Of a DNA stretch of 64,000 nucleotides, positions 1 through 64,000 are shown in pieces (positions within the stretch are counted from its first letter, which is position 1; each line of letters opens with the position of its first letter). Source of the stretch: Guillardia theta CCMP2712. Taxonomy: Eukaryota > Protista > Cryptophyta. The DNA is taken from positions 1,073,806 to 1,137,805 of the forward strand of contig NW_005434666.1 of assembly GCF_000315625.1 (NCBI RefSeq), in the 5' to 3' direction. Below the pieces are notes generated by a model, which worked only from the letters and a program-made list of their open reading frames with translations, was not told where the DNA came from and did no database searches. A program made the position numbers and the translations under genes.

Positions 1-771
1 CTGCCAAGGCATCAGGGCCCGCGCAGCTCAGGTGTCACTCTCACTCATCAAGGGAGTCTGCCCTCCTTCGAAGCCCAGGAGCCCATGGTTGCCAGCGCGT
101 GCGCGCTACGAGTTTACATCGTCTCAGACAGCACAAGAGAGGAACATGTCGGCTCCAACCTGTCCCTTGTGGCCCCTGCCCGAAGTCTTTCCAAGGCCGC
201 TTCCCGTTCCCCTGAGTGCGGCCGTGAGCTTCAGCATGTCACGGCATGTCTGACCTTCCCAGACGCTTCTTGCTGGGGCGAGCACCGGGGTTGTCGCGGA
301 GGTCAGAAAGAGTGACCTAGTCAAGATTGTGATCGCGCTGACCGCACACGGAGACCCAACCTGCGAGCTGAACGATCGCTCCTGCACGTTCTTCAACAGA
401 TTCCGATCCATGAGTTGCGAAGCAGCAAGGGGGAGCGAAGGGAAACTTGCACGACCTGGAGTGTCAAGACAGGGTTCGTATGAGATCGCAACGTCAAAGT
501 GATTGAGAGGTCAAAATGTACCAGAAGTCAGCGACCTGCAAAGGCACCACGGAATTACAAGAAGTTTTGTCAAGATGTTACAGTCAACAACCTGACGATG
601 TTGACGTTGTTGTTGATCGCCGATCTCTCCCACTTCATGAAACCTACCCAGAGCTCGAATCAGGCGATACGAGAAAACGAGAAATTTCAAGGAAGCATGG
701 GGGCTGCTTTCATAGGAACAGGCAAAGTGCGTACCGAATGTAGGACCAGCAACAGATCGCAGACATAACAT
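1..771 (-). CDS. Bacterial-type (probably mitochondrial) ribosomal protein uL15, multi-exon, 3' end outside window
   Basis: Manual splicing gives VTLSDLRDNPGARPSKKRLGR|GTGSGLGKTSGRGHKGQ|RARAGNHGLLGFEGGQTPLMR, the classic L15 N-terminal motifs. The start at 771 (MLCLRSVA..., transit-peptide-like) is tentative. Confidence 0.88.
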
Positions 772-1103
772 CTTGGATGATCTTATGTCAAAGTGTCAGA
801 GAAAAGAATACATATTACATGCACAGCTCCCATTAACAGAAGCCTTCCTGGCTGATCCACCTAGGTTTCCCCCACTGCTTATCCCCATGAACATGTCTTT
901 TCAAGGATAAACAATGTTGTAGATGCTGCTAGTACTCCCTTGATGTTGTTTCCTGCTTTTCTCCACTCTCCTCTACCTCTCCACTCATTCCCCCTCTCCC
1001 CCCTTCACGGTTCTTCGAATATCTCAGATAGTTCACAACTTCGAGGCTTGCAATGACAGCATTGTACACCTCTCTGTCCTCCTCATCCTAGTCCTTCTGC
1101 TGA

Positions 1104-1421
<318 letters not shown>

Positions 1422-2210
1422 TGACAAGCGCCTGCATGCTTCTAGATCACTCAACTCTTCCTCAGTATCTGTTGGAACCGTTACAACAGAGGCTAGACGT
1501 TACAAAAAGGAAAACGGTTACTCGGGTCGCAACGGACCGTTTCATCTCGTCCGAGATTACCCCTTCATTCGACTTGTGTTTTCGGGGTGGTTGGAAAAGT
1601 ACCGGTAATAAAGGGGTGGGGGTCATTGAAATGAATCTTTTCTTAGAGATCGGTAGGGGTAATCAAAGGGGAAAGGTAGGGTTCAGAGAAGACTGGTAGG
1701 GTCCTATGGCCGAAGGTAGGGTTTGTGCCGAGGGGTGTGAATACGGGGGGGTGGTAGAGCTGACGCGGCTCATGGTGACGTGAGGAAAGGAAAGGAAAGG
1801 AAGCGCAAGAGAAGAGATGAGGGAATGAGGAGAAGAGAACAAACAAGAAGATTCAATGGCGAGAACAAGCTTCAATGAGAAGGAGAGAAGGACAGGGTAG
1901 ACACGAACAGCTGAGGAGGACGGGGGGAAGGAAGGAAGGCGATAGATAAACCAGAGAGATAAGCAAAGTAACGAGAAAAGCATACAAGGAGAGAGCTGAG
2001 GTGAGAATGATACCAAATAAGCTATCATATGGGGATGAAATAGGATGGGGAAGGGGAAGAAGGGAGAGAAAGGTGGTTATGCAGCACAGGAAGGGATTTT
2101 TCGAAGTAGGAACACGAAATGTAGCGGCGAGCTGAAGATGCTTCTTGAGCCTCCTACATTTATCCCAGCAATAGGATCAGACGGATCTGAATTGAATATG
2201 ATGCATGGAC

Positions 2211-2250
2211 GAGACAATGCTTCAACTGATGAGACAATGCTTCAACTGAT
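2211..2250. repeat. 20-bp direct tandem duplication GAGACAATGCTTCAACTGAT x2
   Basis: Two exact adjacent copies upstream of the GT1 gene. Confidence 0.9.
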
Positions 2251-2324
2251 GTTCGCGTCCAGGTCTTGGATCCTGGCTATTGCAAGGAGGGTACTTGCTG
2301 CCAACGAGAGTGCATGAGATTGTG

Positions 2325-4905
2325 ATGTCCAAGACCAACGGCAGCAAGGATGATTTCAATGACATGGATGACAATGAACCAGCTCAGCGAGCCATGCAGA
2401 AGGTGATGCTGGTCGGGTTCCTGTAGGCGGGGAGGTCTGAGCAGTCGTGTGGTGTTATCAGGGGCCCAAGAAATTTTTCAAGCTCACCTTTATCATCTAC
2501 GGGGATCGCGATGAAGTAGAGCCGTGAGTCTCCGAGTGCGTGTCAAGGATAGTTGTGACGTTGCTGCAGCATTCTTGGAATCGCTTCGGGGCTGAAGAAA
2601 GCTGGACACGATGTTCTCTTTATCTCTCACCACTCCTACAAGGTCAGCGGCTTTGAGCACTGGGCCTGCCCCGCTGACTTTCCTCTAAGGGACTTGTCGA
2701 GCAATGGGGCCTTCGATTCGGCCCTGGAAATCCTTACAATCCTCAGCAGCAGTATGCGACAGAGTGAGTTGTGCAGAGAGTTTGCAGTAGTGAGAGAGTG
2801 ATTTTCTGTCCAGGTACTCTTCAATGATCATGGCAGGCCAGAGCGGAGATCTGATGTTGTCGAAGATGATACATCTCAACAACAACTTCAAGCTCATAGA
2901 AGAAGCCACGCTCACTTGCATCAAGAGAATGACAGATATCATTCTGTGCAACTCCTTGGCGACAGTGGTTGGGTTGGCTGTGGCCAGGAGGTTGAAATTG
3001 CCCTTCATGGGAGTGTTCACGACTCCAGAGACGCCGACTGAGGCATGGCCGTACATGCCGCACGGGGGAGGGAAGGGAACGTTTGGCTGGTCGAATCTCA
3101 TGACTTATTCTGTGGCTCTGAGAGCTCAGTGGATGGCCCTCCGAAAGACTGTCTGCGAGTGGCACCAGAAGCGCGTTGGAGTGCAGCGAATCGACGATGG
3201 ATGGAGAAACTTGGCGTTCTTGCACCATCAGGACTTTCCCGTCATGCATGGCTTCAGCCCAAAGATCCTCGGCAAGCCTGCAGACTGGGGTCGCTGGATC
3301 CATCCCGTGGGGTTCTGGGTGCCTCCAGTCCTGCCTGGCTGGACCCCCTCTGACGATCTCTCCCGCTTCCTCGCTGCCGGGCCTCCTCCTGTCTTGATTT
3401 CGTTTGGCAGCATGACGTGTGCTGATGAGGAGGGACTGGCTGCAATCGGCCTGGAGGCCGCCAGGCTCGCAGGCATCCGCGTGATTCTTGTTTCAGAGTG
3501 GCCAGGGTTCACAGCGAACCCCCGCAAGGTGCCTCGCCTGCACCAGAAGAAGAGAATATGTGGAGTGGTCACAGGCACAGCCAACGGTGAAGGTGCTCCT
3601 GTCGAGCTGCCAAGCAACGTCCTCATCGTCGACCGATCAGTTCCGATCCAGTATCTCCTGTCCCAGTGCACGCTCGTCGCGCACTCCGGCTGCACGCTGT
3701 GGACCGGCGCTTCCTTGAAGGCTGGGGTGCCTTGCGTCCCATGTCCCTTCGTGGCGGAGCAGAGGTTCTGGAGCGTTCACCTGCAGGAGCTGGGAGTTGC
3801 CTCGAGCTCCTTGCCTGTCGAGAAACTCTCGGGCGATGCGCTGGCGTCAGCCATCACGGCGGCGCTGGCCAACGGCGAACTATCACAAAGAGCCAAAGAA
3901 GTCCAGAAGATGCTCAACAGTGACAACGGAGTCCACCAGGCTGTAGACCTCATCTCGAGGTTCATGCAGAGGCCATGGGACAGGACGGCGATGCAGATCT
4001 TGCCGCGCAGAGAAGTGAGAAGCTCGTTGAAAGCTGCGCGGATCTCACTGTGTTAACAGGGGGACCTTGAGATGCAGGAAGGCAAAGTCTTCAAGACCTG
4101 GACAAGATACAAGTTTGTTCTCAAGGATCACTGCCTCGAATATCACCGCTATCTTCCTACGGGGCTGCATGACCCCCAGGTGACAAGACGTCTTGCCTCC
4201 TGCACTGTCTTGACGACATACGCAGGTGATGGCAACTTTCTTGATCCCGGACGCGGAGATTGTTGAGCATTCAGATGGTGAGGCACTTTGCAATTGATCC
4301 TGACTTACAGCCTCCTGCAGCAAGCGGGCAGCAGCAATTTTGTATAGAGATAAAGGACTCCAAGGGAAAGAGGATGGCTCTCCTTGCCGCTACCAACGCG
4401 AGGGAGCAGGTGACGTGATGGTGATTGCGGTCAATGCCTCACTGTTCGCAGGATTCTTGGATCCAGGCGCTCAAGGACGTATCCGCGTCATGGGAGACCG
4501 GAGCGGTTGACAAGCATCGAACCCTCGAGTGATGTCGCTGACGATGCTCTCAGAATGTCGGGGGCGGCTGGAGCACAAACATCTCCTCGAAACTTCGAGA
4601 CGCTGATTTCGATGACACTGGTCCCCTCCTCCTGTCCCGAGACGTTCCCAGCACTCACCTTGCTGCGCAGGCGCTCTGATTTCCAAGGCAACAAAGGCGC
4701 TGTCGTTGGAGGACACAAACAGAAAGAATTCTAGGCCAGTAAAGTGAAGCAAAACAGTAAAATGAAGCTCATGCTATTGATTTCATTGTGCAAACCCAGG
4801 CCGAGCAAGGAAGGAGGGAGAGGAAGAGATGAAGGCAAGAGAGAGGTGTGAGAGGGGCACAGCTTGCTACATGAAGAAAGGCGTCTATCAACAACGTGTT
4901 TGAAC
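2325..4905 (+). CDS. GT1-family (sterol glucosyltransferase UGT80/ATG26-like) protein with C-terminal PH domain, multi-exon
   Basis: IIYGDRDEVEPILGIASGLKKAGHDV, FSPKILGKPADW, FLAAGPPPVLISFGSM, PFVAEQRFW and DNGVHQAVDLI. Later exons give the PH pattern QGDLEMQEGKVFKTWTRYKFVLKDHCLEY...AATNAREQDSWIQALK. The 3' end is uncertain. Confidence 0.8.
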
Positions 4906-4956
4906 GTACAACTTGAGGTCCAACAAGAACTCTCAAGGAATCTTCTTGATTGTCTG

Positions 4957-6720
4957 TCATGCCTAGTTAAAAGAGGATGAAGAAAACAAGCTGCCAACCT
5001 TATGCCAGCGCTTCATGAACTCCTTCTCCGTCATTGGATCTGTCTTCAGTGCCGGGTCCTGCAGAGGCAACCAGGTTGAGTCAAGTCACTAGCGAGTGCT
5101 CTCTTCACCTTGATCGTCGAGATCCTCCACAAGTTGGGCTGCCACTCTTTGGGCTGCGAGAAAGTTTTCAGCGCAGGAGCTCGGTGCATGCGAGTCTTTC
5201 ACCGCTTCCACTTTGTCTGGTGCATGCAGGCCGAAGAAGTTGTAGAGCAAATCGTCGGGCTTATCTTTGTCGCCGAATTCTATGCGAGGGTTGGTCGAGG
5301 TGCATCGAGGGAGGGGAAGACTGCTCACCTTCTACTAACTTAAACTTTCCTTGCTTTTGCACCTGCTCCTTCCAGATGTTTCTCTTGTGTTCGTACAGGT
5401 CGTCGTTTTCATCCTGAGCGAGATCCTGGCAGGCATGCGATGACTCTTGTGCATTCAGAGCAGGCAGTCAGAGCGGCTCACCTTGGGAGTCTTGCCTGCG
5501 AGGTTCTTCACTCTCCTGTTGATCCTTCCCTTCTTTCTCAGAGCAATGCACACGTCTCGGTGCGCAAACATGGCCGCATAGTGCATCGCGTTCGCTCCAT
5601 ATTGATTCGTTTGATTCACATCGCAGTCTGGAATTTCCATGAGAGCCTCTACAGTTTCAGTGTGTCCATTTCGAGCTGCCAACATGAGCGCCTAATTTTG
5701 AAATCATTAGGATGCATCAGAGTGAAACCGAGCACATCACAGTGAATCCGTCGTCATTGATGCTGTTGATCTCAGCCCCGTCCTCAATCAATTTCTGAGC
5801 GACCGTCTGTATGGTAGTCACAGTGAGTGAGCATCATTGCAGGAGGAGCGGCGAACCTTAGCATCGGGATGCTCCTCCTTCTCCTTCGCCAACTCACTCT
5901 CGAGGGCTGCCAACTCTTTGATGGTTTTCACGTACTCCTCCTTCATCTGAAAGATTTTGTGAAAGAAACCATCTCGTATTCTCTCCTTTTCTGTTCTGTC
6001 CTTCACTGTGCCTGCTATCGTGTAAAGAAGAGAAGGCTTCAGAGCAATGTGGATTCTGTACCTCCTTTAGTAAGCTCTGCTTGAATCGCTTTCACCTTGG
6101 CTGTACCATGAATCCTACATATGTCATCTTTGCACTGTTTCAGATTTCGCAGTGAAATCTCGATAATGTTGCTGGTTTCCTTTTGTCCGTTACTGTTCTT
6201 ATATACAAGATCCCCAGGTATTTTTGCCTGAGACAACATCACGGAAAGGTCACACTGCATGATCATTCAAGCTCACTAGTAGCTGATCTGTTATGCTCTG
6301 CTTCTGAGCTCGTTTCCTTCTAATCTGATCACTCAGCGTCTTAAACTTGCCAGCAAACGAGATTGGCAGGTGAAGTGTTCCTAGAAAAGCCCCCTGTATT
6401 TATTTGATTGAGATCAGCGGCAAGAGAAGGAGGGACAACCCATGTCTGACCTCTCGCAGCTGTTTGTTCTTCAGCTCGAACTCTTTTCGCAATGCCGTGG
6501 GCTTCATCTTGTTTGTCTGCTGCTCGTCGTCTCTTTCATCGAAGGGAAAGAAAGGGTCCGGAGGTTGGATGTATGGCATCAGAATGCCTCCGAGAGCGCC
6601 CAGGACCACATCCTAATTGATTGATCAGTCGCAGCCCATCACAGTCAACGTAGAGACCTCTGCTGACTTGGCGACTGAGCTCAAGGTGAAGTTTGTTTGG
6701 TGGATCGCGTTGTCTACCAT
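4957..6720 (-). CDS. Ankyrin-repeat and coiled-coil protein, multi-exon
   Basis: ALMLAARNGHTETVEALMEIPDCDVNQTNQYGANAMHYAAMFAHRDVCIAL ankyrin repeats, with upstream coiled-coil exons. Confidence 0.75.
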
Positions 6721-8002
6721 CCTTCTTACACTTAGTCGCCGAACTGACAAAGAAGTTTCAGTGAAAGCGTCAGGAGGCGCGACGGTGTGTCAATAGCTGT
6801 TTTGATGGACATATCAACAGATGTGTAACTAGACGCATCAATAGATTTAGATGTCAATCAACGTGTCAATCGACATCTCATTCACTGCATCAATGGATGT
6901 GACAAGCTAAGACGGTTTCGCCAGGTGTCTTTTCATTCGTCTCCTGATGAAGCTTGAGTCGAACACAGATGAGAGACTGACCGTCACCGTTGCTATCTAT
7001 CTCATGTGGATATTTCAAGAATCAATCACATTTCACCCCAACATCGAGATCTCAAAAATGGAATGATGCTGATCTTTCGCGAGAAGCCTTTTCTACTGAG
7101 TCGGCAGTAAGTGGACACATCATTGCAAGTAACATCTCTTGTCTTTTCTCGTTCTCATCATCTTCTCGTCCTCTCTTACTCCTTCCCTCCCTCTCCTTCT
7201 CCCTCCTTCCTTGCAGCATTTGCTCTACGCCCTACCCCCCTCTTGTGAACAGCCGCCATGTGCATTCCAGTTGCCATTTTGTACTCACCCTACCACCCCC
7301 CCCTTTGACCTGCGAACATTTGCGAACCCTTTTGACAGTCTGGAACCACCCCTTATCATCCGCTCCAACATCCCCTCTACCCCACCCCCCCAACAACAAG
7401 TCCTGGAGGGTCCGGACCTACCCTGACCGGGCATCCGACGGATACAGTGCGGTAGGTCATGATCCCCAAATGTAACGCTTTGTAACGACCTGGATCAGTA
7501 GAGGGGGGGATGTGGGCATCAGGCGCTAGAAAAGGAACGATGAGAGGGATTAGAAACTGGAGCGGGAGGAATGGCAGCCAAAGTAGTTGAGAGGAGATGT
7601 CAGAGGAGATAGAAACATGCAGAGAGATGCGCTGTAGAATCGAAGTCGGTTCATTCTTTGGTTGATCGAGATCTCCACGTGGGGCAAGAGGAAAGCATCC
7701 AAGTTTGTTTCTGATCACAACGTTTGCTGCAGGCAAGATTATTGGCCGATCATACGGTACAGAAGATGAAGCAAATGATGTCTGCTGTTACTGCTGCTGA
7801 AAAGGTCTGTGATGCATTCTGTTGGAGATTCAAGTGCTTGACAGAATCCAGGGCGCGAAAGAGGGGATGCGGATTGTGATAGGCAAAGATGACGAGGAGG
7901 ATGGGAGTGAGAACTCACCGAAGCTTGTTGTCAGACCCTACACGAGCGAGCTTCATAGTTCAACGGGTAGGAGACTTATTGACACTGATTCATGTTGTAA
8001 CG

Positions 8003-10790
8003 ATGTTCGAAGTTCTCATGGCTGGGGAACTGAAGAAGAGGGATGGTGTAATGAGGAAGAAATGGATCGATGTCTACGTGGAATTGAGAGAAAACAGTCT
8101 TACCTGCTTTCACTCCAAGGAGGACAGACAGATCCTAGACACTGTCATGGGTGAGTTCATATTTTAGATCACGACCGATGCGGCACTGATGACGTCTTGC
8201 AGTTGATGGTGTAGAGGCCTCGGCCGTGGATAAGAACGAAGTTTTTGCCATCAGTATCAAGAAAGCCAGCAGCAAAGGACCATCCATCTTGTCCAAGGAT
8301 CTCCTCATAGGAAGTGAGAAAAGTGCAGAGCGCGATAGATGGTTGGAGATGATTGAGGCTTGCTGCCAGAAGGCTCGGTAGGTCGATAACGCGATTTGTT
8401 GTATAGCTGATGTCAAAGTGTTGCAGGACTCACGCAGAAGCAAGAAGGTATTGATCAACTTTTCGACGTTTGAGGAATATTGCAGCGTATCTCATTGACG
8501 GTTGTGTCGTAGATTGGTACAAGAAGAAGCTGCTGCAAAAGGTAGAGCCGAGGCAGATGAATTGCGAAAAGTCCTAGAGGAGTGCGCGGCTCAACGAAAT
8601 CAGGAGGCTTTAGCATCAACTTCAGAACCAAGAACTAGCGGAGGGATGGCAGAAAGCTCGAAGAATACACTTTCATCTCGATTCATGTCTTCGCTCCAGG
8701 CGTTACCCTCAAGCCTTCAAAAGTCGGGCAGTCTAGAGAAAAAGTCAGAAGTAGAGGAGATGGGATTGGATAGTGAGAACAGCTGGAACAGCATGCTCAC
8801 CGAGGCGAATCGTCAACTGCGAGAACTTCAAGACGAGCTTATGAAAGAGAAAGCGAAGACCAAAGCTTTGGAAGGTGACTATTTGAACTTTTTCCCTGTC
8901 TCAGTCACATTCACCCATTGATTGCAGAAACGTTGGAGCAAGTATTGGATAACGACAATGCTACAAATGATTCACAGCAAGGTATTGTTATCCTCTGAAG
9001 TTATCTTTCGAATTGAAATATCTTCCATTGCTTGTTTAGATGAAACTGCAATTAGCAAACGAGAGCTACTAGTACAAGGTGTACCTTCACATTATGTATT
9101 TCAAACTTTTGACCAGATCACCAGGCCTTCAACAACAAAATATCGAGAACAACAACCTAAGGCTTCAAAATGATTCCTTAACAGCAAAAATCTCAGAACT
9201 CCAGAAGATGTGGGAGAGCGAAAAGAACAAAGCAAAATCCTCTGAAGATGAAAATATAAGGATTGATAAAGAATTACAAGATCTGAAAGAGAAGCTGAAC
9301 GAGAAGACTATTGAGACGGAATCTTTAAAAAGTCTCCAAGACAAACTCATTAATATCGAAAAGCAGAAGGATAGCGGGCTGGCGGCCGAGCAGGGTAAGC
9401 AGATGCAGGAGCTAAGCCAGGCGATCGAGGAGGAGAAGCGACGGCGCGCAGAGGAGGAAGGCAAGGCGCGGGAGCTGGAGGGGAAGGTACGGGAGCTGGA
9501 GGGGAAGCTGGAGGCGAAGGAGAAGGAGAGCGGGCTGGCGGCCGAGCAGGGCAAGCAGATGCAGGAGCTAAGCCAGGCGATCGAGGAGGAGAAGCGAAGG
9601 CGCACAGAGGAGGAAGGCAAGGCACGGGAGCTGGAGGGGAAGGTACGGGAGCTGGAGGGGAAGCTGGAGGCGAAGGAGAAGGAGAGCGGGCTGGCGGCCG
9701 AGCAGGGCAAGCAGATGCAGGAGCTAAGCCAGGCGATCGAGGAGGAGAAGCGACGGCGCGCAGAGGAGGAAGGCAAGGCGCGGGAGCTGGAGGGGAAGGT
9801 ACGGGAGCTGGAGGGGAAGCTGGAGGCGAAGGAGAAGGAGAGCGGGCTGGCGGCCGAGCAGGGCAAGCAGATGCAGGAGCTAAGCCAGGCGATCGAGGAG
9901 GAGAAGCGACGGCGCGCAGAGGAGGAAGGCAAGGCACGGGAGCTGGAGGGGAAGGTACGGGAGCTGGAGGACAAAGAGGCTTTATCTTCTGAGAAATGTC
10001 GAGCGCTGAGCTCGACGATTTCTGAGCTGAGCAACAAGTTGGTCGAAACTCAAGCAAACAAATCGAGCGCTGTGAATCTTGAGATGGAGCAGATTAGCAG
10101 GTGTGAGATGATTGTGCATGATATGGACTCAGAGCTACAGGTGAATGATCTGTCTGTTCTTGTCTTCATTCATCTCTTTTATCCAACAGAACAATGTCGC
10201 CAAGGCAGAGGAGCTTGTAATTGAGCTAGAAACTTCTCGGAGGTTCTTTTTCTTTTGGTTTGGAAAGGTTTGATAGGTTTGAAGGAGAGTTGCCGACCTC
10301 GAGGAGACATGTAAGCGATTGGAAGAGCAATGCAAGAACAGAATCAACGCGAGTGAACATGTACATCAAGAGCTTCATTGCACATCATAGCTTGAGGTGT
10401 CTGATCAGCTCTTACAGGATGAGGACTTGAGAGCGAAGTTAGATGCAGCAGAGGGCAGGTAAGGCTGGACATGTAGCAACCCTTGAAAGTGATGTTCCTT
10501 TCATAGGGCGAGGGCATTAGAGAACGAGCTGGAAGCCGTCAAAGGCATCGCAAAGTCTCTTCGGGAGCAGCTCAAGCGACATCAGGCGGAGGAAACGAGC
10601 AAGGCTGAAGATGTAAGATGGAGCTCTTGAGATTGCTACCTTGTTGACGTAGCTGCTTCAGTTGAAGATGGCAGATACTGAAGCGATGCGAATCGCTCAG
10701 GTCATCCCGCTATCTCTCCCTCCAACACTGCTTGTTGATCTCTCTTGTCAGGTTGCGGCTCTCATGGCGAAGGAAGGATGGGAAACGTGA
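8003..10790 (+). CDS. N-terminal PH domain plus long coiled-coil protein with a 52-aa tandem repeat, multi-exon
   Basis: LMAGELKKRDGVMRKKWIDVYVELRENSLTCF...SAERDRWLEMIEAC (PH pattern), followed by heptad-rich E/K/Q exons. Confidence 0.78.
9373..9970 (+). repeat. Coding tandem repeat, 156 bp (52 aa) x ~3.8
   Basis: AGCGGGCTGGCGGCCGAGCAG unit starts at 9373, 9529, 9685 and 9841, and the copies are nearly identical. Confidence 0.95.
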
Positions 10791-11999
10791 CTTGGTCTCG
10801 TCATCAAGAGTAGATTTCTCATGTATTCTCAAGATTTTGATCCACACCCTCCCCCTTTTCTAGTTCTTGAAGATTATTTTCTAATTCTTGAGGATTGACA
10901 TGCACGAGTTGCATCATGTCGTTTCTAACATCAAAGAAGATTTCACCTGAATGGTCAAAATTAAACACGAAGAACGTATGAAACACCGTTCATACTGTTT
11001 TCTCCATCGAACAAAACAGCCCAACCATTTCCGACTTGTCTCTTTAGAGTCCCCGTCACCTGTCATTCTATTAAATGAGACATACCAAAACGCAATGCTC
11101 ACCTTCGACAAGGTAGGATAATGACAAACCCAGGCCTGATCGCATGTACTAAGGCAAGCTGCTTGTGGAAACACTTCAATACCTGTGCGATCCGAACTCG
11201 AGAGCCTTTGGCTGCCTTGAGGTCAACAAAGCTTTCCAACTCTACAACACCAAGAGCTGGGGATGAGTAAGGAATGCAACCTGAATAAACATCACTGAGA
11301 GAAACACCTTGAGCCTACACGTACCTTGCGACCAAACGTTGGTTGGCGAGTTGAGATTCGATATCCTCGGCATAGAAGCTTCTGCAATGAAGATGTCACT
11401 CATACATTTCTTTCTTTCCTCCTACTCCCTCCTACTCCCTCCTCCCTTTCTCCCTCCTCCCTTTCTCCCCCGACCACGACTGTAGCATTGCACATTCACA
11501 ACGGCCCAGTAGTGTTTGCAAGTTTGGGTATTTTCCGTGTCTGAAAGTTTTCAATAAAATCGACCCCATTGAAAGTTTCAAAGTTTTGCAAGGCCATAAC
11601 GGTTGTAGGCCCCCGCCAACATGCGGGATCTTTGTTGGAAGGCGAGAAGCGAGGAGGGGAGGGGAGAGGAGAGGAGATGAGAGGAGATGAGAGGAGAGGA
11701 GGGGAGAGAAGGGGAGGGTAGAGGAGGGGAGGAGAGACAGGACAGTACTTGAGATAGTAAAGTCCTTGAGAGGAAGAAACAAAATTCAGAGGGTCAGCAG
11801 AATGTTTTGTGAGATTCGTTTGGAATGGCTTCTATCATTCGATCGCGCTCAATGATTGCTTACATTGACAATCATGCACAGAAGCACAACACAACACTCT
11901 GCATGGAACATCAGTGAGCTGATTGAAGGGTCACGTCGTGCATTGGATCGCAAGTGAGGTTTTCTCTTCGCTCTCCTCCCTCCTTGACGTCTCTCAGAC

Positions 12000-12990
12000 A
12001 TGTCCAACAAGTGGGCTGATCCTTGGGACCCAAGGGGAAGGTGAGGGTGCATGGAGGACGTTCGAGGTGACACTGCTGGCTAGGCCGAGATGCAGCATGA
12101 TGCAGTTCAGAGGGTCTCCATGGAAGGTGCCGAAGGCGGTAGACTCTCTTGGAAAGATGCAGCCCAAGGTGAGATGAGAGAGTTGATCATTGACTCTTGG
12201 ATTGGTTGATCTACTTGTTACTTGTCTCAACACTTGGATTGATTGATCTACTTGTTACTTGTCTCAACACTTGGATTGGTTGATCTACTTGTTACTTGTC
12301 TCAACACTTGGATTGATTGATCTACTTGTTACTTGTCTCAACACTTGGATTGGTCTGCAGGAAGGGCCGAAGGACTACTTGGAAGTGTTCAAGAGGACGC
12401 GCGGGTCCAAGGTGGATAAGGCGCTAGTGCCTAAGACAGAGGGACTGGTGGGCACAAACTTCATCCAGTGCGAGCAGAACCCTGGGGTTGCGCTGGTAGG
12501 AGGAGGAGAGGAGAGGGGGGGGTGGTAGGGGGGGGTTGCAAGAAGAGCTGAAGGAGGATTACAGGACCAGTCGAACCACAAGTACCGGCTGCTGCAGTTT
12601 GAGGCTGGAGTGGCTAAGCCCAAGGGTTGCTTCCACACGGAGGAGGAGGGGATCACCGGGTACTCGGCGCTCATCGATCAAGCTGCGAGGGTCTGAGCAT
12701 GTTGCCTGGCCATCGGTCGCTCACGTCGCTGCTTGCAGGGCCCCCATGGCGTCGCTGGAGTCCCTCGCTCGCTCGGCAACCAGGGCCCCCCGGGAGTGGC
12801 TCTGCTTCCCAAGCTGCACTGGCAGCAGAACAAGGTGATGGAAGGCGAGGAGGCGCGTGGGCCTGACAGCAGGGCAGGGGAGGAAGCTTCATCCTCGTAA
12901 GAGCCTGCTTGTCAATCAAGGGCTGTGGGACGGGTCAGCACCGGATCACAACAAGGCGGACTATCGGCCAGACATCATGCGAGCGTAGAG
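12000..12990 (+). CDS. Hypothetical protein, multi-exon
   Basis: GT-AG splicing joins MSNKWADPWDPRGR|PRCSMMQFRGSPWKVPKAVDSLGKMQPK|EGPKDYLEVFKRTRGSK in frame. No family recognised and the 3' end is uncertain. Confidence 0.5.
12197..12354. repeat. Intronic minisatellite, 37-bp unit x ~4.3
   Basis: TTGGATTG(G/A)TTGATCTACTTGTTACTTGTCTCAACAC at 12197, 12234, 12271, 12308 and partially at 12345. Confidence 0.95.
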
Positions 12991-13220
12991 ATGTCATGGG
13001 CAAGCGAAATCGCTGGTGTGTACAGTCAAGGTCCATGGCGACAACCATCATGCATAGCGAATGTTCATTATGATAATCTATACGCATATCTCACTCTCCT
13101 GATGCAAAACTTGCAAGTTTGCGATACAAAATTTGAGCCCTCAAGGAGTAAACAACTTGTAAAAGAATATTTCCCTCGCTCCCGACATGTTGCACATCCT
13201 CCTCCCGTTTTCCTTTCCCT

Positions 13221-14598
13221 TCACTGCGTCCCAAAGAAACGCGAGCCAACGTCTCCCAGCCCGGGGATCACCATGCTCTCAGCGTTGAGACCCTCGTCGA
13301 TAGCTCCCGCTATGATCGTGACATCTGGAAACTCCTGCAGCGGTTGTGAGGCCGGAGGAGGAAGGAGAAGAGAAGACGGGGAGAGACAAGGTGGAAGGGA
13401 TGGATGGGTTACCTCCTCAAAGTTTGCAATGCCTTCAGGAGACGCCACGAACGTCGCGAGCTTGATGTTGGTCACTCCCCACTGCTTGACTAGCCCGACA
13501 GTCGCTCGAGCAACAGAACCGCAGGAGAGGGTCGGGTCGAGGACCTGGCACACAAGACTCAGGAGAAGGGTGTATGAGGAATGAGAGGAGGGGAGAGTGG
13601 AGGGAGAGGAGGAGGAGAAGGAAGAGGGAGAGGAAAGAGGAAAGACATGGGGAGAGGAAAACTTACGTATGCTGTTTGACATATAGTCTCGTTGGTGAAA
13701 CGATTGTAATACTCGACTGGAACCAGCGTCTTTGGATCTCTGTACATCCCGACATGCCACACCTGCGACATCTGTTTACTCATCGCATTCTCTACATCCT
13801 CATTGCCATTGCCCGTCATATCACCTTGGTCAACATCATAAGATTCATCATGATCATAATCAACGATATATTCTCTTGATATATGTCGTCGTCGTCGTCA
13901 TCATCATCATCGTCATCATCATCATCGTCATCACTATCAGTAGCAGCTCTTCATATCTTGATCCACCTGAGCATTTGGATACGCATAGATGAAGCCATCG
14001 ACCATTCCCAACCCTGAGCGAATGACTGGGATGAGTGCGACCTGATGCGAGACTTGCTCGCCCATGGTGTCGCCGTAGGGGGTGGAGACAGGCCTGCAAG
14101 CATGGCATGAGGGCAGCCGCCATGAAGGCAATCAGCGCACATGGACTCAAGAGGGAGGTCAGCCATGGCTTCATACGCCAGCAGTGTTGAGATCTCCTTG
14201 GCTAACTCGCGAAACTCCTTGGGCTTCACGGACTTGTCGCGGAGGAACGAGAGCTTGTGGCGCATCAATGGATGCGAGCAAACCTGCAGCATGACCAGTG
14301 ATAAGCAAAAGAGCGCAAGACATCCCCATCAGCATCTCTGAAACATGCGCCTCGACATGTCTTCGGAATCACAAGCTATGCTCGCATGCCAACGATATGA
14401 TATCATCACTTCGTGCTCATCCTATCTTAACTTCATCCTGAAAAATAATCCGCGAATCCTAGTCCATTCTTCTTACTCCTCCTTCCTCCGCTCCTGGTCT
14501 TGCTCCTCCTGCTCCTCCTCATCCTCATCCTCTTCGACCTCCTCCTCGCCGCCGCCTCAAACATCCTCTGCGCCTCGGCTACGCACCTTGACCACCAT
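13221..14598 (-). CDS. upp: Uracil phosphoribosyltransferase-like protein, multi-exon
   Basis: MVVK|[39 protein letters not shown]...[13 protein letters not shown]...[17 protein letters not shown]...[10 protein letters not shown]...[14 protein letters not shown]. Confidence 0.9.
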
Positions 14599-14926
14599 GT
14601 TGCAAGATTCCGTCGACTTCTGCAACTGGGGAGGTTTTAGAGGTACAGTTCAAAGTGGGGTTCGAAATATTTCAGAATATGTGACGCGAACCTTTGAAAT
14701 ATGACACTATATATTTGAAATGTTGTGTTGCGGAGAACCCCTGCAACAGCCTGTTGCAAGGGCAACAACCATATAAAGAGGGACCTGTGGGACCGCAAGA
14801 GAGACCGTCGCAACAAGAGTGCTACAAGATTGACGTGAAATACACGAAGAACTTGTCAGTTGCTTCCTGAGCTTTACTAGAAGATTCATGCATAACATGT
14901 TAGATGCTCCTCCTCCTCCTCCTCCC

Positions 14927-17900
14927 TCACACCACCGAGTGAAGTTTCCTGACAGGCGCAAACGGATTTTGCGTGCGGTGGTGCTTAGAGCCGTAGAGGA
15001 ACTTGGGCGCTGAGCTCCAGATGCCCATGGCCTTCATACTCCAGAAGTTGTTGTCCACCTGCTCGCCCGGCCATCCCTGCATCGTCTTCCCCTCGTCCAC
15101 CACGTCCCCGCCCATGATCAGCGTGTGCTCGAGGAGCGTGCTGTACGGCATCATGGCGGCGCCGCTGAGCAGCCTCGAGTTGCTCCTCAAGGTGGCTCCG
15201 GGCCCGACAACCACCTGGTTCAGAGTGAAATGCCCGCGGCTGTTGATGTGGGCGATGAGCGACGCGCTGTCGACGGAAGCACCATCGCCGATGGCGACGA
15301 GCTCGGGCTCAGTCATCATGGGGTCAGCGCCGGTGGGGTAGAGGCAGACGTTGCGGCCGATGTGACTGCCATGGGCGCGGAAGAACCAGACGAGGAAGGC
15401 TGTGCCGTGAAGGTACTCGAGGATCCCGTTGCCGAAGTACGCCTGGCGGATGATGACGGTGGCGGAGAGGTAGAGCTGCCAGCGCTGGCAGTAGGAGGAG
15501 GTGTCCCAGTTGTAGACGCCGACGCGCCTCCGACCGATGTAGAACCACTTCATGAGAGTGGCGAGGGAGAGCGACAAGACCGTCGACAAGTTCTGCATGA
15601 CGATGAAGGTTGGCACCATCCTTAGCCCGATATCCCACAGGCTGTAGTCCACGACCACGAGCGTGCTCCTCCCCAGGAACTCTGCCGTGAGCTCGAAACC
15701 TGCGATGATGGGAAGCGACCGGTACATGGCGGCGAAGCATCGCCAGAAGCAGCCGTTGAGCGCGTGGACCCATCCGGGATAGACGACATAGGAGGCGTTC
15801 TTGAGGTGAAAGGCGTTGCCGAAGGGGCGAAGGGTGCTGGCGGTAGCAGCAGCTTCTCCTCCTGCCTCCAGCAGCATCGGCTTGCCAAACCGACACCCTA
15901 CCCACTTGGAACCAGCCTCGTACTCGGTGTTCTTCATGGCCAGCCCACCGGACCCGAAGACAACGTTGCGGCCTATCACACAGCCAGGAAGGAGCACGCA
16001 TCGATCCCCCACGTTGGCTCCAGCTTCGATGCGGATAGGAGCGCAGTCCTCCGCATCTGCCGTCATGATGATGGACCGGCTCCCAAACACCACGTCGTCT
16101 CCCACCTCCAGCAGGTCGTACTCCACCAGCCCCTCGAACAAACTCCCCGGCCAGTAGATTCGATCTCCCACCTTAGCCCCCAGCACCCGCAGGATTCGGC
16201 TGATCCCCCCGTAATGGACGCCGATCAGATGTCCGATCTCCTGCAGCCGCTCTCCCGGGAAAAGCTCCCCCATCAGCCAGTGCCGAAACGTCTCAAACTG
16301 CGTCGCGTTGCGCTTCCCAGGTGTGAACTTGCCTATCACTGCCTTCTTGACCAAGATGACGGCAAAGAGACGGAAGAAAGGCAGCACCGTCGTCCGCACC
16401 ACCCGGATCGCCAGGTAGTACCCGATCCTCTCGGGCGTCAAGAACCAGAGGAGCACGTCACAGTAGGTGTCGAGCTCGGCAACATACCACGAGTACAAGA
16501 CCATCAGGCGGAGAACAAGCAGGACGGGAAGCTGCTCAAAGATCCATACCATCCAGAGAATGAGCCTACCGTACACCCTCCACAGAAAGTTTGGCTTCGC
16601 AAATGTCACCCTGCAGCAGATCTTGTCTTGGACGCTGCCGATGGAGGCAGGCGTGATGTCATAGGAGGAAGAATTCGGACCCAAACACGTCTTACTCGGG
16701 ATCGCGATCCCTGGCACGACGGCGACTTTGCTAGCAATGCAGACCTCCTCTCCTATGTGGACGGGGGCGAGCACCATGCACCCCTTGTCGAGGCAGAAGG
16801 AGCGAACGCTGATGTTGTCTATGCAGGAGTTCGATCCTATTTCGATCTGCAGACAAGAAGAAAGTGAGTGGGTGAGATGAAGGTCGTGACTTGATCCGTC
16901 TCGTTGCTCACCAGATCGAATTCAGCCAGCTTCGCTCGATGATCAATCGCGACTTTCCTACCGATCTTAGCTCCCAACATGCGATAATAGAAGCAAAGAG
17001 TTGCTGAGTTGTATCGAAAGACGCCCCTACCGCACAAGAGATGAATTTGATCGACCAGCCACCACCGCAAGTAGTACTGAGCAACCATGTCACACGAGTC
17101 AAGCAAACTAATAATACTCACTTGTCCCCATAGCGGATATCTCCCAGGTTTGTACCTTCCGATAATGATCCACTTGCAAATTACAGCAAAGAGAGGAAAG
17201 AAAACTCCCGACACGACGCGTCCAATGGCCAAGGCAAGGATGAGGCCGGCGAGACGGTTGATTCCAGCCTGCTGTAAACTGACCCAGAGAGCGACGAAGA
17301 GGATCCAAGTCGAAACTCTTCGAAGAGGATAGATGAGGGAGAGAGGCAGAGCTTGCACGGTGAGGGCGAAGAAAGAAGTCTGAGAGAACGCTCGCAGACG
17401 TTCTTGCTCCTCTCCCTCTCCCCACTGCTTGTTCGAGTTCAACATATTTGACGAGTTCTCCCCAGAAGCATTCTCTCCACTCGTAGCTTCATCTACGCAA
17501 GATGCCTGAAACTCGCCCTTGCCAAGCTGCGTCCTGAGAGAGTTGACAGAGCTTGACAAGGAGGAGATGGTCCTGTTGGAGAAGATGGACGCAGCTGTCA
17601 GAGGCACGTCCATCACCCGGCGGATCTGCGCGACCATCCTTCCCGCGAGCAAGGAACTTCCTCCTGACTCAAAGAAGTCCGCGTTGATGCTGCACTTCTT
17701 GCCCAGAAGCTTCTCCCAGATGCTCTGGATCTCTCGCTCGGTGTCGTTGGAAGGCGGGGAGTAGTCATCCCCTCCATCCAACAGGTCGGGCTTCTTGAGC
17801 TGGTTGTAGTCCTCTGGGATCTTGTCCAGTGCGATGATCTGCTTCGGCAACAAGTAATCATGGAGGTGCTTCTGCAGTCCCTTCATCAGCTTGTGCACGT

Positions 17901-20575
17901 CCACGTTCTCAGGAGTAACGTAGAGCACCACAGGATCGCTCCCATCGGGTTTGGGGATGGACATGATGAGAGAATGCTCTATCTTCATCTCCCCCCTCAC
18001 TCGCTGAACAACATTCATGATCTGTCATCACATCATCAGCTCATGAGCACGAGAATACCATACTCATCACCTGCTGCAAGTCAATGTCGATCTGACGCAT
18101 CGGAATCTTTATGTCGAGGCCGCTGCCTCTCGGTGGACATGCTGCCTCAAACATGCGGAAATTTTGACTTGTACGATCATCGATCGGCTTCATGTCAAGT
18201 CTGTTGGAGAGCCGAATCCTCTGGACCTTGTTCGCCTGCCCCTTAGGGAGCTCGTCCATGAAGACAACAACTTGCGGCCACTTCGCAGGATGAAGAGTCG
18301 AAGCAACAAATCTCTGTAGTCCAGCTAGATCTACACGGGGGACGCCGGGAACAGAGACAATGGCAACACCGACCACCTCCTGCAGGACGTCATGAGGAGC
18401 TGAGAACGCGATGACCTCCTTGACTCGCTCATGCTTGACAACCGCCTCTTCCACCTCGAAGGGCGAGATAATCTCTCCTCCTCTGTTGATAACCTCCTTT
18501 GATCTCCCTGTGAGGTATATCCATCCCTCCTCATCCAGATATCCCATATCCCCCGTGTTGAACCATCCTCCCGGGAAGAAGGACGAGGCGTTTGCTGCAT
18601 CATCGTTTTCATAGCCGAGCATGAGAGGGGCTCCCTTCAAACAAACATTCCCTACATGCCCAACAGGCAATGTCTTCCCCTCATCGTCAAGGATTCGCAC
18701 TGAAGGCCCCGCGATCTGCCCACTGGAGGAAGGATGATCCAAGTTGTACTCACAGGAGGGCGAGGAGATGGGCATGCACTCTGTCATTCCATAGCTGGGC
18801 AGTACGACACAGCCAAGATTATCTTTCATGTCTTGCGCTAGTGAAGCAAGGAGCCCTCCCGCGGCATTTGCTACCATCCGCAGTTTGCATGCTGAATCAC
18901 TGAGATTTCTTGATTTCTTCTCTTCGAGGATCATGGTGTGCATAGTTGGCCCTGTGGTTCCATCACAGGAATGAGAGTCAGTTGAACATCTTTCAACATC
19001 TTGCAGTCTTTCACAGTGAATGTCCCACCTGCATAGTACCAGGTGACCTTCTGCTCCTCCATACAGTTCCAAAAAGCAACAGCGTCGAAAGCCGGAGCGC
19101 AGATCACTCCCCCGCCCGAAAGGATCTGAAGCATCGTAAGTGGTAAACTTTAAAGCAGAGATGTCCAACTAACCACTGCTAACACGTTTCGAGTGATTCC
19201 TCCAACATGAAACAGCGGCATCATATTGAGGCAAACATCAGTCGGAGTCAACCCCCATGACCGAATGATGCAGGCTGCTCCAATACAGAGCGTTTCAAGA
19301 GAATAAGGAACCATCTGCCAAAAAGAACAGTGAGATGAGCTTCATGCACACAAGAGAAGGAGCGAACGAATCACAAGAAGAGAGGGAGGAGCGAACGAAT
19401 CAGAGAGAGGGAGGACTTGGGGAGAAGCAGAAGACATTTGCATTCGCTTCACCTTCTTCTTCCCAGACGTGCCAGAAGTGTGCAGGACAAGAACAACTTG
19501 CTCGGGGGTGTTGTATCTTGCAGCTGATCGGGCTCGAGGTTCATCGCTTCTCGATCTTTCATCAGTTTGATCGTCATCAAGACTCACAATTGTAAAGAGT
19601 CCCACTGTCGACGGATCTGGCAGGAGTTTGAGGACCTTGATGTCTGTTGTTGACACGATCTCCTGCACCCTGGCATCGGACTCGTCCTGATGAACAATCA
19701 AAAACTTGCATCGTGTTCCTTGGAGCTCGGATTGAATCTGAACAGCAGAAACATTCAGAATTCATAGATGAACTACAATCAGGAATATATTACCTCAGAT
19801 ACAGTTTGTTGATTGTTGATTGGAACACAGCAGTATCGGTTTAAACACATCAGTATACACAGAGCCAGCTCTGGACCATTGGGCAAAAGCAGGCCACATC
19901 TCTCGTTCTGACCGAGTCCAAAAGACTCAAGCGAGAAATTCGACAAGAATTCACGTAAAGTTTCGAAGCTCAATCTTCCTCTTCCTTTCAAGTCTGTTGC
20001 AGAGACTGCAAAGTCACCATGCATGCTTGGAGAGCTGGGCAGCAGCTGCACCAGAGACTTGAACCCAAAGTTCTGCAAACACTTCTTCACATCATCTCCT
20101 CGGATGCTTGGCACAGCCTCCACACCATCACCATCAACGTGCACAACTCCGGGTTCATTGAATGGTGTGGCTTGCAGAACGTGACGAAGAGTGAAACCGC
20201 CACCATGCTTCCATGGGGAGACAGCAGCATCACAAATAATGCCTGCAAGCTGTGATCTCTTCGTCTGAGCTATTCTGGGCTGTGACTGAGCGGCATCTTC
20301 ACCGCTCTCTACCGTGAGTTTTGAGCTGAAGTCACTGTCGTCGCTCACACTGTTTGTTTCTATTGAGACGCGAACTTCAGAGACATGGTGTGATTCCAAC
20401 GTTGAGCGTATTGACCTCAAGTCAGACCTCTCAATGCCAGATGCACTTGCTGGTGTTTCGGAGTCTAGCAATGGTGCACTTAACCCCTCTGTTGTCTTCC
20501 GGGATTTCGAAGATCCAATTCGCTTTGCCCTTTCTTTCATTCGCCTCATGAGGGATTCTCTTTCTGATTGCGACA
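14927..20575 (-). CDS. NRPS-like membrane protein: acyl-CoA-ligase-type adenylation domain, carrier (T) domain, TM segments and three acetyltransferase-like/left-handed-beta-helix repeats (Pls/PosA-type C-terminus)
   Basis: LHTSGTSGKKK, PLFHVGG, YGMTE, FNTGDMG, GRSKEVINRGGE and LPKGQANK. T domain DFFESGGSSLLA. Three modules of the form KW..IGR...G.Y..W plus (L)G(A/S)(K/H)(I/V)G. Confidence 0.88.
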
Positions 20576-21759
20576 TTTCACGTGGTTGTATGTTACAAGA
20601 CTGATGCTACTGCAGTCACCGAATAAAAGCGAAATACAAGAATAATGCTCCGATCGTGCAGGAAATGATGTGGTTGCCGAGCTGCAAGTGGCAGGAGTAG
20701 AGGTGAAACGATGGCAGACGGAGGAGCGAGCTCAAGGAGAGCGAGCGCAGGAGGAAGTCAGCCGTCAGATCAAGATGTGAAGAGGGGGAGGAGGAGGAGG
20801 AGAGGAGGAGGAGGAGGATGGGAGGGAAACAAGATGCGCTGTTAAAGCTGCATCGCGAACCTTGGGGAAACTATGGTTACAAGGTCTTGGAGGGGTTCAG
20901 AAATTGATGTGGGGGTGGGGGTACATAGTTATGAGGTCAAGAGCGAAAATCTTTGCAACTACAAGGTAGGGTCTAGAGTATACCGGTACTCTAATAGAAA
21001 AAACAATGGGTACTAGGCATACGCTGGAGTATAAACTACAGGTCAATGTGAATCAAAAGGGGTCAGGGTAGGGAAAGGGTGGGTGCATCGGGTTTGTACA
21101 GGCAGGGTGCTTTTTTAGAAGAAGGGGTAGTGTCAATTGTTGTCATAGATGGGTGGGGTGGGAAGACTGGTGAAAGCAGGGGGTATCAAACATATGGAAC
21201 TAAGGGGTGGTCAGACATTTACAAGGAAACAGGGGTAGGGAACGTCCGTAACCCCCAGGTTCTAAGGGGGGTCAAAAAGGTCAGGGGTAGGGGCATAGTG
21301 GACAAGGTGTAGGGTACCATGGAAGAGTAACGGAACATAACGATTATGACAAAGAAATAACAGTGGAATAACGTAACCATGCGACCAGTGGCGAATGACC
21401 AGGAAGACTATGGTTTGGACGGAGGGAGGTGGGATTGGCGGCAAACATCGAGATCTTCCTTACCACGTCCGACTTGACAGAGAGAAGGTTTTTGTCCGAC
21501 TAAACTTCTCCGGGTTCAGCAAGAATGTCTGGAGGTTTCGCAAAGCTGTTCATTGTTTACGTAGCCTGGTCCCTATGTTCTGTCGTCGCAAAAGGTAAAG
21601 TTTGTCTCTTCTTGGTGGTTTGCTTTCAATCATTCCATCGTCATGTCCTGTATTCAATGGTCTCCATTGTCTGGTATCCTTTCTTTCATGATCGATGAAG
21701 TACTCGTGATCCCTCGAACTTGTAAAGCATCTATAGAGTTGATGATCCCATACTTTTCC

Positions 21760-22900
21760 AGCTTCAACTGCTCTGGATTTTCAGGAGATTATGAGAGAGG
21801 TGCTTGTCTGCTAGATAGTTGACAAGGGGCTACTTACATATTCAATCTTCGATTTCCTTGAATCAGGAGAAGGAAAGAATCGCCCTGCAAAAAAGTGTGC
21901 CAGGAGCACAAATTTTGTCATTTCCCAGAGTTCGCAAGCTAGATGCAAGGCAACACAGGTACAAATGTTGACTGGTGCAACGTCAAATGATTGGCTCAAT
22001 GGTTAATGCTTTTTTGCTACTGTCTGCCGTCTTTACTCGCTGCTTCGCTGATCTTTCTGGCCAGACTGTGGAGAGCTCCAGAAAGCGTCTTCTACATTGC
22101 TAATTTCATCACCTCGAGGTACTTGTTGTAATCGACAGAGGATGTTGTTGCATGTGACATCGCACAAGGGAGGAGAATCTGTTGTTGGAGAGGATCAAAA
22201 CATCAGAAACTGCTGGTTGGGAGGATATGGGACAGCGACGATTTAGGCATGCCGGAGGGTAAGGAAATCAGACCAGGAAAAGATTTCTACCGATTTCCAA
22301 TGACTTCACCTAGGATTCCTTCAGCCTCTGATGGCATGATCGAAGAGCCGCTCGAAGACTACTTGGCTGAATTGAGGGACGCCATTGTAGATGGATGTGC
22401 TTTCAAACAAGGTCAACACCCGAATCACTTCCTGATGTGAGGCTTTGTTTGCAAACTTGAGAGGATGAATGGTGATAAGTATTTCTTCAGTAACGAGTAT
22501 CGTCCAATGAGCGGCATCTCTCGACACAAAGATGGGCCACTCTACGGGGGGCGTGTGGCGATCCTTTCACTGCAGAGCACCTGCACTTTAGAGTTCTCAC
22601 CCGAAAAGCATTCAACTCGCGATGAAGTCACAGGCGTTTTCCTTGAGCCAAGGAGCCTCTTGGTGTTTGATGGCGAGGCATACTGGAGGTCAGTCCCGCC
22701 GTCTGCACGGCTCGCCTTTGACTCCTTCTTCCTAGCTGGTGGCATGAGATCTGTCCGAAAGAGGACGACATCATTGATGAATCGTTGGCCAACATACATT
22801 TGTTGCCAGCTGAATATAAACTTGGCAGCAAGATTGCACGAGAAACTAGGATCTCGCTGACATTACGCGAAGTCAGCAACATTCAAGAGTTTGTTTTGTT
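21760..22900 (+). CDS. ALKBH6: AlkB-family 2OG-Fe(II) dioxygenase, ALKBH6-like, multi-exon
   Basis: APESVFYIANFIT, PNHFLINEYRPMSGISRHKDGPLY, FLEPRSLLVFDGEAY, WWHEI and RISLTLR (HxD...H...R). The 5' boundary is approximate. Confidence 0.82.
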
Positions 22901-23124
22901 GTTCATCACTTGGAAATGCTAAATTTTGTTTTACAGCCCAGACCGCAAGTTCGTCACATCCATGGCACAAGAGGCATGTCTCAACTCACAACAACTTTTG
23001 TCTAATTTATCAACCAGGAATACAAGAGGAAATCAAGGCAATTTAAGAACTCCGTATACGACAAAATATAAGAAAGACATCACATCGCGAGAAAGCTGTA
23101 TCCATGCTAAGGTGGCAAAACGCG

Positions 23125-23468
23125 TCAATGTTTCATAACTGCATCATCTTCCAACATTCCCAGTTCTTGCGCGCGTACTTGCTCAATCCCTGTGAAAAAA
23201 AAGTCTCAGCTGTAATGAAGAAAGACTCAGCGAGGATGTTCACTGACTTTCTTGAAGATCCAATCTGAAGGCCCAATCAGAGGCTTCTCTAACCAGTTGG
23301 GTAACTTGGGTTGGTGTGTAGTTGGCAAGGACTGCAGCATTGGTAAAAATGAGAAGCAAACACCTTTCAATTACCTTTCAGCGCCTTTTCTTCTTCATCA
23401 TTGTTGATGTATTGAACTATCTCATCAATGAGATTGCTCGTTGGGGCTTGTTGAGGTGCATCCGACAT
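23125..23468 (-). CDS. LIN52-like (MuvB/DREAM subunit) 80-aa protein, 3 exons
   Basis: Exons 23468-23375, 23331-23248 and 23189-23125 splice in frame through GT-AG introns of 43 and 58 bp. The C-terminal helix pattern resembles LIN52. Confidence 0.62.
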
Positions 23469-24311
23469 TTGATCCAATAAGAATATGCCCGGTCGAAACA
23501 ATTCACATACAAATCCGGCAGATTCTATCCAGTCAGGTATTCTAGCGAGAAGAATTCAAGTTTCCCGATGAGCTGCAACTGTTGCAGGAAATCCCTTCGC
23601 TCTCCCACCCTGCCCTCCTCTGCTCCTACTTGTTCCCTCTCGCTCGCCCCTGTTCTCCCTTGACCTCTCCCCTCCTCCTCTCTCTTCCTCTTGTTGTTCT
23701 CCTCGTCTTCCTCGTCCTCGTCGCCCTGCTTGTTGTCTTTGTTCGTCTTCGGTTCTTGCTGCTTCTCCCGCCTGCTTCAAGTTCAGCCAAGGATCTTGCG
23801 CGCCATTTTTGAACTGTCCACACCCTACCGCAGACTTCACCCTTATTGAGTGTTTGACTACCCCTTCAAATCTTCAATGTACCCCTTCTTAAAAGACTTC
23901 TTGGCTATGCTAATACCCCAATATGCCATGACCCCTACCCTCCCATTCTCGCTCTCTGTGCTGCAACCCCTTGTGTTCAGAGGGCGAAAGAAAAGAAAAA
24001 AAAGAACTGAAAAGAAAAGAAAAAGAAAAAAAGAAAGACATTGGAGAGGAGAGGACGGACGGAAATGGAGATATGGAAGGATTTGATACGGGAGGAGTGA
24101 GAGGAGAGGAGAGGAGCAGATCTGACGCAAGAGAACAGGAGCAAGCAAGAGAGGAGCAAGGGGAGAGCAGCAAGGATCGTTGTGCAAGTGTGGGATCGAG
24201 AGGGGATTGAAGCTAGCGAGGAGAACAAACCAGGAGGAACACAGCAGGTTGGTGGCAGCAAGGGCGTATCAGCGACAGGGGGGAGACGAGAGGAAAGATG
24301 ACAAGGTGAAG

Positions 24312-25634
24312 ATGGGATCTGGAGGTATAGATCTATCGCGGAACGCGACCAACGGGGTATTGTTTGTCGGCTTCAATCAGGATCAGAGCTGCTTCGCTGT
24401 CGGGTTTTCCGATGGCTTCAAGATCTTCAACTGCAACCCCTTCAAGGAGACGATCTCTCGCAAGCTTGACTGCGGGATCCGATACATCGAGATGCTCTTC
24501 CGATGCAACATCCTCGCGCTTGTCGGTACGCAGGAGGACGGTAAGTTCCCTCCCAACAAAGTGATCATCTGGGACGACCAGCGCCGCAAGGACATTGGAG
24601 AGCTGAGTTTCCGCCATGAAGTCAAGGCTGTTCGGCTTCGACGAGACAAGGTCGTTGTGATCCTGGAGTTCAAAGTTCTCGTCTACAAGTTCTCCGACCT
24701 CTCTCCCATCCTCGAGGTCGACACCGTCTCCAACCCCAAGGGCATCTGCGCTCTCTGCCCCAGCCCCAACAACACGGTCCTGGCATGCCCTGGCAGCCAT
24801 CGAGGGCACGTGCGGCTGGAGCTGATGGAGATGCACAAGACGTTCAACGTGCAGGCGCACAACTCTCCCCTTGGCTGTATGGCTCTCACGCTCGACGGGT
24901 CTCGACTAGCCACGGCCTCTGAGCGAGGAACCATCATTCGGGTCTTCGACACGCTTAGCGGGAAGCAGCTGCAGGAGGTGAGGAGGGGAGCAAGCGCGGC
25001 TGAGATCAGCTCGCTCGCGTTCGACCACAAGTGCTCCCTCCTCTCTTGCTCCAGCGTTAGGGGAACCGTCCATGTCTTCACTCTGGTAGACGCCCCATCA
25101 GCACCGACGTCATCGGAGAACAGCTCGGAGGAACGAGCCGGAGCTGCTCACCAGGTGGTCAAGTCGGGTTGATGTGAACTCAGCTGATCTTGCGAGTAGA
25201 CCAACAACTGCCGATCAAGCCTGTCTTTCATGGGCAGCATGGTGACTTACTTCAACTCCGAGTGGAGCTTTGCAAAGTGATTTCTTGCTTGTTGCTGCCA
25301 TGCAACTGGAACTGAAGGAAGAACAGCAGCTGACGTGTGCTGTGCCAACAGGTTTCGTCTCCCTATAGGAGACGGGCACACCATCTGCTCGTTTGCGTCG
25401 GAAAAGAACTCCATCCTAGTCGTGACGGCCACCGGCCATCTCTACATGTGTGAGTTCAAACCCGAGGGTCCTCCAGGGCAGGTAGGCGACGAGGCCGACG
25501 GTCAGGGGAGTGAGTTTGAGATGACTTTGCTGCAGGAGTGCGAGGCTACGTGGAGCCGCTCGTTCTTGCCGGAGGAAGTTCAATCTCAGTCGGAACTTGG
25601 TGAAGGGACGGTTGATGAGGTTGTAGGGAACTGA
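24312..25634 (+). CDS. ATG18: ATG18/WIPI (PROPPIN) WD40 protein, multi-exon
   Basis: FNQDQSCFAVG, EMLFRCNILALVG, PPNKVIIWDD, LATASERGTIIRVF, the phosphoinositide-binding QEVRRG and YFNSEWSFA. Confidence 0.95.
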
Positions 25635-25749
25635 TCTCGTCTGTCAGAATTGCAAGAAGGGGATATGCTGCCGCTCGACACCTGAAGATCTTCTGTGTAT
25701 TCATTGATATCTTTACCATTTTAATGCATTCAAACACGTGTAGTTTACA

Positions 25750-27226
25750 CTTCGCCCTCGCTCGCCCTACTACTGGCGATTGAAGACAGCTTCCAAATAA
25801 CTTCCATCCCTCGCATCTTGCACCCTCGCCTGCATCAGTGTAAATGACAGATCTTAGTGGAAGCGCAAAGGAGGGAAAGACTCACGTCGAGCTCGTCTAC
25901 GTCTTTGTTCGGGCTCGAGACTATCAACTTCGTCATCCTATCACTCACCTCCCTGCTCCTCGTCACCTGCTGCATACGGTTGACGACTGTCACCCGCATA
26001 GCTTCCCCCGTAGGAAGTTTCAACGTCCTTCTGCTTCATCTGCTCGTGTACGTCATCGGGCCAGCCCTCCCTCCCCCTTTCCCTCACCCCATCGCTGCTG
26101 CTCAGCTCCTTAAGGTACCTCTTGGCACTCTCAAGCTGCAGGCTGTAGGGCCCCTGTCCTCGTCGACAAGATCAGTGGAAGTGACAGGAGCAGCAAGTCA
26201 GACCATCTCTCCGCGCAACTGGTTGTGACCCTCCCTGCTGCTCTCAGATCCTCTGCTGAGAGGGAATGAGTGGAGTATCATCTTCTGGCACAACCCTTCC
26301 TCCTCTCACCTCAGCCCGTAAACCGCTTCCACATAGCTCCTTGATCTTCGCTGGAAGTTTTGATCGTTGAGACTCTTGGCCTCCAACTTCCGCCGAGCTT
26401 CACGCTTGAGATGCTGAGTAGCTTCTGGTTGAATGGGTCGTGATCTTTCCTCTCTCGCGTCTCGATCAGCTTCCTCGGCATGATCCACCCGTTGTGTCTT
26501 CCCCTCATTAGCCTCGTCTTCTCCTTTCTGCCCATGAGCAACTTTCTGACGGATGAGCTCCTGCAGCCGGGAGTACTCCAGTTCCTTGGAATGAAAATCT
26601 TTCAGAGCATCCCTCAGAGTCCCTCTCTCTTGCTGCAGCTCACGACCGAGTTCGTCCGCATGCTTGACGATCTCCGTCATTTCCCTCGCCCCCAGCTTCG
26701 TCTGCTCCCCTGATGTCTCTTTCTGCTCTCCTTCCGCATGCTGGCGATTGTCCCCGTCTCCCACCACCTTCATCGCACGTGACGAAGAAGTCGCCTTGGG
26801 AGGTTCGAAGCCGAAGCGGAGCAGCTCATCGTGGGCTCTTGCTTCGGAGAGCCGCTGCATGTATGCCTTGCGCCTCAAGGCTTCAGCAGCGACTTGGGTC
26901 GACGACTTCTTTGCCAGCGCCCCACGGAATTCTCTCTGCAGTTCACCCTGCTGCAGCAAAGCTCTTTCTGAGCCGACTGCATCTTTCATCATGTAGACAC
27001 AAACGATTGCTGCTGTGCAGATTAATGCTGAATTCAGTGCAAGTCTGCAAGGTGTCATGGGTAAGTTTATCAACACTTCAACTCAACCAGCCAAAACCTG
27101 AAATAACTCATTCTTTTCTCTGCCAAAACTTATCAACAAGAATATGGATGGAAGAATGTAATGACTTACCTTTGCGCTGCTGTAAAATGAAAGATCCTTG
27201 AAGTTCTGGGGCGACATCATGAAACA
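25750..27226 (-). CDS. Hypothetical protein with an N-terminal hydrophobic segment and coiled coil, multi-exon
   Basis: 256-aa ORF (LALNSALICTAAIVCVYM, then a coiled coil) plus flanking exons with GT-AG sites. Confidence 0.5.
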
Positions 27227-28399
27227 TTCCTGTCAGGCATAGCGAGGAATATCAGAAGGGCTGTCAGACTTGCATTCAATTCAAAAATCTTCACCAGACG
27301 GTGTTTCCATTCTGCCGAATCTTGGATGTCTTGGGATTCAACTATTTCATCAGACCCTGCTAGACTCAAGGTAAATTCGACAACTTTCAGCGAGAAGCTA
27401 CCCGTTCATTCACAGTGTAGATGCACGTCATTCTTTCATGACAGCTACCACCATCATATTCTTCCATCTTCGTGATTGTGATCATCCTCTTCTCCTTCAC
27501 AGAACTTTTCTATCCTGCCCAGCACTAATGTATATGGAGCTTGAAAATTGGTTGGAACCTGGGTCTTCCCTGGTCTTTCAACACACCGCTTCATCTGCAG
27601 CTTGCTCACAACTCGTTTCATCATATTCGATAATACAAAATATTCTCCTCGCTCACTCAGTATCTTCTCCTCCTCCTCTCGCCATCTCCATCTCCTCGCT
27701 CTTCCATATCCTCGACATTATTGTCTCTATTTCCGCGCGATTTCGGCCGGGTTGATTTGCGGGTTGATGGGGGATGAGGGCAACTTGATACCCACCCTGA
27801 CTACTGAGTTACATACGAGGGGTAGTATTCATTGTGTGGGTCACTACCCATATTTTAGAGAGGATTTCCGGGGGTATATTAACGGGTACCTTTGCCACCC
27901 TTGATTGGACTAATGGAATGAGGGGTACTGGCCTCAAGGGTCATTCGAAGGGACGCCATGCATCAGAAGCTGTGGGCGCCGAACAGGCCGCCATCGATCT
28001 TCTCGTCCATGGCCTCGTCGAACCCTGGACTCCAGCGCCTCGCCAATGTCAGACAACAGCATGCTGAGATTCTTCACTCCTCTCTTCCTCCTCTCCCGAC
28101 CTTTCTGTTCCACTCCTCCTGACCTCACCTCTGACTGATCGTTTGATGTCCTTCTCAATTCATAATCTCCTGTTGTTGCCTCTTCTCCTCCTCTTTCCCC
28201 TCTCTCTTTCTCTATCTCTATTTCTGTCTCTCTCCTCCCCCTTTCCTCTTTCTCTTTCTCTTTCTCTATCTCTGTCCCTCCCCTCCCCCTTTCCTCTCTC
28301 GCCTCTATATCACTCTACTGTGTTGTCATCCTGCCCATCCTCTCTTTCCCCCCGCTCTCTCATCTTATCCCCCAGCTCGCCCCTACCTCAACGATGATC

Positions 28400-31300
28400 G
28401 CACCCCAGCTCATGCTTGTCTTCTCCCATTCTTTCTCTCGTACTTATGACACCATGTGTCTGACATGCTCCTGCAGGAAACCGACAACGTGCACAGCCAT
28501 GCCGCAGGATCTGCCAAGGCCAAGGCGAACAAGACTTCTCGATGGAACGACTTTTGGAACAAGTGAATGACAGTGTGTTCATATACATGCTTGTGAGGCT
28601 CCTCCATTAAAGTTGAGTTGCTACCGCTCTGCTCCTTCATCCTGCGTCTGCCAGAGCTTCATCGGGTGCTGGATCTCAGCTCCTCGTAGTGAGGGTCTGG
28701 CATGGAGGAGAGCGCGGTGGACGTGCTCTGTGCTAACTCTGAGGTCCGACACCTGCTTCCCCTTCCCCATGGCTTCTCTGAGAGGTCAGCATCAGTGTCC
28801 TTCAATCTCCTCCTCTCCTGCCAACCTGATGGCGATCAAAGCGCTCTCTTGGCAGAAGAGCTGCAGATCTGCAAAGGAGAAGCCGTCCATGGCGCTAGCT
28901 AGAGACCATAAGAACTCCTCGCTCCTTACTTCCTCCTCTGCCTGGATCTCTCCGAACCCGAAGCTAGTCAGATCTTTGTCTGTCTGCCTCCTGTCCTCCC
29001 CGTCTTCGCTTCTCCTCCCCATCCTTGCCCGCAAGTACTGATGTCGAGACTGGGCATTAGGAGGAGGAACCAGGATATGGTGCTCGAGACGGCCCGGGCG
29101 CAGGAGAGCAGAGTCGATGACGTGGGGACGAGAAGAAGCGCCAAGGAGAATAACCTGGGGGAACATGAGCAGCAGGCGAGAACATTTCTTGTTTGACCGG
29201 GTGATCCTTGCTGGTCTTCATGCCGTCCATCTCGATGAGCAGCTGCGACAGCACGCGATCCAACACCCTGTACCAGGCTCAGCTGCCCTGCAGCTCCTCC
29301 GAGCCCCACGAGGCCACCGATCCGACGAGTCGGCGTTGCTGCGAGGGGGAGCGATTGTGTCAATCTTGTTCAGGATGTCAGGAGGAAGGGGAGGAGACGA
29401 AGAAGGAACCTGATCTATGAAGAGGATGCAAGGAGCACAACTTCTCGCCTGCCTCTCGTCAACAACGAGCAGTACAACCTCATGCTCGCCTGGTCGAACA
29501 GCCGCGAGATCGCACGTTCGCTGCTCCCGACGATTGAGTTGATCAGATCAGTTCCCTGTCAGCTCTCTCAACCAACCTACTCCTCCAGTTGTTGTTGTTC
29601 TCTGACTTATTCAACTCACCCGAACATGCAGAAAGTTGGCGACGGGCGCTGCCTCCATGGCAAGAGCCATCGCTGCCCCAACAAGTCAGCCTCCTTGGCT
29701 AAACCTCCTACATGTTGACCTGCTGCTGTCTTTCCCGTCCCGGGTGGGCCGTAGAGCAAGATACCCCGAGGAGGGTCGATGCCGAGGGACAAGTACCTCT
29801 CACGTTCAGCCAGCGACTGACAAGGAGCAAGGGCATCACAAATACTTGACAACCAGCCCAGGTAGCTCACTTTGATCAAACACGTGTACAAGGAAGATTT
29901 CACCTCTTCCATCCCAACCAAGAACTTCCACGGCAATACAGAGATTTGGACTGCCTATTGGAGGTTGGCAGTGAGTTACAAGAGAAAACAGTTTGTAGTA
30001 GTCCAACCGTCGCTCGGTCTCGTAACAGCGCAGGTCGAACATCTCTCATCACTTGGAGAAAATGCTCCAGTTTCAATGTTTCATCCTCTGCACCCGCTTC
30101 CTGAAACAAGGTATCAAGAAATCATATGAGCATCGGTAATGCATTCAAGATTGGATGTGTCAGTGCATGATGTTGACACGCGTGTACATGCATGACATTA
30201 TTTCACAGTCATACACCATGAGTAACCTTTCGTTCGCTGATGACGCCAACCACTTTGGTGAGAACAAGTTTGAGATCCGCTCCCGTGTATCTTGACTGAG
30301 TCAATACCAAATCAGATGGAAAGAAGACAATTTCACCCGTGAGCCCTGTCTGCGACTTCCTTTAGCGTTTCTTCCTCTGATTTGCGATTGTTGTCGTTCT
30401 TGTTTGAAAATTTTCTGCAGCCAGCTGAGTACGAGGAAATGAGCAAGAAAAGATGACCTGGTAAGGACTCTCAAAATGTCTTGCCTTGCTTGAGAAGTCG
30501 GAACGGGGAGGGGCAACTGAAGTTGAGCAGGTCAGAGAAGCACAAAGTTATCCACATTAACAACTATACCCATGATTCCAGTCGGCCAGCAGATATAATC
30601 TGTTCATCGAGGACATCAAAGCGATTGGTCGCTCCGATTACAAACAGTTTCTTCTTAGACAGGTCCACGTTGTTTCGCACAGATTCCAGACAGCAAAGGA
30701 GGCAATGCGCAGCTCGTTGCTCAACCTGTAAAATGTTGTGAGATGAGATACACGCTACATAATTTCTCTCACTTTGTCTCCTTCATTCGATGGTCTGCTG
30801 CCGATTGCATCGATCTGTACCAGTTGCCTCACTTATCAACAAACACCAACAAGTTGCTCGCACTTCGTCGATGAAGAGGATGCAGGGACAAGCTTCTAAC
30901 GCCTTCTTGAACAAGGATATGATCCTCCCTTCCGTTGCACCTTGATCAGCAGCAAACATTTCCGTCGCATTCGCCTTCGTCTCTATCAAAAAGAACATTC
31001 CTCCTCCATTTCATCACCTTGATGCTGCGATAAGGGGAGTATCGAAGTACAGCGTTGACAAAGCTTGTCTTCCCGACTCCAGATGGCCCATACACTATCA
31101 TCCCACACACCTTTCGAGCACCTGGCATGCAAGTGAATGCCGAGGAAATCAGACTGAAGCGGGTACGACCAGACAAACCTTTCAGGTGCGGAGTGAAACA
31201 TTCTTGTATCGTAGTGCAGGCCTGACTCAGCTGATGGGTGACCTGCACGCTTGTATGAGAGAGGATGCAGCAATGGGAGGGAGAGGATACTCCTCCGATC

Positions 31301-32224
31301 TCCTGCGCTGCTTGATGAATCCAGGCGGACAGCATCTCACAGGTTACATCTGAATTATGTGCCCATTCATTGTCTTCAGCCTCCGATGGAGGTTTTGTGC
31401 TGGTCGAAGCAACAAAGAAGAGGGTGTCTTCGTTGACGTGACATGCATGAGAGGTGATGTCACTCTCACAAAACTCGAATGTCTTGATGATAGACATCAA
31501 AGCATAAGTCGATCTTTGTTTCACATCCAAGAAATCTCACCTGTATTTCGGGGTGAAACTCGATCGCATCGATGGCACAAACAAACTCTTGCCCTCCGAT
31601 GCTGCTGCGAACAGACATTCCTTCACTCCAGACCTGCATGGCATTCCCATCAACCTCATTCCAACACTTGACAAGAAGCCGCGTCAACTGCCCCTACCTT
31701 GCCTGTGAATGCCGACCGGACAACTGGCATGACACACACAGGTTTCAGCTTACATTCGACATCCATGCGCAGGTCCTTTGAAGATTCGAAGGTAAGACAT
31801 ACTGATATCCTCTTGGCAACTGCAATCTTGTCTCTCGAGCATCCGTGTGGGAATATCATGAGTTTTGCTGGGAAAACATGACATTGCAAGTTGAAAGCAG
31901 CACATTCGGAGATCCAACATTTCTCAGCCAGCATCTTTCCGTCTTCACTGCATCGATGGACTTTGACTCTCTTCATGAGACGAGCAACGATTGGTCTGAC
32001 TGCTTTTCTCGCTCGCATCCACACGAAAGATCCAAACTTCAGTTCTTCCTCCGATCCTGTGATGAAGGGAACCTGGTCGTCAGAGGAGTCTCCGAGTGAA
32101 GAGGGGATCGAACTGTTCTCATCCTCCTTCAACAGTATGAGCGAAGGATCATCTGCCATGAACAGGGCGGGTGGGTAAGTTCGGGATCCCGCCATCCCCT
32201 CGGCAAGAAGGCTTTTTGCTGCCA
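28400..32224 (-). CDS. CDC48/AFG2-like type II (double-ring) AAA+ ATPase, multi-exon
   Basis: D1: [18 protein letters not shown] and FVIGATNR. D2: [38 protein letters not shown] and [12 protein letters not shown]. The 3' end is approximate. Confidence 0.88.
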
Positions 32225-33131
32225 TGATGCGCCCCGACAACCATACAAACTTTCAAACTTCACACTTTTGAACTTTGGACAAACAGAAGGTTTCAAACTT
32301 GCCGGGCTCCTCGAGGCTCCCCGCCGCCGCCAGAGGCTCGCCGGACGGCCCCGCCGCCGGGCTGCCGGAGCCTTTGAGGCGCGGCCCGGGCGGTGGCGCG
32401 GCATCCGATCTAGGCTCGACCCCGGAAGTACCCACAGACACTGCCAGGCTGAGAGTAGGCAATATTCCTTTACTCAAAGCAATATTCATCCTTCCCAAGT
32501 TCCATGCAGTTGAGAGTCGCAGGATCAGCGGTTGATGGCAACGGTTCAGTGCTGACTCGCGCCGGGTTCACGCCGGGTTGACGCTACCGGCGGCGTCGAC
32601 TCCCGGCGAAGCTCGGAGCCAACCCCTGTGAATCAGTGACTAGGTCAAGGCTGAGTCCCGTGGGGTCGGAGCGGGCCATGCGGCAGTGCGATCACAAAGT
32701 CGTCGCCGTCGCAGAGACCTCTGCTGTTCTGAAGTTGATCTTCCCCGCATGGCAGCTGCCGTTGAAACGAAGCCAGGGTCACTTGCGATCGGATCGAACT
32801 GCCTGCCATCTACTCACAGGCTGAATCGCATGGCGACTGCAAACAACCGGGTCAAATGGCATCATGAGGTGGTCAGCAGTGGCTGACTCAGGTAGCCACG
32901 GTCACGTCTCAGACCTGGTAACATCATAAGGGTTATGATGTTGATAGAGGAACATCAATTCTTTCAGCATTCTTGTATATGTGAGTGATTGTTGGATCAC
33001 AGCAACAGTGCAGATGCTGAAAACCCCCTGACTTGGTCATGCACATACCAGATTCACAACAAAGGCAAAAAAACAAATGAATTAAATTCGTTAGTTTATT
33101 GAAGCGGTCAGTAAGACAGGAAGCTAATTGC

Positions 33132-34592
<1,461 letters not shown>

Positions 34593-35189
34593 CTACTCCT
34601 ACCCCTACCCCATGGGCTTCCTTACTCCAACGGCTCCGCATTCTCTCTACCCCCTACCCTTTATTTGTTCAAAGATGATACTTTGACCCGTATTCTGATC
34701 GAGAATTGGACCGGTAGTTTTTCAAAATTCGATTGTGTACCTATCAAGATCTGTGTTTTGACTACCCTTACCTACATATCTAACCAGAAAATAACCCACC
34801 CTTGCAAAACTACCCCACCCTAGCGACATTAAAGACACATCGACGGGCCCCGCTCAACCGCCAACCGCTCAGACTACCCTGACCCCCTCATTTCTCAGTT
34901 TGTAACCTGAAGGACTTGGGGGTACTACCCCATGATCAGAGGGGTACTAAAGGTCTATCGATAGGGTAGTTTTCGAATTCTTGGTACTAAATTTTCAAAT
35001 TTTCAAATTCCCCTGCATCCACCCCTCCATGAGTGTCTTGTTTGAATCTGGTCTACAACTACGGGGTACCTTTCCCACCAAGGACGCTCATAGTTGGGGT
35101 CCATTCTCGGGGGTTTGAAAACGAAACAAGTGGGGTGGGTGTCTTGTGTTTCGGTTGGTTTGAATTTTGAGAATGAGGAGGATGAGATT

Positions 35190-37400
35190 CTCATGGGTCA
35201 GCTGGGTGATGTGGGCCTGACTTGGTCACCCGGGGAGGAGGGCAATTCGGATCCTGCAAGCCTGCTAATACAAGCCTACCAGCGAAAAACGATGTCGCAT
35301 GCAGAGGCACAGGTGAGGGAAGCAGAGGTGACGTATGAGCATGAGCATGAGCATGAGCATGAGCATGAGCATGAGCATGAGCATGAGCATGAGCATGAGC
35401 ATGAGCATGAGCATGAGCATGAGCATAAGAATCGAGGTGTAGAAGAGCATCGAAGAACTGTGTAATGAAATGGAGAAAGCATGGGACAACAGAGTGGAAG
35501 TTGGGGAAAGTTGGAGAGCGGAGTGAGAGGGACACAATGACGAGACGACTTCCTGAGAGGAAGGGGACAGAGACTATAATGGGATCTTGATAATTCCCCT
35601 TTCAGCTGTCTATCTGCCAGGCGGCTCATCAATGACGTCGCATTTGCCATTCGTTCATCACCCACTCTTCGGTCTACCCAGAAACTGGTAGGGATCAAGA
35701 CGTTCTCATGTGCTCCCATGACCATCGTGATAGACAAGAGCGCTGCACCGCACTCAAGGGATGAGGAAGGAAGCCTCCAACCCTTGTAACTTGCTGCTAG
35801 CTGTGCTGCATGGGTGATTGATTTGTGTGCCCATAGCAAAAGCAGCCGAGGTAGGTGAAGCTTGCTTCGTTTCGACCATCTCATAGTCGTCGTGCAAACT
35901 GAAGGACGGGAGTGATGACGAATTGCTCGATGATTTTGCAAAGAAACTCTCTTACTCAAAGGAAGAGGTGCGGGTCATTCACAAATGGTGATGAATGCAT
36001 TATCGTTCAAGATTGTGGCTCATTGGCTGTGAAAAGCTCCTCGAAGATGAACGGAGATATTCTGATAGAAGAGGTCTCGAGCAACAAGAATGAGAAGGTG
36101 GTTCGACATCAAAATAACATTTACATCATAACACTTACACAGATTAGGAGGATGAGGTTCACAAGCAACCTACATCTAGAACAAACAGAAGTTCGGCTCT
36201 TGAAAAGAGTGAATGATTCGGCTTCCAAGAAACAAGGCGATACAAGACAAAGTCAATTCGTTGCCGATCACGAATACGTCCCTTATGATTGCCTGAGGGT
36301 AACTATCGGAAGATGTTTCGCAGAAGTTCTCAATTATGTAACAGGGGATGCTGGTCTCGTTTGCTCTGCTTCCTTCCTTGAAGATAGAAGAGGTCAGCAC
36401 TCCCTTGGAAGGGGAGACGCTGACACAGGCACGATCAGCTGCCGTCTGCCAACATGCGCATCCTGATCGTGGGTAACCGTCTTCCTCTCTTACCCCCTGC
36501 TCCTCATTCATGGAACAGGCCTTGCCGGAGGAATGTTGCCAAGATTCGTTCACAGTCAGCTCAAAGGGGCCTCGGTAAGCCTGCAGAGCTGTAGTGACCC
36601 TCTCAGCCTACTTGTTTCAGTTAGATTGCGTTGAGATCGACGAGGCTGTTCGAGATGCAGCAGAAGAGTTCTTGGGCCTCGTGACTGGTCAGCTTCCTGA
36701 GGTCGATTTTCTCGATCGTGCTGAGTGATCTGCGCATCAAAGACGAGAAGCTGAAAGTTCACGTGGCCGACGGTCTGGATTTCGTGAAGGAGGTCGAACT
36801 TACCTTGCTATGGGGCTCTTCTAACATGACGTAAAGAGCGACGACCACACTTACAACCTGAGTATCATCGACGTCAATGCCTGCGACGAAGGTCCGACTT
36901 GTCGACATGGTGTCTGATACTCATGAGGGCACAGACACAACCCTGGAGGCTCCTCCGAGGCCGTTCGTCGAAGATGGCAAGCGCGATAGACTATTTTCTC
37001 GTTCCTTGACCATGCATCCTTGCAGACTTCGTTCGCCATCTTTCCAGAGTAACAAAGAAGCCGGGGGTTGCAGTTGTCAATGTGATCTGCTCCTCATCGT
37101 CTCTCCTCCAAGAGATTTTCGATCGTTTTCTTCGATTTTTCGACGACGTCCTCTACCTCAAAGTGAGCCTGTCGTTTATCTTTGCCATGATAACAGCTCT
37201 GGACAGGACCATTCACCCGATGCCGATGAGAATTACGTTGTCTTGCTCCTGAACGGGCCCTCCAGTCAGTGGAACTTCAACGTTGGGAGCGAATCCGTGA
37301 GCGAATCTCTGGGCAATTCCATGAGCTGATGATTTCTGGCAGGCGATCGTCGATCGCGTTGAGCAATTGGAGAAGATCTTCGTCGCCATGCGACAGTTCG
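35190..37400 (+). CDS. Hypothetical protein, probably multi-exon
   Basis: Several coding-looking ORF segments (35912-36466, 36877-37329) separated by intron-like stretches. No family recognised. Confidence 0.35.
35336..35426. repeat. (GAGCAT)n microsatellite, about 15 units
   Basis: Directly visible. Confidence 0.95.
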
Positions 37401-39755
37401 GGCTGACCGGGAGAACGAGAAGAGAGTTAAAAAGGCACGTGAGACTCCTGTCACCCTCCTCCTTGAAGGAAACCTAGATTACAAACTTCTCACGCTCTGG
37501 ACCAGCCCCGATCACCTGTCCATACTAGATGGATTTGATACTCGTCATCTATCAGTCTCCCTCGTCCGAGTCTGAATCTGTGACATCCGATGCTTCCTCC
37601 TCAGTCAAGGCCTCGGACTCAATTTTCGCTCCGTGTCGACTTCTGCCCTTCTCTTGGGCCTCTGGCTCTGCAGGCACGATCTCCTCGACAGGTTCAGGAG
37701 CCACAGAGCTGAGGGCTGGAAGATAGTCAGATGTCGCTAGTGACAAGAGGAAAGATAACAATCCCCACCTCTGATATCCTTCTGTGACTCTTGATCCAAG
37801 TCCATCAATTCACGTCTCCTTTGGAATACCACCTTCAAGACCCTGATCATAGCTATCTCCCACTTGATGTTGTTATTTGTTGCTGGTCCCTTCCCTGAGA
37901 AATCTTTCCCAAACTTGACAAGCGTGTCTTCCTGATCCTTCCTTTCATCCCAGTCCTTGATCAAGATATCGAAGTATACATCATAATCCTTCAAGAGCGT
38001 CGCCACTTGCTCAAAATTGCATACCACAAGAACTTCTCGTCTCCGATTCAACAAAGTAGAAAGCTCATCCAGCAGGGACCCTTCCAAGGCTCTCAGTTCT
38101 TCAGGTTGAAGGTGAGAAGAGAGGAGGAAGACTCTGATAAACAAGCCTCCGTCGGGAATGGTACCTTTCAATGATCTCAGCTCTCCAGCATTGCTCGCTG
38201 CAGAGGAAGTCGAACGAAGTAAGTCCACTGGGACGGGGGAAGAAGTGTTCTTCCGCTCATCAATGGACAACGACGTGGCACTTTGGGATCTTCCAGCAGA
38301 ATTTCGATCAAAAGCTCCACTGGTGTCCGGCACAAGATCTGAAACTTTCTGATCAGAAACCTGCTTCAGCTAGACGAGGGTGAGTATCTCAACATCATAA
38401 GCAAGAAGCATCACCATGCCAACGGTTTCATCAAGAGCATCCTTCAGTGAGTCAATGGTGGTTTGCATCTCCCGGATCTGGCTCTTGTATTGTTCGCATG
38501 CAGATCGTAGGCGATCGATCCTCGATTCCTGCAGCAACAGAGAAAAATTCCCGCCAGCTGCGATAGTCACAAACTTCACCATGGAGATATTGACACGTCT
38601 GGGAACCTCGACGTGGTTAGAGTGATTCAGAGCAAGTTGACCCTTGTCATTGCATCCACAAGAGAAGACTGAGCCATCGTTCGAGATCATGAGTGTATGA
38701 TCGTATCCACATGCGACATCTACAATGAACGAAGAAGTTTGATTGTTCATCGTTTCCTCAAACTGCATCAATCTCGGTTCAGCGGATTCATTCTCATGGT
38801 ATGAGTTTGCAAACTTTCCTTGCCCTAACTGCCCAAAAACATTCATGCCACAGCTGTAAACATTCCCCTTTCCTGTCAGGAGGACGGTGTGCATGGACCC
38901 ACAACAAGCTTTCACGACATAGTCTCCCTCCTTTCTCAGCCTCTCCGAGAATTCCACAAGTCTCTGTGGAGCCTCAACGATCTCTGAAACTTCTGAATGT
39001 CCAATGCCCAACTGGCCACACCGGTTTCTGCCGCATGCCCAAACTTCTCTGAGCAAGAAAGGTTCAGAACGGAACGGCGCATGAAAGAAATATTACCCGC
39101 TATCACAAACGAAAATGGAGTGGAACTGACCAGAACCCACCTGCTGGATGCTCTCATCGATCTTAACTCGTTCAGGGGGGGTTGGCCCGCCTTGGTGCCT
39201 CCCTATCCCAAGCTGACCGTGTGAGTTGCTTCCGAAGCCCCAGGCGAACCGCTTCTTCTTGCCCTCCACCTCCTCTTGGACAAGTAGGAAGCTGTGATGG
39301 TGACCACAGCAGGTGGAAACAGCCGAGAGCTCAACCTCGCAGGGACGAGGAGAAGTTACCTGCTGCTTGCCTGTCAAGGCCAACTGACCATGCTCATTGC
39401 TGCCAAACGCCATGGCTTCCCCGTTCCCCATCACGACTATAGTATGTGAGAGTCCGCAGGCAAGATCGACTGCGCCCTGTCGACAAAGAACATCGAGGCG
39501 CGTCAACTCCAGTCTTGACTTGAGGTCGCCTAGCCCGAGCTGACCATGACCGTTCCCTCCCAGCACGAACACGTCCCGCAAGTCATCAAGCATACAAGCA
39601 TGCGAAGCCCCGCAGGACATGAGCATGATCTTCTTCGACTCAAACCCTGAGAGCAGGCTGTTGGGGAGGAACCTCTCTGTGACTCTTCCTCCTACTACTA
39701 CCTCTCCCTCCCCCCCTCCCAGTTCGCCGAAGCCTCTGCATCCAACCTCCTCCAT
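37370..39755 (-). CDS. RCC1-repeat (beta-propeller) protein with coiled-coil tail, multi-exon
   Basis: Repeated SCGASH/ACGLSH/CCGSMH/ACGYDH...G.N..GQLG motifs. Confidence 0.88.
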
Positions 39756-41287
39756 CGCACCCCACAAGATTCAAGATCCCGCCCCGACCGTGTAGTGGCT
39801 CCAGTCATCGGACGCCGGCCCGGGCCGGGGTCGGACGGTCCGAGCCCCCCGGCGGCCCGGGCCGACTCGAGCCGCAAAGTTCCGGGTGGTCGGGCACTGC
39901 TCAGTGCAGTGCTACGGTGCCAGTACGGTACGCAGCACTCTTCTTAGGCTTCGAATCTAACCATGCATTGATATCTTCGAGGACTGAGCAACTGACAGTG
40001 CAGCGGCATCAAGCTCGGAATGTCGGAATAGGCTCGAAGGACAATTTGCTGTTGACGAAACCTAAAAATACGGAGTACCAAGCATTCGCCGCTCCGACAT
40101 TTTCAAGCTGGAAGAATTACTACCCGCGGGGAAGAACACTGATGAGTGGCCCCGGGGCCCCGGCTCACCGGGTATCCGATGTCGGCTCGGAGACTCGGTG
40201 CGGCAGCGCGGCCGCCGGCCCGCCGGGCCGGCGGGCCGCGCGCGGCACTGTGACGGTTGGCCCGGGGCCCCACTGCCGCAGTGCCGCCGCCCGGGGCCAG
40301 TGGCACACGGCGGCGGCGGCCGGGCGGCCCGGCTAGTAACGTGCTACTTGGGTCCATAACTGATACTTGGGTCACTGCGGTGACCGTGATGATCGGCCCG
40401 CCTGGCAGGTTCCGAGCGGCGGACTCCGGTAAGCAATTTGATCCGGCAAAAAGTACCCTGGTGGTCGTGGCCTCATTGTGGTCTAGATGGTTGAAAATGG
40501 AAGTAGCGACTCAGCAACTCGCAAAGTTCTTTCCGACGTCACCAAAGGACACTGCTCTCATCCCTTGTTCACCCCGAATCCCTCACTGTCATGTCATCAT
40601 CAACCCATCACTGGTTGTTTGGAGCAGAGTGAAAATGCAACATACATGTATCACCTTAGTACTAACCAAATTCCGGGGAGCCAAGATTGGAGTCGGTGTG
40701 GATGCGATTCTCAGAGGGAAATAGATAAGGAGAGATAGAAGAACGACAGAAGGTAAATGCTGGTGCTATTACAGCAGTGAAAATTGAGTTCCCACACCTT
40801 CAGGTGCTGGGAGTGAGAAATCTGCACCTGCAAGTTTGAACGATGCCAGTAGTCAAAGTTTGAGAAAGCTGATCATCGGATAGCAGATGTCAAGATGTTG
40901 GTGTTGGTGAGTCGGCCCGGGCCATCCGATCGCCGCCGGAGGCCCCGCTGAGTCGTCGGATACCGGCCACTGGCCTAAGTCATGTGATGATTCGACCGTA
41001 CTCTGGAGCTCCGGGTCTCGGAGACGGTGTGTCGGAAACTTTCATACAGGTCTGAGCTTTACAAAAGAAGACACAGCAAAGCATATGATGAGACGAGATG
41101 AAATCTGTGAAACAGGGGAACAAAGCTCACTGACTCACACTGCTCAGCGGTTTGTTGTTTATGAAAGGATCGTGGCTGGTGAGTTGACAAGTTACATTGA
41201 TTAGCCTGATTTAGAAGACCTTCCTGGTGACGCCTTCGTCTCTTGTCTTTTCACTCACCTCTGTATTAGAAAAGAGCTGTTTCATGT

Positions 41288-42006
41288 TTATTCTGCCATC
41301 ACCTTTTCGATCATCTCGGCCAACTCTCCGGACTGAAATCGTCGGTCAACAAATACCAGCAAGGTAACAGATTATATGTCCAACCTGATACATGTCGATG
41401 GCGATGTCACATCCTCCAAGAAACTCTCCATCAACATACAGCTGCAGGAACAATCACCCGCACTTAGCAAGGCGTCCCAGGACAGGTAGGGAGGATAACC
41501 TGAGGGATGGTGGGCCAGTTGGAATATTCCTTGATACCCTGACGGAGAAGTTCGTTCTCCAGAACGTTGACGGCTTCATAACGGGCGTTGCAGGCGTTCA
41601 AAATCTGCACAGGTAGATGAATGAGCAACGCTCCTCTCCATATTCTCGTTTGAAATGACCTGCACAACCGTGTTGGAAAACCCGCACTGAGGAAAATCTT
41701 TGTTGCCCTTCATGAAGAGGACGATCTTGTTTTCCTTTACAACCTGTGTAAGAAGTTAAGAACTGGCTTCAAAGGAAGTCATTTTGCCTTATCGATTGCA
41801 TTCCACATGGGGCCCTTTCTATTAGAATCATCCAACTGCATTCTCAGTTGCAACGGACTGGTGTGAGCTGCCGTTCTCGGAGACTGAACGAAAGAATTTG
41901 CAACATTCCTGACAGCAAATCTGGTGCATCCAGGGAGCTGGAGAGAGAAGGACGACACTGAAGTGATTGATATGCCCAGGATTGTTAAGAGAAACGCTTT
42001 CGACAT
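41288..42006 (-). CDS. Monothiol CGFS glutaredoxin with bipartite plastid-targeting presequence, multi-exon
   Basis: [42 protein letters not shown] and [11 protein letters not shown]-terminus [20 protein letters not shown] (signal peptide then Phe) followed by an S/R-rich transit peptide. Confidence 0.93.
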
Positions 42007-42553
42007 CTATTGTACATGTTAGGGTTACCGTAAAGTAATCATATATTCTTGAACAATCAATCAAGCCATCAGTCATATCAACTTTTCTTCATGAACGGTC
42101 ACTACACTTCTTATTCCGACTGATTGGTTAGGCTAGCCTCAGCCTATTCCTCCTTCCAATCGCTTGGCGAAACTAAGGAAGAATATGTCATACATGAGGA
42201 CGCTCAGTCAATGTTCCACATCCTTTGAAATCCAACAAACGGTTTCTGTTCTGACTGAACAACTTGTCTATCTGGTCTGACACTTGAAGTTCCCTTGCTC
42301 TCCTCATGTCCTCGTCTCCTCTCCTACTCATTTCCTCGCCTACTCTACCAAGTCTTCGGCCTCCTAGTAATATCGGCATCTCCAAGGGGGCTTGCCAGCT
42401 AGTACCGGTGGTTTCGACTATCATAAAAAGGGTACAGAAATGGATGGGGTGGTGATATAAAGGTGATGCCGGCGTCACAGTCGAGAGCGCAAAGGTCTCA
42501 CAGTTGGCCCGGCGCGATTGTACTGAGGCGGACTCGAAGATTTTGTAAAGGCC

Positions 42554-43446
42554 ATGGCGATGCCGGCTGCGTGCCTGTCTTTCATGGTTGCCAACATCGA
42601 GGCGCGAAGAATGACGATGAAGCCTGCTGCTTCGTTATCTCACTGCTGCATGTTTGCTGATAGAAGGGCGTTCTCAACAGGAAGACAATGTGTCTTCCCA
42701 GCTGATAGGAAGGACAGGTGCTGTACGCGCACCTTCATGGCTGGAATCAACGGTGACGATGATATTATTGATGTGAGTGACTTGGTGGATTCCTCTGCTT
42801 ATGACTTTACCTGGGATGGACATGATGCAATGGTCTTTGAGAACTTTCGTTGCTCATCTGGTCAGATTGCGAATCACATCAAGAAGATGGTAGTTGACGA
42901 GCCTGCGCGAGTTTCAACCCTCATCGCACATTTCGGGGAAGAATCTCAAGAGGTGACTAGAATGTCAGCTTTAGGAGCCAGGCTGCTACGTCTGACCTTT
43001 TTATCGTCTCCCCTCCGTCATCTCATGGAGGATGAGATCCTCGGAACGTCCACTGTCGTAAGTTTGTTCATTCCCATACCAAACACCTTTTCACAGGTTT
43101 ATCAGGATTTCACAGCTGAAGATATCCTGGCAGTTGCAGAGAGTTCGGAAACAGAGGGTGCGCGGCTGATTGTTAACAGGAAGCAGAGAGACAACTCGGT
43201 GGCACGAGTTTTTCGACGGAAGACACCAAGTGAAGACGAGCGAGTCTCAAGTGCTGGTTCCGCATCGAGCAGGCTGCAAGATTTTACGGTCAAAGAACTC
43301 AAGGTGAGGAGAAGATTTGTCGTCACCATTCGAACTCATATCTCCGCTCATTACGCTTTTAGCTTCTTTGCAAGCGCCAGGGAGTGCCATCGAGTGGACG
43401 CAAGTCGGAACTGATAGAGCGACTGATGGGCGTGTTGGACAAATAG
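42554..43446 (+). CDS. Hypothetical protein with C-terminal SAP domain
   Basis: Splicing the last intron gives LQDFTVKELK|LLCKRQGVPSSGRKSELIERL, matching the SAP consensus. Confidence 0.72.
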
Positions 43447-43919
43447 ACAAGGGGACAGGAATCGTTTCTTCCATTGATTCGATTGAGCCACTTATATTAC
43501 AAAGACAGTCGTGAGGGTTGGAGGCAGAGATAAAGGGACAGAGAAAGAGGCAGAAGAGATTCAGATTTCAGTGAAGTATGGTACAGATAGAAGGGCTGTA
43601 ATCCTCAACCCAACACGCGCATGTACAAACCACGATCAAACAATAAACTGGGCATGTCTCTTTCAGGGCGACGAAGGAACTCGAAGGACGAGACAGAAAT
43701 CATGCGTTCACAGGCTTGATTTGAAGCTCAAGAGCCAAATGATCCGAGATAAACTTGTTTTCTCCGACCTATCAATCATGTCAAGCTTGACGTGGCATAA
43801 TATCTGTTTGACGCGATCACCCCATACGTCTCATTGAATGCTTTCAGACCAAATACCTGAAAACCAAGAAAGTTTCAGAAAGATGATCAAGTCGCAGTAT
43901 CATTCGAACCTGAGCACTG

Positions 43920-45490
43920 CCTGACACATATACATACGAGCTATTCGCTAGCTGTTGACTTCTGACACTCGAGAACCATGCGCTGTAGCAAATCGTGTTA
44001 CTGCTGACGGAAAATCTCGTGACAAGGTATGGGAGTTTGTATCCCCCAGAACATCGAGAGTGTCACTTACTAGTCCAATGATTCGAAGCCTATGATGTCC
44101 GTTGCGTTTCTATCTGTGAAAGAAACCGCTTGTCCTGTTGGAGCTAAATATTGACATGCCATACGTCCTCTCCATTACCTTTTGAGATCTGTTCCGCCAG
44201 CAGAATGTCCTGAAAAGAAAGTCATCGAAGACCTTGTTCAAGAGAGGTCAAGGTGCCTCTAGCGGGTTTAAGGTACGATTCGCTGCCTGGTAGGCTTTCA
44301 GCTGGTGCCTCGCGTCGATGTTGAGATCTCCCACGAGTAAAATTCCTCCCAGCTTGCAGCGATCGCACAAGAGATGCTGTTCTTGGAGCTTCAGCCCGAC
44401 TGTTTCGCGTATGTGTCGTACGATTTCAGACACCTGTGCAGAACGCTGAGTTTTGAACTGAACATTTTGACATACTTGGGATTGGCGAACACTTCTCGTG
44501 TATATTCCGCATGAATTTACCGCATAACTGGTAGGAGAAGTCAAGAGAAGGAATGAAAGTCTTGACAATCTCACCTCGAAAGGTGCAAGAAGAATGCTTC
44601 CAGTCCCATCAGCCACCAACTTCACAAGTCAAGGATCAATGCACGGCCTTGAAGCGTTAGGGACTCACTTGCGAGGCTGTATGCTGTGCAGAGTCCTTCC
44701 CTTCCCGCATTGCAGATGCGTGTTGCCAACCTTCAACCTTGACAAACGATCTGAGATCTCAAGGTCTGCAAAAATCGACCCCTTCCAAGTCCACATATCA
44801 ATTCCACTCCAATCCTGCATCAGCCCGGGAGCATCAGCGGTGGCTGGAGCTGCCCTCTCATCACCGTATATGGGAGCCAGACAGCCTCTGTCAAAGGGAA
44901 GCGGCTCACTATCAGAAGTCCAGCATTCTGACCAAACCAAGGATCTGGCGGCACGACCTTTCAATCCCCGCAGATTTCAGCGACATCCCGGAGTCGAAAA
45001 TGAAATTTACATGATATGTGAAGCCTTGCTCTCTCATCCTGTCCACCAGCCAACGTTGATGTCCCCATATCACAACCCCGAAGACCGACATGGTGAAAAC
45101 CTTGCCGCGGACGATCAGGACCAGAAGGGAACAAACTCTTCCAACAACCTCTTGCATCGCGATCACATCGTACTTGCCGACATAGCGCACGAGATCACTC
45201 AGTCGCTCCCGCACGTTGGATGATCCCTGAGCACAAGAGAGGTCAGAGAGCTCGTCACATCTCCCAAGTTGCACCGAGAACGGCCCGTACACGTTGAAAG
45301 TAAGGAATCTTAGTGAAGGCAAGGGTCCATGCTGAGAGACGTTGACGGCCAAGGGCGGCGATGAAGGGCCAGAGACGCGAGGACGAGATGGACAGCAGGT
45401 GCTTGTGATCACAGCTAGGAGCAGCAGCAGCAGCAGGGCGACGGAGGCAGCGCGCACTAGGAGCATGCTACTGCTCCTGGAATCGTTCAT
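43920..45490 (-). CDS. Endonuclease/exonuclease/phosphatase-fold (neutral sphingomyelinase-like) protein with N-terminal hydrophobic anchor, multi-exon
   Basis: LRFLTFNVY, YDVIAMQEV, NTHLQ and LLVGDLNID motifs. The 3' end is approximate. Confidence 0.75.
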
Positions 45491-45567
45491 TGCTTCATGA
45501 TCGGGGGCGCAATTCCCTGAGGCGGACCTGCACGAGCAAACGCACATCAATGCGTTGGCGGGCAACA

Positions 45568-45992
45568 ACGAGGGAGGGAGGGAGAGATGGAGGGAGAACG
45601 AGGGAGGGTGGAGGGAGGGTGGGAGAACGAGGGAGGGAGGAGGGGAGGGAGAACGAGGAGGGAGGAGGGAGGGAGAACGAGGAGGGAGGAGGGATGGAGG
45701 GAGAACGAGGGAGGGAGGAGGGAGGGTGGGAGAACGAGGGAGGGAGGAGGGAGGGAGAACGAGGGAGGGAGGAGGGAGGGAGAACGAGGAGGATGAGGGA
45801 TGGAGGGAGAACGAGGGAGTAGGAGGGAGGGTGGTAGAACGAGGAGGGAGGAGAGATGGAGGGAGAACGAGGGAGGGAGGAGGGCGAGAGGGNNNNNNNN
45901 NNNNNNNNNNNNNNNNNNNNNNNNNNNNNNNNNNNNNNNNNNNNNNNNNNNNNNNNNNNNNNNNNNNNNNNNNNNNNNNNNNNNNNNNNNNN
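45568..45992. other. GA-rich degenerate repeat (GGGAGAACGAGGGAGGGAGG-like) followed by a 100-N assembly gap (45893-45992)
   Basis: Directly visible. The same motif recurs at 46680-46790. Confidence 0.95.
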
Positions 45993-46661
45993 ATTCCCCC
46001 TCTCGATGCTCTCAAAGAGCTCCATGTAGCTCAAGTCCAGCTCCCCCCCAGCCACACACTCCTCGGGCAGCTGGAAGAAGATCCTCTCCAACCTCCCCTC
46101 CCTCTCGATCTCGATGTTCGCCATCCTCTCCCTAAAGAATGCTCCTGCCTTCTCCGTCTGCTTGATCGCCATCCTGATCACTCCGGTGCGATCAAACGCC
46201 ACCAGGAACGACATGACGAGAAAGTAGCTGATTCCCTCCTTCACAAGCTCCGCCTCCGAGAGTCCGGTCTTCTCTTGCAGCATGTCGTAGCAGTGAGTGG
46301 TTTGCTGCACGATTCCGCTCCACTGCAGGGTAGTGATCATCCGGGCAGGGATGACGTCATCCTGGACGCCCTCCAGGAAGGCGTTGAGACAAGTCGACAT
46401 GGCGACCTTGAGCCGCGTCCTCATCAGGTTCCTGACCCTCACCGCCTGCGGGCTCCTGTCGGGCGACTGAGAACTGCTCGAGCAAGTCTCGAAGAAGACG
46501 CGGGAGAAGATGCGATCCACGAGGTCGAAGAAGTCAGCGGTCGACAGCTCCCACTGGTTGTCGAGGTTGGGGCCGTACATGGCGTCAGCGATCATCATGA
46601 ACGCGCGGATTATCCCCTCCACCTCGTAGACGTTGGCAGACGCAATGAGAGAGTTGATGTC
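45993..46661 (-). CDS. Isolated exon of an IP3-receptor/ryanodine-receptor-like Ca2+ channel
   Basis: RLKVAMSTCLNAFLEG and FFRERMANIEIEREGRLERIFFQLPEEC resemble the ITPR/RyR 'L..LLSMLEG' and 'IEI.R...E.I.FP.P..C' segments preceding the channel domain. The AG acceptor is at 46662-46663. Confidence 0.65.
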
Positions 46662-47026
46662 CTGAGAGAGGGTTCAGACATGAGGAGAGGAAGAACGAGG
46701 GAGGGAGGAGAGATGGAGGGAGAACGAGGGAGGGAGGAGGGCGAGAGGGAGAACGAGGGAGGGAGGAGAGAGGGAGAGGAGGGAGGACCAGGATCCATGA
46801 AAACTTTTGAGGAAACTAGCTGAGTACGAGGTTGGGTTCGGGGATGGGAAGGGAGACATTGGGATTGCTCTTGGGATTGAGGGAATTGAATTTTGTGTGG
46901 CTCTGATACATTTTGCTGTTAGAGTCTTCTTGTGAGTTCTTCAACTCATTCAATTAAGATTCTTCATTGATCGTCGTTAGTCCATCCTTACTCATGAAAG
47001 AGGCTTGCTCGGCTCAATCAAGTTAG

Positions 47027-49486
47027 ATGGGTTTTGTTGGATGTTTTGGATGCTTCTCTAGAAAGAAGGTTGCCCCGGAGGAGCTCTCTGAAGGAAACGA
47101 GTTGCCCAATGCTTTTCCAACTGAACAGAGACATGTCGAGCAGCATGATCCTCCGGATGACCGTACGGACCAGAACCATATAACGGAGAAGAAGCAGAGG
47201 GAGCGGGAAAAGCAGCAGGAGCAGAAGGAGGAGCAGGTGCGGGAGAAGGAGCAGGGGAACAGTAAAGAGGAGCTAGTGCGGGAGCAGGACCGGGAGCAGG
47301 ACATCGAGGTGTTTTTGGACGACAACAAACTTTCAAAGAACTCAGAGTTGATAGCAAACAAACTTGAGCCCATGCAGGACATACAAGAGCTGAAAGAGGA
47401 ATACCTCCTGCATAAGATTTCTACCATAGGTGGTGAGTCACAGGCGGAAAGAGAGCGCAAGGAGACAATTCTTTTGTGTCATAGTCGATGCCGTCTTGCA
47501 GTCAAGTCGACAAGATTCCAAGTTGTCACTGAGAAACGGCCCAACACTCTATCAGGCCGCTCGGAAGTCTTTCGGCATGCAGTCAGATGTATTGTCTTAG
47601 TGGACTACCATGCCACCAAGTCTGTTGACTTCGAGGCTTCCCTGAGTTTCATCAAGGTGCTGAGAAAGCCTGTCTTTGCGACGAAGTTAGACTCTTACTT
47701 CAACCCTACTGGATCTGTCGCTGCAATCTGTAAAGCCTACGGTACTTGGTTCAACTCGTGGGACGAGCTGGCAAAGGAGCTCAAAGTGGCTGACAGCTTT
47801 ACGTTTGAGGATGCAGACACTGTGGAAAAGGAGAATTCATTCGAAGAAACCAAGGCTGGAGAATCGCCGGAGAGCGAGAAGAACGAGGAGCTTGAGCAGA
47901 GACACGATCTTTTCTTCTCTGCTTGCGAGGACGAGGGAAGATTGATTGCCAAACATCTAGAGCAAGATGTGCTGGTGCAGGGTTTGTTCTCGCACATTCA
48001 AAGGAGCACTGGGCACATGGATCGAGACATGGACCTGATCAAGAGGTCGAAGCTCGTGGTCTTCGTCATCACAGAAGGAACCGCCTGGTCCTCCCTGCAG
48101 CTCATCCACCTGGAGGCTGCTCGGAGCTGGAAGAGGCAACTTCTGCCCATCAAGCGGGAAGGAGTGCCTTTGGGTGACGGTTGGCTCAGCCTAGCGTTAG
48201 CTGGAAAGCTCTACTACGAGATCGATCCCTCCGACCTGAGCAAACTTCGAGTGCCGTTCAAGGAGAACCCAAACTCTCCCATCCGGATCGCCGACTCCAC
48301 ACCAGCGATTGAGATGCTGAGAGCTGCACAAGCTCTCATGCTGTTGGCCAACCGCAAAGTCATCGATTACGATCATCTCTTTGAGGAGCGCAACGAGCAG
48401 ATTGTCTCTATCTACAAGCAGGAGGCGCTTGCGGCGGGCGTGAAGGAGGAAGAGGCAGAAACAATCTGTAATCATCTGGACGTGTCACCAGCTTCGAGTG
48501 TCCTGGAGGAAGCGAATGCTGCTGCATCTGTGACGGAAGAGCAGGTTTCTGGTTTCCCTCCCGCTGTAGAACTTCTTCCTGCTCAACAAGCGCTTCAGAT
48601 GACCGATATTCGTTACACCATCACCCGCTTGGAGCACGTTCCTCCCCAAGAAGTCTGCGATGAGTTTGGCATTCCGATCCCAGGCCTCATGTTTGACCTG
48701 ATGATCTCCTACGAGTGGGGCAGCCAAGAGCAAGCGATTGACTACTTCTTCCAGCTGCGCATGCAGAACGTCAAGCTCTGGTTCGATGTGATGGGGAACA
48801 TGCAAGGGAACATGAACGCAGCCATGGCGGCGGCTGTTGAGAGTGCCGCCTGTCTCTTGGTCCTGCTTTCAGAGCGCTATGAGAAGTCCATCAACTGTCG
48901 CCTGGAGCTGGAATATGCTGTGAGCATCAACAAGCCCATCGTCTTCCTCTGCCTCCCAAGCTACGACGTGCTCTCTATGGCCGGCTGGATCAAGGAGATC
49001 ATCGGAGAGCCGATGCAGGTGTATCCTGCTGCCGAGGGCTCAGCCGAGGTTGCCTCCAAGTACCTCGTGCTTCAAGGATCTGCTCCTTCTGTTCGCGGCG
49101 TTCCCCTGCCGAATGTCATAGCCACTGCTGTCCGCCGCCTCGCACAGCTGAGAAACAGTCGGACCCGTCCGTGCCGAGACGCCACGCCCCTCCTCTTCCT
49201 CAAGACGCGGGCGCTGATCTCAGCAGCTGCGAGCGCGTCGGAGACGTCGGGGATGGTCGTATGCTCGCGGTGCAAGACTCTCTTCAACCCCCTGGTGTCT
49301 TCGGAGGGGAAGTGCCGCAAACACTCGAGCTACTACATGGGCGGGACGATCATGGCTGGTCGGTGGGTGTGCTGCAACGACAACGACAAGGACGGTCCTG
49401 GTTGTACGCCATGCTCGCACATGGCTGAAGCGAGGACATGGACGTTGATGCAAGGGTATGGCACGCATACTTGGGAACCTGCTTAG
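47027..49486 (+). CDS. Intronless multi-TIR-domain protein with a C-terminal Btk-type Cys/His zinc motif
   Basis: FDLMISYEW...LWFD...SERYEKSINCRLELEYA (TIR_2-like), two degenerate upstream TIR-like units, and CRKHSSYY...GRWVCCNDNDKDGPGC. Confidence 0.82.
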   Translation: MGFVGCFGCFSRKKVAPEELSEGNELPNAFPTEQRHVEQHDPPDDRTDQNHITEKKQREREKQQEQKEEQVREKEQGNSKEELVREQDREQDIEVFLDDNKLSKNSELIANKLEPMQDIQELKEEYLLHKISTIGGESQAERERKETILLCHSRCRLAVKSTRFQVVTEKRPNTLSGRSEVFRHAVRCIVLVDYHATKSVDFEASLSFIKVLRKPVFATKLDSYFNPTGSVAAICKAYGTWFNSWDELAKELKVADSFTFEDADTVEKENSFEETKAGESPESEKNEELEQRHDLFFSACEDEGRLIAKHLEQDVLVQGLFSHIQRSTGHMDRDMDLIKRSKLVVFVITEGTAWSSLQLIHLEAARSWKRQLLPIKREGVPLGDGWLSLALAGKLYYEIDPSDLSKLRVPFKENPNSPIRIADSTPAIEMLRAAQALMLLANRKVIDYDHLFEERNEQIVSIYKQEALAAGVKEEEAETICNHLDVSPASSVLEEANAAASVTEEQVSGFPPAVELLPAQQALQMTDIRYTITRLEHVPPQEVCDEFGIPIPGLMFDLMISYEWGSQEQAIDYFFQLRMQNVKLWFDVMGNMQGNMNAAMAAAVESAACLLVLLSERYEKSINCRLELEYAVSINKPIVFLCLPSYDVLSMAGWIKEIIGEPMQVYPAAEGSAEVASKYLVLQGSAPSVRGVPLPNVIATAVRRLAQLRNSRTRPCRDATPLLFLKTRALISAAASASETSGMVVCSRCKTLFNPLVSSEGKCRKHSSYYMGGTIMAGRWVCCNDNDKDGPGCTPCSHMAEARTWTLMQGYGTHTWEPA

Positions 49487-49519
49487 CAAAAAGGTGACAG
49501 GAAGCACAACCACCCTGCA

Positions 49520-52500
49520 TGTAATGACGTAGCAGTATCAAGTTAACTTGTTGTAATGTTTTCCATGTTATGTAAAGGTGATTAGGTAGAAAGTTGATAT
49601 CAATCGTAACTTCCGGCGACATTGCGGCATCGCCCATGTTGTTTGGTATCAAGGTGCTCCAGCGGTAAACATCAAGACTTGAAAGAGCGATATGAATTAA
49701 GATAGAAATAATTCACATGTGTTGAGACGAATAATAAGAGAAGAACACACAATGCAAGATCGCATCAGAAGCAATCTAACACTTGAAAATCTTTAATGAC
49801 ATCTCCCACTAATATACAAGAAAAACTCAAACCCACACGCTCATTTCTTTCTGCTTTCAAAACTCACCCGGCGAGTGGCCATAAAGAGGCCAATAACTGT
49901 AAAGCTGTAAGAGCCGAAGAGGGACGGGCGGGGGCAGGCAGAGAAGTCGGACAAAGAAAGCAGCAGCAAGCTAAGACAGGGAGAGAAAAGAGTATCTTAC
50001 GGATCTCTGCTGAGATAAAGTAGCGGAGCTGACGCATTAGGCGCGAATGGGTTGTACAGGGCATCACACGTGAAAGGATCTAAAGCGACGTGAGTGGTTA
50101 ACCAGCAGGAGAGAAAGGAAGGGCAGAAATAAGCAAGAAGGAGGGTGAGAGGGAGGGGAAAGGGAGGGAGGGAGAGAGCGGACGATCAGTGAAAGAGTGT
50201 GGCTCACTAGGTGTGAAAGCCTCCTCTGCCAATAAGATGCCCAACATCCTGACATTCAGCTCGGCATAGTATAAGGTGTCAAAGTCTTCAACTTGCCCCA
50301 GCTCTTCGACCACCTGCATCGTGACCATGTCAGGTCGCAGAGCAGGGAAGCCCAGACCAACATGCTGAGACGGGTCTTGCATCTTAAAGTCGATGTAGTT
50401 GTTGTAGGCGTCCTGGAAAGTCTCATTCCCTGGCTTTCCGTCGATCCACTTCTTCTCCAGCCCTCGTCTCCGCGTCGGTTGACCCGGTCGCCGCGCGTCG
50501 ATGTCAAGTCCCTGTCACGCTCTTGAGGCACTGAGAGCAGTTGGAGCAGGTTGGCAACGGCACCTTCTCACGCACGTACTTCTTGACCCTGACAAGGCTG
50601 TGCTCGTCGTAGAGACTCTTTGCCTGCCACATGAAATCTTCCATCTACCGCGGGGTCACTCACAATCAGCTTCATGTCTGAGTCCTTACGATGGCGCGCG
50701 CCATGTAAGCGTCATTATACTGCGACTCGTTTGCAAGGATCGAGATGTTGCAGCTGCAGGTCTGTCCGAAAGTTCCTGTCAAAACGAGTTTAGCACAAGA
50801 CACTCTTTGATAGATTGTGAGTAAAATTCACCTTTGGGGATCTTTGTGAAATCCAAATTTCCGTCTTGAATGCAAGGCAAAGGACAGTAGCCCTGTTTGA
50901 AGATTTCGTAGATTCTTCCAAACCTGGATCAAATTTAAAGGAATTGTCTCTCTCTGCTTCATCGCACCTGTTACAGAGTCTGTCTGGAAGTTGCAACGAG
51001 AAATCTGAAATGGTCAAGTCCACATCTATCGGGTTCGGTGAGATAGCTGCTCCGCACGCCTGGTTGCCTGCCCGATGATTTAGATGAAGTTGAAGGCAGA
51101 TGGAAGCACAGAGGGGAGGGGATGAGAAGAAAGAGAGAGATAGAGGAAACAGAAGGAAGAGAGGAGGGGGGGACGAAGAGATAGAAGAGATATGGAGGGA
51201 GGGTGCAAGCAAGAGAGAAGATGGCCAGCATGGGTATGAGGAATGTGGGAGGCATTACCGATGAGCTGAGAGATCGAATTTGGTGGACAACATTCTAGAA
51301 CGCCTGTTGAGAACTTTACAGACAACTTGCCCTGAGATCCATTTCGGGGTACCGTTTGCAGGATTCGCTCTAGTTGTCAACCCCAAGTTTGTCCATGAAT
51401 ACTGATGACTCATGAGTTCTGAAGTCTGGTTGCCAGGCTTTACAACACAAGACTGATTTCGAATCAAGTCGTTCAACTACAGACAGTCATTGCATCATGT
51501 AATCCAATAAATCACCGTCATACCAGAGGGCAAAAAATGCATTCTCCCGTCCGTGGAGACGTTACCTGCATTGCTTTAGAAACATCAAAAACCATAATAT
51601 TTACATATCCGCTCGCTTCGCATGGTTTCTGTAAACACAAACCAGTCTTGTTATCTAGTCCCCACTGGCATCCATTGTTGTTCACGAGCTCCGCAGCAAT
51701 GTCGCATTTGGATCCAAACTGACAAAATTTTCATGATCGCTGAGAGGATGAGACGAAGCCAAACCTTGTCGCCTCTCACGGACATGGAAAGCTACAAGGT
51801 TGGATCAGATGATCTCAATCAACATCTAAATGCATTCACACCCATCCAGCACCATTCTGAGGTATGTACTCGGAATCCTCGAGTTTGGATGCTGTGCCTG
51901 CAACCCCCGTCAGAGAAGAACACTGGACGAGAAAGCTTCCTGCGGGCCATTCTTCAGAGATCAGAGGAGCCATCCAGATCTCATCTTCGAGCAGTTGCGA
52001 GCGCGACATTCCTGTCCGAGCTCAGGTCTGCCTCAGAGTCTCTAGCAGTACCGCTAATTGATATCGTCAGCTCGTATCTTGTGTTTGTTTTCCACTTCGT
52101 CGATGACAAGAGTGCACAATTCGGCTGTCATGGTCAGTTAAGATTTGCGTTCAAGGTTGGACTACCACGCCGCCGCGAGGCTCCACCAGCTTGTGTGCAA
52201 AGGAAGAAGTCGTCGAAGATTCGTAAAAATTGTCGTATCTTCATGAAATCAGTCACTTGCTCTCCAGGTTTTTGTACGAGACCCACCTCATATATTGAAA
52301 CGACGACGCGTAAAATTCGTCATTCGAAAGAAAATCTGAAAGCTCCCCGAACTGTAACCTTCGTCAATTAGGACAAGGTGACGAGAAAAAAATCGATATG
52401 CGTTCCTGAATAGCTTCGTAAAGAAATTCAACTGTTGAGGAGCTCGTAGACGTCGATGTCTTGGGAGAAAAGAACTGCAGATTTGTACCCTGCTCGTACA

Positions 52501-53146
52501 CAACGTTCCCTTCGGTGTTGAACAAAGTTCCTCCCTCTACAACTTTCTCGACAGAGAACTGCATAAAGGATTAAGTTGAAGATAAGGCCCCCTCAACCTT
52601 GCACGTACCTGCATCTGCGATATGTTGATACCCGGTGTGGTCAAACAGAATAGAAGGGAGTCAAACTGATACAAGGAGGAGGACATCTCAATCTTCGTTA
52701 TCGTCTTGGTGCCATTCGCCTTGATAGCGCTCACCTGCCATGCGGCGTCATGCCTGAAGGAGTGGGAGCATGCGCACCCTGCACTGTTGATGCCCTTGAG
52801 GGTCCCACTCGACAGGTTTGCTGCATCTCAAGCAGAACTGCTGCTGGCAGTAAGCTGAAGCTGTCGGTACAGTGAAGTTGAAAGACTTCCAGGGCTGCAA
52901 GGAAAGTTCGTAGCTGCACGCAGATCAGACGAGGAGGTGAAAGTGAAGGCAAGTGGGACTGCAGGACGAGAAATGAAAGAAAAGCAAGGTTGAGCGGAGG
53001 CTTTGGAAACGCGAGAGGAAGAGGCAGCCATGAGACCTGATCACTTGCTGGTCCACATTCATCTGAGTCGACGAAGGATGCAAGCAGAAGAAGAGAACGA
53101 GGACCACGAGAGGAAGGCGACGAGGAAAGCAGAGCGGGAGAGACAT
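49520..53146 (-). CDS. Hypothetical secreted protein, multi-exon
   Basis: Signal-peptide-like MSLPLCFPRRLPLVVLVLFFCLHPSS and a chain of coding-like exons with GT-AG sites. No family recognised and boundaries are approximate. Confidence 0.5.
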
Positions 53147-53619
53147 GGCGGGCGGTATGGCGGGAGTAGTAGCAGTTTCTTGGAGAAAAATTGAGCTTTT
53201 AAAACTATTTTCCACCGGGGCCGGGCCGATCACCGGGTGGGTATCAGTGACTCGGATTCAATGTCCGACATTACAAGTCCGAGTGACTTGTTCAAGCCCG
53301 GCCCAGTACGGACTCACTGACTGGTCAGTGGCCCCCGCCGGCCCGTGCCTAGGTTAGATCTGAGGGGTGGGTGCAGATTGGCTTTTCTAAACTGACGGTT
53401 GCAGACAGGGGCGGGGGTCCGAGGTGGCACCGGTGATCAGTAGACTCGGACGACTACTGTAAGTAGTCACTTGATAGCGAGTACCAACCTACCCCACCTA
53501 CCTGCCCTCGTCCCTCTATCCGAGACTCCCTCCATAGTAACTTCCGTAACGCCGACCTCATCGCGCACTTCCCCACTCTTTCCCTCTTGTCCTTCTCCTC
53601 CTCCTGTTAATCCTTCCTC

Positions 53620-55311
53620 CTGTGCTTTCCTCTCTCGATGCAGAAGCATCGTTGAAAGCCCTCGAGTGGGAGATTCGAAGCCTTAAGCAGAACCTCTCTG
53701 CAACCCTAAGCGAGCTCCGCACTCTCAACTCTTCCGTCTCTTCCATGCCGCAGCTGCCCTGGGGCAACCTCATTCTCCCGTACATCTGGTCTCAAATAAA
53801 CTACAAGGAGTCTTCTGCTACGACATGAGCTGTGTCTCACATTCAGCCTGCAAGGTATGAGGTCTGGGTTGGCCCGCAGGGCTCTTGCCACTCCTGCCGT
53901 CAACCAGTGCCAGTGCATCGGAGGTAAGGCTTGTGCATGGGGGGTAGTGCCGGTAGGGCTTGTGCGTGAGGAGGGTAGCGCTAGCTCGAGCCGTGTGTGA
54001 CGAGCAGGATGGTGCGCAGGGTTCTACCTGGATGTGGGCCCTCCTGCTCCTCCTGCCCATCCGGTCTCATGTCGCCCTTCGCGAGCTCCTCGCTGCTTGA
54101 TGTTTCTCGGAAGCATCGCAGGAGAGTCATGCTCAGACGTCTGCGCGTCAAAACATCTGACATGCGTCGACGAGGCCCGGCCCGTGATCACCGGCAGTCA
54201 CTTGGTCACTCTTCTCGCCGCATGGAGCATCACTGTCTCCCAGTATGGCGGCACTGACAGCGTGGACGCCCCATCCTACAACCCCACCACGGGTCAAGCC
54301 TTCTACCGTTACGGCTTGCCCGGCAAGTGCAAAGCCACCAATGCAAACACCGTTAGAGTGTGTCGATGCACGTGCGCTGACAACCAGTACGGTAAGCGCC
54401 GTCCTTCCTCGCTCACAACCACCTCTCACGCGCCATGCAGGCATGTCAGGCAACTGCTCGTCATGCCCAGCCAACAGTCTGTCGTCCTTTCAAGCTCCGG
54501 ATCGCTCGAGCTGCATGTGCAACTTCGGTGATACAACTTCTACATGACACTGCGAGCGCTGACGAGGCCATGTGCTGGTGTTGCAGGTTACTTCCTCAAT
54601 GCGTCGGAAGGAGGCTGCAGCCCCTGCCCAGGTGGCACGTACGCGAGGAGGATGGAGTTTGTCGAGCAAGACTTCGGCAAGGACGGGATCGTGGGATGGC
54701 AGGGGACGGATCAAACGTCGAGCTGTGGGGCCTATGGCTCAGTGCTTGGGGGGCTCAACGTGCTGGCCGAGTACTCGAGTGTGACCAAGACGTTCACCGG
54801 CTTGTGCCCGCATGGCTTTGTCTACCTCTGGATGAGAGTGGTGCTCATCGACGTGGCTCAGCCCGTGACGCTACGTATGTACGTGAACCGTCAGCTACGT
54901 ATGTACGTGAACCGTCAGCTACGTATGTACGTGAACCGTCAGCTACGTATGTACGTGAACCGTCAGGAGGTCTGGAACGAGACGATCTCGGCTGTCTTTC
55001 CCGTGTCGTCGAGGTGCGGGAGCAGCAATGGGGACGGGCTGATCTCTGGATTTAAGCGATTGTATCACACGGAAGACTACATAGAGGTGGGTATCCGAGT
55101 AGACTACGACTACCTGCAAGTGGATGCTTCCATCGCTAAGACGTTCTGGGGGCTCAAGGAAGTTTCTCTCATACTCCAATGCGCGAGCTCGACTTCAGCT
55201 GACTGCAGCATGACGAAACCGTTGGAACAGTCATGTTCGGATGTGACAGGAAGCGGAGGGAGATGCACGAGGTCAGGCAACTACCTCTTAGTATGTCCAC
55301 TACTCCAATGA
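53620..55311 (+). CDS. Cys-rich (EGF/TNFR-like) extracellular-type protein, multi-exon
   Basis: GESCSDVC, CRCTCADNQY, CSSCPANS...CMCN..GYF...CSPCPGGTY. The start is unclear. Confidence 0.55.
54871..54966 (+). repeat. 24-bp tandem repeat x4 (LRMYVNRQ)
   Basis: Four exact copies of CTACGTATGTACGTGAACCGTCAG. Confidence 0.95.
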
Positions 55312-55892
55312 CGCTCTGGGATGGTGGGATGCGGAGTCAAAGTGCAGTAGCATGGGCATTGGAGGACATCCGATCGATGATCTCGCCTACTTCCCGGATG
55401 CAGCAACGCAAAGAGCAGTAAAATCGAGTCACTGAGTGTGGGAGGCCCGCGGCGAGTTCAAGCTGAGCCTGCCCGGCCCCGCCCGGCCACTCGGCGGCAG
55501 TGACCGGGTGACTCGGCGGTGAGACTGCGTTTCAACGTTTCAAAGTTTCAAAGTTTCAAAGTTTCAAAGTTTCGCTGCTAGTCCGAGGGATCATTTGACG
55601 TCAGCATGGCAGAAGCAATGAAGCGACGAAGGTACGAGAAGAGGAGAATATGGTAGAGACGTAGCAGAGACAGCGGAGATAACATACCAGGAAGGCTAAG
55701 AGTAGACACGAGCAAGATGCAGAGAGATATGTGTCATAGCTAATCACGGCGTTCTTGTTCTCTAAACTCACCTTGGTGCTTGGATAGGTGATGTTTGCTG
55801 CAAGCACTTATCTTTTAGAGGCCATTGTGAGCAAAACTGTTCATATTTTCTCCTCATATTGATACAAAGCTATTTCAGGATTGATTGAAGGC

Positions 55893-57521
55893 ATGCAGTC
55901 TGCATTGTTTCCATTATTTGCAGCGTGTGTTGTGTACTTATTCCCCTTGCCATCTTGTGCCATCTCAAAATCTGCATTCGGCAATCTTCCTCCGGCAACA
56001 GTTTCACGATTTGTACCTGAAACAAGTCAGACATGGAGAGGAAATGATGCTCTGCGCTTTTCCTCCACGTACGCGCAAGGCACAACAGTGCGAGGATTTC
56101 TATGCTCGGATTTTGTGCAAGTGGGGCCCTATGGATCCTTTTCTCCTTTTTGCTGTGTGACCTCTGTGTCGGGCATGTTTGACGGTTCAGGAATTGCTGG
56201 TTTCGCTCCTCCTCCGAAGAAAGATCCCAACTCACAGTTCCCTCCTCTTCCTCCTCTCTTCATCAGCCTGGCAAACATCACGGGTCAAGACAGCAGCGCC
56301 AGGGATCGCCCTGTTCCAAAACCTGTCTTCTCATTTCTATCATCTCCTGATGCAGCTGAGCTGCAGTTGGGAGGGTATGACGAGACTTCTGTGTCAGGAA
56401 GGATGAGATACATTAGCTCACTTTCGAGGTTTGCATACGTGGTTCCCATACAGTCCATGTCGATAGGAAATACTCCCATTCTTATCAAGAACAGCAACGA
56501 GCAGCTGGCAAAAAAGTTTCAAGCTGGTGCAATATTGGATAGCGGCACAAGTTGTATTTGCCTCCCTGACAATGACATGCACGGCTATGCTAAACAATCA
56601 CCATACAAGAATTTCAAGGATTCATGGCAGAAAGAAAGTGGAGCTGACATCGAGATCGTTATGGGAACAGGAAGTAAGACTTTTAGTGTGATGATTCCTT
56701 CAAGTGTGTGGCTGCCTGGTATGCAGGAGGTTCAGGGTTGCCTGATGAAAGATTGTCCTAACGATAAAATTATCCTCGGCGACTGGCTGTTTCAGTCGTG
56801 GCTCGTGCTCTTTGACTTGGGGCCAACGGCTTCTGGGAGGACACCACGGATAGGCCTGGCTCCTAGGAAAGATGATTACAATGTGGGTAAGAAGTACTTT
56901 CTGCATGAACACTCGTCCGGGGTAACAAAAGTGGCGATGAAGCGAGAGAAAGTGACGAAACGGTACAACACTCCTGACCTGCCAGGATACTCAGCATCAA
57001 AGGAAGAAGTTCCAGATGTCAAGCTCTCTATCGTTCGAGATCTGTATTATCTTCTCCCCGTAATGGTTGGACATCCAGCACAGCGCTTTGATGTGGTGTT
57101 CGACACTGGATCTTCCTTCTTTGGTCTAGTTACTGCTCCTGCTGATTCTGAAGTGGTTCAAGAAGCACTCGTCAAGCTAGGTAAGAATGGCGACGGTAAG
57201 CTCAGCAAGCAGCTGCAACGAGAGGTGGATGAAGCTGAGAGCGTCAAGAAGAGACTTGATGCACAGGTGAGAACATGTCCCTGGTCCTCCGATGCTGAGA
57301 AAACATTTGCAGGACAATGGACCGCTGCGAGAGAGAAAAATGACTGGCCCTGGGCCAGGGATGGTGTGCTCTAGTTGTTGAGATGGAGTTACTCTTGACG
57401 TGAAACGCAGGTCGGGATGGGAGTGATCGGGCTGGTGTGGGGAGTGCTTGTGATCGGAGGCGTTTGTGCCGTCCAGATCGTCAGAAGGCGCCAGCGAAAA
57501 GGAGCTGGCGACTGGTTTTGA
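55893..57521 (+). CDS. Pepsin-family (A1) aspartic protease with signal peptide and C-terminal TM helix, lobe motifs in permuted order
   Basis: Signal peptide MQSALFPLFAACVVYLFPLPSCA, flap FSSTYAQG, AILDSGTS, IILGDWLF, RIGLA, then YYLLPVMVGHPAQRFDVVFDTGSS. The final exon reads VGMGVIGLVWGVLVIGGVCAVQIVRRRQRK. Confidence 0.88.
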
Positions 57522-57823
57522 ACAAACATAGATTAGATTCTGTCAAGAGGGGTTGAAAATTGTTTCTAGATGATATAAACTGAAGAAACAAGGATCCAGA
57601 TGACATAAACCGTAGAACAAATTATTAGGATTGTCATGATAGGTTATTTTGTTTCTACATAAATGGTAGGGGCTTGTTGTTCAAATACTTTACAATCACT
57701 CAGATGATGATACACCTCACGCTTGCGGCTAAGAATAACAAAAGAATAGGAGGATGGCAAGTTGAGTCTTCGAGCTTGAAACGAGCGTGCCTTTCGTTCC
57801 CGGGCACCTTGTGGTGATTGTGC

Positions 57824-58437
57824 TTAGAAGTCCAAGATCTCGATCTCGAATTTCAGGTCTGCATTGGGAGGGATGAGGTTGCCTGCCCCGTTTGCTCCGT
57901 AAGCATAGTCAGCTGAGCAATGCAAGGTAGCAGTCTGGGCGATGGCTGCGTAAGGCCAGGGACAACGAAAACAAAAACAAACCTGTCCTTTACTCATCTG
58001 CTTGATGCCTTCATCCCAGCACTTGATAACTTCTCCTACTCCTGTACAACACGTGTAAGATTTGTCATGAGGCCAGACAGATACCCAAGGTGAAGATGAA
58101 GGGCTGATCCCTGTCCTTGGAAGAGTCAAATTTCAATCCGTTGTCTGCTAGATATCCAGTGTAATGCACAGTGACGCTCTGTAAACAGCATCACAGAAGG
58201 AGTTCGACCAAATATCAAGCAAGATTAATCAAGAGTACCTTGCCAACAGAAGGAAAAGTTTTTCCATCTCCGGCATGCTTTGTTTCTATGGTGACCCCTG
58301 AGAATCTCAGTCAGAGTGTCTGGAAAAACTTTTGCCTACGAAGCCTCACCTCCATGTACAAGATTCACAAGAAAAAGATTTATGAGTAAATAGATGAATG
58401 AAACCCCTTGGCTGCAGTGCAATCTGGATACAACCAT
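57824..58437 (-). CDS. FKBP: FKBP-type peptidyl-prolyl isomerase with N-terminal signal-peptide-like extension, 5 exons
   Basis: [47 protein letters not shown] and [14 protein letters not shown]. Confidence 0.93.
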
Positions 58438-59207
58438 GGTAAGTAGTCGAAAGGCAATGTCAACACTTGCAAAGTTCTATCCTCCTTCATCATATCGTGC
58501 AATGTTGAAGTTCAAACTGCATGCTCACTGTATCACATGATCCTCCCAGTCTTCCTTACACTAATAAAAAATCTGGTTCATGTTGCTTTCTTCGCTTCAT
58601 TTCTTCCACTGACCGCCTCCGCATTCCCTTCTCGCCGCTTCACCTGCCCATGGCGTCGTAGAACCTAAAGCAAGGCAACGGATACATAACGGTCAGATGT
58701 TCGTTACGTCTCTACAACTTTCAAGAGCTAAAAGAAACGTTTCAAAGTTTCCAAACAAGAACTTCAAAACTTTGACTCTTTTAAAACAAAGTTGCGATGT
58801 TCAAATTGGCGAGGTAGAACCTATCGAGTGGGGGTAGGGGTTATCCTGATAACCGGTACTGATTGGTAAATCAGAGGGTTCACACTCCAAGCAATCTGTT
58901 ATTCAAGTAGGGTAGGTGGGTAGTAACGGAACTTTGAAGGATTCAAACCGGAGGACCTTGGATCACCACCCGTGTCACAGAGGGATTTAGAGGGGTGAGG
59001 GGTGAGGGGTACTGCAGTAGATCGCGCGCGCTCGATGGCAAGCAAGTGAAGGAGGAGCAAGAGCAAGAGCAAGAGACGAAGGAAGAGAGAGGAAGATCAA
59101 GAAGTACTCGGCGAAGTACATATCCTACATTCCTGCGATATTTCAGCGTCATTCATTCCTTGTGAACAAAGTTTTTCGTGAACTCAAGTGTGAGAAAATC
59201 AAGAGCA

Positions 59208-60396
59208 ATGGCTCATCATCAGCACGACTCCGCGTCGGCAGCTTCAGGATGTCCTCCAAGTGCACCTGCTGGTGTCACTGTGAGTGAAGCTCAGGAAGGT
59301 ACAGAAGCTGTTAAAATTTCCTGTTGCGACTTGACGTCATTGTACTTGTGTCTCATTGCTTCCAAGATGTACGAACGTTTCCGTGTTATATATCATGACA
59401 TTCAAACTACAGAACTGCGAAGGAGTGAGAAGTTCTTTGCCTTTTCCCCGATTCGATTTGTGGACGATGTTTACAACTGCACCTCGCATTATCTGAAGGT
59501 ATGAATGTCCAAAACTATCGATGACGAACTCACCTCTTGCTCGCTCAGCACGGACTAGATCAAATGGAGAATGTTCTGCTGGAAGATCAAGAAACCAGAA
59601 TATACTCTGATGATATCAAGAAGGGTGTAACTAGTTTGCACAAGAAGCTTTTCCGCTCCTTGGACAGGAACATCGACAAATTCGAGCTGTACATCATTCG
59701 TAACATTCTGAAGATTCCGAAACATCTTGATCTCTCGTCGGACAACAAGGAAATGAATTGGACAGGAGAGTCTGCTGCTGCAGGGGGATCAGTGGAGGAT
59801 GAGCAGATGTTGGATGAGGTATTCTTTCTCCATCGAAACCATCTGGATCTCTAAAGCATTTGTAGGAACTGAGGGAGCTACGCCGCAAAATTCATTCTGC
59901 TCAGTTTGTCAACAGAGCTATGAAAGGAAAGTTAAGCGAGATTGAGAAGCAACTGAAGGACTATCATCAAATCCAAGAAGCGTTCGATGAAATGGACCGC
60001 AGGGTCAGATCTTGAATGTCAACATTGGATGTCGCGTCTGACTGTGCATTAGGCCAAGGAAAGTGGAGTCGACACACACCTGGAAGCTGCTGTGCTCGAC
60101 CTTCTCCAACATGATCCCGAACTGCGAGCCCTGGAGAAACAGTACGCTGCCGTTGAGACGGTGACTGAAAATCTCGCACTGCGCTCGACTCTAAAGCTCC
60201 ACAAGTTGCAGAGTAAGGATAATGAGAACTGGGGAATGGTTGGGCCAAACATAGATACTTGTTTCACGGAAAACCGAGTCAAGGTATGCTGATTGTGTGG
60301 ATTTTTGACTTCTGATTTGACAGTATTTGCTTTCAGATGGGTGGCCCGTCAACAAGAACTTTGAACCATCTGCGAGAGATCCTCACTGCCAAGTGA
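59208..60396 (+). CDS. MIS12: Kinetochore protein Mis12-like, multi-exon
   Basis: FFAFSPIRFVDDVYN and LDRNIDKFELYIIRNILKIP, the two conserved Mis12 blocks, followed by a coiled coil. Confidence 0.8.
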
Positions 60397-60539
60397 TTAC
60401 TTTTCCTTCCTTGCTTGAAATATTCTAGAGATAATCTACAACCCTGAACTTCAACAGTGTCAAACCTGCAAAGGCAAGAGGAATATTTTGGTTTGTCAAC
60501 ACTATTTGGTCGTTGGAGGGATGTTTGCAATTAAATAAA

Positions 60540-62824
60540 TAAATTGAGCCCAAGCTTCACTTTTAAGTCTCTTTGTGAAAGTTACAGCTCTCATTTCATC
60601 TTGCGCACTCATGGGTTCTTGTTGGAAAAGCGCAGGCCAGCAAAAATTTGGATTGAGTCAACAGGTCTTGGAGGTCACCGGGAGTCTCGACCGTTTCTCA
60701 ACACTCGTTCCAACAAGGAGCTGTGCATATTCAGCCATTCTGAGTACATGTCAGCCATTCTGATGAAGATCGAGCAATCATTCACCACTGGATTCCGTCT
60801 CGTAACGTTTCTCGTTTGATCGCAGTTGTTCTAGTTCTTGAAGCGTCAGCTTCAGCCTGTAGTGCATTCGTTGCTTTTCTTGCTCAAGCCTGGCAGCACA
60901 AGCATTCAAAGAGCGTTCTGTCTAAATGTTTCAAGCACCCTTGCTTCTCCTGGTTTACATACTGCACTTCGGTGCGCAAGGCATCTGCCAGTTCCTGCAA
61001 CGACCTTCACGATGTGTACGTCTTTGGTCTCAACTTCTTACCTGATATTGTAATGCCTCGGATTGAGCGCTCCGAACGGCATCCTGCAGATCTGCAATTT
61101 TCTGACTCATACTGTTCACTGTTAGAGTGCTGATCGTGCGTGAAGAAAACGTACGCAGATTCTACTTTCTTTTTCTCCTCTTGCTCTCTTACATAGAACG
61201 CCTCATACTCCTGTAATCTGTAGACCTGAAGGACAAAAATGAGCTTCCGAACTAGCATAACTTTGCTTGTGCCTGTTTGTGAAGTTCAGAAACTTTTGCT
61301 TCATACTCCTTGACTTCTGATTTCCTTGCCTCAAGTTCTTTTTGCATCAAATCTACAGAAAATCTTACTAGTTCACTATCACAATGAGGATTTACCCATC
61401 TCATCGCACAAACGCATCTTTTGACTTTGGACTCGTTCGAAATCACCGCGAAGGGAGTCAAAATTCCTTGTAAGATCATCATTTTCCCGCTCCGATCGAG
61501 TGAGTTGATCTGAAATCTCCTGTTTCGACCTGGAATTCTCTGTAAAGCTAGTCAAAGATCAATTGAACATGGTGACTTACAGGTTCAGACCGGAGTTTTC
61601 GATTCTGAGAATATTCACTTCTCGTTCCACAACATTCAGTTTCCCCTCCAAATTCGTCATTTCTTTGTTTTGATTGTCAATCTTCTTGCATAATTGCGAT
61701 CTTTCAAGTTCATTGGCATCGATAGTCTTCTGCAGATGATCGAGTTGCTGTAAACTTACTTGCAGTCGTGTGTTGCAATCAGATTTCTCTCTGTTTAGAA
61801 GCTCTCTTTCTTCAATCCATGAACGACGCGCACTTTGGAGCTCTTCGTTTTGAATTTGAAGCCTATCTCTTTCTGCTCGATCTTCGAGCAGACTTTTCCT
61901 TTCCTCTTGCCATTGATCTGCAGCCTTTCGATGAAGAACAGCATCGCACTGCAGCTGTTCAACAAGTTCTTTTTGGTGCTTGATCTCAGATTGAAGCGAA
62001 ACAATTCTCTCTTCTATATTCAACTTCTCCTTCATCAATTCCATGTTCTCACTCTTCAAAGCTTTTTCATTCGTGACGTAGGAAGAAATTTCTTCCTCCA
62101 GCTCTTTTACTTTCTTCTGGAATTCTTCGCAGTCCTTTCTCAGCTTTACCTGGGAAGAAGAAGCGTGAGCAAGAAGCTCGGACACCTCAGGGTGACATGA
62201 GTATACCTCTGATTTCTCGATATTGAGCTTGTCTGCCTTGCAATGATCAAGTTGTTTTGCCAGAGACTCAGCCTGTCGCTGATATTCTTGCATCTTCTGA
62301 ACCGCTGCATCACAGTCATGCTCAAGAGACTCCTTTTGGAGGAGCCAATGTTTCATCTCGTTGACGTGCTTCTGTTCGGACTCAAACAGCCTCTTGATTT
62401 CTTCGGCGGATGAAGCCAATATCGCTTGTAGAGTGCTCTTTTCCCTCTGTAGAAGATCTTTCTCCTGCATCAGCAGCCCGACCTCTTGAAACAGTTGCTC
62501 TTCTGACGCTTTTCTCACGGGATCTTGCACTGACGGCGATGCTGCCCAGTCAGACTTGTCTGCAAGCATTCCGCTCTTACTGAGCAGCTTCTGCCGCTCT
62601 GATGCCACAACAGCTCGTGCAGACTGGATGGATCGGAGAGCATGCATTTCGTTGGCAGCAGCAGACTTGGTATCGTGCATGAAGCTGAGATCAGTGAGAG
62701 GGTGTTGATTTCTCGAGGATTTGAGCACTTGATCGTGCCCGGACATGTTCTGCCATGTTTTCCTGCCCTGCAGTAGCAACGCTTCCTCCTCTTCCTCCTT
62801 CATTCTTCTGAGCGGCGACGCCAT
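60540..62824 (-). CDS. Long coiled-coil protein, multi-exon
   Basis: 415-aa heptad-rich ORF plus downstream exons. Confidence 0.65.
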
Positions 62825-63228
62825 CCCTCGGTAACCTGGGCCGTCCTCTTAACCCCTCCCCCCTCCCCCCAACAAGTAATGGGAAAGAGGGGTGGTAAAC
62901 GGAAGGTGCTGCCGTTGGCTGCGGGGTAAGATGCCGGTAAGATGGAACCGGAACAATCTTTGCAGTGGTGAGGTAGGGAAGATACAATCTTTGCAAGTGG
63001 TGAGGAAAACGAATGGGAAAGCGAGAGGAGGAAGAAGAGCAGGAGCGAAGAGGAGAAATAGACGTTTGACAAGCATTGGCACACCGACATGTGACAAGGT
63101 TGGCAGGCGAAGGGATGTGAGTGACCTCTCATGGTGACAGCGAGCGACATAAGACTCAATGGAAGCTCTGATTGACTCTTTCAGACTTGCGGCTACTCGA
63201 TTTCAATCTCCATTGCCTTCCGCGTCAA

Positions 63229-64000
63229 ATGTCAAACTCAGCGCAAGACGACGCTGATCTTCCCTTGGAGTCTTTCAAGTCAAAACAAAAGATTGCCTAC
63301 GCTAACGGAGATGTGTATGAAGGCTCCGTAGAAAGAGGCCTCCGCAGTGGTCGAGGAGTTCTGGTGTGTGAAGATGGGAGGAAGTATCGAGGTCAGTTCT
63401 ATCAGGACCTGCCGCATGGGCAAGGGGAAGAGAGAACGAGCGACAACGCCGTCTACAGGGGTGAATTTCGAAATGGCCACAGAGATGGAACAGGGACAGA
63501 GATGAACGAGCAGGGACACGAATACAGCGGTGAATGGAAAGATGGGATGAGGCATGGTTCAGGAGATTATTTCCAGGACGGCTTGTACTATCAAGGAGAG
63601 TGGAAGGAGGGGAACAGGTGACACTCTTCGTTGAATCTTGAAATGGATGTGACGACATGCAGGCATGGTTACGGTGTTTGTATGTTCCAGAACGGGGATC
63701 TCTATGAAGGAGAGTTTGTAGCGGATTTGATGGAAGGCAGCGGGTGTATGGTGATGGCGAATGGCAGCAGATATGACGGTGTCTGGAGTGAGCAACTTGA
63801 AGTAGGTGCGGTATCATTCATTGACTATTGCTTCGTAGAGGCGGGAAAGATGTCAGGCAAAGGCAAGATGATTTATTCCAACGGAGATGTTTATGAAGGG
63901 CTCTGGAGTGATGGCAAGCGAGAAGGGCAAGGAAGTTATTTCTCAGCGGCTACTGAATCTGAGTACGTGGGTGAATTCAAGAAGGGCAAACGACATGGCT
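63229..64000 (+). CDS. MORN-repeat protein (runs off window end)
   Basis: Repeated Y.G.(F/W)..G.RHG.G motifs (NGDVYEG, YRGEFRNGHRDG, YSGEWKDGMRHG). Confidence 0.92.

What the first reader, a model, noticed from the sequence alone, without database searches (positions are those of the whole stretch)
14927..20575. Poly-lysine-synthetase (Pls)-type membrane NRPS in an alga, loaded by an acyl-CoA-ligase-type domain
Seen: A domain, then a T domain (DFFESGGSSL, Ser kept, ~17650-17680), then three repeats of hydrophobic helices + KW..IGR..PG.Y.W + LGA.IG beta-helix. Known: this C-terminal region is typical of Streptomyces epsilon-poly-L-lysine synthetase and related homopolyamide synthetases, whose A domains use the A4 Asp to bind an alpha-amino group. 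Here A4 reads PLFHVGG and the domain resembles AAE3/PCS60-type oxalyl/acyl-CoA ligases (LHTSGT, GRSKEVINRGGE). Inference: it activates a carboxylic acid that is not an alpha-amino acid and polymerises it or transfers it at the membrane, giving an unknown algal polymer or surface modification. Introns show the gene is integrated in the nuclear genome.
Basis: partly seen in the sequence, partly recalled or inferred. Interest (0 to 1): 0.85.

Follow-up and report, generated by a model that had tools for sequence, protein, structure and literature searches.

The report
Polymalate-synthetase-like membrane NRPS in Guillardia
This expressed nuclear gene of the cryptophyte alga Guillardia theta encodes a membrane enzyme that couples an acyl-CoA-ligase-type loading domain to a poly-lysine-synthetase-type polymerase; it belongs to a family found across eukaryotes whose Aureobasidium member is very probably the known polymalate synthetase, so it most likely makes a polyester, not a polyamide.

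Summary
On the minus strand, 20576..14927 is one 8-exon gene of 1,723 aa. Spliced contigs from three studies confirm all seven GT-AG introns and join the ligase and membrane parts.

Domain order:
- an oxalyl-CoA-synthetase-like ANL ligase;
- a relic NRPS A-domain C-subdomain;
- a carrier domain with its Ser;
- three repeats of two membrane helices plus a left-handed beta-helix, collinear with bacterial Pls/PosA at 24-26% identity.

It is not a Pls/PosA member. TIGR02353 scores 190 bits against a cut-off of 423, and the A4 Asp is absent. It is not an oxalate ligase either, because AAE3 Ser289 and His319 are replaced by Ala and Pro.

The gene is GUITHDRAFT_84689, which GenBank annotates in truncated form. 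It has one paralog. The family spans algae, fungi, Physarum and other protists, and its acyl pocket is nearly invariant.

Aureobasidium orthologs (1,685-1,690 aa) have the same pocket. They fit the published polymalate synthetase PMAs (about 1,682 aa, A-like/T/C-like domains, six TM helices). I could not verify that identity by sequence.

Best reading: a polymalate-type polyester synthetase, and a new member of a known but barely studied kind.

The parts
14927..20576 (-). Whole gene: 8 exons, CDS 5,172 nt, 1,723 aa. Exons: 20576-19794, 19737-19453, 19314-19174, 19125-19029, 18951-18071, 18021-17122, 17076-16912, 16846-14927 (stop included).
   Evidence: Model built. All 7 GT-AG introns (45-138 nt) are confirmed by spliced contigs in runs X1, X2 and X3. 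The model aligns end to end with the 1,725-aa Hanusia-cluster transcript ORF P0152.
19977..20576 (-). N-terminal extension (residues 1-200): hydrophilic, no signal peptide seen by eye, not conserved outside the cryptophytes.
   Evidence: No BLAST hit to other family members. Absent from the GenBank model P0181 but covered by RNA contigs.
18158..19976 (-). ANL ligase domain (residues 201-700): P-loop TSGTSGKKK, A4 FHVGG, A5 YGMTECMP, A7 TGD, A8 GRSKEVINRGGE, A10 Lys677.
   Evidence: PF00501 and PF13193. Best solved relatives are oxalyl-CoA synthetases 6qjz, 5ie0 and 8aff at E 3e-68 to 1e-51. Motif conservation across 102 family members.
17713..18118 (-). Relic C-terminal subdomain of an NRPS-type adenylation domain (residues 714-832), without the A8 hinge or the A10 Lys.
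   Evidence: The family profile hits residues 413-537 of bacterial Pls/PosA at E 1e-18 and 1e-15, just before their T domain. hhalign against the ligase's own C-subdomain gives probability 97.4%. PF13193 is above its cut-off in the Polychytrium ortholog.
17509..17712 (-). Carrier (T, PP-binding) domain; phosphopantetheine Ser852 at 17655-17653.
   Evidence: PF00550 at E 1.3e-9. The Ser is invariant in 102 of 102 members.
15029..17385 (-). Pls-like C-terminal membrane domain (residues 942-1690): three repeats of two long helices plus a left-handed beta-helix. LbH1 16986-16679, LbH2 16201-15899, LbH3 15391-15059.
   Evidence: TIGR02353. tblastn to bacterial Pls/PosA covers 85-89%. AF2 model of the ortholog has pLDDT 88.3 and pTM 0.87. 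Foldseek finds LbH O-acetyltransferases.
15248..15310 (-). Candidate catalytic pair in LbH3: Glu1597 (15310-15308) and His1617 (15250-15248).
   Evidence: Both are invariant in the eukaryotic family and in three bacterial Pls/PosA proteins. The catalytic role is inferred by analogy with LbH acyltransferases.

Best explanation
One expressed nuclear gene of Guillardia theta encodes a single-module, NRPS-like membrane synthetase. Shown: the domain order is ANL ligase, relic A-subdomain, carrier domain, then a Pls-homologous domain with six membrane helices and three beta-helix domains. The catalytic motifs of the ligase, the carrier Ser, and a His/Glu pair shared with bacterial Pls are all intact. 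Inferred: the ligase adenylates a small carboxylic acid that is not an alpha-amino acid and loads it as a thioester on the carrier arm. The three beta-helix domains, arranged like the trimer of an O-acyltransferase, then join it to a hydroxyl (or amine) of a free monomer or growing chain at the membrane and release or export the product. The most likely substrate is L-malate and the most likely product is a poly(beta-L-malate)-type polyester. The reasons are that the acyl pocket is identical to that of the Aureobasidium orthologs, and that those orthologs fit the published, knockout-validated polymalate synthetase PMAs.
For: Gene and transcript. Domains. Ligase type, and absence of the A4 Asp that bacterial Pls keeps. 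The pocket is nearly invariant in 102 members from many eukaryotic groups, which points to one shared substrate. The pocket is identical in A. pullulans and A. melanogenum proteins of 1,685-1,690 aa and in Physarum. PMAs is described as 5,049 bp, with A-like/T/C-like domains and six TM helices, scored 'NRPS-like' rather than NAPAA by antiSMASH, and its deletion abolishes polymalate (PMC9210645, PMC11286673, PMC11905612). Physarum, the classical polymalate producer whose synthetase is still unidentified, has a member, P0208. The nearest folds of the beta-helix domains are O-acetyltransferases that use a pantetheine thioester donor.
Against: The PMAs sequence (QHD40385.1) was not available. Its identity with the Aureobasidium cluster rests on length, architecture and antiSMASH class, and the accession was not among the 15 listed of 126 cluster members. 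PMAs itself has genetic support but no enzymology. The alga is only 46% (ligase) and 37% (C-terminal domain) identical to the Aureobasidium protein. To my knowledge polymalate has never been reported from a cryptophyte. The family is much more widespread than known polymalate producers. No residue was shown to bind malate.
Confidence: 0.5

Rival explanations
1. Same machinery, but a different small acid (another hydroxy or dicarboxylic acid) is polymerised, giving a polyester other than polymalate.
For: The pocket is enlarged relative to the oxalate ligase: AAE3 His216, Cys288, Ser289 and Ala313 become Gly, Ala, Ala/Gly and Gly. The substrate has not been tested. The family occurs in many organisms not known to make polymalate.
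Against: The pocket is identical to that of the Aureobasidium orthologs, which probably act on malate.
Confidence: 0.17
2. The thioester-bound acid is not polymerised. It is transferred once onto another acceptor at the membrane (lipid, glycan or protein), giving a surface or membrane modification.
For: LbH enzymes are typically single-transfer O- or N-acyltransferases. If the acid lacks a nucleophile it cannot polymerise.
Against: All characterised relatives with this C-terminal domain (Pls, PosA, probably PMAs) make homopolymers (PMC10522769, PMC11286673). The three-repeat architecture and the His/Glu pair are retained.
Confidence: 0.2
3. It is an oxalate-CoA ligase fused to other domains, as many database names say, and handles oxalate.
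For: The best solved relatives are oxalyl-CoA synthetases. Homologs are auto-named 'Oxalate--CoA ligase' or 'peroxisomal-coenzyme A synthetase'.
Against: The two residues specific to oxalyl-CoA synthetases, AAE3 Ser289 and His319 (PMC8905533), are Ala/Gly and Pro in essentially all 102 members, and His216 is Gly. Oxalate has no group with which to polymerise.
Confidence: 0.05
4. It is a true Pls/PosA-type synthetase of a cationic homopoly(amino acid) such as Lys, Orn or Dab.
For: The C-terminal domain is homologous and collinear with Pls/PosA.
Against: There is no NRPS A-core. The A4 Asp is replaced, whereas Azospirillum and Rhizobium Pls keep 'AFD'. TIGR02353 is far below its cut-off. No conserved acidic pocket residue was seen.
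Confidence: 0.03

Closest known systems
Polymalate (PMA) synthetase PMAs of Aureobasidium melanogenum (QHD40385.1; Wang et al. 2020, as described in PMC11286673, PMC9210645, PMC11905612)
   Same: Length is about 1,680-1,720 aa. The published description is an A-like domain, a T domain, a 'C-like' domain and six transmembrane segments, with no TE domain. The Aureobasidium family members (P0506, P0533) share 46% (ligase) and 37% (C-terminal domain) identity with the alga and have identical pocket motifs.
   Different: The identity of PMAs with that Aureobasidium cluster is inferred, not shown by sequence. The alga has a 200-aa N-terminal extension and a shortened A10 loop in the relic subdomain. 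No polymalate is known from cryptophytes.
Bacterial Pls/PosA family (epsilon-poly-L-lysine, delta-poly-L-ornithine and related homopoly(amino acid) synthetases; TIGR02353)
   Same: A T domain followed by a collinear C-terminal domain with six TM helices and three repeats (85-89% coverage, 24-26% identity). His1617, Glu1597, Asp1083 and the K-W motif are shared invariants. The relic A-subdomain matches their A domain.
   Different: The A-core is replaced by a complete acyl-CoA-ligase domain without the alpha-amino-binding Asp. TIGR02353 scores 190 bits against a cut-off of 423. The protein is about 400 aa longer. In the tree the eukaryotic clade is separate from two of the bacterial Pls sequences, which served as outgroup.
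Oxalyl-CoA synthetases AAE3 / LsOCS / Pcs60 (PDB 5ie0, 6qjz, 8aff)
   Same: They are the closest solved relatives of the loading domain (E 3e-68 to 1e-51), with the same A3, A5, A7, A8 and A10 motifs, the gate His and the A10 Lys.
   Different: The oxalate-binding Ser289 and His319 are lost and the pocket is enlarged. The domain is fused to a carrier and a membrane domain rather than being a soluble peroxisomal enzyme.

Membership tests
Pls/PosA family NRPS (TIGR02353 equivalog domain) | C-terminal domain scores above the curated cut-off (423.1 bits) | tested here: not met
   The ortholog P0152 scores 189.7 bits and the paralog P0182 189.5 bits. The window exons score 86.8 and 55.4 bits.
Pls/PosA family NRPS (TIGR02353 equivalog domain) | Six TM helices and three tandem soluble domains, collinear with Pls | tested here: met
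   tblastn covers 85-89% of the domain in Azospirillum and Rhizobium Pls/PosA. One BLAST HSP runs from model 714-1684 to Rhizobium 417-1330. The AF2 model shows three repeats of two long helices plus a beta-helix.
Pls/PosA family NRPS (TIGR02353 equivalog domain) | NRPS-type amino-acid adenylation domain with the A4 Asp that binds the alpha-amino group | tested here: not met
   A4 is FHVGG, where Azospirillum and Rhizobium have AFD. The best families are acyl-CoA ligases, and TIGR01733 appears only at E 0.0011 on one exon.
Pls/PosA family NRPS (TIGR02353 equivalog domain) | Carrier domain with phosphopantetheine Ser | tested here: met
   PF00550 at E 1.3e-9. The Ser is invariant.
Polymalate synthetase (PMAs) type | A-like domain, T domain, C-like domain and six TM segments in one protein of about 1,680 aa | tested here: met
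   1,723 aa with that order. The published description is in PMC11286673 and PMC9210645.
Polymalate synthetase (PMAs) type | Sequence homology to QHD40385.1 | not testable with these tools
   The sequence is not retrievable here. As a proxy, the Aureobasidium cluster P0506 (1,685-1,690 aa, includes A. melanogenum) is 46% and 37% identical. The accession was not among the listed cluster members.
Polymalate synthetase (PMAs) type | Same acyl-binding pocket as the Aureobasidium enzyme | tested here: met
   The A4, pre-A5 and A5 motifs are identical in the model, P0506 and P0533.
Polymalate synthetase (PMAs) type | The organism makes poly(beta-L-malate) in dependence on the gene | not testable with these tools
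   Needs chemistry and genetics in Guillardia.
Oxalyl-CoA synthetase (AAE3/Pcs60) | Oxalate-specific Ser289 and His319 (AAE3 numbering; PMC8905533) | tested here: not met
   They align to Ala466 (Ala or Gly in the family) and Pro496 (Pro in 101 of 102 members).
Oxalyl-CoA synthetase (AAE3/Pcs60) | Closest overall sequence relative among characterised ANL enzymes | tested here: met
   6qjz at 2.7e-68 and 5ie0 at 1.8e-64. For exon 5 alone the next family scores 1.9e-28.

The most novel reading that the evidence does not exclude
Cryptophyte algae, and with them green algae, pelagophytes, dinoflagellates, chytrids, Mucoromycota, mushrooms and slime moulds, make poly(beta-L-malate) or a close polyester with this enzyme. 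On this reading the polyanion known from Physarum nuclei and Aureobasidium cultures is an ancient and widespread eukaryotic polymer. The Physarum family member P0208 would be its long-sought synthetase. The enzyme would have arisen when a complete dicarboxylate-type acyl-CoA ligase replaced the A-core of a Pls-like NRPS and left the old A-subdomain as a scar.
Probability: 0.35. Interest if true: 0.7.

Novelty: new member of a known kind. Interest (0 to 1): 0.5.

Why it matters
Polymalate is a biodegradable polyanion of biomedical interest. It is known from very few organisms, and its synthetase has been named in only one fungus and never studied as an enzyme. This gene places an alga in that enzyme family. 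It suggests the family is old and eukaryote-wide, and it gives a concrete candidate for the unidentified Physarum synthetase. It also shows how the enzyme was built: a Pls-like polymerase was re-armed with an acyl-CoA ligase, and the scar is still visible. The nearly invariant pocket across more than 100 proteins makes the substrate question answerable with one assay. It also corrects widespread database names such as 'Oxalate--CoA ligase' and 'peroxisomal-CoA synthetase', and a truncated GenBank model.

Tried and rejected
- **Prokaryotic relatives.** A scan of one genome per prokaryotic species with the family's most conserved motif gave a single weak hexapeptide match in a thaumarchaeote, so no prokaryote with this fused type was found. 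This is a pattern search, not proof of absence.
- **Solved structures.** No solved structure matches the C-terminal domain as a whole, by sequence or by fold. Only single LbH acetyltransferases match.
- **PMAs sequence.** I searched papers for the locus tags and for QHD40385.1, and searched the supplement of PMC11905612. This produced no sequence and no domain table for PMAs. PMC7580597 is not held. Two broad paper searches were uninformative.
- **Epichloe P0108.** I first suspected this was the fungal epsilon-PL synthetase Epls. I rejected that: Epls is 51% identical to Streptomyces Pls (PMC7179176), whereas P0108 scores 185 bits on TIGR02353 and has a degenerate ligase.
- **Raw RNA reads.** Run X19 covered only the 3' end of the gene, as a 3'-tag-like library would, so it gave strand and expression but no junctions.
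- **Not attempted.** No complex prediction was run.
Full report
**The gene**

ORFs on the minus strand between 20576 and 14927 carry AMP-binding, AMP-binding_C, PP-binding and Hexapep domains. I joined them at GT-AG sites into 8 exons with a 5,172-nt CDS encoding 1,723 aa. The introns are 56, 138, 48, 77, 49, 45 and 65 nt long.

Spliced contigs from three runs of three different studies show exactly these seven joints. One contig of 3,927 nt runs from 14900 to 18948, covering the membrane domain, the carrier and ligase exon 5. Others run from about 17316 or 18319 to 20600. Raw RNA reads of a fourth run lie on the gene's 3' end.

The model aligns end to end with a 1,725-aa transcript ORF from the Hanusia phi cluster (P0152), at 88% identity with two single-residue indels. 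So the ligase and the T/membrane parts are one mRNA and one reading frame.

The public protein GUITHDRAFT_84689 of Guillardia theta CCMP2712 (P0181, 1,507 aa) is identical at 1,503 positions. It lacks the first 184 residues and two internal stretches of 9 and 23 residues. The genome has one paralog, GUITHDRAFT_145316, on another contig.

**Loading domain**

Residues 201-700 are a complete ANL ligase with all core motifs and the A10 Lys. Its closest solved relatives are the oxalyl-CoA synthetases 6qjz, 5ie0 (AAE3) and 8aff (Pcs60), at E 3e-68 to 1e-51. For exon 5 alone the next family scores only 1.9e-28.

Bacterial Pls/PosA proteins from Azospirillum and Rhizobium have the NRPS A4 'AFD'. This protein has 'FHVGG' instead.

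It is not an oxalate ligase, however. PMC8905533 names AAE3 Ser289 and His319 as the residues specific to oxalyl-CoA synthetases. They align here to Ala and Pro, and His216, Cys288 and Ala313 become Gly, Ala and Gly.

In an alignment of 102 full-length family members these pocket positions are almost invariant: H-[VI]-G-G, N-A-[AG]-G-G-L and Y-G-M-T-E-C-M-P-I. That argues for one shared substrate that is larger than oxalate.

**Relic subdomain**

Between the ligase and the carrier lie about 120 residues (714-832). A family profile of this stretch hits residues 413-537 of the two bacterial Pls/PosA proteins at E 1e-18 and 1e-15. That is the C-terminal subdomain of their NRPS A domain, directly before their T domain. 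The ligase's own C-subdomain profile does not hit them.

Three further results agree:
- One BLAST HSP joins model 714-1684 to Rhizobium 417-1330.
- The stretch is homologous to the ligase's own C-subdomain (hhalign probability 97.4%).
- It matches PF13193 above the cut-off in the Polychytrium ortholog.

The A8 hinge and the A10 Lys are lost. The simplest reading is that a whole ligase replaced the A-core of a Pls-like ancestor and left this scar. An earlier first-reader note on this window (s1-437560) says the same. I tested the point independently.

**Carrier and membrane domain**

DFFESGGSSL is at 17679-17650, and the Ser is invariant in the family.

The C-terminal 750 residues hit TIGR02353 at E 8e-56 but with 190 bits, against a cut-off of 423. 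They align over 85-89% of their length with annotated Pls/PosA proteins at 24-26% identity.

An AlphaFold model of the ortholog's domain is confident (pLDDT 88.3, pTM 0.87). It shows three repeats of two long helices followed by a beta-helix. The best solved folds are serine, galactoside and maltose O-acetyltransferases, which are trimeric enzymes that take an acyl group from a pantetheine thioester.

His1617, Glu1597, Asp1083 and the K-W motif are invariant in the eukaryotic family and in the three bacterial proteins. I take the His/Glu pair in the third beta-helix as the likely catalytic centre. This is inference.

**The family**

A full-library search found 1,233 proteins at E ≤ 0.001 and 239 at E ≤ 1e-30. 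Nearly all long hits carry the same ligase at 38-50% identity.

Named members come from these groups:
- cryptophytes, Coccomyxa, Mesostigma, a pelagophyte and a dinoflagellate;
- Physarum and Artemidia;
- chytrids, Mucoromycota, Basidiomycota and many Ascomycota;
- a rotifer.

Many are auto-named 'peroxisomal-CoA synthetase', 'Oxalate--CoA ligase' or 'NRPS-like'.

In a FastTree of the C-terminal domain, rooted on two of the bacterial Pls sequences, the eukaryotic proteins lie apart from that outgroup. The fungal part roughly follows the species tree. The window groups with Hanusia and then with its own paralog. This is a quick tree and deep branches are weak.

No prokaryote with this type was found.

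The PosA paper already noted homopolymer-synthetase homologs with unknown substrates in lower eukaryotes (PMC10522769).

**Link to polymalate**

Reviews describe the Aureobasidium melanogenum PMA synthetase as follows (PMC9210645, PMC11286673, PMC11905612):
- QHD40385.1, with a gene of 5,049 bp;
- an NRPS with an A-like, a T and a C-like domain, six transmembrane regions and no TE domain;
- deletion abolishes polymalate;
- antiSMASH places it in an 'NRPS-like' cluster, not in the separate NAPAA cluster.

The family has an Aureobasidium cluster of 126 sequences of 1,685-1,690 aa from A. pullulans, A. melanogenum and A. subglaciale. Its members are 46% (ligase) and 37% (C-terminal domain) identical to the algal protein and have identical pocket motifs.

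By length, architecture and antiSMASH class this cluster is almost certainly PMAs. I could not obtain the sequence to prove it.

Physarum makes polymalate, and its synthetase is reported as unidentified (PMC9210645). It has a family member, P0208.

**Mechanism and verdict**

I propose these steps:
1. The ligase adenylates the beta-carboxyl of L-malate.
2. It loads the malyl group on Ser852-phosphopantetheine.
3. The pseudo-trimeric beta-helix domain joins the thioester carbonyl to the hydroxyl of a free malate or chain end.
4. The six helices hold the site at the membrane and may pass the polymer across it.

Only the domain content and the residue conservation are shown. The substrate, the product and the export step are inferred.

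The finding is real, and its structural reading is right. It is a new (algal) member of a known but poorly studied kind, not a new kind.

Noticed in passing
window 14927-20576 versus public protein P0181: The GenBank model GUITHDRAFT_84689 lacks the first 184 residues and two internal stretches (9 aa near residue 734, 23 aa near residue 910) that RNA contigs and the Hanusia transcript support.
   Followed up: yes
G000:C100:~268000-274700 (L001, L005, L007): A paralog, GUITHDRAFT_145316 (P0182, 1,616 aa), has the same architecture and pocket. It is 60% (ligase) and 56% (C-terminal domain) identical. These are the only two loci of this ligase type in the genome at E <= 1e-10.
   Followed up: partly
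P0208 (Physarum polycephalum transcript, 1,728 aa): A family member in the classical polymalate producer, whose synthetase is reported as never identified. It has the same pocket motifs.
   Followed up: partly
P0108 (Epichloe) and its tree neighbours P0124, P0107, P0118: In Epichloe P0108 the ligase motifs have decayed: the P-loop, A5, A7 TGD and A8 are not recognisable. The membrane domain is kept. P0124, P0107 and P0118 group with it in the tree and show weak or no ligase matches. This may be a pseudo-ligase or an enzyme loaded in trans.
   Followed up: partly
P0267, P0277, P0282, P0283, P0285 (Taiwanofungus, Mycena): Several mushroom members carry added RING-finger Pfam domains (PF00097, PF13923, PF13920).
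   Followed up: no
L010:2519-7496 (Pseudonocardia plasmid pBCI1-2): A split bacterial system: a stand-alone AMP-binding protein, then a T plus Pls/PosA terminal-domain protein (796 aa), then a TauD/TfdA dioxygenase.
   Followed up: no
P0159 and P0204: Proteins labelled as from archaeal MAGs (Promethearchaeia, 'archaeon'). P0204 sits among marine eukaryote sequences in the tree, and P0159 is in a 90%-identity cluster with marine contigs. They are probably misbinned eukaryotic contigs.
   Followed up: partly
window 14925 and 20044, run X1: One high-depth contig joins 14925 to 20044 (skipping 5,118 nt) with only 21 letters on one side. It is not seen in the other runs and is probably an assembly chimera. 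Unexplained.
   Followed up: no
window ~13221-14292, minus strand: The ORFs just downstream of the gene read like a uracil phosphoribosyltransferase, judged by eye from the translation. This was not tested.
   Followed up: no

Follow-up and report, generated by a model that had tools for sequence, protein, structure and literature searches.

TIR-domain enzymes play central parts in immunity and cell death, in plants and animals as well as in bacteria. To our knowledge, the known ones have a single TIR in each chain and are activated when they oligomerize through SAM domains, NB-ARC domains, or filaments, and we know of no well-studied TIR enzyme that is active before separate TIR chains have assembled. 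A gene of the cryptophyte Guillardia theta CCMP2712 raises the question of what a protein does when it carries three TIR-fold domains in one chain and the canonical catalytic glutamate in only one of them. Such a three-TIR, one-site family would be a natural test of how TIR–TIR contacts build or gate an active site, and it would extend NAD-derived signaling to poorly studied protists, Phytophthora included. All coordinates given below refer to the window, which is the whole stretch of 64,000 nucleotides that was analyzed (contig NW_005434666.1, positions 1,073,806 to 1,137,805, forward strand).

The pair of TIR_2 and BTK domains had already been catalogued in 2016, when L1JXD3_GUITH and H3H1G6_PHYRM were the sole other proteins known to have it (PMC5094078). 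H3H1G6 falls in the cluster of homologue P0005 found here, so the proteins of that work belong to the same family. L1JXD3 is almost certainly the gene studied here, since this gene is single copy in the G. theta genome. Absent from the 2016 work are the cryptic N-terminal TIR, the pattern of catalytic residues, the eight ligands at the C-terminus, the N-terminal acylation motif, and the breadth of the distribution; what is new here is the anatomy and the distribution of the family rather than its function. Independently, a recent structure-based catalogue assigns His to the catalytic position in "TIR 2" of L1JXD3; it marks L1JXD3_2 as "no", and this protein is outside its set of 154 TIRs that were tested (bioRxiv 10.64898/2026.04.20.719644). 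Another Glu-bearing TIR of G. theta, L1IYH1, produces cADPR in E. coli, where it also depletes NAD+. In a heterologous screen of Glu-bearing TIRs from unicellular eukaryotes, a cyclic ADPR isomer was detectable for just 4 of 29, so the conserved Glu is a weak predictor of activity.

The Gene and Its Transcript

The gene and its mRNA were delimited as follows.

46798..49592, + strand: unspliced mRNA (colinear RNA contigs; 5' end approximate)
46798..47026, + strand: 5' UTR (contig start, and script on the window sequence)
47027..49486, + strand: coding sequence with stop codon; its ATG is the first in-frame start that follows a stop

The open reading frame encodes 819 aa from an ATG start and lies exactly where the earlier note, made from the sequence alone, had put it. 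That note had also called the gene intronless, and the RNA data bear this out. In runs X1–X3, contigs 46798–49592, 46841–49580, and 46914–49586 are colinear with the genome with 0 gaps. In the same three runs, contigs of the gene that follows are spliced, with introns at 49897–50000 and 50080–50207. The main poly(A) site is 49592, defined by 21 raw reads with non-templated A-runs in run X19, and 4 further reads of this kind in the same run place a minor site near 49752. The triple-TIR gene, a nuclear gene, is expressed as one unspliced, polyadenylated mRNA. Its 5' UTR holds two short in-frame upstream ORFs, with ATGs at 46844 (20 aa) and 46994 (10 aa), both of which terminate ahead of the main ATG.

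A larger spliced gene was also considered and ruled out: all three RNA contigs begin between 46798 and 46914 and are colinear with the genome.

Three TIR-Fold Domains in One Chain

Most of the coding sequence is taken up by three TIR-fold units and the linkers between them.

47462..47812, + strand: TIR-fold unit 1, aa 146–262 (hhalign, model, VIA, Pfam on orthologues)
47813..47896, + strand: acidic flexible linker, aa 263–290 (pLDDT <50 at model residues 132–154; dN/dS ~1)
47897..48271, + strand: TIR-fold unit 2, aa 291–415 (hhalign against TIR3, Pfam on orthologues)
48272..48682, + strand: helical linker, aa 416–552 (model helices 296–386 with high pLDDT; alignment), the end of which is a conserved segment running into TIR3
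48683..49171, + strand: TIR3, the canonical TIR domain, aa 553–715 (Pfam TIR_2, invariant columns, profile matches)

The assignment is most direct for TIR3, which matches Pfam TIR_2 (PF13676) over aa 559–644, scoring 46 bits where the cut-off is 28 (E 9.2e-12). In the family alignment of this domain the D, Y, S, C, and Y columns are invariant, and its profile matches the MyD88 adaptor (E ~2e-4) about as well as the enzyme Cat1. Unit 2 of G. theta taken alone has no Pfam match; its family profile aligns with TIR3 over 109 columns at an hhalign probability of 98% (E 1.5e-13), and 21 of 34 orthologous unit 2s match TIR_2 (best E 3.7e-9). A search of the PDB with unit 2 returned weak matches, nearly all of them to TIR domains.

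Unit 1 is the cryptic member, and helix alpha-A of its G. theta version is shortened. It is tied to unit 2 by hhalign at 97.9% (E 3.2e-13) and to the TIR3 core at 92%, and TIR_2 is matched by 8 of 31 orthologous unit 1s (best E 6.5e-10). The model of unit 1 has a pLDDT of 93. TIR domains make up most of its top VIA-align rows, with Z 8–9.4, including RPS4 (9.4), MyD88 and ThsB (both 9.2), and SARM1 (8.7). Foldseek gave nothing for this unit at E<=0.001, with TIR-APAZ, RPS4, small GTPases, and nucleoside hydrolases mixed among the rows, and the unit 1 profile found nothing significant among PDB sequences. The earlier note had reported three TIR-like units, all of which are present and somewhat longer than the ranges it gave, and it had named in advance the absence of a TIR fold in units 1 and 2 as grounds for refutation. 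Both the profile comparison and the unit 1 model agree with TIR. All three units adopt the TIR fold, and an ancient internal triplication is the best explanation for three homologous TIR-fold domains in one chain.

In the predicted structure of aa 131–819 (pLDDT 89.5, pTM 0.90) this folded part makes up a single compact body. Docking of units 1–2 against TIR3 plus the zinc module as separate chains, run without the alignment made here, scored 0.00, which speaks neither for nor against packing of the units. At the level of the whole protein, comparison with PDB sequences gave chance-level matches only, and Foldseek with the whole 689-residue model gave spurious multi-domain alignments (rmsd ~20 Å) to SIS/GTPase proteins, with TIR rows also present.

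The Predicted C-Terminal Zinc Module

49244..49483, + strand: C-terminal zinc module, aa 740–819, with conserved beta tail (Pfam BTK, invariant columns, profile matches)

Eight conserved candidate zinc ligands were found in this module, C746, C749, C763, H766, C782, C783, C793, and H798, and the pattern CCCHCCCH is kept in 35 of 38 aligned rows. The Cys/His pattern that the earlier note had read at the C-terminus is thus present and reaches as far as His798, but C796, which falls in the PGC..C stretch, is not conserved. The same note's BTK-type zinc motif is recovered by Pfam BTK (PF00779) just over the cut-off of 24, with 24.3 bits when the whole protein is scanned and 25.9 bits for the C-terminal piece, in a match that covers positions 8–30 only of the Pfam model. 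It is shared within the family, with matches in 36 of 36 members (best E 2.7e-8).

The zinc-module profile matches the motifs of ITK (E 0.0018) and BMX and, over profile positions 10–62 with seven of the eight ligands, CHORDC1 (2yrt, E 0.016). Pfam CHORD (PF04968) itself does not match the C-terminal piece even at E<=10, nor any of 36 family members at E<=0.1. A paralogous module of G. theta (L008) matches both the zinc-module profile (E 3.7e-5) and Pfam CHORD (22.2 bits). Judged by these ligands and profiles, the C-terminus is a CHORD-like, putatively two-zinc pattern enclosing a BTK motif.

The N-Terminus

47027..47068, + strand: candidate acylation motif, Gly2, Cys6, and Cys9 followed by RKK (sequence, homologue comparison)
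47069..47461, + strand: charged, low-complexity, probably disordered spacer, aa 15–145 (indels, dN/dS, low pLDDT)

The protein begins with MGFVGCFGCFSRKK. Gly2, Cys6, Cys9, and the basic patch are kept in a relative of 94% identity, and an MG start of the myristoylation type is conserved in the nearest clade. The weak point of the lipid anchor advanced in the earlier note is the third residue: Gly2 and Cys6 are as PROSITE PS00008 asks, but that pattern excludes Phe, which the G. theta protein has at position 3. The MG starts of 12 homologues fit PS00008, namely, that of the 94% relative (MGIVGC) and 11 others. N-myristoylation looks ancestral in the cryptophyte/oomycete clade, because all the listed homologues with a complete N-terminus there start with MG-x3-[S/T/C]. 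Lipid anchoring of the G. theta protein is plausible on its motif, although weaker than the earlier note stated. Downstream, the spacer differs from the 94% relative by indels and many substitutions, pLDDT is low at the start of the model, and dN/dS against this relative is ~1 over aa 1–130.

One Canonical Catalytic Position and the Proposed Function

48905..48907, + strand: Glu627 codon, for the canonical catalytic Glu of TIR enzymes (38 of 40 family members have Glu here)

Among the three units only TIR3 has a Glu at the canonical catalytic position. In the profile alignments Glu627 stands opposite Ser205 of unit 1 and His361 of unit 2, which is the arrangement that the earlier note had described, and across the family unit 1 never has a Glu there. 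Glu627, Ser621, and Cys624 are almost invariant, down to relatives at 25–30% identity. It is reasonable, as far as sequence goes, to treat the triple-TIR protein as a candidate NAD-cleaving signaling enzyme. The lack of an NB-ARC or LRR sensor, pointed out in the earlier note, holds in Pfam, which finds no NB-ARC, NACHT, or LRR, and a PADLOC scan returned nothing meaningful.

Units 1 and 2 are more than simple dead copies: each has an acidic residue that is conserved in the family at an offset from the canonical position, and both are under strong purifying selection. In unit 1 it is position 204, one before the canonical position, which is E/D in 25 of 31 family members and Ala in G. theta; in unit 2 it is Glu363, two after, which is E/D in 30 of 34. 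As for selection, comparison with the 94% relative gives a dN/dS of 0.16 for the folded part, and unit 1 differs from that relative by 13 synonymous and 0 non-synonymous changes.

We think that the best explanation overall, with a probability of about 0.55, is a protein made of an acylation motif, three TIRs, and a zinc module, in which a TIR3-centered NADase is gated or completed by units 1 and 2. TIR3, alone in having the canonical Glu, would cleave NAD+, probably yielding a product of the cADPR type. Units 1 and 2 would be non-canonical TIRs giving, within the chain, the TIR–TIR contacts that other enzymes get by oligomerizing, and in this way they might complete the one active site or else gate it. 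A lipid anchor at the N-terminus would keep the enzyme at a membrane, and the zinc module might be a protein-interaction or regulatory domain.

The strongest rival is a non-enzymatic membrane adaptor or scaffold, like MyD88 or MAL, in which Glu627 has a structural or binding role. The match of the TIR3 profile to MyD88 fits such a role, as do the low yield of the heterologous screen and the lack of the canonical Glu in two of the three units; moreover, the CHORD and BTK modules known from other proteins serve in interaction or stabilization. Against it stands the near-invariance of Glu627, Ser621, and Cys624 across distant relatives, which is typical of catalytic TIRs, and a domain that is inactive when isolated in E. 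coli does not prove the assembled protein inactive. We consider an adaptor doubtful, but plausible enough to be kept in sight.

The gated TIR3 enzyme also has a bolder form, which we regard as unlikely to hold in full. It would be an ancient, pan-eukaryotic, membrane-tethered and "pre-assembled" TIR enzyme, in which the three TIRs mimic an oligomer, Glu627 belongs to a composite site completed or gated by the two pseudo-TIRs, and the CHORD-like module couples to a partner (e.g., HSP90) or a ligand, the whole acting as a stand-alone synthase of NAD-derived second messengers without NLR-type sensors.

A second or third active site, using position 204 and/or Glu363, or another chemistry, for example on a nucleic-acid substrate, seem improbable to us. 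Plant TIRs have been reported to have 2',3'-cNMP synthetase activity, and the conserved offset acidic residues and the strong selection on units 1 and 2 count in favor of such an arrangement; nevertheless, the G. theta protein has Ala, not an acidic residue, at position 204, and, provided that helix alpha-C keeps its register, the offset side chains would lie on other faces of it.

Family, Distribution, and Origin

The protein belongs to a conserved, uncharacterized eukaryotic family. A word-indexed search with the full-length sequence found the 94% relative only, presumably since most words were taken from the low-complexity N-terminus. An exhaustive HMMER search gave 39 relatives at E<1e-30, several of which span aa ~157–819. 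Family members are found in oomycetes, a chytrid, a flatworm, a nemertean, and an annelid, and probably also in rotifers and sea anemones. The family is conserved from cryptophytes and oomycetes to animals, with a patchy distribution across eukaryotes. In a quick tree, the closest relatives form a cryptophyte-like group that is sister to oomycetes, and the nearest named TIRs from outside the family are eukaryotic in 7 of 7 cases.

The earlier suggestion that the gene was recently retroposed or horizontally acquired, rather than being an old eukaryotic resident, could draw on its lack of introns next to a neighbor with two short ones within 400 bases and on the patchy distribution, but it is highly improbable: retroposition or bacterial transfer is not supported because relatives occur across eukaryotes and the nearest named TIRs are eukaryotic, and, in addition, the cryptophyte-like group is placed beside oomycetes, the genome has no poly(A) tract at the 3' end of the gene and no second, intron-bearing parent copy, and the GC content of the gene resembles that of its surroundings.

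Comparison with Known Systems

NLR/STAND immune receptors combine an NB-ARC or NACHT ATPase with repeat sensors, and by Pfam and PADLOC the triple-TIR protein is without these. With the TIR NADases (SARM1, plant TIR/TNL, ThsB, AbTir, Cat1), TIR3 shares the fold, the Glu of alpha-C, and the S-x-x-C that precedes it. The difference lies in having three TIRs in one chain with one canonical Glu, and no known oligomerization or sensor domain.

With the BTK motif of Tec kinases the zinc module has in common the segment aa 776–798 (G-R-W-V-C-C ... G-C). The Tec-kinase motif has a single zinc and is packed against a PH domain, whereas Pfam finds no PH domain in the triple-TIR protein, which has four further conserved ligands upstream. 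The His ligand of the Tec kinases lies within the first seven positions of the Pfam BTK model, which are unmatched here. The apparent likeness to the CHORD domains of RAR1, CHORDC1/Chp-1, and melusin is in the ligand order, C-x2-C ... C-x2-H ... CC ... C-x4-H, for which two zinc ions are expected, while the spacing and the non-ligand residues differ, a beta tail is added, and the CS or SGT1-like partner domain of CHORD proteins is missing. CHORD proteins chaperone the TIR-NLR receptors of plants, and we think that a CHORD-like module beside TIR domains is notable for this reason.

Gene and Transcript

The triple-TIR gene of Guillardia theta is an open reading frame of 819 codons at 47027-49486 on the plus strand, which begins in the window sequence at the first in-frame start codon downstream of a stop; the N-terminus of its translation is MGFVGCFGCFSRKK. 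Contigs from three runs (46798-49592, 46841-49580 and 46914-49586) are gapless and colinear with the genome. These runs are recorded merely as probable RNA, and they behave as such because spliced contigs of the neighbouring gene occur in them, from which two introns of 104 nt (49897-50000) and 128 nt (50080-50207) have been removed; both read GT..AG on the minus strand, that is, CT..AC on the plus strand. In a true RNA-seq run, non-templated A-runs follow position 49592 in 21 raw reads and position 49752 in 4, with first mates on the plus strand. Therefore, the gene is expressed, polyadenylated and intronless, the last being what the earlier note had read from the sequence. A six-frame search of the 87-Mb G. 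theta assembly returned this copy alone.

Transcribed features in and beside the triple-TIR gene
About 229 nt, plus strand: 5' UTR, from the transcript contigs
ATG at 46844 (20 codons) and at 46994 (10 codons), plus strand: upstream ORFs of the 5' UTR, both in the frame of the main ORF; their stops precede the main ATG
106 nt, plus strand: 3' UTR, from the transcript and the poly(A) site
49809-50300 and extending further, probably minus strand: adjacent gene, from RNA contigs of three runs

The two upstream ORFs could affect translation. Elsewhere in the window, at ~45000-46100, an assembly gap (an N run, read as X in several frames) is bordered by a simple repeat with strong strand skew, which according to the frame gives peptides rich in Pro/Ser/Leu or in Gly/Arg/Glu.

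Three TIR Folds

Pfam gives a single TIR_2 match in the protein, at aa 559-644 in the third unit (46 bits against a cut-off of 28); units 1 and 2 of G. theta, searched singly, had no Pfam match, and a PADLOC scan of the protein found nothing. The family alignment was divided into separate units for profile-profile comparison, which relates unit 2 to the third TIR (98.0%, E 1.5e-13, 109 columns), unit 1 to unit 2 (97.9%, E 3.2e-13, 106 columns) and, over the beta-C/alpha-C/beta-D core, unit 1 to the third TIR (92%, E 6e-7). Moreover, orthologous segments of relatives match Pfam TIR_2 directly: of 34 for unit 2, 21 do so, with E down to 3.7e-9, and of 31 for unit 1, 8 do so, with E down to 6.5e-10. 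The weak PDB matches of the unit 2 profile are nearly all TIR domains.

Structure prediction points the same way. The AlphaFold2 model of aa 131-819, built on a 42-sequence alignment, is confident (pLDDT 89.5, pTM 0.90) and contains three beta-alpha units and a helical linker, with a small beta/zinc domain at the C-terminus. Unit 1, in which alpha-A is shortened in G. theta, reaches pLDDT 93 when modelled by itself; a Foldseek search with it gave no significant match, and TIR domains made up most of the top rows of a VIA-align comparison with 48,161 chains, at modest Z values (RPS4/RRS1 9.4, MyD88 9.2, ThsB 9.2, SpbK 8.8, SARM1 8.7). Nucleoside deoxyribosyltransferases, which are fold relatives of TIR, also appear among these rows. 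Since profile, ortholog and fold evidence agree, units 1 and 2 are TIR folds, and the non-TIR fold that would have spoken against the earlier note was not found.

Catalytic Positions and Selection

The equivalence of the catalytic positions was taken from ungapped hhalign alignments.

Canonical catalytic position in each TIR unit
Unit 1, Ser205: never Glu in the family; one residue earlier, position 204 carries Glu/Asp in 25 of 31, with Ala in the G. theta protein
Unit 2, His361: variable (Leu 7, His 6, Glu 4, others); Glu363, two residues on, is Glu/Asp in 30 of 34
Third TIR, Glu627 (codon 48905): Glu in 38 of 40; Ser621 in 39 of 40 and Cys624 in 40 of 40

The sole canonical Glu thus lies in the third unit, with His in unit 2 and Ser in unit 1, exactly as first noticed. 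An independent structural catalogue that superposes AlphaFold TIRs on ThsB E85 (bioRxiv 10.64898/2026.04.20.719644) holds the entry 'L1JXD3_2, Guillardia theta, HIS', in agreement with His361.

A marine metagenome contig (L001) encodes a 94% identical protein, likewise without introns. Against this relative, and on small counts throughout, the folded part has a dN/dS of 0.16; the differences in unit 1 are 13 synonymous and 0 non-synonymous, and the N-terminal tail and acidic linker have a dN/dS near 1. Judging from sequence, units 1 and 2 are conserved non-canonical domains rather than decaying copies.

Zinc Module and N-Terminus

The C-terminal 80 residues are the best-conserved part (48% mean column identity), with invariant columns that include C746, C749, C763, C782, C783, C793 and H798; H766 is nearly invariant, and the Tyr replacing it in the L001 protein may reflect an error in sequencing or a substitution that is tolerated. 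The Cys/His motif of the earlier note thus stands in its conserved ligand columns and loses C796, which is not conserved. The eight candidate ligands are ordered C-x2-C ... C-x2-H ... CC ... C-x4-H, the CHORD pattern, which holds two zinc ions. The BTK motif (aa 776-798), just above its Pfam cut-off of 24 with 24.3 bits in the whole protein and 25.9 in the C-terminal piece, makes up the module's inner half. With the family profile, ITK (E 0.0018) and BMX (E 0.0069) are matched in their BTK motifs, and CHORD-containing protein 1 is matched as well (2yrt; E 0.016, profile positions 10-62, 7 of 8 ligands).

Two other G. theta loci carry similar modules. L008 (G000:C2:114153-114320, minus) matches the profile with E 3.7e-5 and Pfam CHORD with 22.2 bits, under the 24.6 cut-off; L009 (G000:C7:238767-238865, minus), with BTK and CHORD matches that are both sub-threshold, appears to contain two such modules. 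Pfam found no TIR within either ORF. Pfam CHORD does not match the C-terminal piece or its relatives, and we call the domain CHORD-like because of the ligand order, the BTK and CHORD profile matches and the L008 and L009 modules. On sequence grounds it is a CHORD-like domain with a BTK motif inside, and strictly a member of neither Pfam family.

At the other end, the 94% relative keeps Gly2, Cys6 and Cys9 as well as the basic residues. Every listed homologue of the cryptophyte/oomycete clade with a complete N-terminus starts with MG-x3-[S/T/C], and members of the other clade often begin right with unit 1, at its first strand. PROSITE PS00008 fits twelve sequences, and the pattern excludes the Phe3 of G. 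theta. We think that some lipid anchoring, by myristate and/or palmitate on Cys6/Cys9, is fairly probable.

Family and Origin

With aa 131-819 as the query, an exhaustive HMMER search gave 1782 proteins at E<=0.001, of which 39 have E<1e-30; among these 39, about a dozen span aa ~157-819 with 30-50% identity. The members that carry an organism name belong to Phytophthora ramorum, Lagenidium, Saprolegnia, the chytrid Obelidium, the flatworm Macrostomum, the nemertean Lineus and the annelid Owenia, and their annotation is 'hypothetical' or 'TIR domain-containing' in every case. The closest structural neighbour of the whole model is a TIR_2+BTK cluster of the ESM Atlas, mostly rotifers, as a weak match (TM 0.33 by model, 0.52 by match). 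The homologues P0012, P0013, P0015, P0022, P0033 and P0034 (266-298 aa) consist of the third TIR and the zinc module only; this may be a true short form of the family, or the sequences may be fragments that arose in gene prediction.

A quick maximum-likelihood tree has two well-supported clades: in one, G. theta and three metagenomic sequences form a group sister to oomycetes, and the other holds the chytrid, animals and an AT-rich protist group. The suggestion that the gene was retroposed or horizontally acquired found no sign in its favour, as the named nearest non-family TIRs are all eukaryotic (7 of 7: a tunicate, a chytrid, an annelid, two hydrozoans, Paulinella and a brachiopod), GC content is unremarkable and the genome carries no A-tract where the poly(A) site lies. 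Retroposition or bacterial transfer in the deep past is still conceivable.

Function and Relation to Known Proteins

As a whole, the observation of the earlier note is confirmed and its interpretation supported in part. Our prior for activity of the third TIR is taken from the rates in the 2026 preprint, where, among Glu-bearing TIRs expressed in E. coli, a cyclic ADPR isomer was obtained with 12 of 61 from animals and 4 of 29 from protists; these include L1IYH1, another G. theta protein, which produced cADPR with depletion of NAD+ (bioRxiv 10.64898/2026.04.20.719644). We regard the third TIR as a candidate NAD-cleaving enzyme, with a probability of roughly one half, and, more tentatively, units 1 and 2 as its candidate built-in assembly partners.

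In van der Burg et al. (PMC5094078), L1JXD3_GUITH and H3H1G6_PHYRM are noted as the only other examples of the TIR_2+BTK pair then known. H3H1G6 falls in the cluster of the homologue P0005; therefore, the pair was already catalogued, and very probably so was the window protein itself in 2016. What is new with respect to that catalogue is the cryptic first TIR, and with it the triplication, the family-wide pattern of catalytic residues and the eight-ligand CHORD-like module, together with an acylation-type start that is conserved, a body predicted to be compact, the transcript evidence and the broad eukaryotic distribution.

What the first reader, a model, noticed from the sequence alone, without database searches (positions are those of the whole stretch)
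55893..57521. Apparently circularly permuted, membrane-anchored pepsin-family protease with an internal propeptide-like segment
Seen: after the signal peptide the protein starts directly with the region that normally follows the first catalytic motif (RFVPETSQTW...FSSTYAQG flap...GFLCSDFV...SGIAGFA). It then runs through the C-lobe (AILDSGTS, Asp codon at 56538; IILGDWL; RIGLA). Only after that does it show a basic propeptide-like stretch (GVTKVAMKREKVTKR) and the canonical mature N-terminus (DLYYLLPVMVGHPAQRFDVVFDTGSS, Asp codon at 57102). All of this is in one open frame, followed by a coiled stalk, a TM helix and RRRQRK. Known: in A1 proteases the order is pro - Y...G.P.Q.F.V.FDTGSS - flap Tyr - DSGT - ILGD - IGLA. 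Inference: the first ~40 mature residues and the pro-segment moved to the C-terminus, keeping both catalytic Asp and the flap Tyr. Cleaving the internal pro-segment would give a two-chain enzyme held at the membrane through the strand that carries one catalytic Asp. I know of no described natural permutant of this kind.
Basis: partly seen in the sequence, partly recalled or inferred. Interest (0 to 1): 0.88.

Follow-up and report, generated by a model that had tools for sequence, protein, structure and literature searches.

The report
Naturally circularly permuted pepsin-family protease
This expressed gene of the cryptophyte alga Guillardia theta encodes a membrane-anchored pepsin-type protease whose first ~45 residues, including one of its two catalytic aspartates, have moved to the end of the chain; it belongs to a large conserved family with this layout that I did not find described in the literature searched.

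Summary
Spliced transcripts from three studies define a 511-aa protein (CDS 55893-57266, 57313-57363, 57411-57521). Its order is: signal peptide, pepsin body (flap Tyr60, D216-S-G-T, ILGD, IGLA), 47-aa linker, old N-terminal hairpin (GHPAQRFDVVFD404TGSS), helical stalk, TM helix, basic tail.

- **Non-colinear match:** the family profile hits human pepsin in two stretches, body to pepsin 48-319 and hairpin to pepsin 3-42. The cut lies in the Cys45-Cys50 loop.
- **No upstream coding exon:** two upstream exons exist but are 5'UTR, with an in-frame TGA before the ATG.
- **Models:** AF2 gives a pepsin fold (Z 21 to porcine pepsin) with a confident hairpin. Body plus hairpin as separate chains dock at ipSAE 0.90 (best control 0.02), with T405 against D216/S217.
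- **Paralogs:** all 21 PF00026 loci of this genome have body first; 18 show the hairpin downstream. No canonical-order gene was found.
- **Family:** 128 proteins share the order, from six cryptophyte genera, Ancoracysta and one Cochliopodium transcript. Both Asp are kept in 120 of 121.
- **Literature:** no prior description found.

Homology of the linker to A1 propeptides and two-chain maturation remain unproven. Enzyme activity is inferred.

The parts
55588..55631 (+). 5'UTR exon A (5' end approximate, from transcript contig ends); holds a 9-codon uORF
   Evidence: joints 55629->55786 (cut +2) in X1, X2, X21; sequence
55788..55826 (+). 5'UTR exon B; holds a 13-codon uORF; its last base starts the in-frame TGA that closes the frame upstream of the ATG
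   Evidence: joints 55826->55879 in X1, X2, X10
55893..55961 (+). Start codon and predicted signal peptide (aa 1-23; hydrophobic core, small residues S-C-A before the likely cut)
   Evidence: P0001; read from sequence; orthologues also start with hydrophobic leaders. No signal-peptide predictor was available
56004..56894 (+). Pepsin 'body', aa 38-334. It corresponds to pepsin residues about 48-326: the rest of the N-lobe including the flap, plus the whole C-lobe
   Evidence: structural alignment of model 35-326 to pepsin 51/54-326, Z 21, rmsd 2.2-2.6 over about 245 residues
56070..56072 (+). Flap tyrosine Y60 (pepsin Tyr75 equivalent)
   Evidence: alignment; Y in 67 and F in 17 of 91 family members
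56538..56549 (+). Second catalytic motif D216-S-G-T (pepsin Asp215 equivalent)
   Evidence: D in 120 of 121
56895..56996 (+). Linker, aa 335-368. Contains the basic stretch GVTKVAMKREKVTKRY with a predicted beta-strand at 345-353. Propeptide-like by motif only
   Evidence: hhalign does not reach it; no PF07966
56997..57140 (+). Relocated old N-terminus, aa 369-416. It corresponds to pepsin residues about 1-42: the N-terminal strand plus the beta-hairpin carrying the first catalytic motif
   Evidence: pepsin 3-42; hhalign Prob 99, E 2.9e-18, 46 columns; pLDDT 77-90; docks on the body with ipSAE 0.90 against best control 0.02
57102..57113 (+). First catalytic motif D404-T-G-S (pepsin Asp32 equivalent)
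   Evidence: D in 128 of 128 and T in 126 of 128; T405 contacts D216/S217 in the complex model
57150..57266 (+). Helical stalk (aa 420-458), up to the end of the large exon
   Evidence: H420-432, H439-457, low pLDDT; joint
57267..57312 (+). Intron (GT..AG, 46 nt)
   Evidence: P0001 reads ...LDAQ|DNGPL
57313..57363 (+). Short coding exon (aa 459-475)
57364..57410 (+). Intron (GT..AG, 47 nt)
57411..57482 (+). Transmembrane helix (aa 476-499)
   Evidence: H478-504; read from sequence. A TM segment after the hairpin is found in 55 of the 97 B-h proteins of the first batch, the rest being mostly fragments
57483..57521 (+). Cytosolic tail RRRQRKGAGDWF plus stop codon. The tail is nearly identical in orthologues
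57522..57594 (+). 3'UTR up to a poly(A) site (a longer form runs to about 57673)
   Evidence: A16 loose end at 57594 in raw RNA reads; X1 contig reaches 57673

Best explanation
The gene encodes a real, expressed, naturally circularly permuted member of the pepsin (MEROPS A1 / Pfam PF00026) family in the cryptophyte alga Guillardia theta.

Compared with pepsin, the chain is cut in the Cys45-Cys50 loop. The protein starts, after a signal peptide, at the equivalent of pepsin residue about 48. It runs through the flap and the whole C-lobe, and then crosses a 47-residue linker from the old C-terminus to the old N-terminus. It ends the catalytic domain with the old N-terminal strand and the hairpin that carries the Asp32-equivalent (D404).

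This hairpin folds back into the N-lobe beside the I-A-G-F strand, so that D404-T405 faces D216-S217 and rebuilds the usual two-aspartate site. That placement is predicted, not measured. A helical stalk, one TM helix and a short basic tail follow, so the catalytic domain sits on the luminal or extracellular side as in a type I membrane protein. This topology is inferred from the signal peptide, the TM helix and the positive-inside tail.

The enzyme is most likely an active acid endopeptidase, because both catalytic motifs and the flap are under strong conservation. Activity itself is inferred.

The layout most likely arose once, by tandem duplication and fusion of an A1 gene followed by loss of both ends. 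This is the standard route to permutation and is also an inference. The family then expanded: at least 18 permuted paralogues exist in this genome, and no canonical-order A1 gene was detectable.
For: - **Sequence order:** two non-colinear PF00026 matches. The family profile against human pepsin matches pepsin 3-42 to the C-terminal segment and pepsin 48-319 to the body. hhalign of the linker+hairpin region against canonical zymogen N-termini gives Prob 99, E 2.9e-18.
- **Real transcript:** MMETSP transcript P0001 is 100% identical over 511 aa and marked complete. Spliced contigs from three studies and raw RNA reads show four GT..AG introns and a poly(A) tail. The upstream exons are non-coding, with an in-frame stop.
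- **Fold:** AF2 gives pTM 0.72, body pLDDT mostly above 85 and hairpin pLDDT 77-90. VIA-align gives Z 21.0, rmsd 2.4 over 246 residues to porcine pepsin, with model 35-326 aligned to pepsin 51/54-326 in most top rows. Foldseek tops are plasmepsin X, prorenin and BACE1.
- **Active-site completion:** body 26-340 plus hairpin 376-420 as separate chains give ipSAE 0.90 against a best control of 0.02. The three runs share at least 93% of contacts, and partner pLDDT is at least 77. By the tool's calibration, this mark was reached by 51 of 78 solved complexes and 2 of 108 mismatched pairs. D404 touches residues 102-105, and T405 touches D216/S217.
- **Not a one-off:** all 21 PF00026 loci of the genome show the body first, and 18 of them show the hairpin downstream. 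A canonical diatom pepsin query finds nothing else.
- **Family:** 128 B-h proteins were found, while every canonical control (cathepsin E, plant aspartic proteinases, diatom pepsin) scored h-B with the same two HMMs. D216 and D404 are both present in 120 of 121 sequences, and no member has a DTG-like motif upstream of the body.
- **Single origin:** a tree of body regions needs only one change of order (UFboot 92 / SH-aLRT 57). The core cryptophyte clade has support 100/99.
- **Independent genome:** Baffinella frigidus P0203 has the same order.
Against: - No biochemical or structural measurement exists; the packing of the hairpin rests on predictors that know the pepsin fold. The complex tool itself warns that a pass may reflect memory of the fold.
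- I had no model coordinates, so the D216-D404 distance was not measured.
- Support for a single origin is moderate (SH-aLRT 57), and several divergent members sit on long branches.
- Three paralogues (at L016-L018) have degenerate catalytic motifs, so not every family member is an enzyme.
- The absence of a canonical A1 gene rests on six-frame searches that can miss genes with many short exons.
Confidence: 0.85

Rival explanations
1. Zymogen-like variant of the best explanation. The linker (aa 335-382) is a retained A1 prosegment that blocks the site until it is cut. Cutting leaves a two-chain enzyme whose small chain (hairpin, stalk and TM helix) tethers the large chain to the membrane.
For: The basic stretch at 343-356 resembles the K-(V/I)-P-L-x-K/R start of A1 propeptides, and similar motifs recur in paralogues. 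AF2 predicts strand 345-353 with pLDDT about 89, followed by a disordered 357-382. A basic pair before Tyr357 is conserved in orthologues. Body and hairpin are predicted to bind as separate chains. From my own knowledge, two-chain A1 enzymes exist (cathepsin D, cardosin A).
Against: There is no PF07966 match, and hhalign does not extend into the stretch. Other subfamilies have linkers of only 21-30 residues with no room for a prosegment, so it cannot be a general feature. No cleavage data exist.
Confidence: 0.3
2. The protein is a non-catalytic pepsin-fold protein (pseudoprotease, binding protein or inhibitor-like, as in the xylanase-inhibitor TAXI type) that merely keeps the motifs.
For: Weak TAXi_N/TAXi_C Pfam matches below cut-off. 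Some paralogues have lost the motifs but keep the layout. Activity was never measured.
Against: D-S-G-T, D-T-G-S, the flap Tyr/Phe and both hydrophobic-hydrophobic-Gly strands are invariant or nearly so across sequences only 24-30% identical. That is hard to explain without catalysis. PF00026 scores far above the TAXi models.
Confidence: 0.1
3. The hairpin does not fold back into its own chain but completes the N-lobe of a neighbouring molecule, giving a domain-swapped dimer or oligomer on the membrane.
For: The hairpin is predicted to bind the body in trans, so swapping is physically possible. The linker is partly disordered.
Against: The AF2 monomer places the hairpin confidently within one chain. 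Linkers as short as 21-30 residues occur in the family and would suffice for closure within one chain, because the old termini lie in the same central sheet of pepsin (my own knowledge). There is no evidence for dimers.
Confidence: 0.05
4. Artefact: mis-assembly or read-through of two tandem canonical genes, or a pseudogene.
For: Tandem A1 arrays exist elsewhere and are sometimes merged into h-B-h-B gene models.
Against: There is one continuous ORF with an in-frame stop upstream, and identical spliced transcripts in three studies. The same order is seen at 18 loci of this genome, in a second cryptophyte genome and in many transcriptomes. Residue conservation is strong.
Confidence: 0.01

Closest known systems
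Pepsin / cathepsin D / cathepsin E (canonical MEROPS A1, Pfam PF00026)
   Same: Same fold (Z about 21, rmsd about 2.4 to porcine and human pepsin). Same two catalytic motifs, flap Tyr and hydrophobic-hydrophobic-Gly strands. 24-25% identity in structural alignment. These are the best sequence matches among solved structures.
   Different: The order of the chain differs: pepsin residues about 1-42 come after residue about 326 instead of before residue 48. The Cys45-Cys50 loop is gone. There is no recognisable N-terminal propeptide. A TM anchor is added. On the family body HMM the permuted proteins score at least 200 bits and canonical ones at most 85 bits.
BACE1/BACE2 (memapsins); also plasmepsin V and Toxoplasma ASP5, which I recall from my own knowledge as A1 proteases with a C-terminal TM anchor
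   Same: Overall design of signal peptide, luminal A1 domain, single C-terminal TM helix and short cytosolic tail. BACE1 and BACE2 are among the fold and sequence matches. This suggests work as a membrane-tethered processing protease.
   Different: Those enzymes have the canonical order and an N-terminal prosegment. No orthology is indicated. Here the TM helix follows the strand that carries the first catalytic Asp.
Swaposin (plant-specific insert) of plant aspartic proteinases
   Same: It is the circular permutation usually cited in connection with A1 proteases (papers found).
   Different: There the permuted unit is an inserted saposin-like domain and the protease fold itself is canonical. 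Plant enzymes scored h-B. Here the catalytic fold itself is permuted.
Two-chain A1 enzymes (mature cathepsin D, cardosin A)
   Same: They show that an A1 active site can be held together by two non-covalently associated chains, each carrying one Asp. This would apply if the linker here is cut. (My own knowledge; cardosin A appears as a 239-aa chain.)
   Different: Their chains arise by cutting a canonical-order precursor at other loops. Cleavage has not been shown for this protein.

Membership tests
Pepsin family (MEROPS A1 / Pfam PF00026) | Significant match to the family profile above the curated cut-off | tested here: met
   76.2 bits against a cut-off of 19.9, E 4e-21. The C-terminal piece alone scores 22.8 bits.
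Pepsin family (MEROPS A1 / Pfam PF00026) | Two catalytic Asp in D-T/S-G-T/S motifs, one per lobe | tested here: met
   D216-S-G-T and D404-T-G-S. They align to pepsin Asp215 and Asp32. Both are present in 120 of 121 family members.
Pepsin family (MEROPS A1 / Pfam PF00026) | Bilobal pepsin fold | tested here: met
   Predicted model only. Z 21.0, rmsd 2.4, 246 residues aligned to porcine pepsin 6xct. Foldseek E 7e-12 to plasmepsin X.
Pepsin family (MEROPS A1 / Pfam PF00026) | Flap with conserved Tyr (pepsin Tyr75) | tested here: met
   Y60 lies in S-T-Y-A-Q-G-T. Y in 67 and F in 17 of 91 members.
Pepsin family (MEROPS A1 / Pfam PF00026) | Canonical colinear order: first catalytic motif near the N-terminus | tested here: not met
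   Order is body then hairpin. No DTG-like motif lies upstream of the body in any of 128 members. This is the point of difference; homology to the family is not in doubt.
Pepsin family (MEROPS A1 / Pfam PF00026) | N-terminal prosegment (Pfam PF07966 A1_Propeptide) making a zymogen | tested here: inconclusive
   No prosegment follows the signal peptide; the body starts at aa 38. The internal basic stretch has no PF07966 hit and no hhalign extension. Only motif-level likeness remains.
Pepsin family (MEROPS A1 / Pfam PF00026) | Pepstatin-sensitive endopeptidase activity at acid pH | not testable with these tools
   Needs an enzyme assay.
Natural circular permutant (general criteria) | Two complementary, non-overlapping, non-colinear matches to one domain, with neither part duplicated in the protein | tested here: met
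   Pepsin 48-319 then pepsin 3-42, each present once. Canonical controls give the opposite order with the same HMMs.
Natural circular permutant (general criteria) | The relocated segment takes its original place in the fold | tested here: met
   Prediction only. ipSAE 0.90 against best control 0.02. Contacts are D404 with 102-105 and T405 with D216/S217. Hairpin pLDDT is 77-90. No coordinates were available to measure distances.
Membrane-anchored A1 proteases (BACE / plasmepsin V type) | Signal peptide, luminal catalytic domain, one C-terminal TM helix, short cytosolic tail | tested here: met
   Read from sequence and AF2 helix 478-504. No dedicated topology predictor was available.
Membrane-anchored A1 proteases (BACE / plasmepsin V type) | Orthology to BACE or plasmepsin V | tested here: not met
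   Best solved-structure sequence matches are pepsin, renin and cathepsin E. BACE2 is weaker. The family forms its own group apart from all canonical sequences sampled.

The most novel reading that the evidence does not exclude
In cryptophytes the ordinary pepsin topology has been entirely replaced by a permuted one that arose once, early enough to be shared with the distant predator Ancoracysta (Provora). The linker is a retained prosegment, so the enzymes are internal-propeptide zymogens. They would mature into two-chain proteases tethered to the membrane through the small chain that carries one catalytic Asp. Such an activation and anchoring mode is not known for any aspartic protease.
Probability: 0.25. 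Interest if true: 0.88.

Novelty: new variant of a known kind. Interest (0 to 1): 0.76.

Why it matters
The pepsin fold is one of the most studied enzyme folds (pepsin, renin, BACE, plasmepsins). As far as my searches and memory go, no natural circular permutant of it has been described.

- **Protein evolution:** this is a large, conserved and apparently active family, not a single odd gene. It gives a clean natural case of permutation inside a lobe rather than between the two lobes of a duplicated fold.
- **Protein engineering:** it shows that the Asp32 hairpin can be supplied from the C-terminus. It also defines a permissive cut site, the 45-50 loop.
- **Annotation:** colinear aligners and domain architectures under-describe these proteins. 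Public records call them only 'Peptidase A1 domain-containing protein' or 'hypothetical protein'.
- **Cryptophyte biology:** all detectable A1 proteases of Guillardia are of this membrane-tethered permuted type. This invites work on what they process in the secretory system.

Tried and rejected
- **Upstream coding exon supplying a DTG:** rejected. Transcripts do have two upstream exons, but these carry only tiny uORFs and an in-frame TGA.
- **Assembly or gene-model artefact:** rejected.
- **Tandem h-B-h-B proteins as evolutionary intermediates:** these turned up among the representative hits. The named ones are from fungi, an ant, a nematode and a green alga, and most look like merged models of tandem genes that rank high through summed scores. 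I drew no conclusion from them.
- **Homology of the linker to A1 propeptides:** not shown by Pfam or hhalign.
- **Canonical A1 gene in this genome:** none found with PF00026 or with a diatom pepsin query.
- **Relatives of the Cochliopodium permutant P0155:** only canonical pepsins at 26-30% identity were found, so its relation to the cryptophyte family, shared or independent origin, stays open.
- **Literature:** five searches gave no paper on a permuted A1 protease. The terms were circular permutation or circularly permuted or permuted with aspartic protease, pepsin or aspartic peptidase; Guillardia theta with aspartic protease; and cryptophyte with pepsin-like. The 2026 CIRPIN survey mentions aspartic protease only in a reference on the plant saposin-like insert.
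- **ESM Atlas feature search:** added nothing on taxonomy.
- **Model coordinates:** not available in the sandbox, so inter-Asp distances and the position of strand 345-353 could not be measured.
- **Earlier scan notes:** a look-up by place gave nothing. By words it showed that first-stage readers flagged five other permuted A1 genes on other pieces of this genome.
Full report
**What is there.** The window is part of contig C8 of an 87.1-Mb, 669-contig assembly. A paralogue on C9 is named GUITHDRAFT_161360 of Guillardia theta CCMP2712, and its contig length (1,138,462) equals that of C9. So the organism is the cryptophyte alga Guillardia theta.

A 497-codon open frame runs 55881-57374. The real gene model comes from transcripts. 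Spliced contigs of three independent studies (X1, X2, X10) and raw RNA reads (X21) show the following:
- two short upstream exons (about 55588-55631 and 55788-55826);
- the main exon from 55879;
- introns 57267-57312 and 57364-57410, all GT..AG;
- a poly(A) tail at about 57594.

The resulting CDS (55893-57266, 57313-57363, 57411-57521) encodes 511 aa. It is identical to a 'complete' MMETSP transcript ORF, P0001.

In the spliced mRNA the codon made of t55826 + ga55879-80 is an in-frame TGA. The upstream ATGs open only 9- and 13-codon uORFs. So no upstream exon can supply a normal N-terminus.

**The order of parts.** Pfam PF00026 matches residues 38-311 to profile positions 43-307. Separately it matches residues about 386-410 to positions 2-26.

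A profile of 24 family members against PDB sequences hits human pepsin 3A in two non-colinear stretches. Pepsin 3-42 aligns to the C-terminal segment (i-E 5.6e-8), and pepsin 48-319 aligns to the body (i-E 6e-16). The break therefore falls in pepsin's Cys45-Cys50 loop.

hhalign of the linker+hairpin region against canonical zymogen N-termini (cathepsins E and D, diatom and oomycete pepsins) aligns 46 columns (residues 369-414) with Prob 99 and E 2.9e-18. These columns are the mature N-terminal strand plus the D-T-G-S hairpin. The alignment does not reach the basic stretch GVTKVAMKREKVTKRY, and Pfam's A1 propeptide model does not hit it. The 'propeptide-like' label therefore rests only on two things. 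One is a K-(V/I)-(P/A)-x-x-(K/R) motif that recurs in paralogues. The other is a confidently predicted beta-strand at 345-353.

**Structure.** AF2 with the family alignment gives pTM 0.72. The body has pLDDT mostly above 85, residues 357-382 are disordered, and the hairpin strands (384-392, 397-404, 410-414) have pLDDT 77-90. A helical stalk and a TM helix at 478-504 follow.

The model matches only A1 proteases. Foldseek's top hits are plasmepsin X, prorenin, plasmepsin II and BACE1. VIA-align gives Z 21.0, rmsd 2.4 over 246 residues to porcine pepsin. In most top rows model residues 35-326 are laid on pepsin 51/54-326, which means a colinear aligner covers everything except pepsin's first 50 residues.

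To test whether the relocated piece completes the fold, I submitted body (26-340) and hairpin (376-420) as two chains. The result was ipSAE 0.90 against 0.02 for the best of three controls. The runs agree in at least 93% of contacts, and partner pLDDT is at least 77. By the tool's calibration, this mark was reached by 51 of 78 solved complexes and 2 of 108 mismatched pairs.

The contacts are those expected of a canonical site. D404 lies against I-A-G-F (102-105, the pepsin I-L-G-L strand). T405 lies against D216/S217, a geometry like the 'fireman's grip'. The old N-strand lies against residues 148-159 of the central sheet.

This is a prediction by a model that knows the pepsin fold. It shows compatibility, not proof. 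I had no coordinates to measure distances.

**Not a single odd gene.** A PF00026 search of the whole genome gave 29 matches at 21 loci. I built two HMMs from the family alignment, one for the body and one for the linker plus hairpin. With them, 18 loci show the body upstream and the hairpin downstream on the same strand. Three loci show only the body within the fetched stretch. None shows the canonical order. A canonical diatom pepsin used as query finds only these same loci, and weakly.

Three paralogues (L016-L018) have degenerate catalytic motifs and may be pseudoproteases.

**The wider family.** Homologues at 24-72% identity come from Hanusia phi, Rhodomonas, Hemiselmis andersenii, Cryptomonas curvata and Baffinella frigidus (a second genome assembly), and from many metagenomes. 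All have the same order and usually a TM helix after the hairpin.

An exhaustive profile search found 154 clusters (at 50% identity) with E<=1e-30. Over all fetched proteins, 128 are body-then-hairpin. Every named canonical A1 (cathepsin E, plant aspartic proteinases, diatom and oomycete pepsins) is hairpin-then-body with the same HMMs. Body scores also show a clear gap, at least 200 bits against at most 85 bits.

Conservation in the permuted set:

| Position | Count |
|---|---|
| D404 | 128 of 128 |
| T405 | 126 of 128 |
| D216 | 120 of 121 |
| Flap position 60 | Y in 67 and F in 17 of 91 |
| DTG-like motif upstream of the body | 0 of 128 |

A maximum-likelihood tree of body regions (46 permuted, 33 canonical) needs one change of order (UFboot 92 / SH-aLRT 57, and 92% of bootstrap trees). 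The core cryptophyte clade has support 100/99.

Outside cryptophytes, the same layout occurs in a complete transcript ORF of Ancoracysta twista (Provora). It also occurs in a single, very divergent transcript of the amoebozoan Cochliopodium minus. The nearest relatives of that transcript are canonical pepsins, so it may be an independent event.

**How it most likely works.**
- *Shown:* the order of segments, expression and splicing, family-wide conservation of catalytic residues, and a predicted pepsin fold.
- *Inferred:* after signal-peptide removal the chain folds as a normal two-lobed A1 domain. The last three N-lobe strands are added from the C-terminal side through a linker that joins the old termini. 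The enzyme faces the lumen or the outside and is held by the TM helix. It acts as a membrane-tethered endopeptidase, in design like BACE or plasmepsin V.
- *Open:* whether the linker acts as an internal prosegment and is cut to give a two-chain enzyme. Subfamilies with linkers of only 21-30 residues show this cannot be general.
- *Origin:* duplication, fusion and loss of both ends is the textbook route and fits a single change on the tree. I found no convincing intermediate. The tandem h-B-h-B proteins in the hit list are mostly merged gene models from unrelated taxa.

**Known or new.** Five full-text searches found no report of a permuted pepsin-family protease. The only link between 'circular permutation' and aspartic proteases in that literature is the swaposin insert of plant enzymes. 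Public records label these proteins 'Peptidase A1 domain-containing protein' or 'hypothetical protein'. First-stage readers of this scan flagged five further paralogues on other pieces of the same genome, in line.

I file this as a new variant of a known kind. It is homologous to A1 and probably works like A1, but its chain topology does not appear in that literature.

**Verdict.** Two-chain maturation and the propeptide identity of the linker are open. Interest 0.76.

Noticed in passing
window 55529-55573: An (GTTTCAAA)x5.6 microsatellite lies just upstream of the transcript's 5' end. Transcript contigs of another gene share about 34 nt with it, seen as loose ends at 55539 and 55572 in X1, X2 and X10.
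   Followed up: no
window 55606-55635 and 55791-55880 (spliced): The 5'UTR is split by two introns and carries two short uORFs of 9 and 13 codons ahead of the main ATG. This could regulate translation.
   Followed up: partly
window 57674-58400, minus strand: The neighbouring gene is convergent and has at least four short CT..AC (that is, GT..AG) introns. It encodes an FKBP-type peptidyl-prolyl isomerase (PF00254, E 2e-13) and is expressed. Its 3' end abuts the protease's long 3'UTR form at 57673/57674.
   Followed up: partly
window 54870-54966: A perfect 24-bp x4 tandem repeat encodes PSATYVRE x4 in one frame. It sits inside long ORFs (54034-55311) that have no Pfam match and no transcript coverage in the runs laid.
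   Followed up: no
L016 (G000:C226:48000-53000), L017 (C9:1005000-1010000), L018 (C19:208000-213000): These paralogues keep the body-first layout (in L016 and L018 with a recognisable hairpin remnant downstream), but their catalytic motifs have decayed. L016 has D-T-S-A and D-T-S-T, L017 has D-I-N-S and D-T-P-V, and L018 has D-F-S-Q. They are possible pseudoproteases.
   Followed up: partly
L001 (G000:C15:748232-752050) and L003 (C111:192027-195614): Two paralogues have long N-terminal extensions (about 260-370 residues, partly charged and coiled-looking) before the permuted protease body.
   Followed up: no
P0155 (Cochliopodium minus transcript) and P0030 (Ancoracysta twista transcript): The same body-hairpin-TM layout occurs outside cryptophytes. 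The amoebozoan copy has a D-T-G-T C-lobe motif and is nearest to canonical pepsins, so it may be an independent permutation.
   Followed up: partly
window 52500-53166, minus strand: Another expressed gene lies here, with three short CT..AC introns. It was not examined.
   Followed up: no
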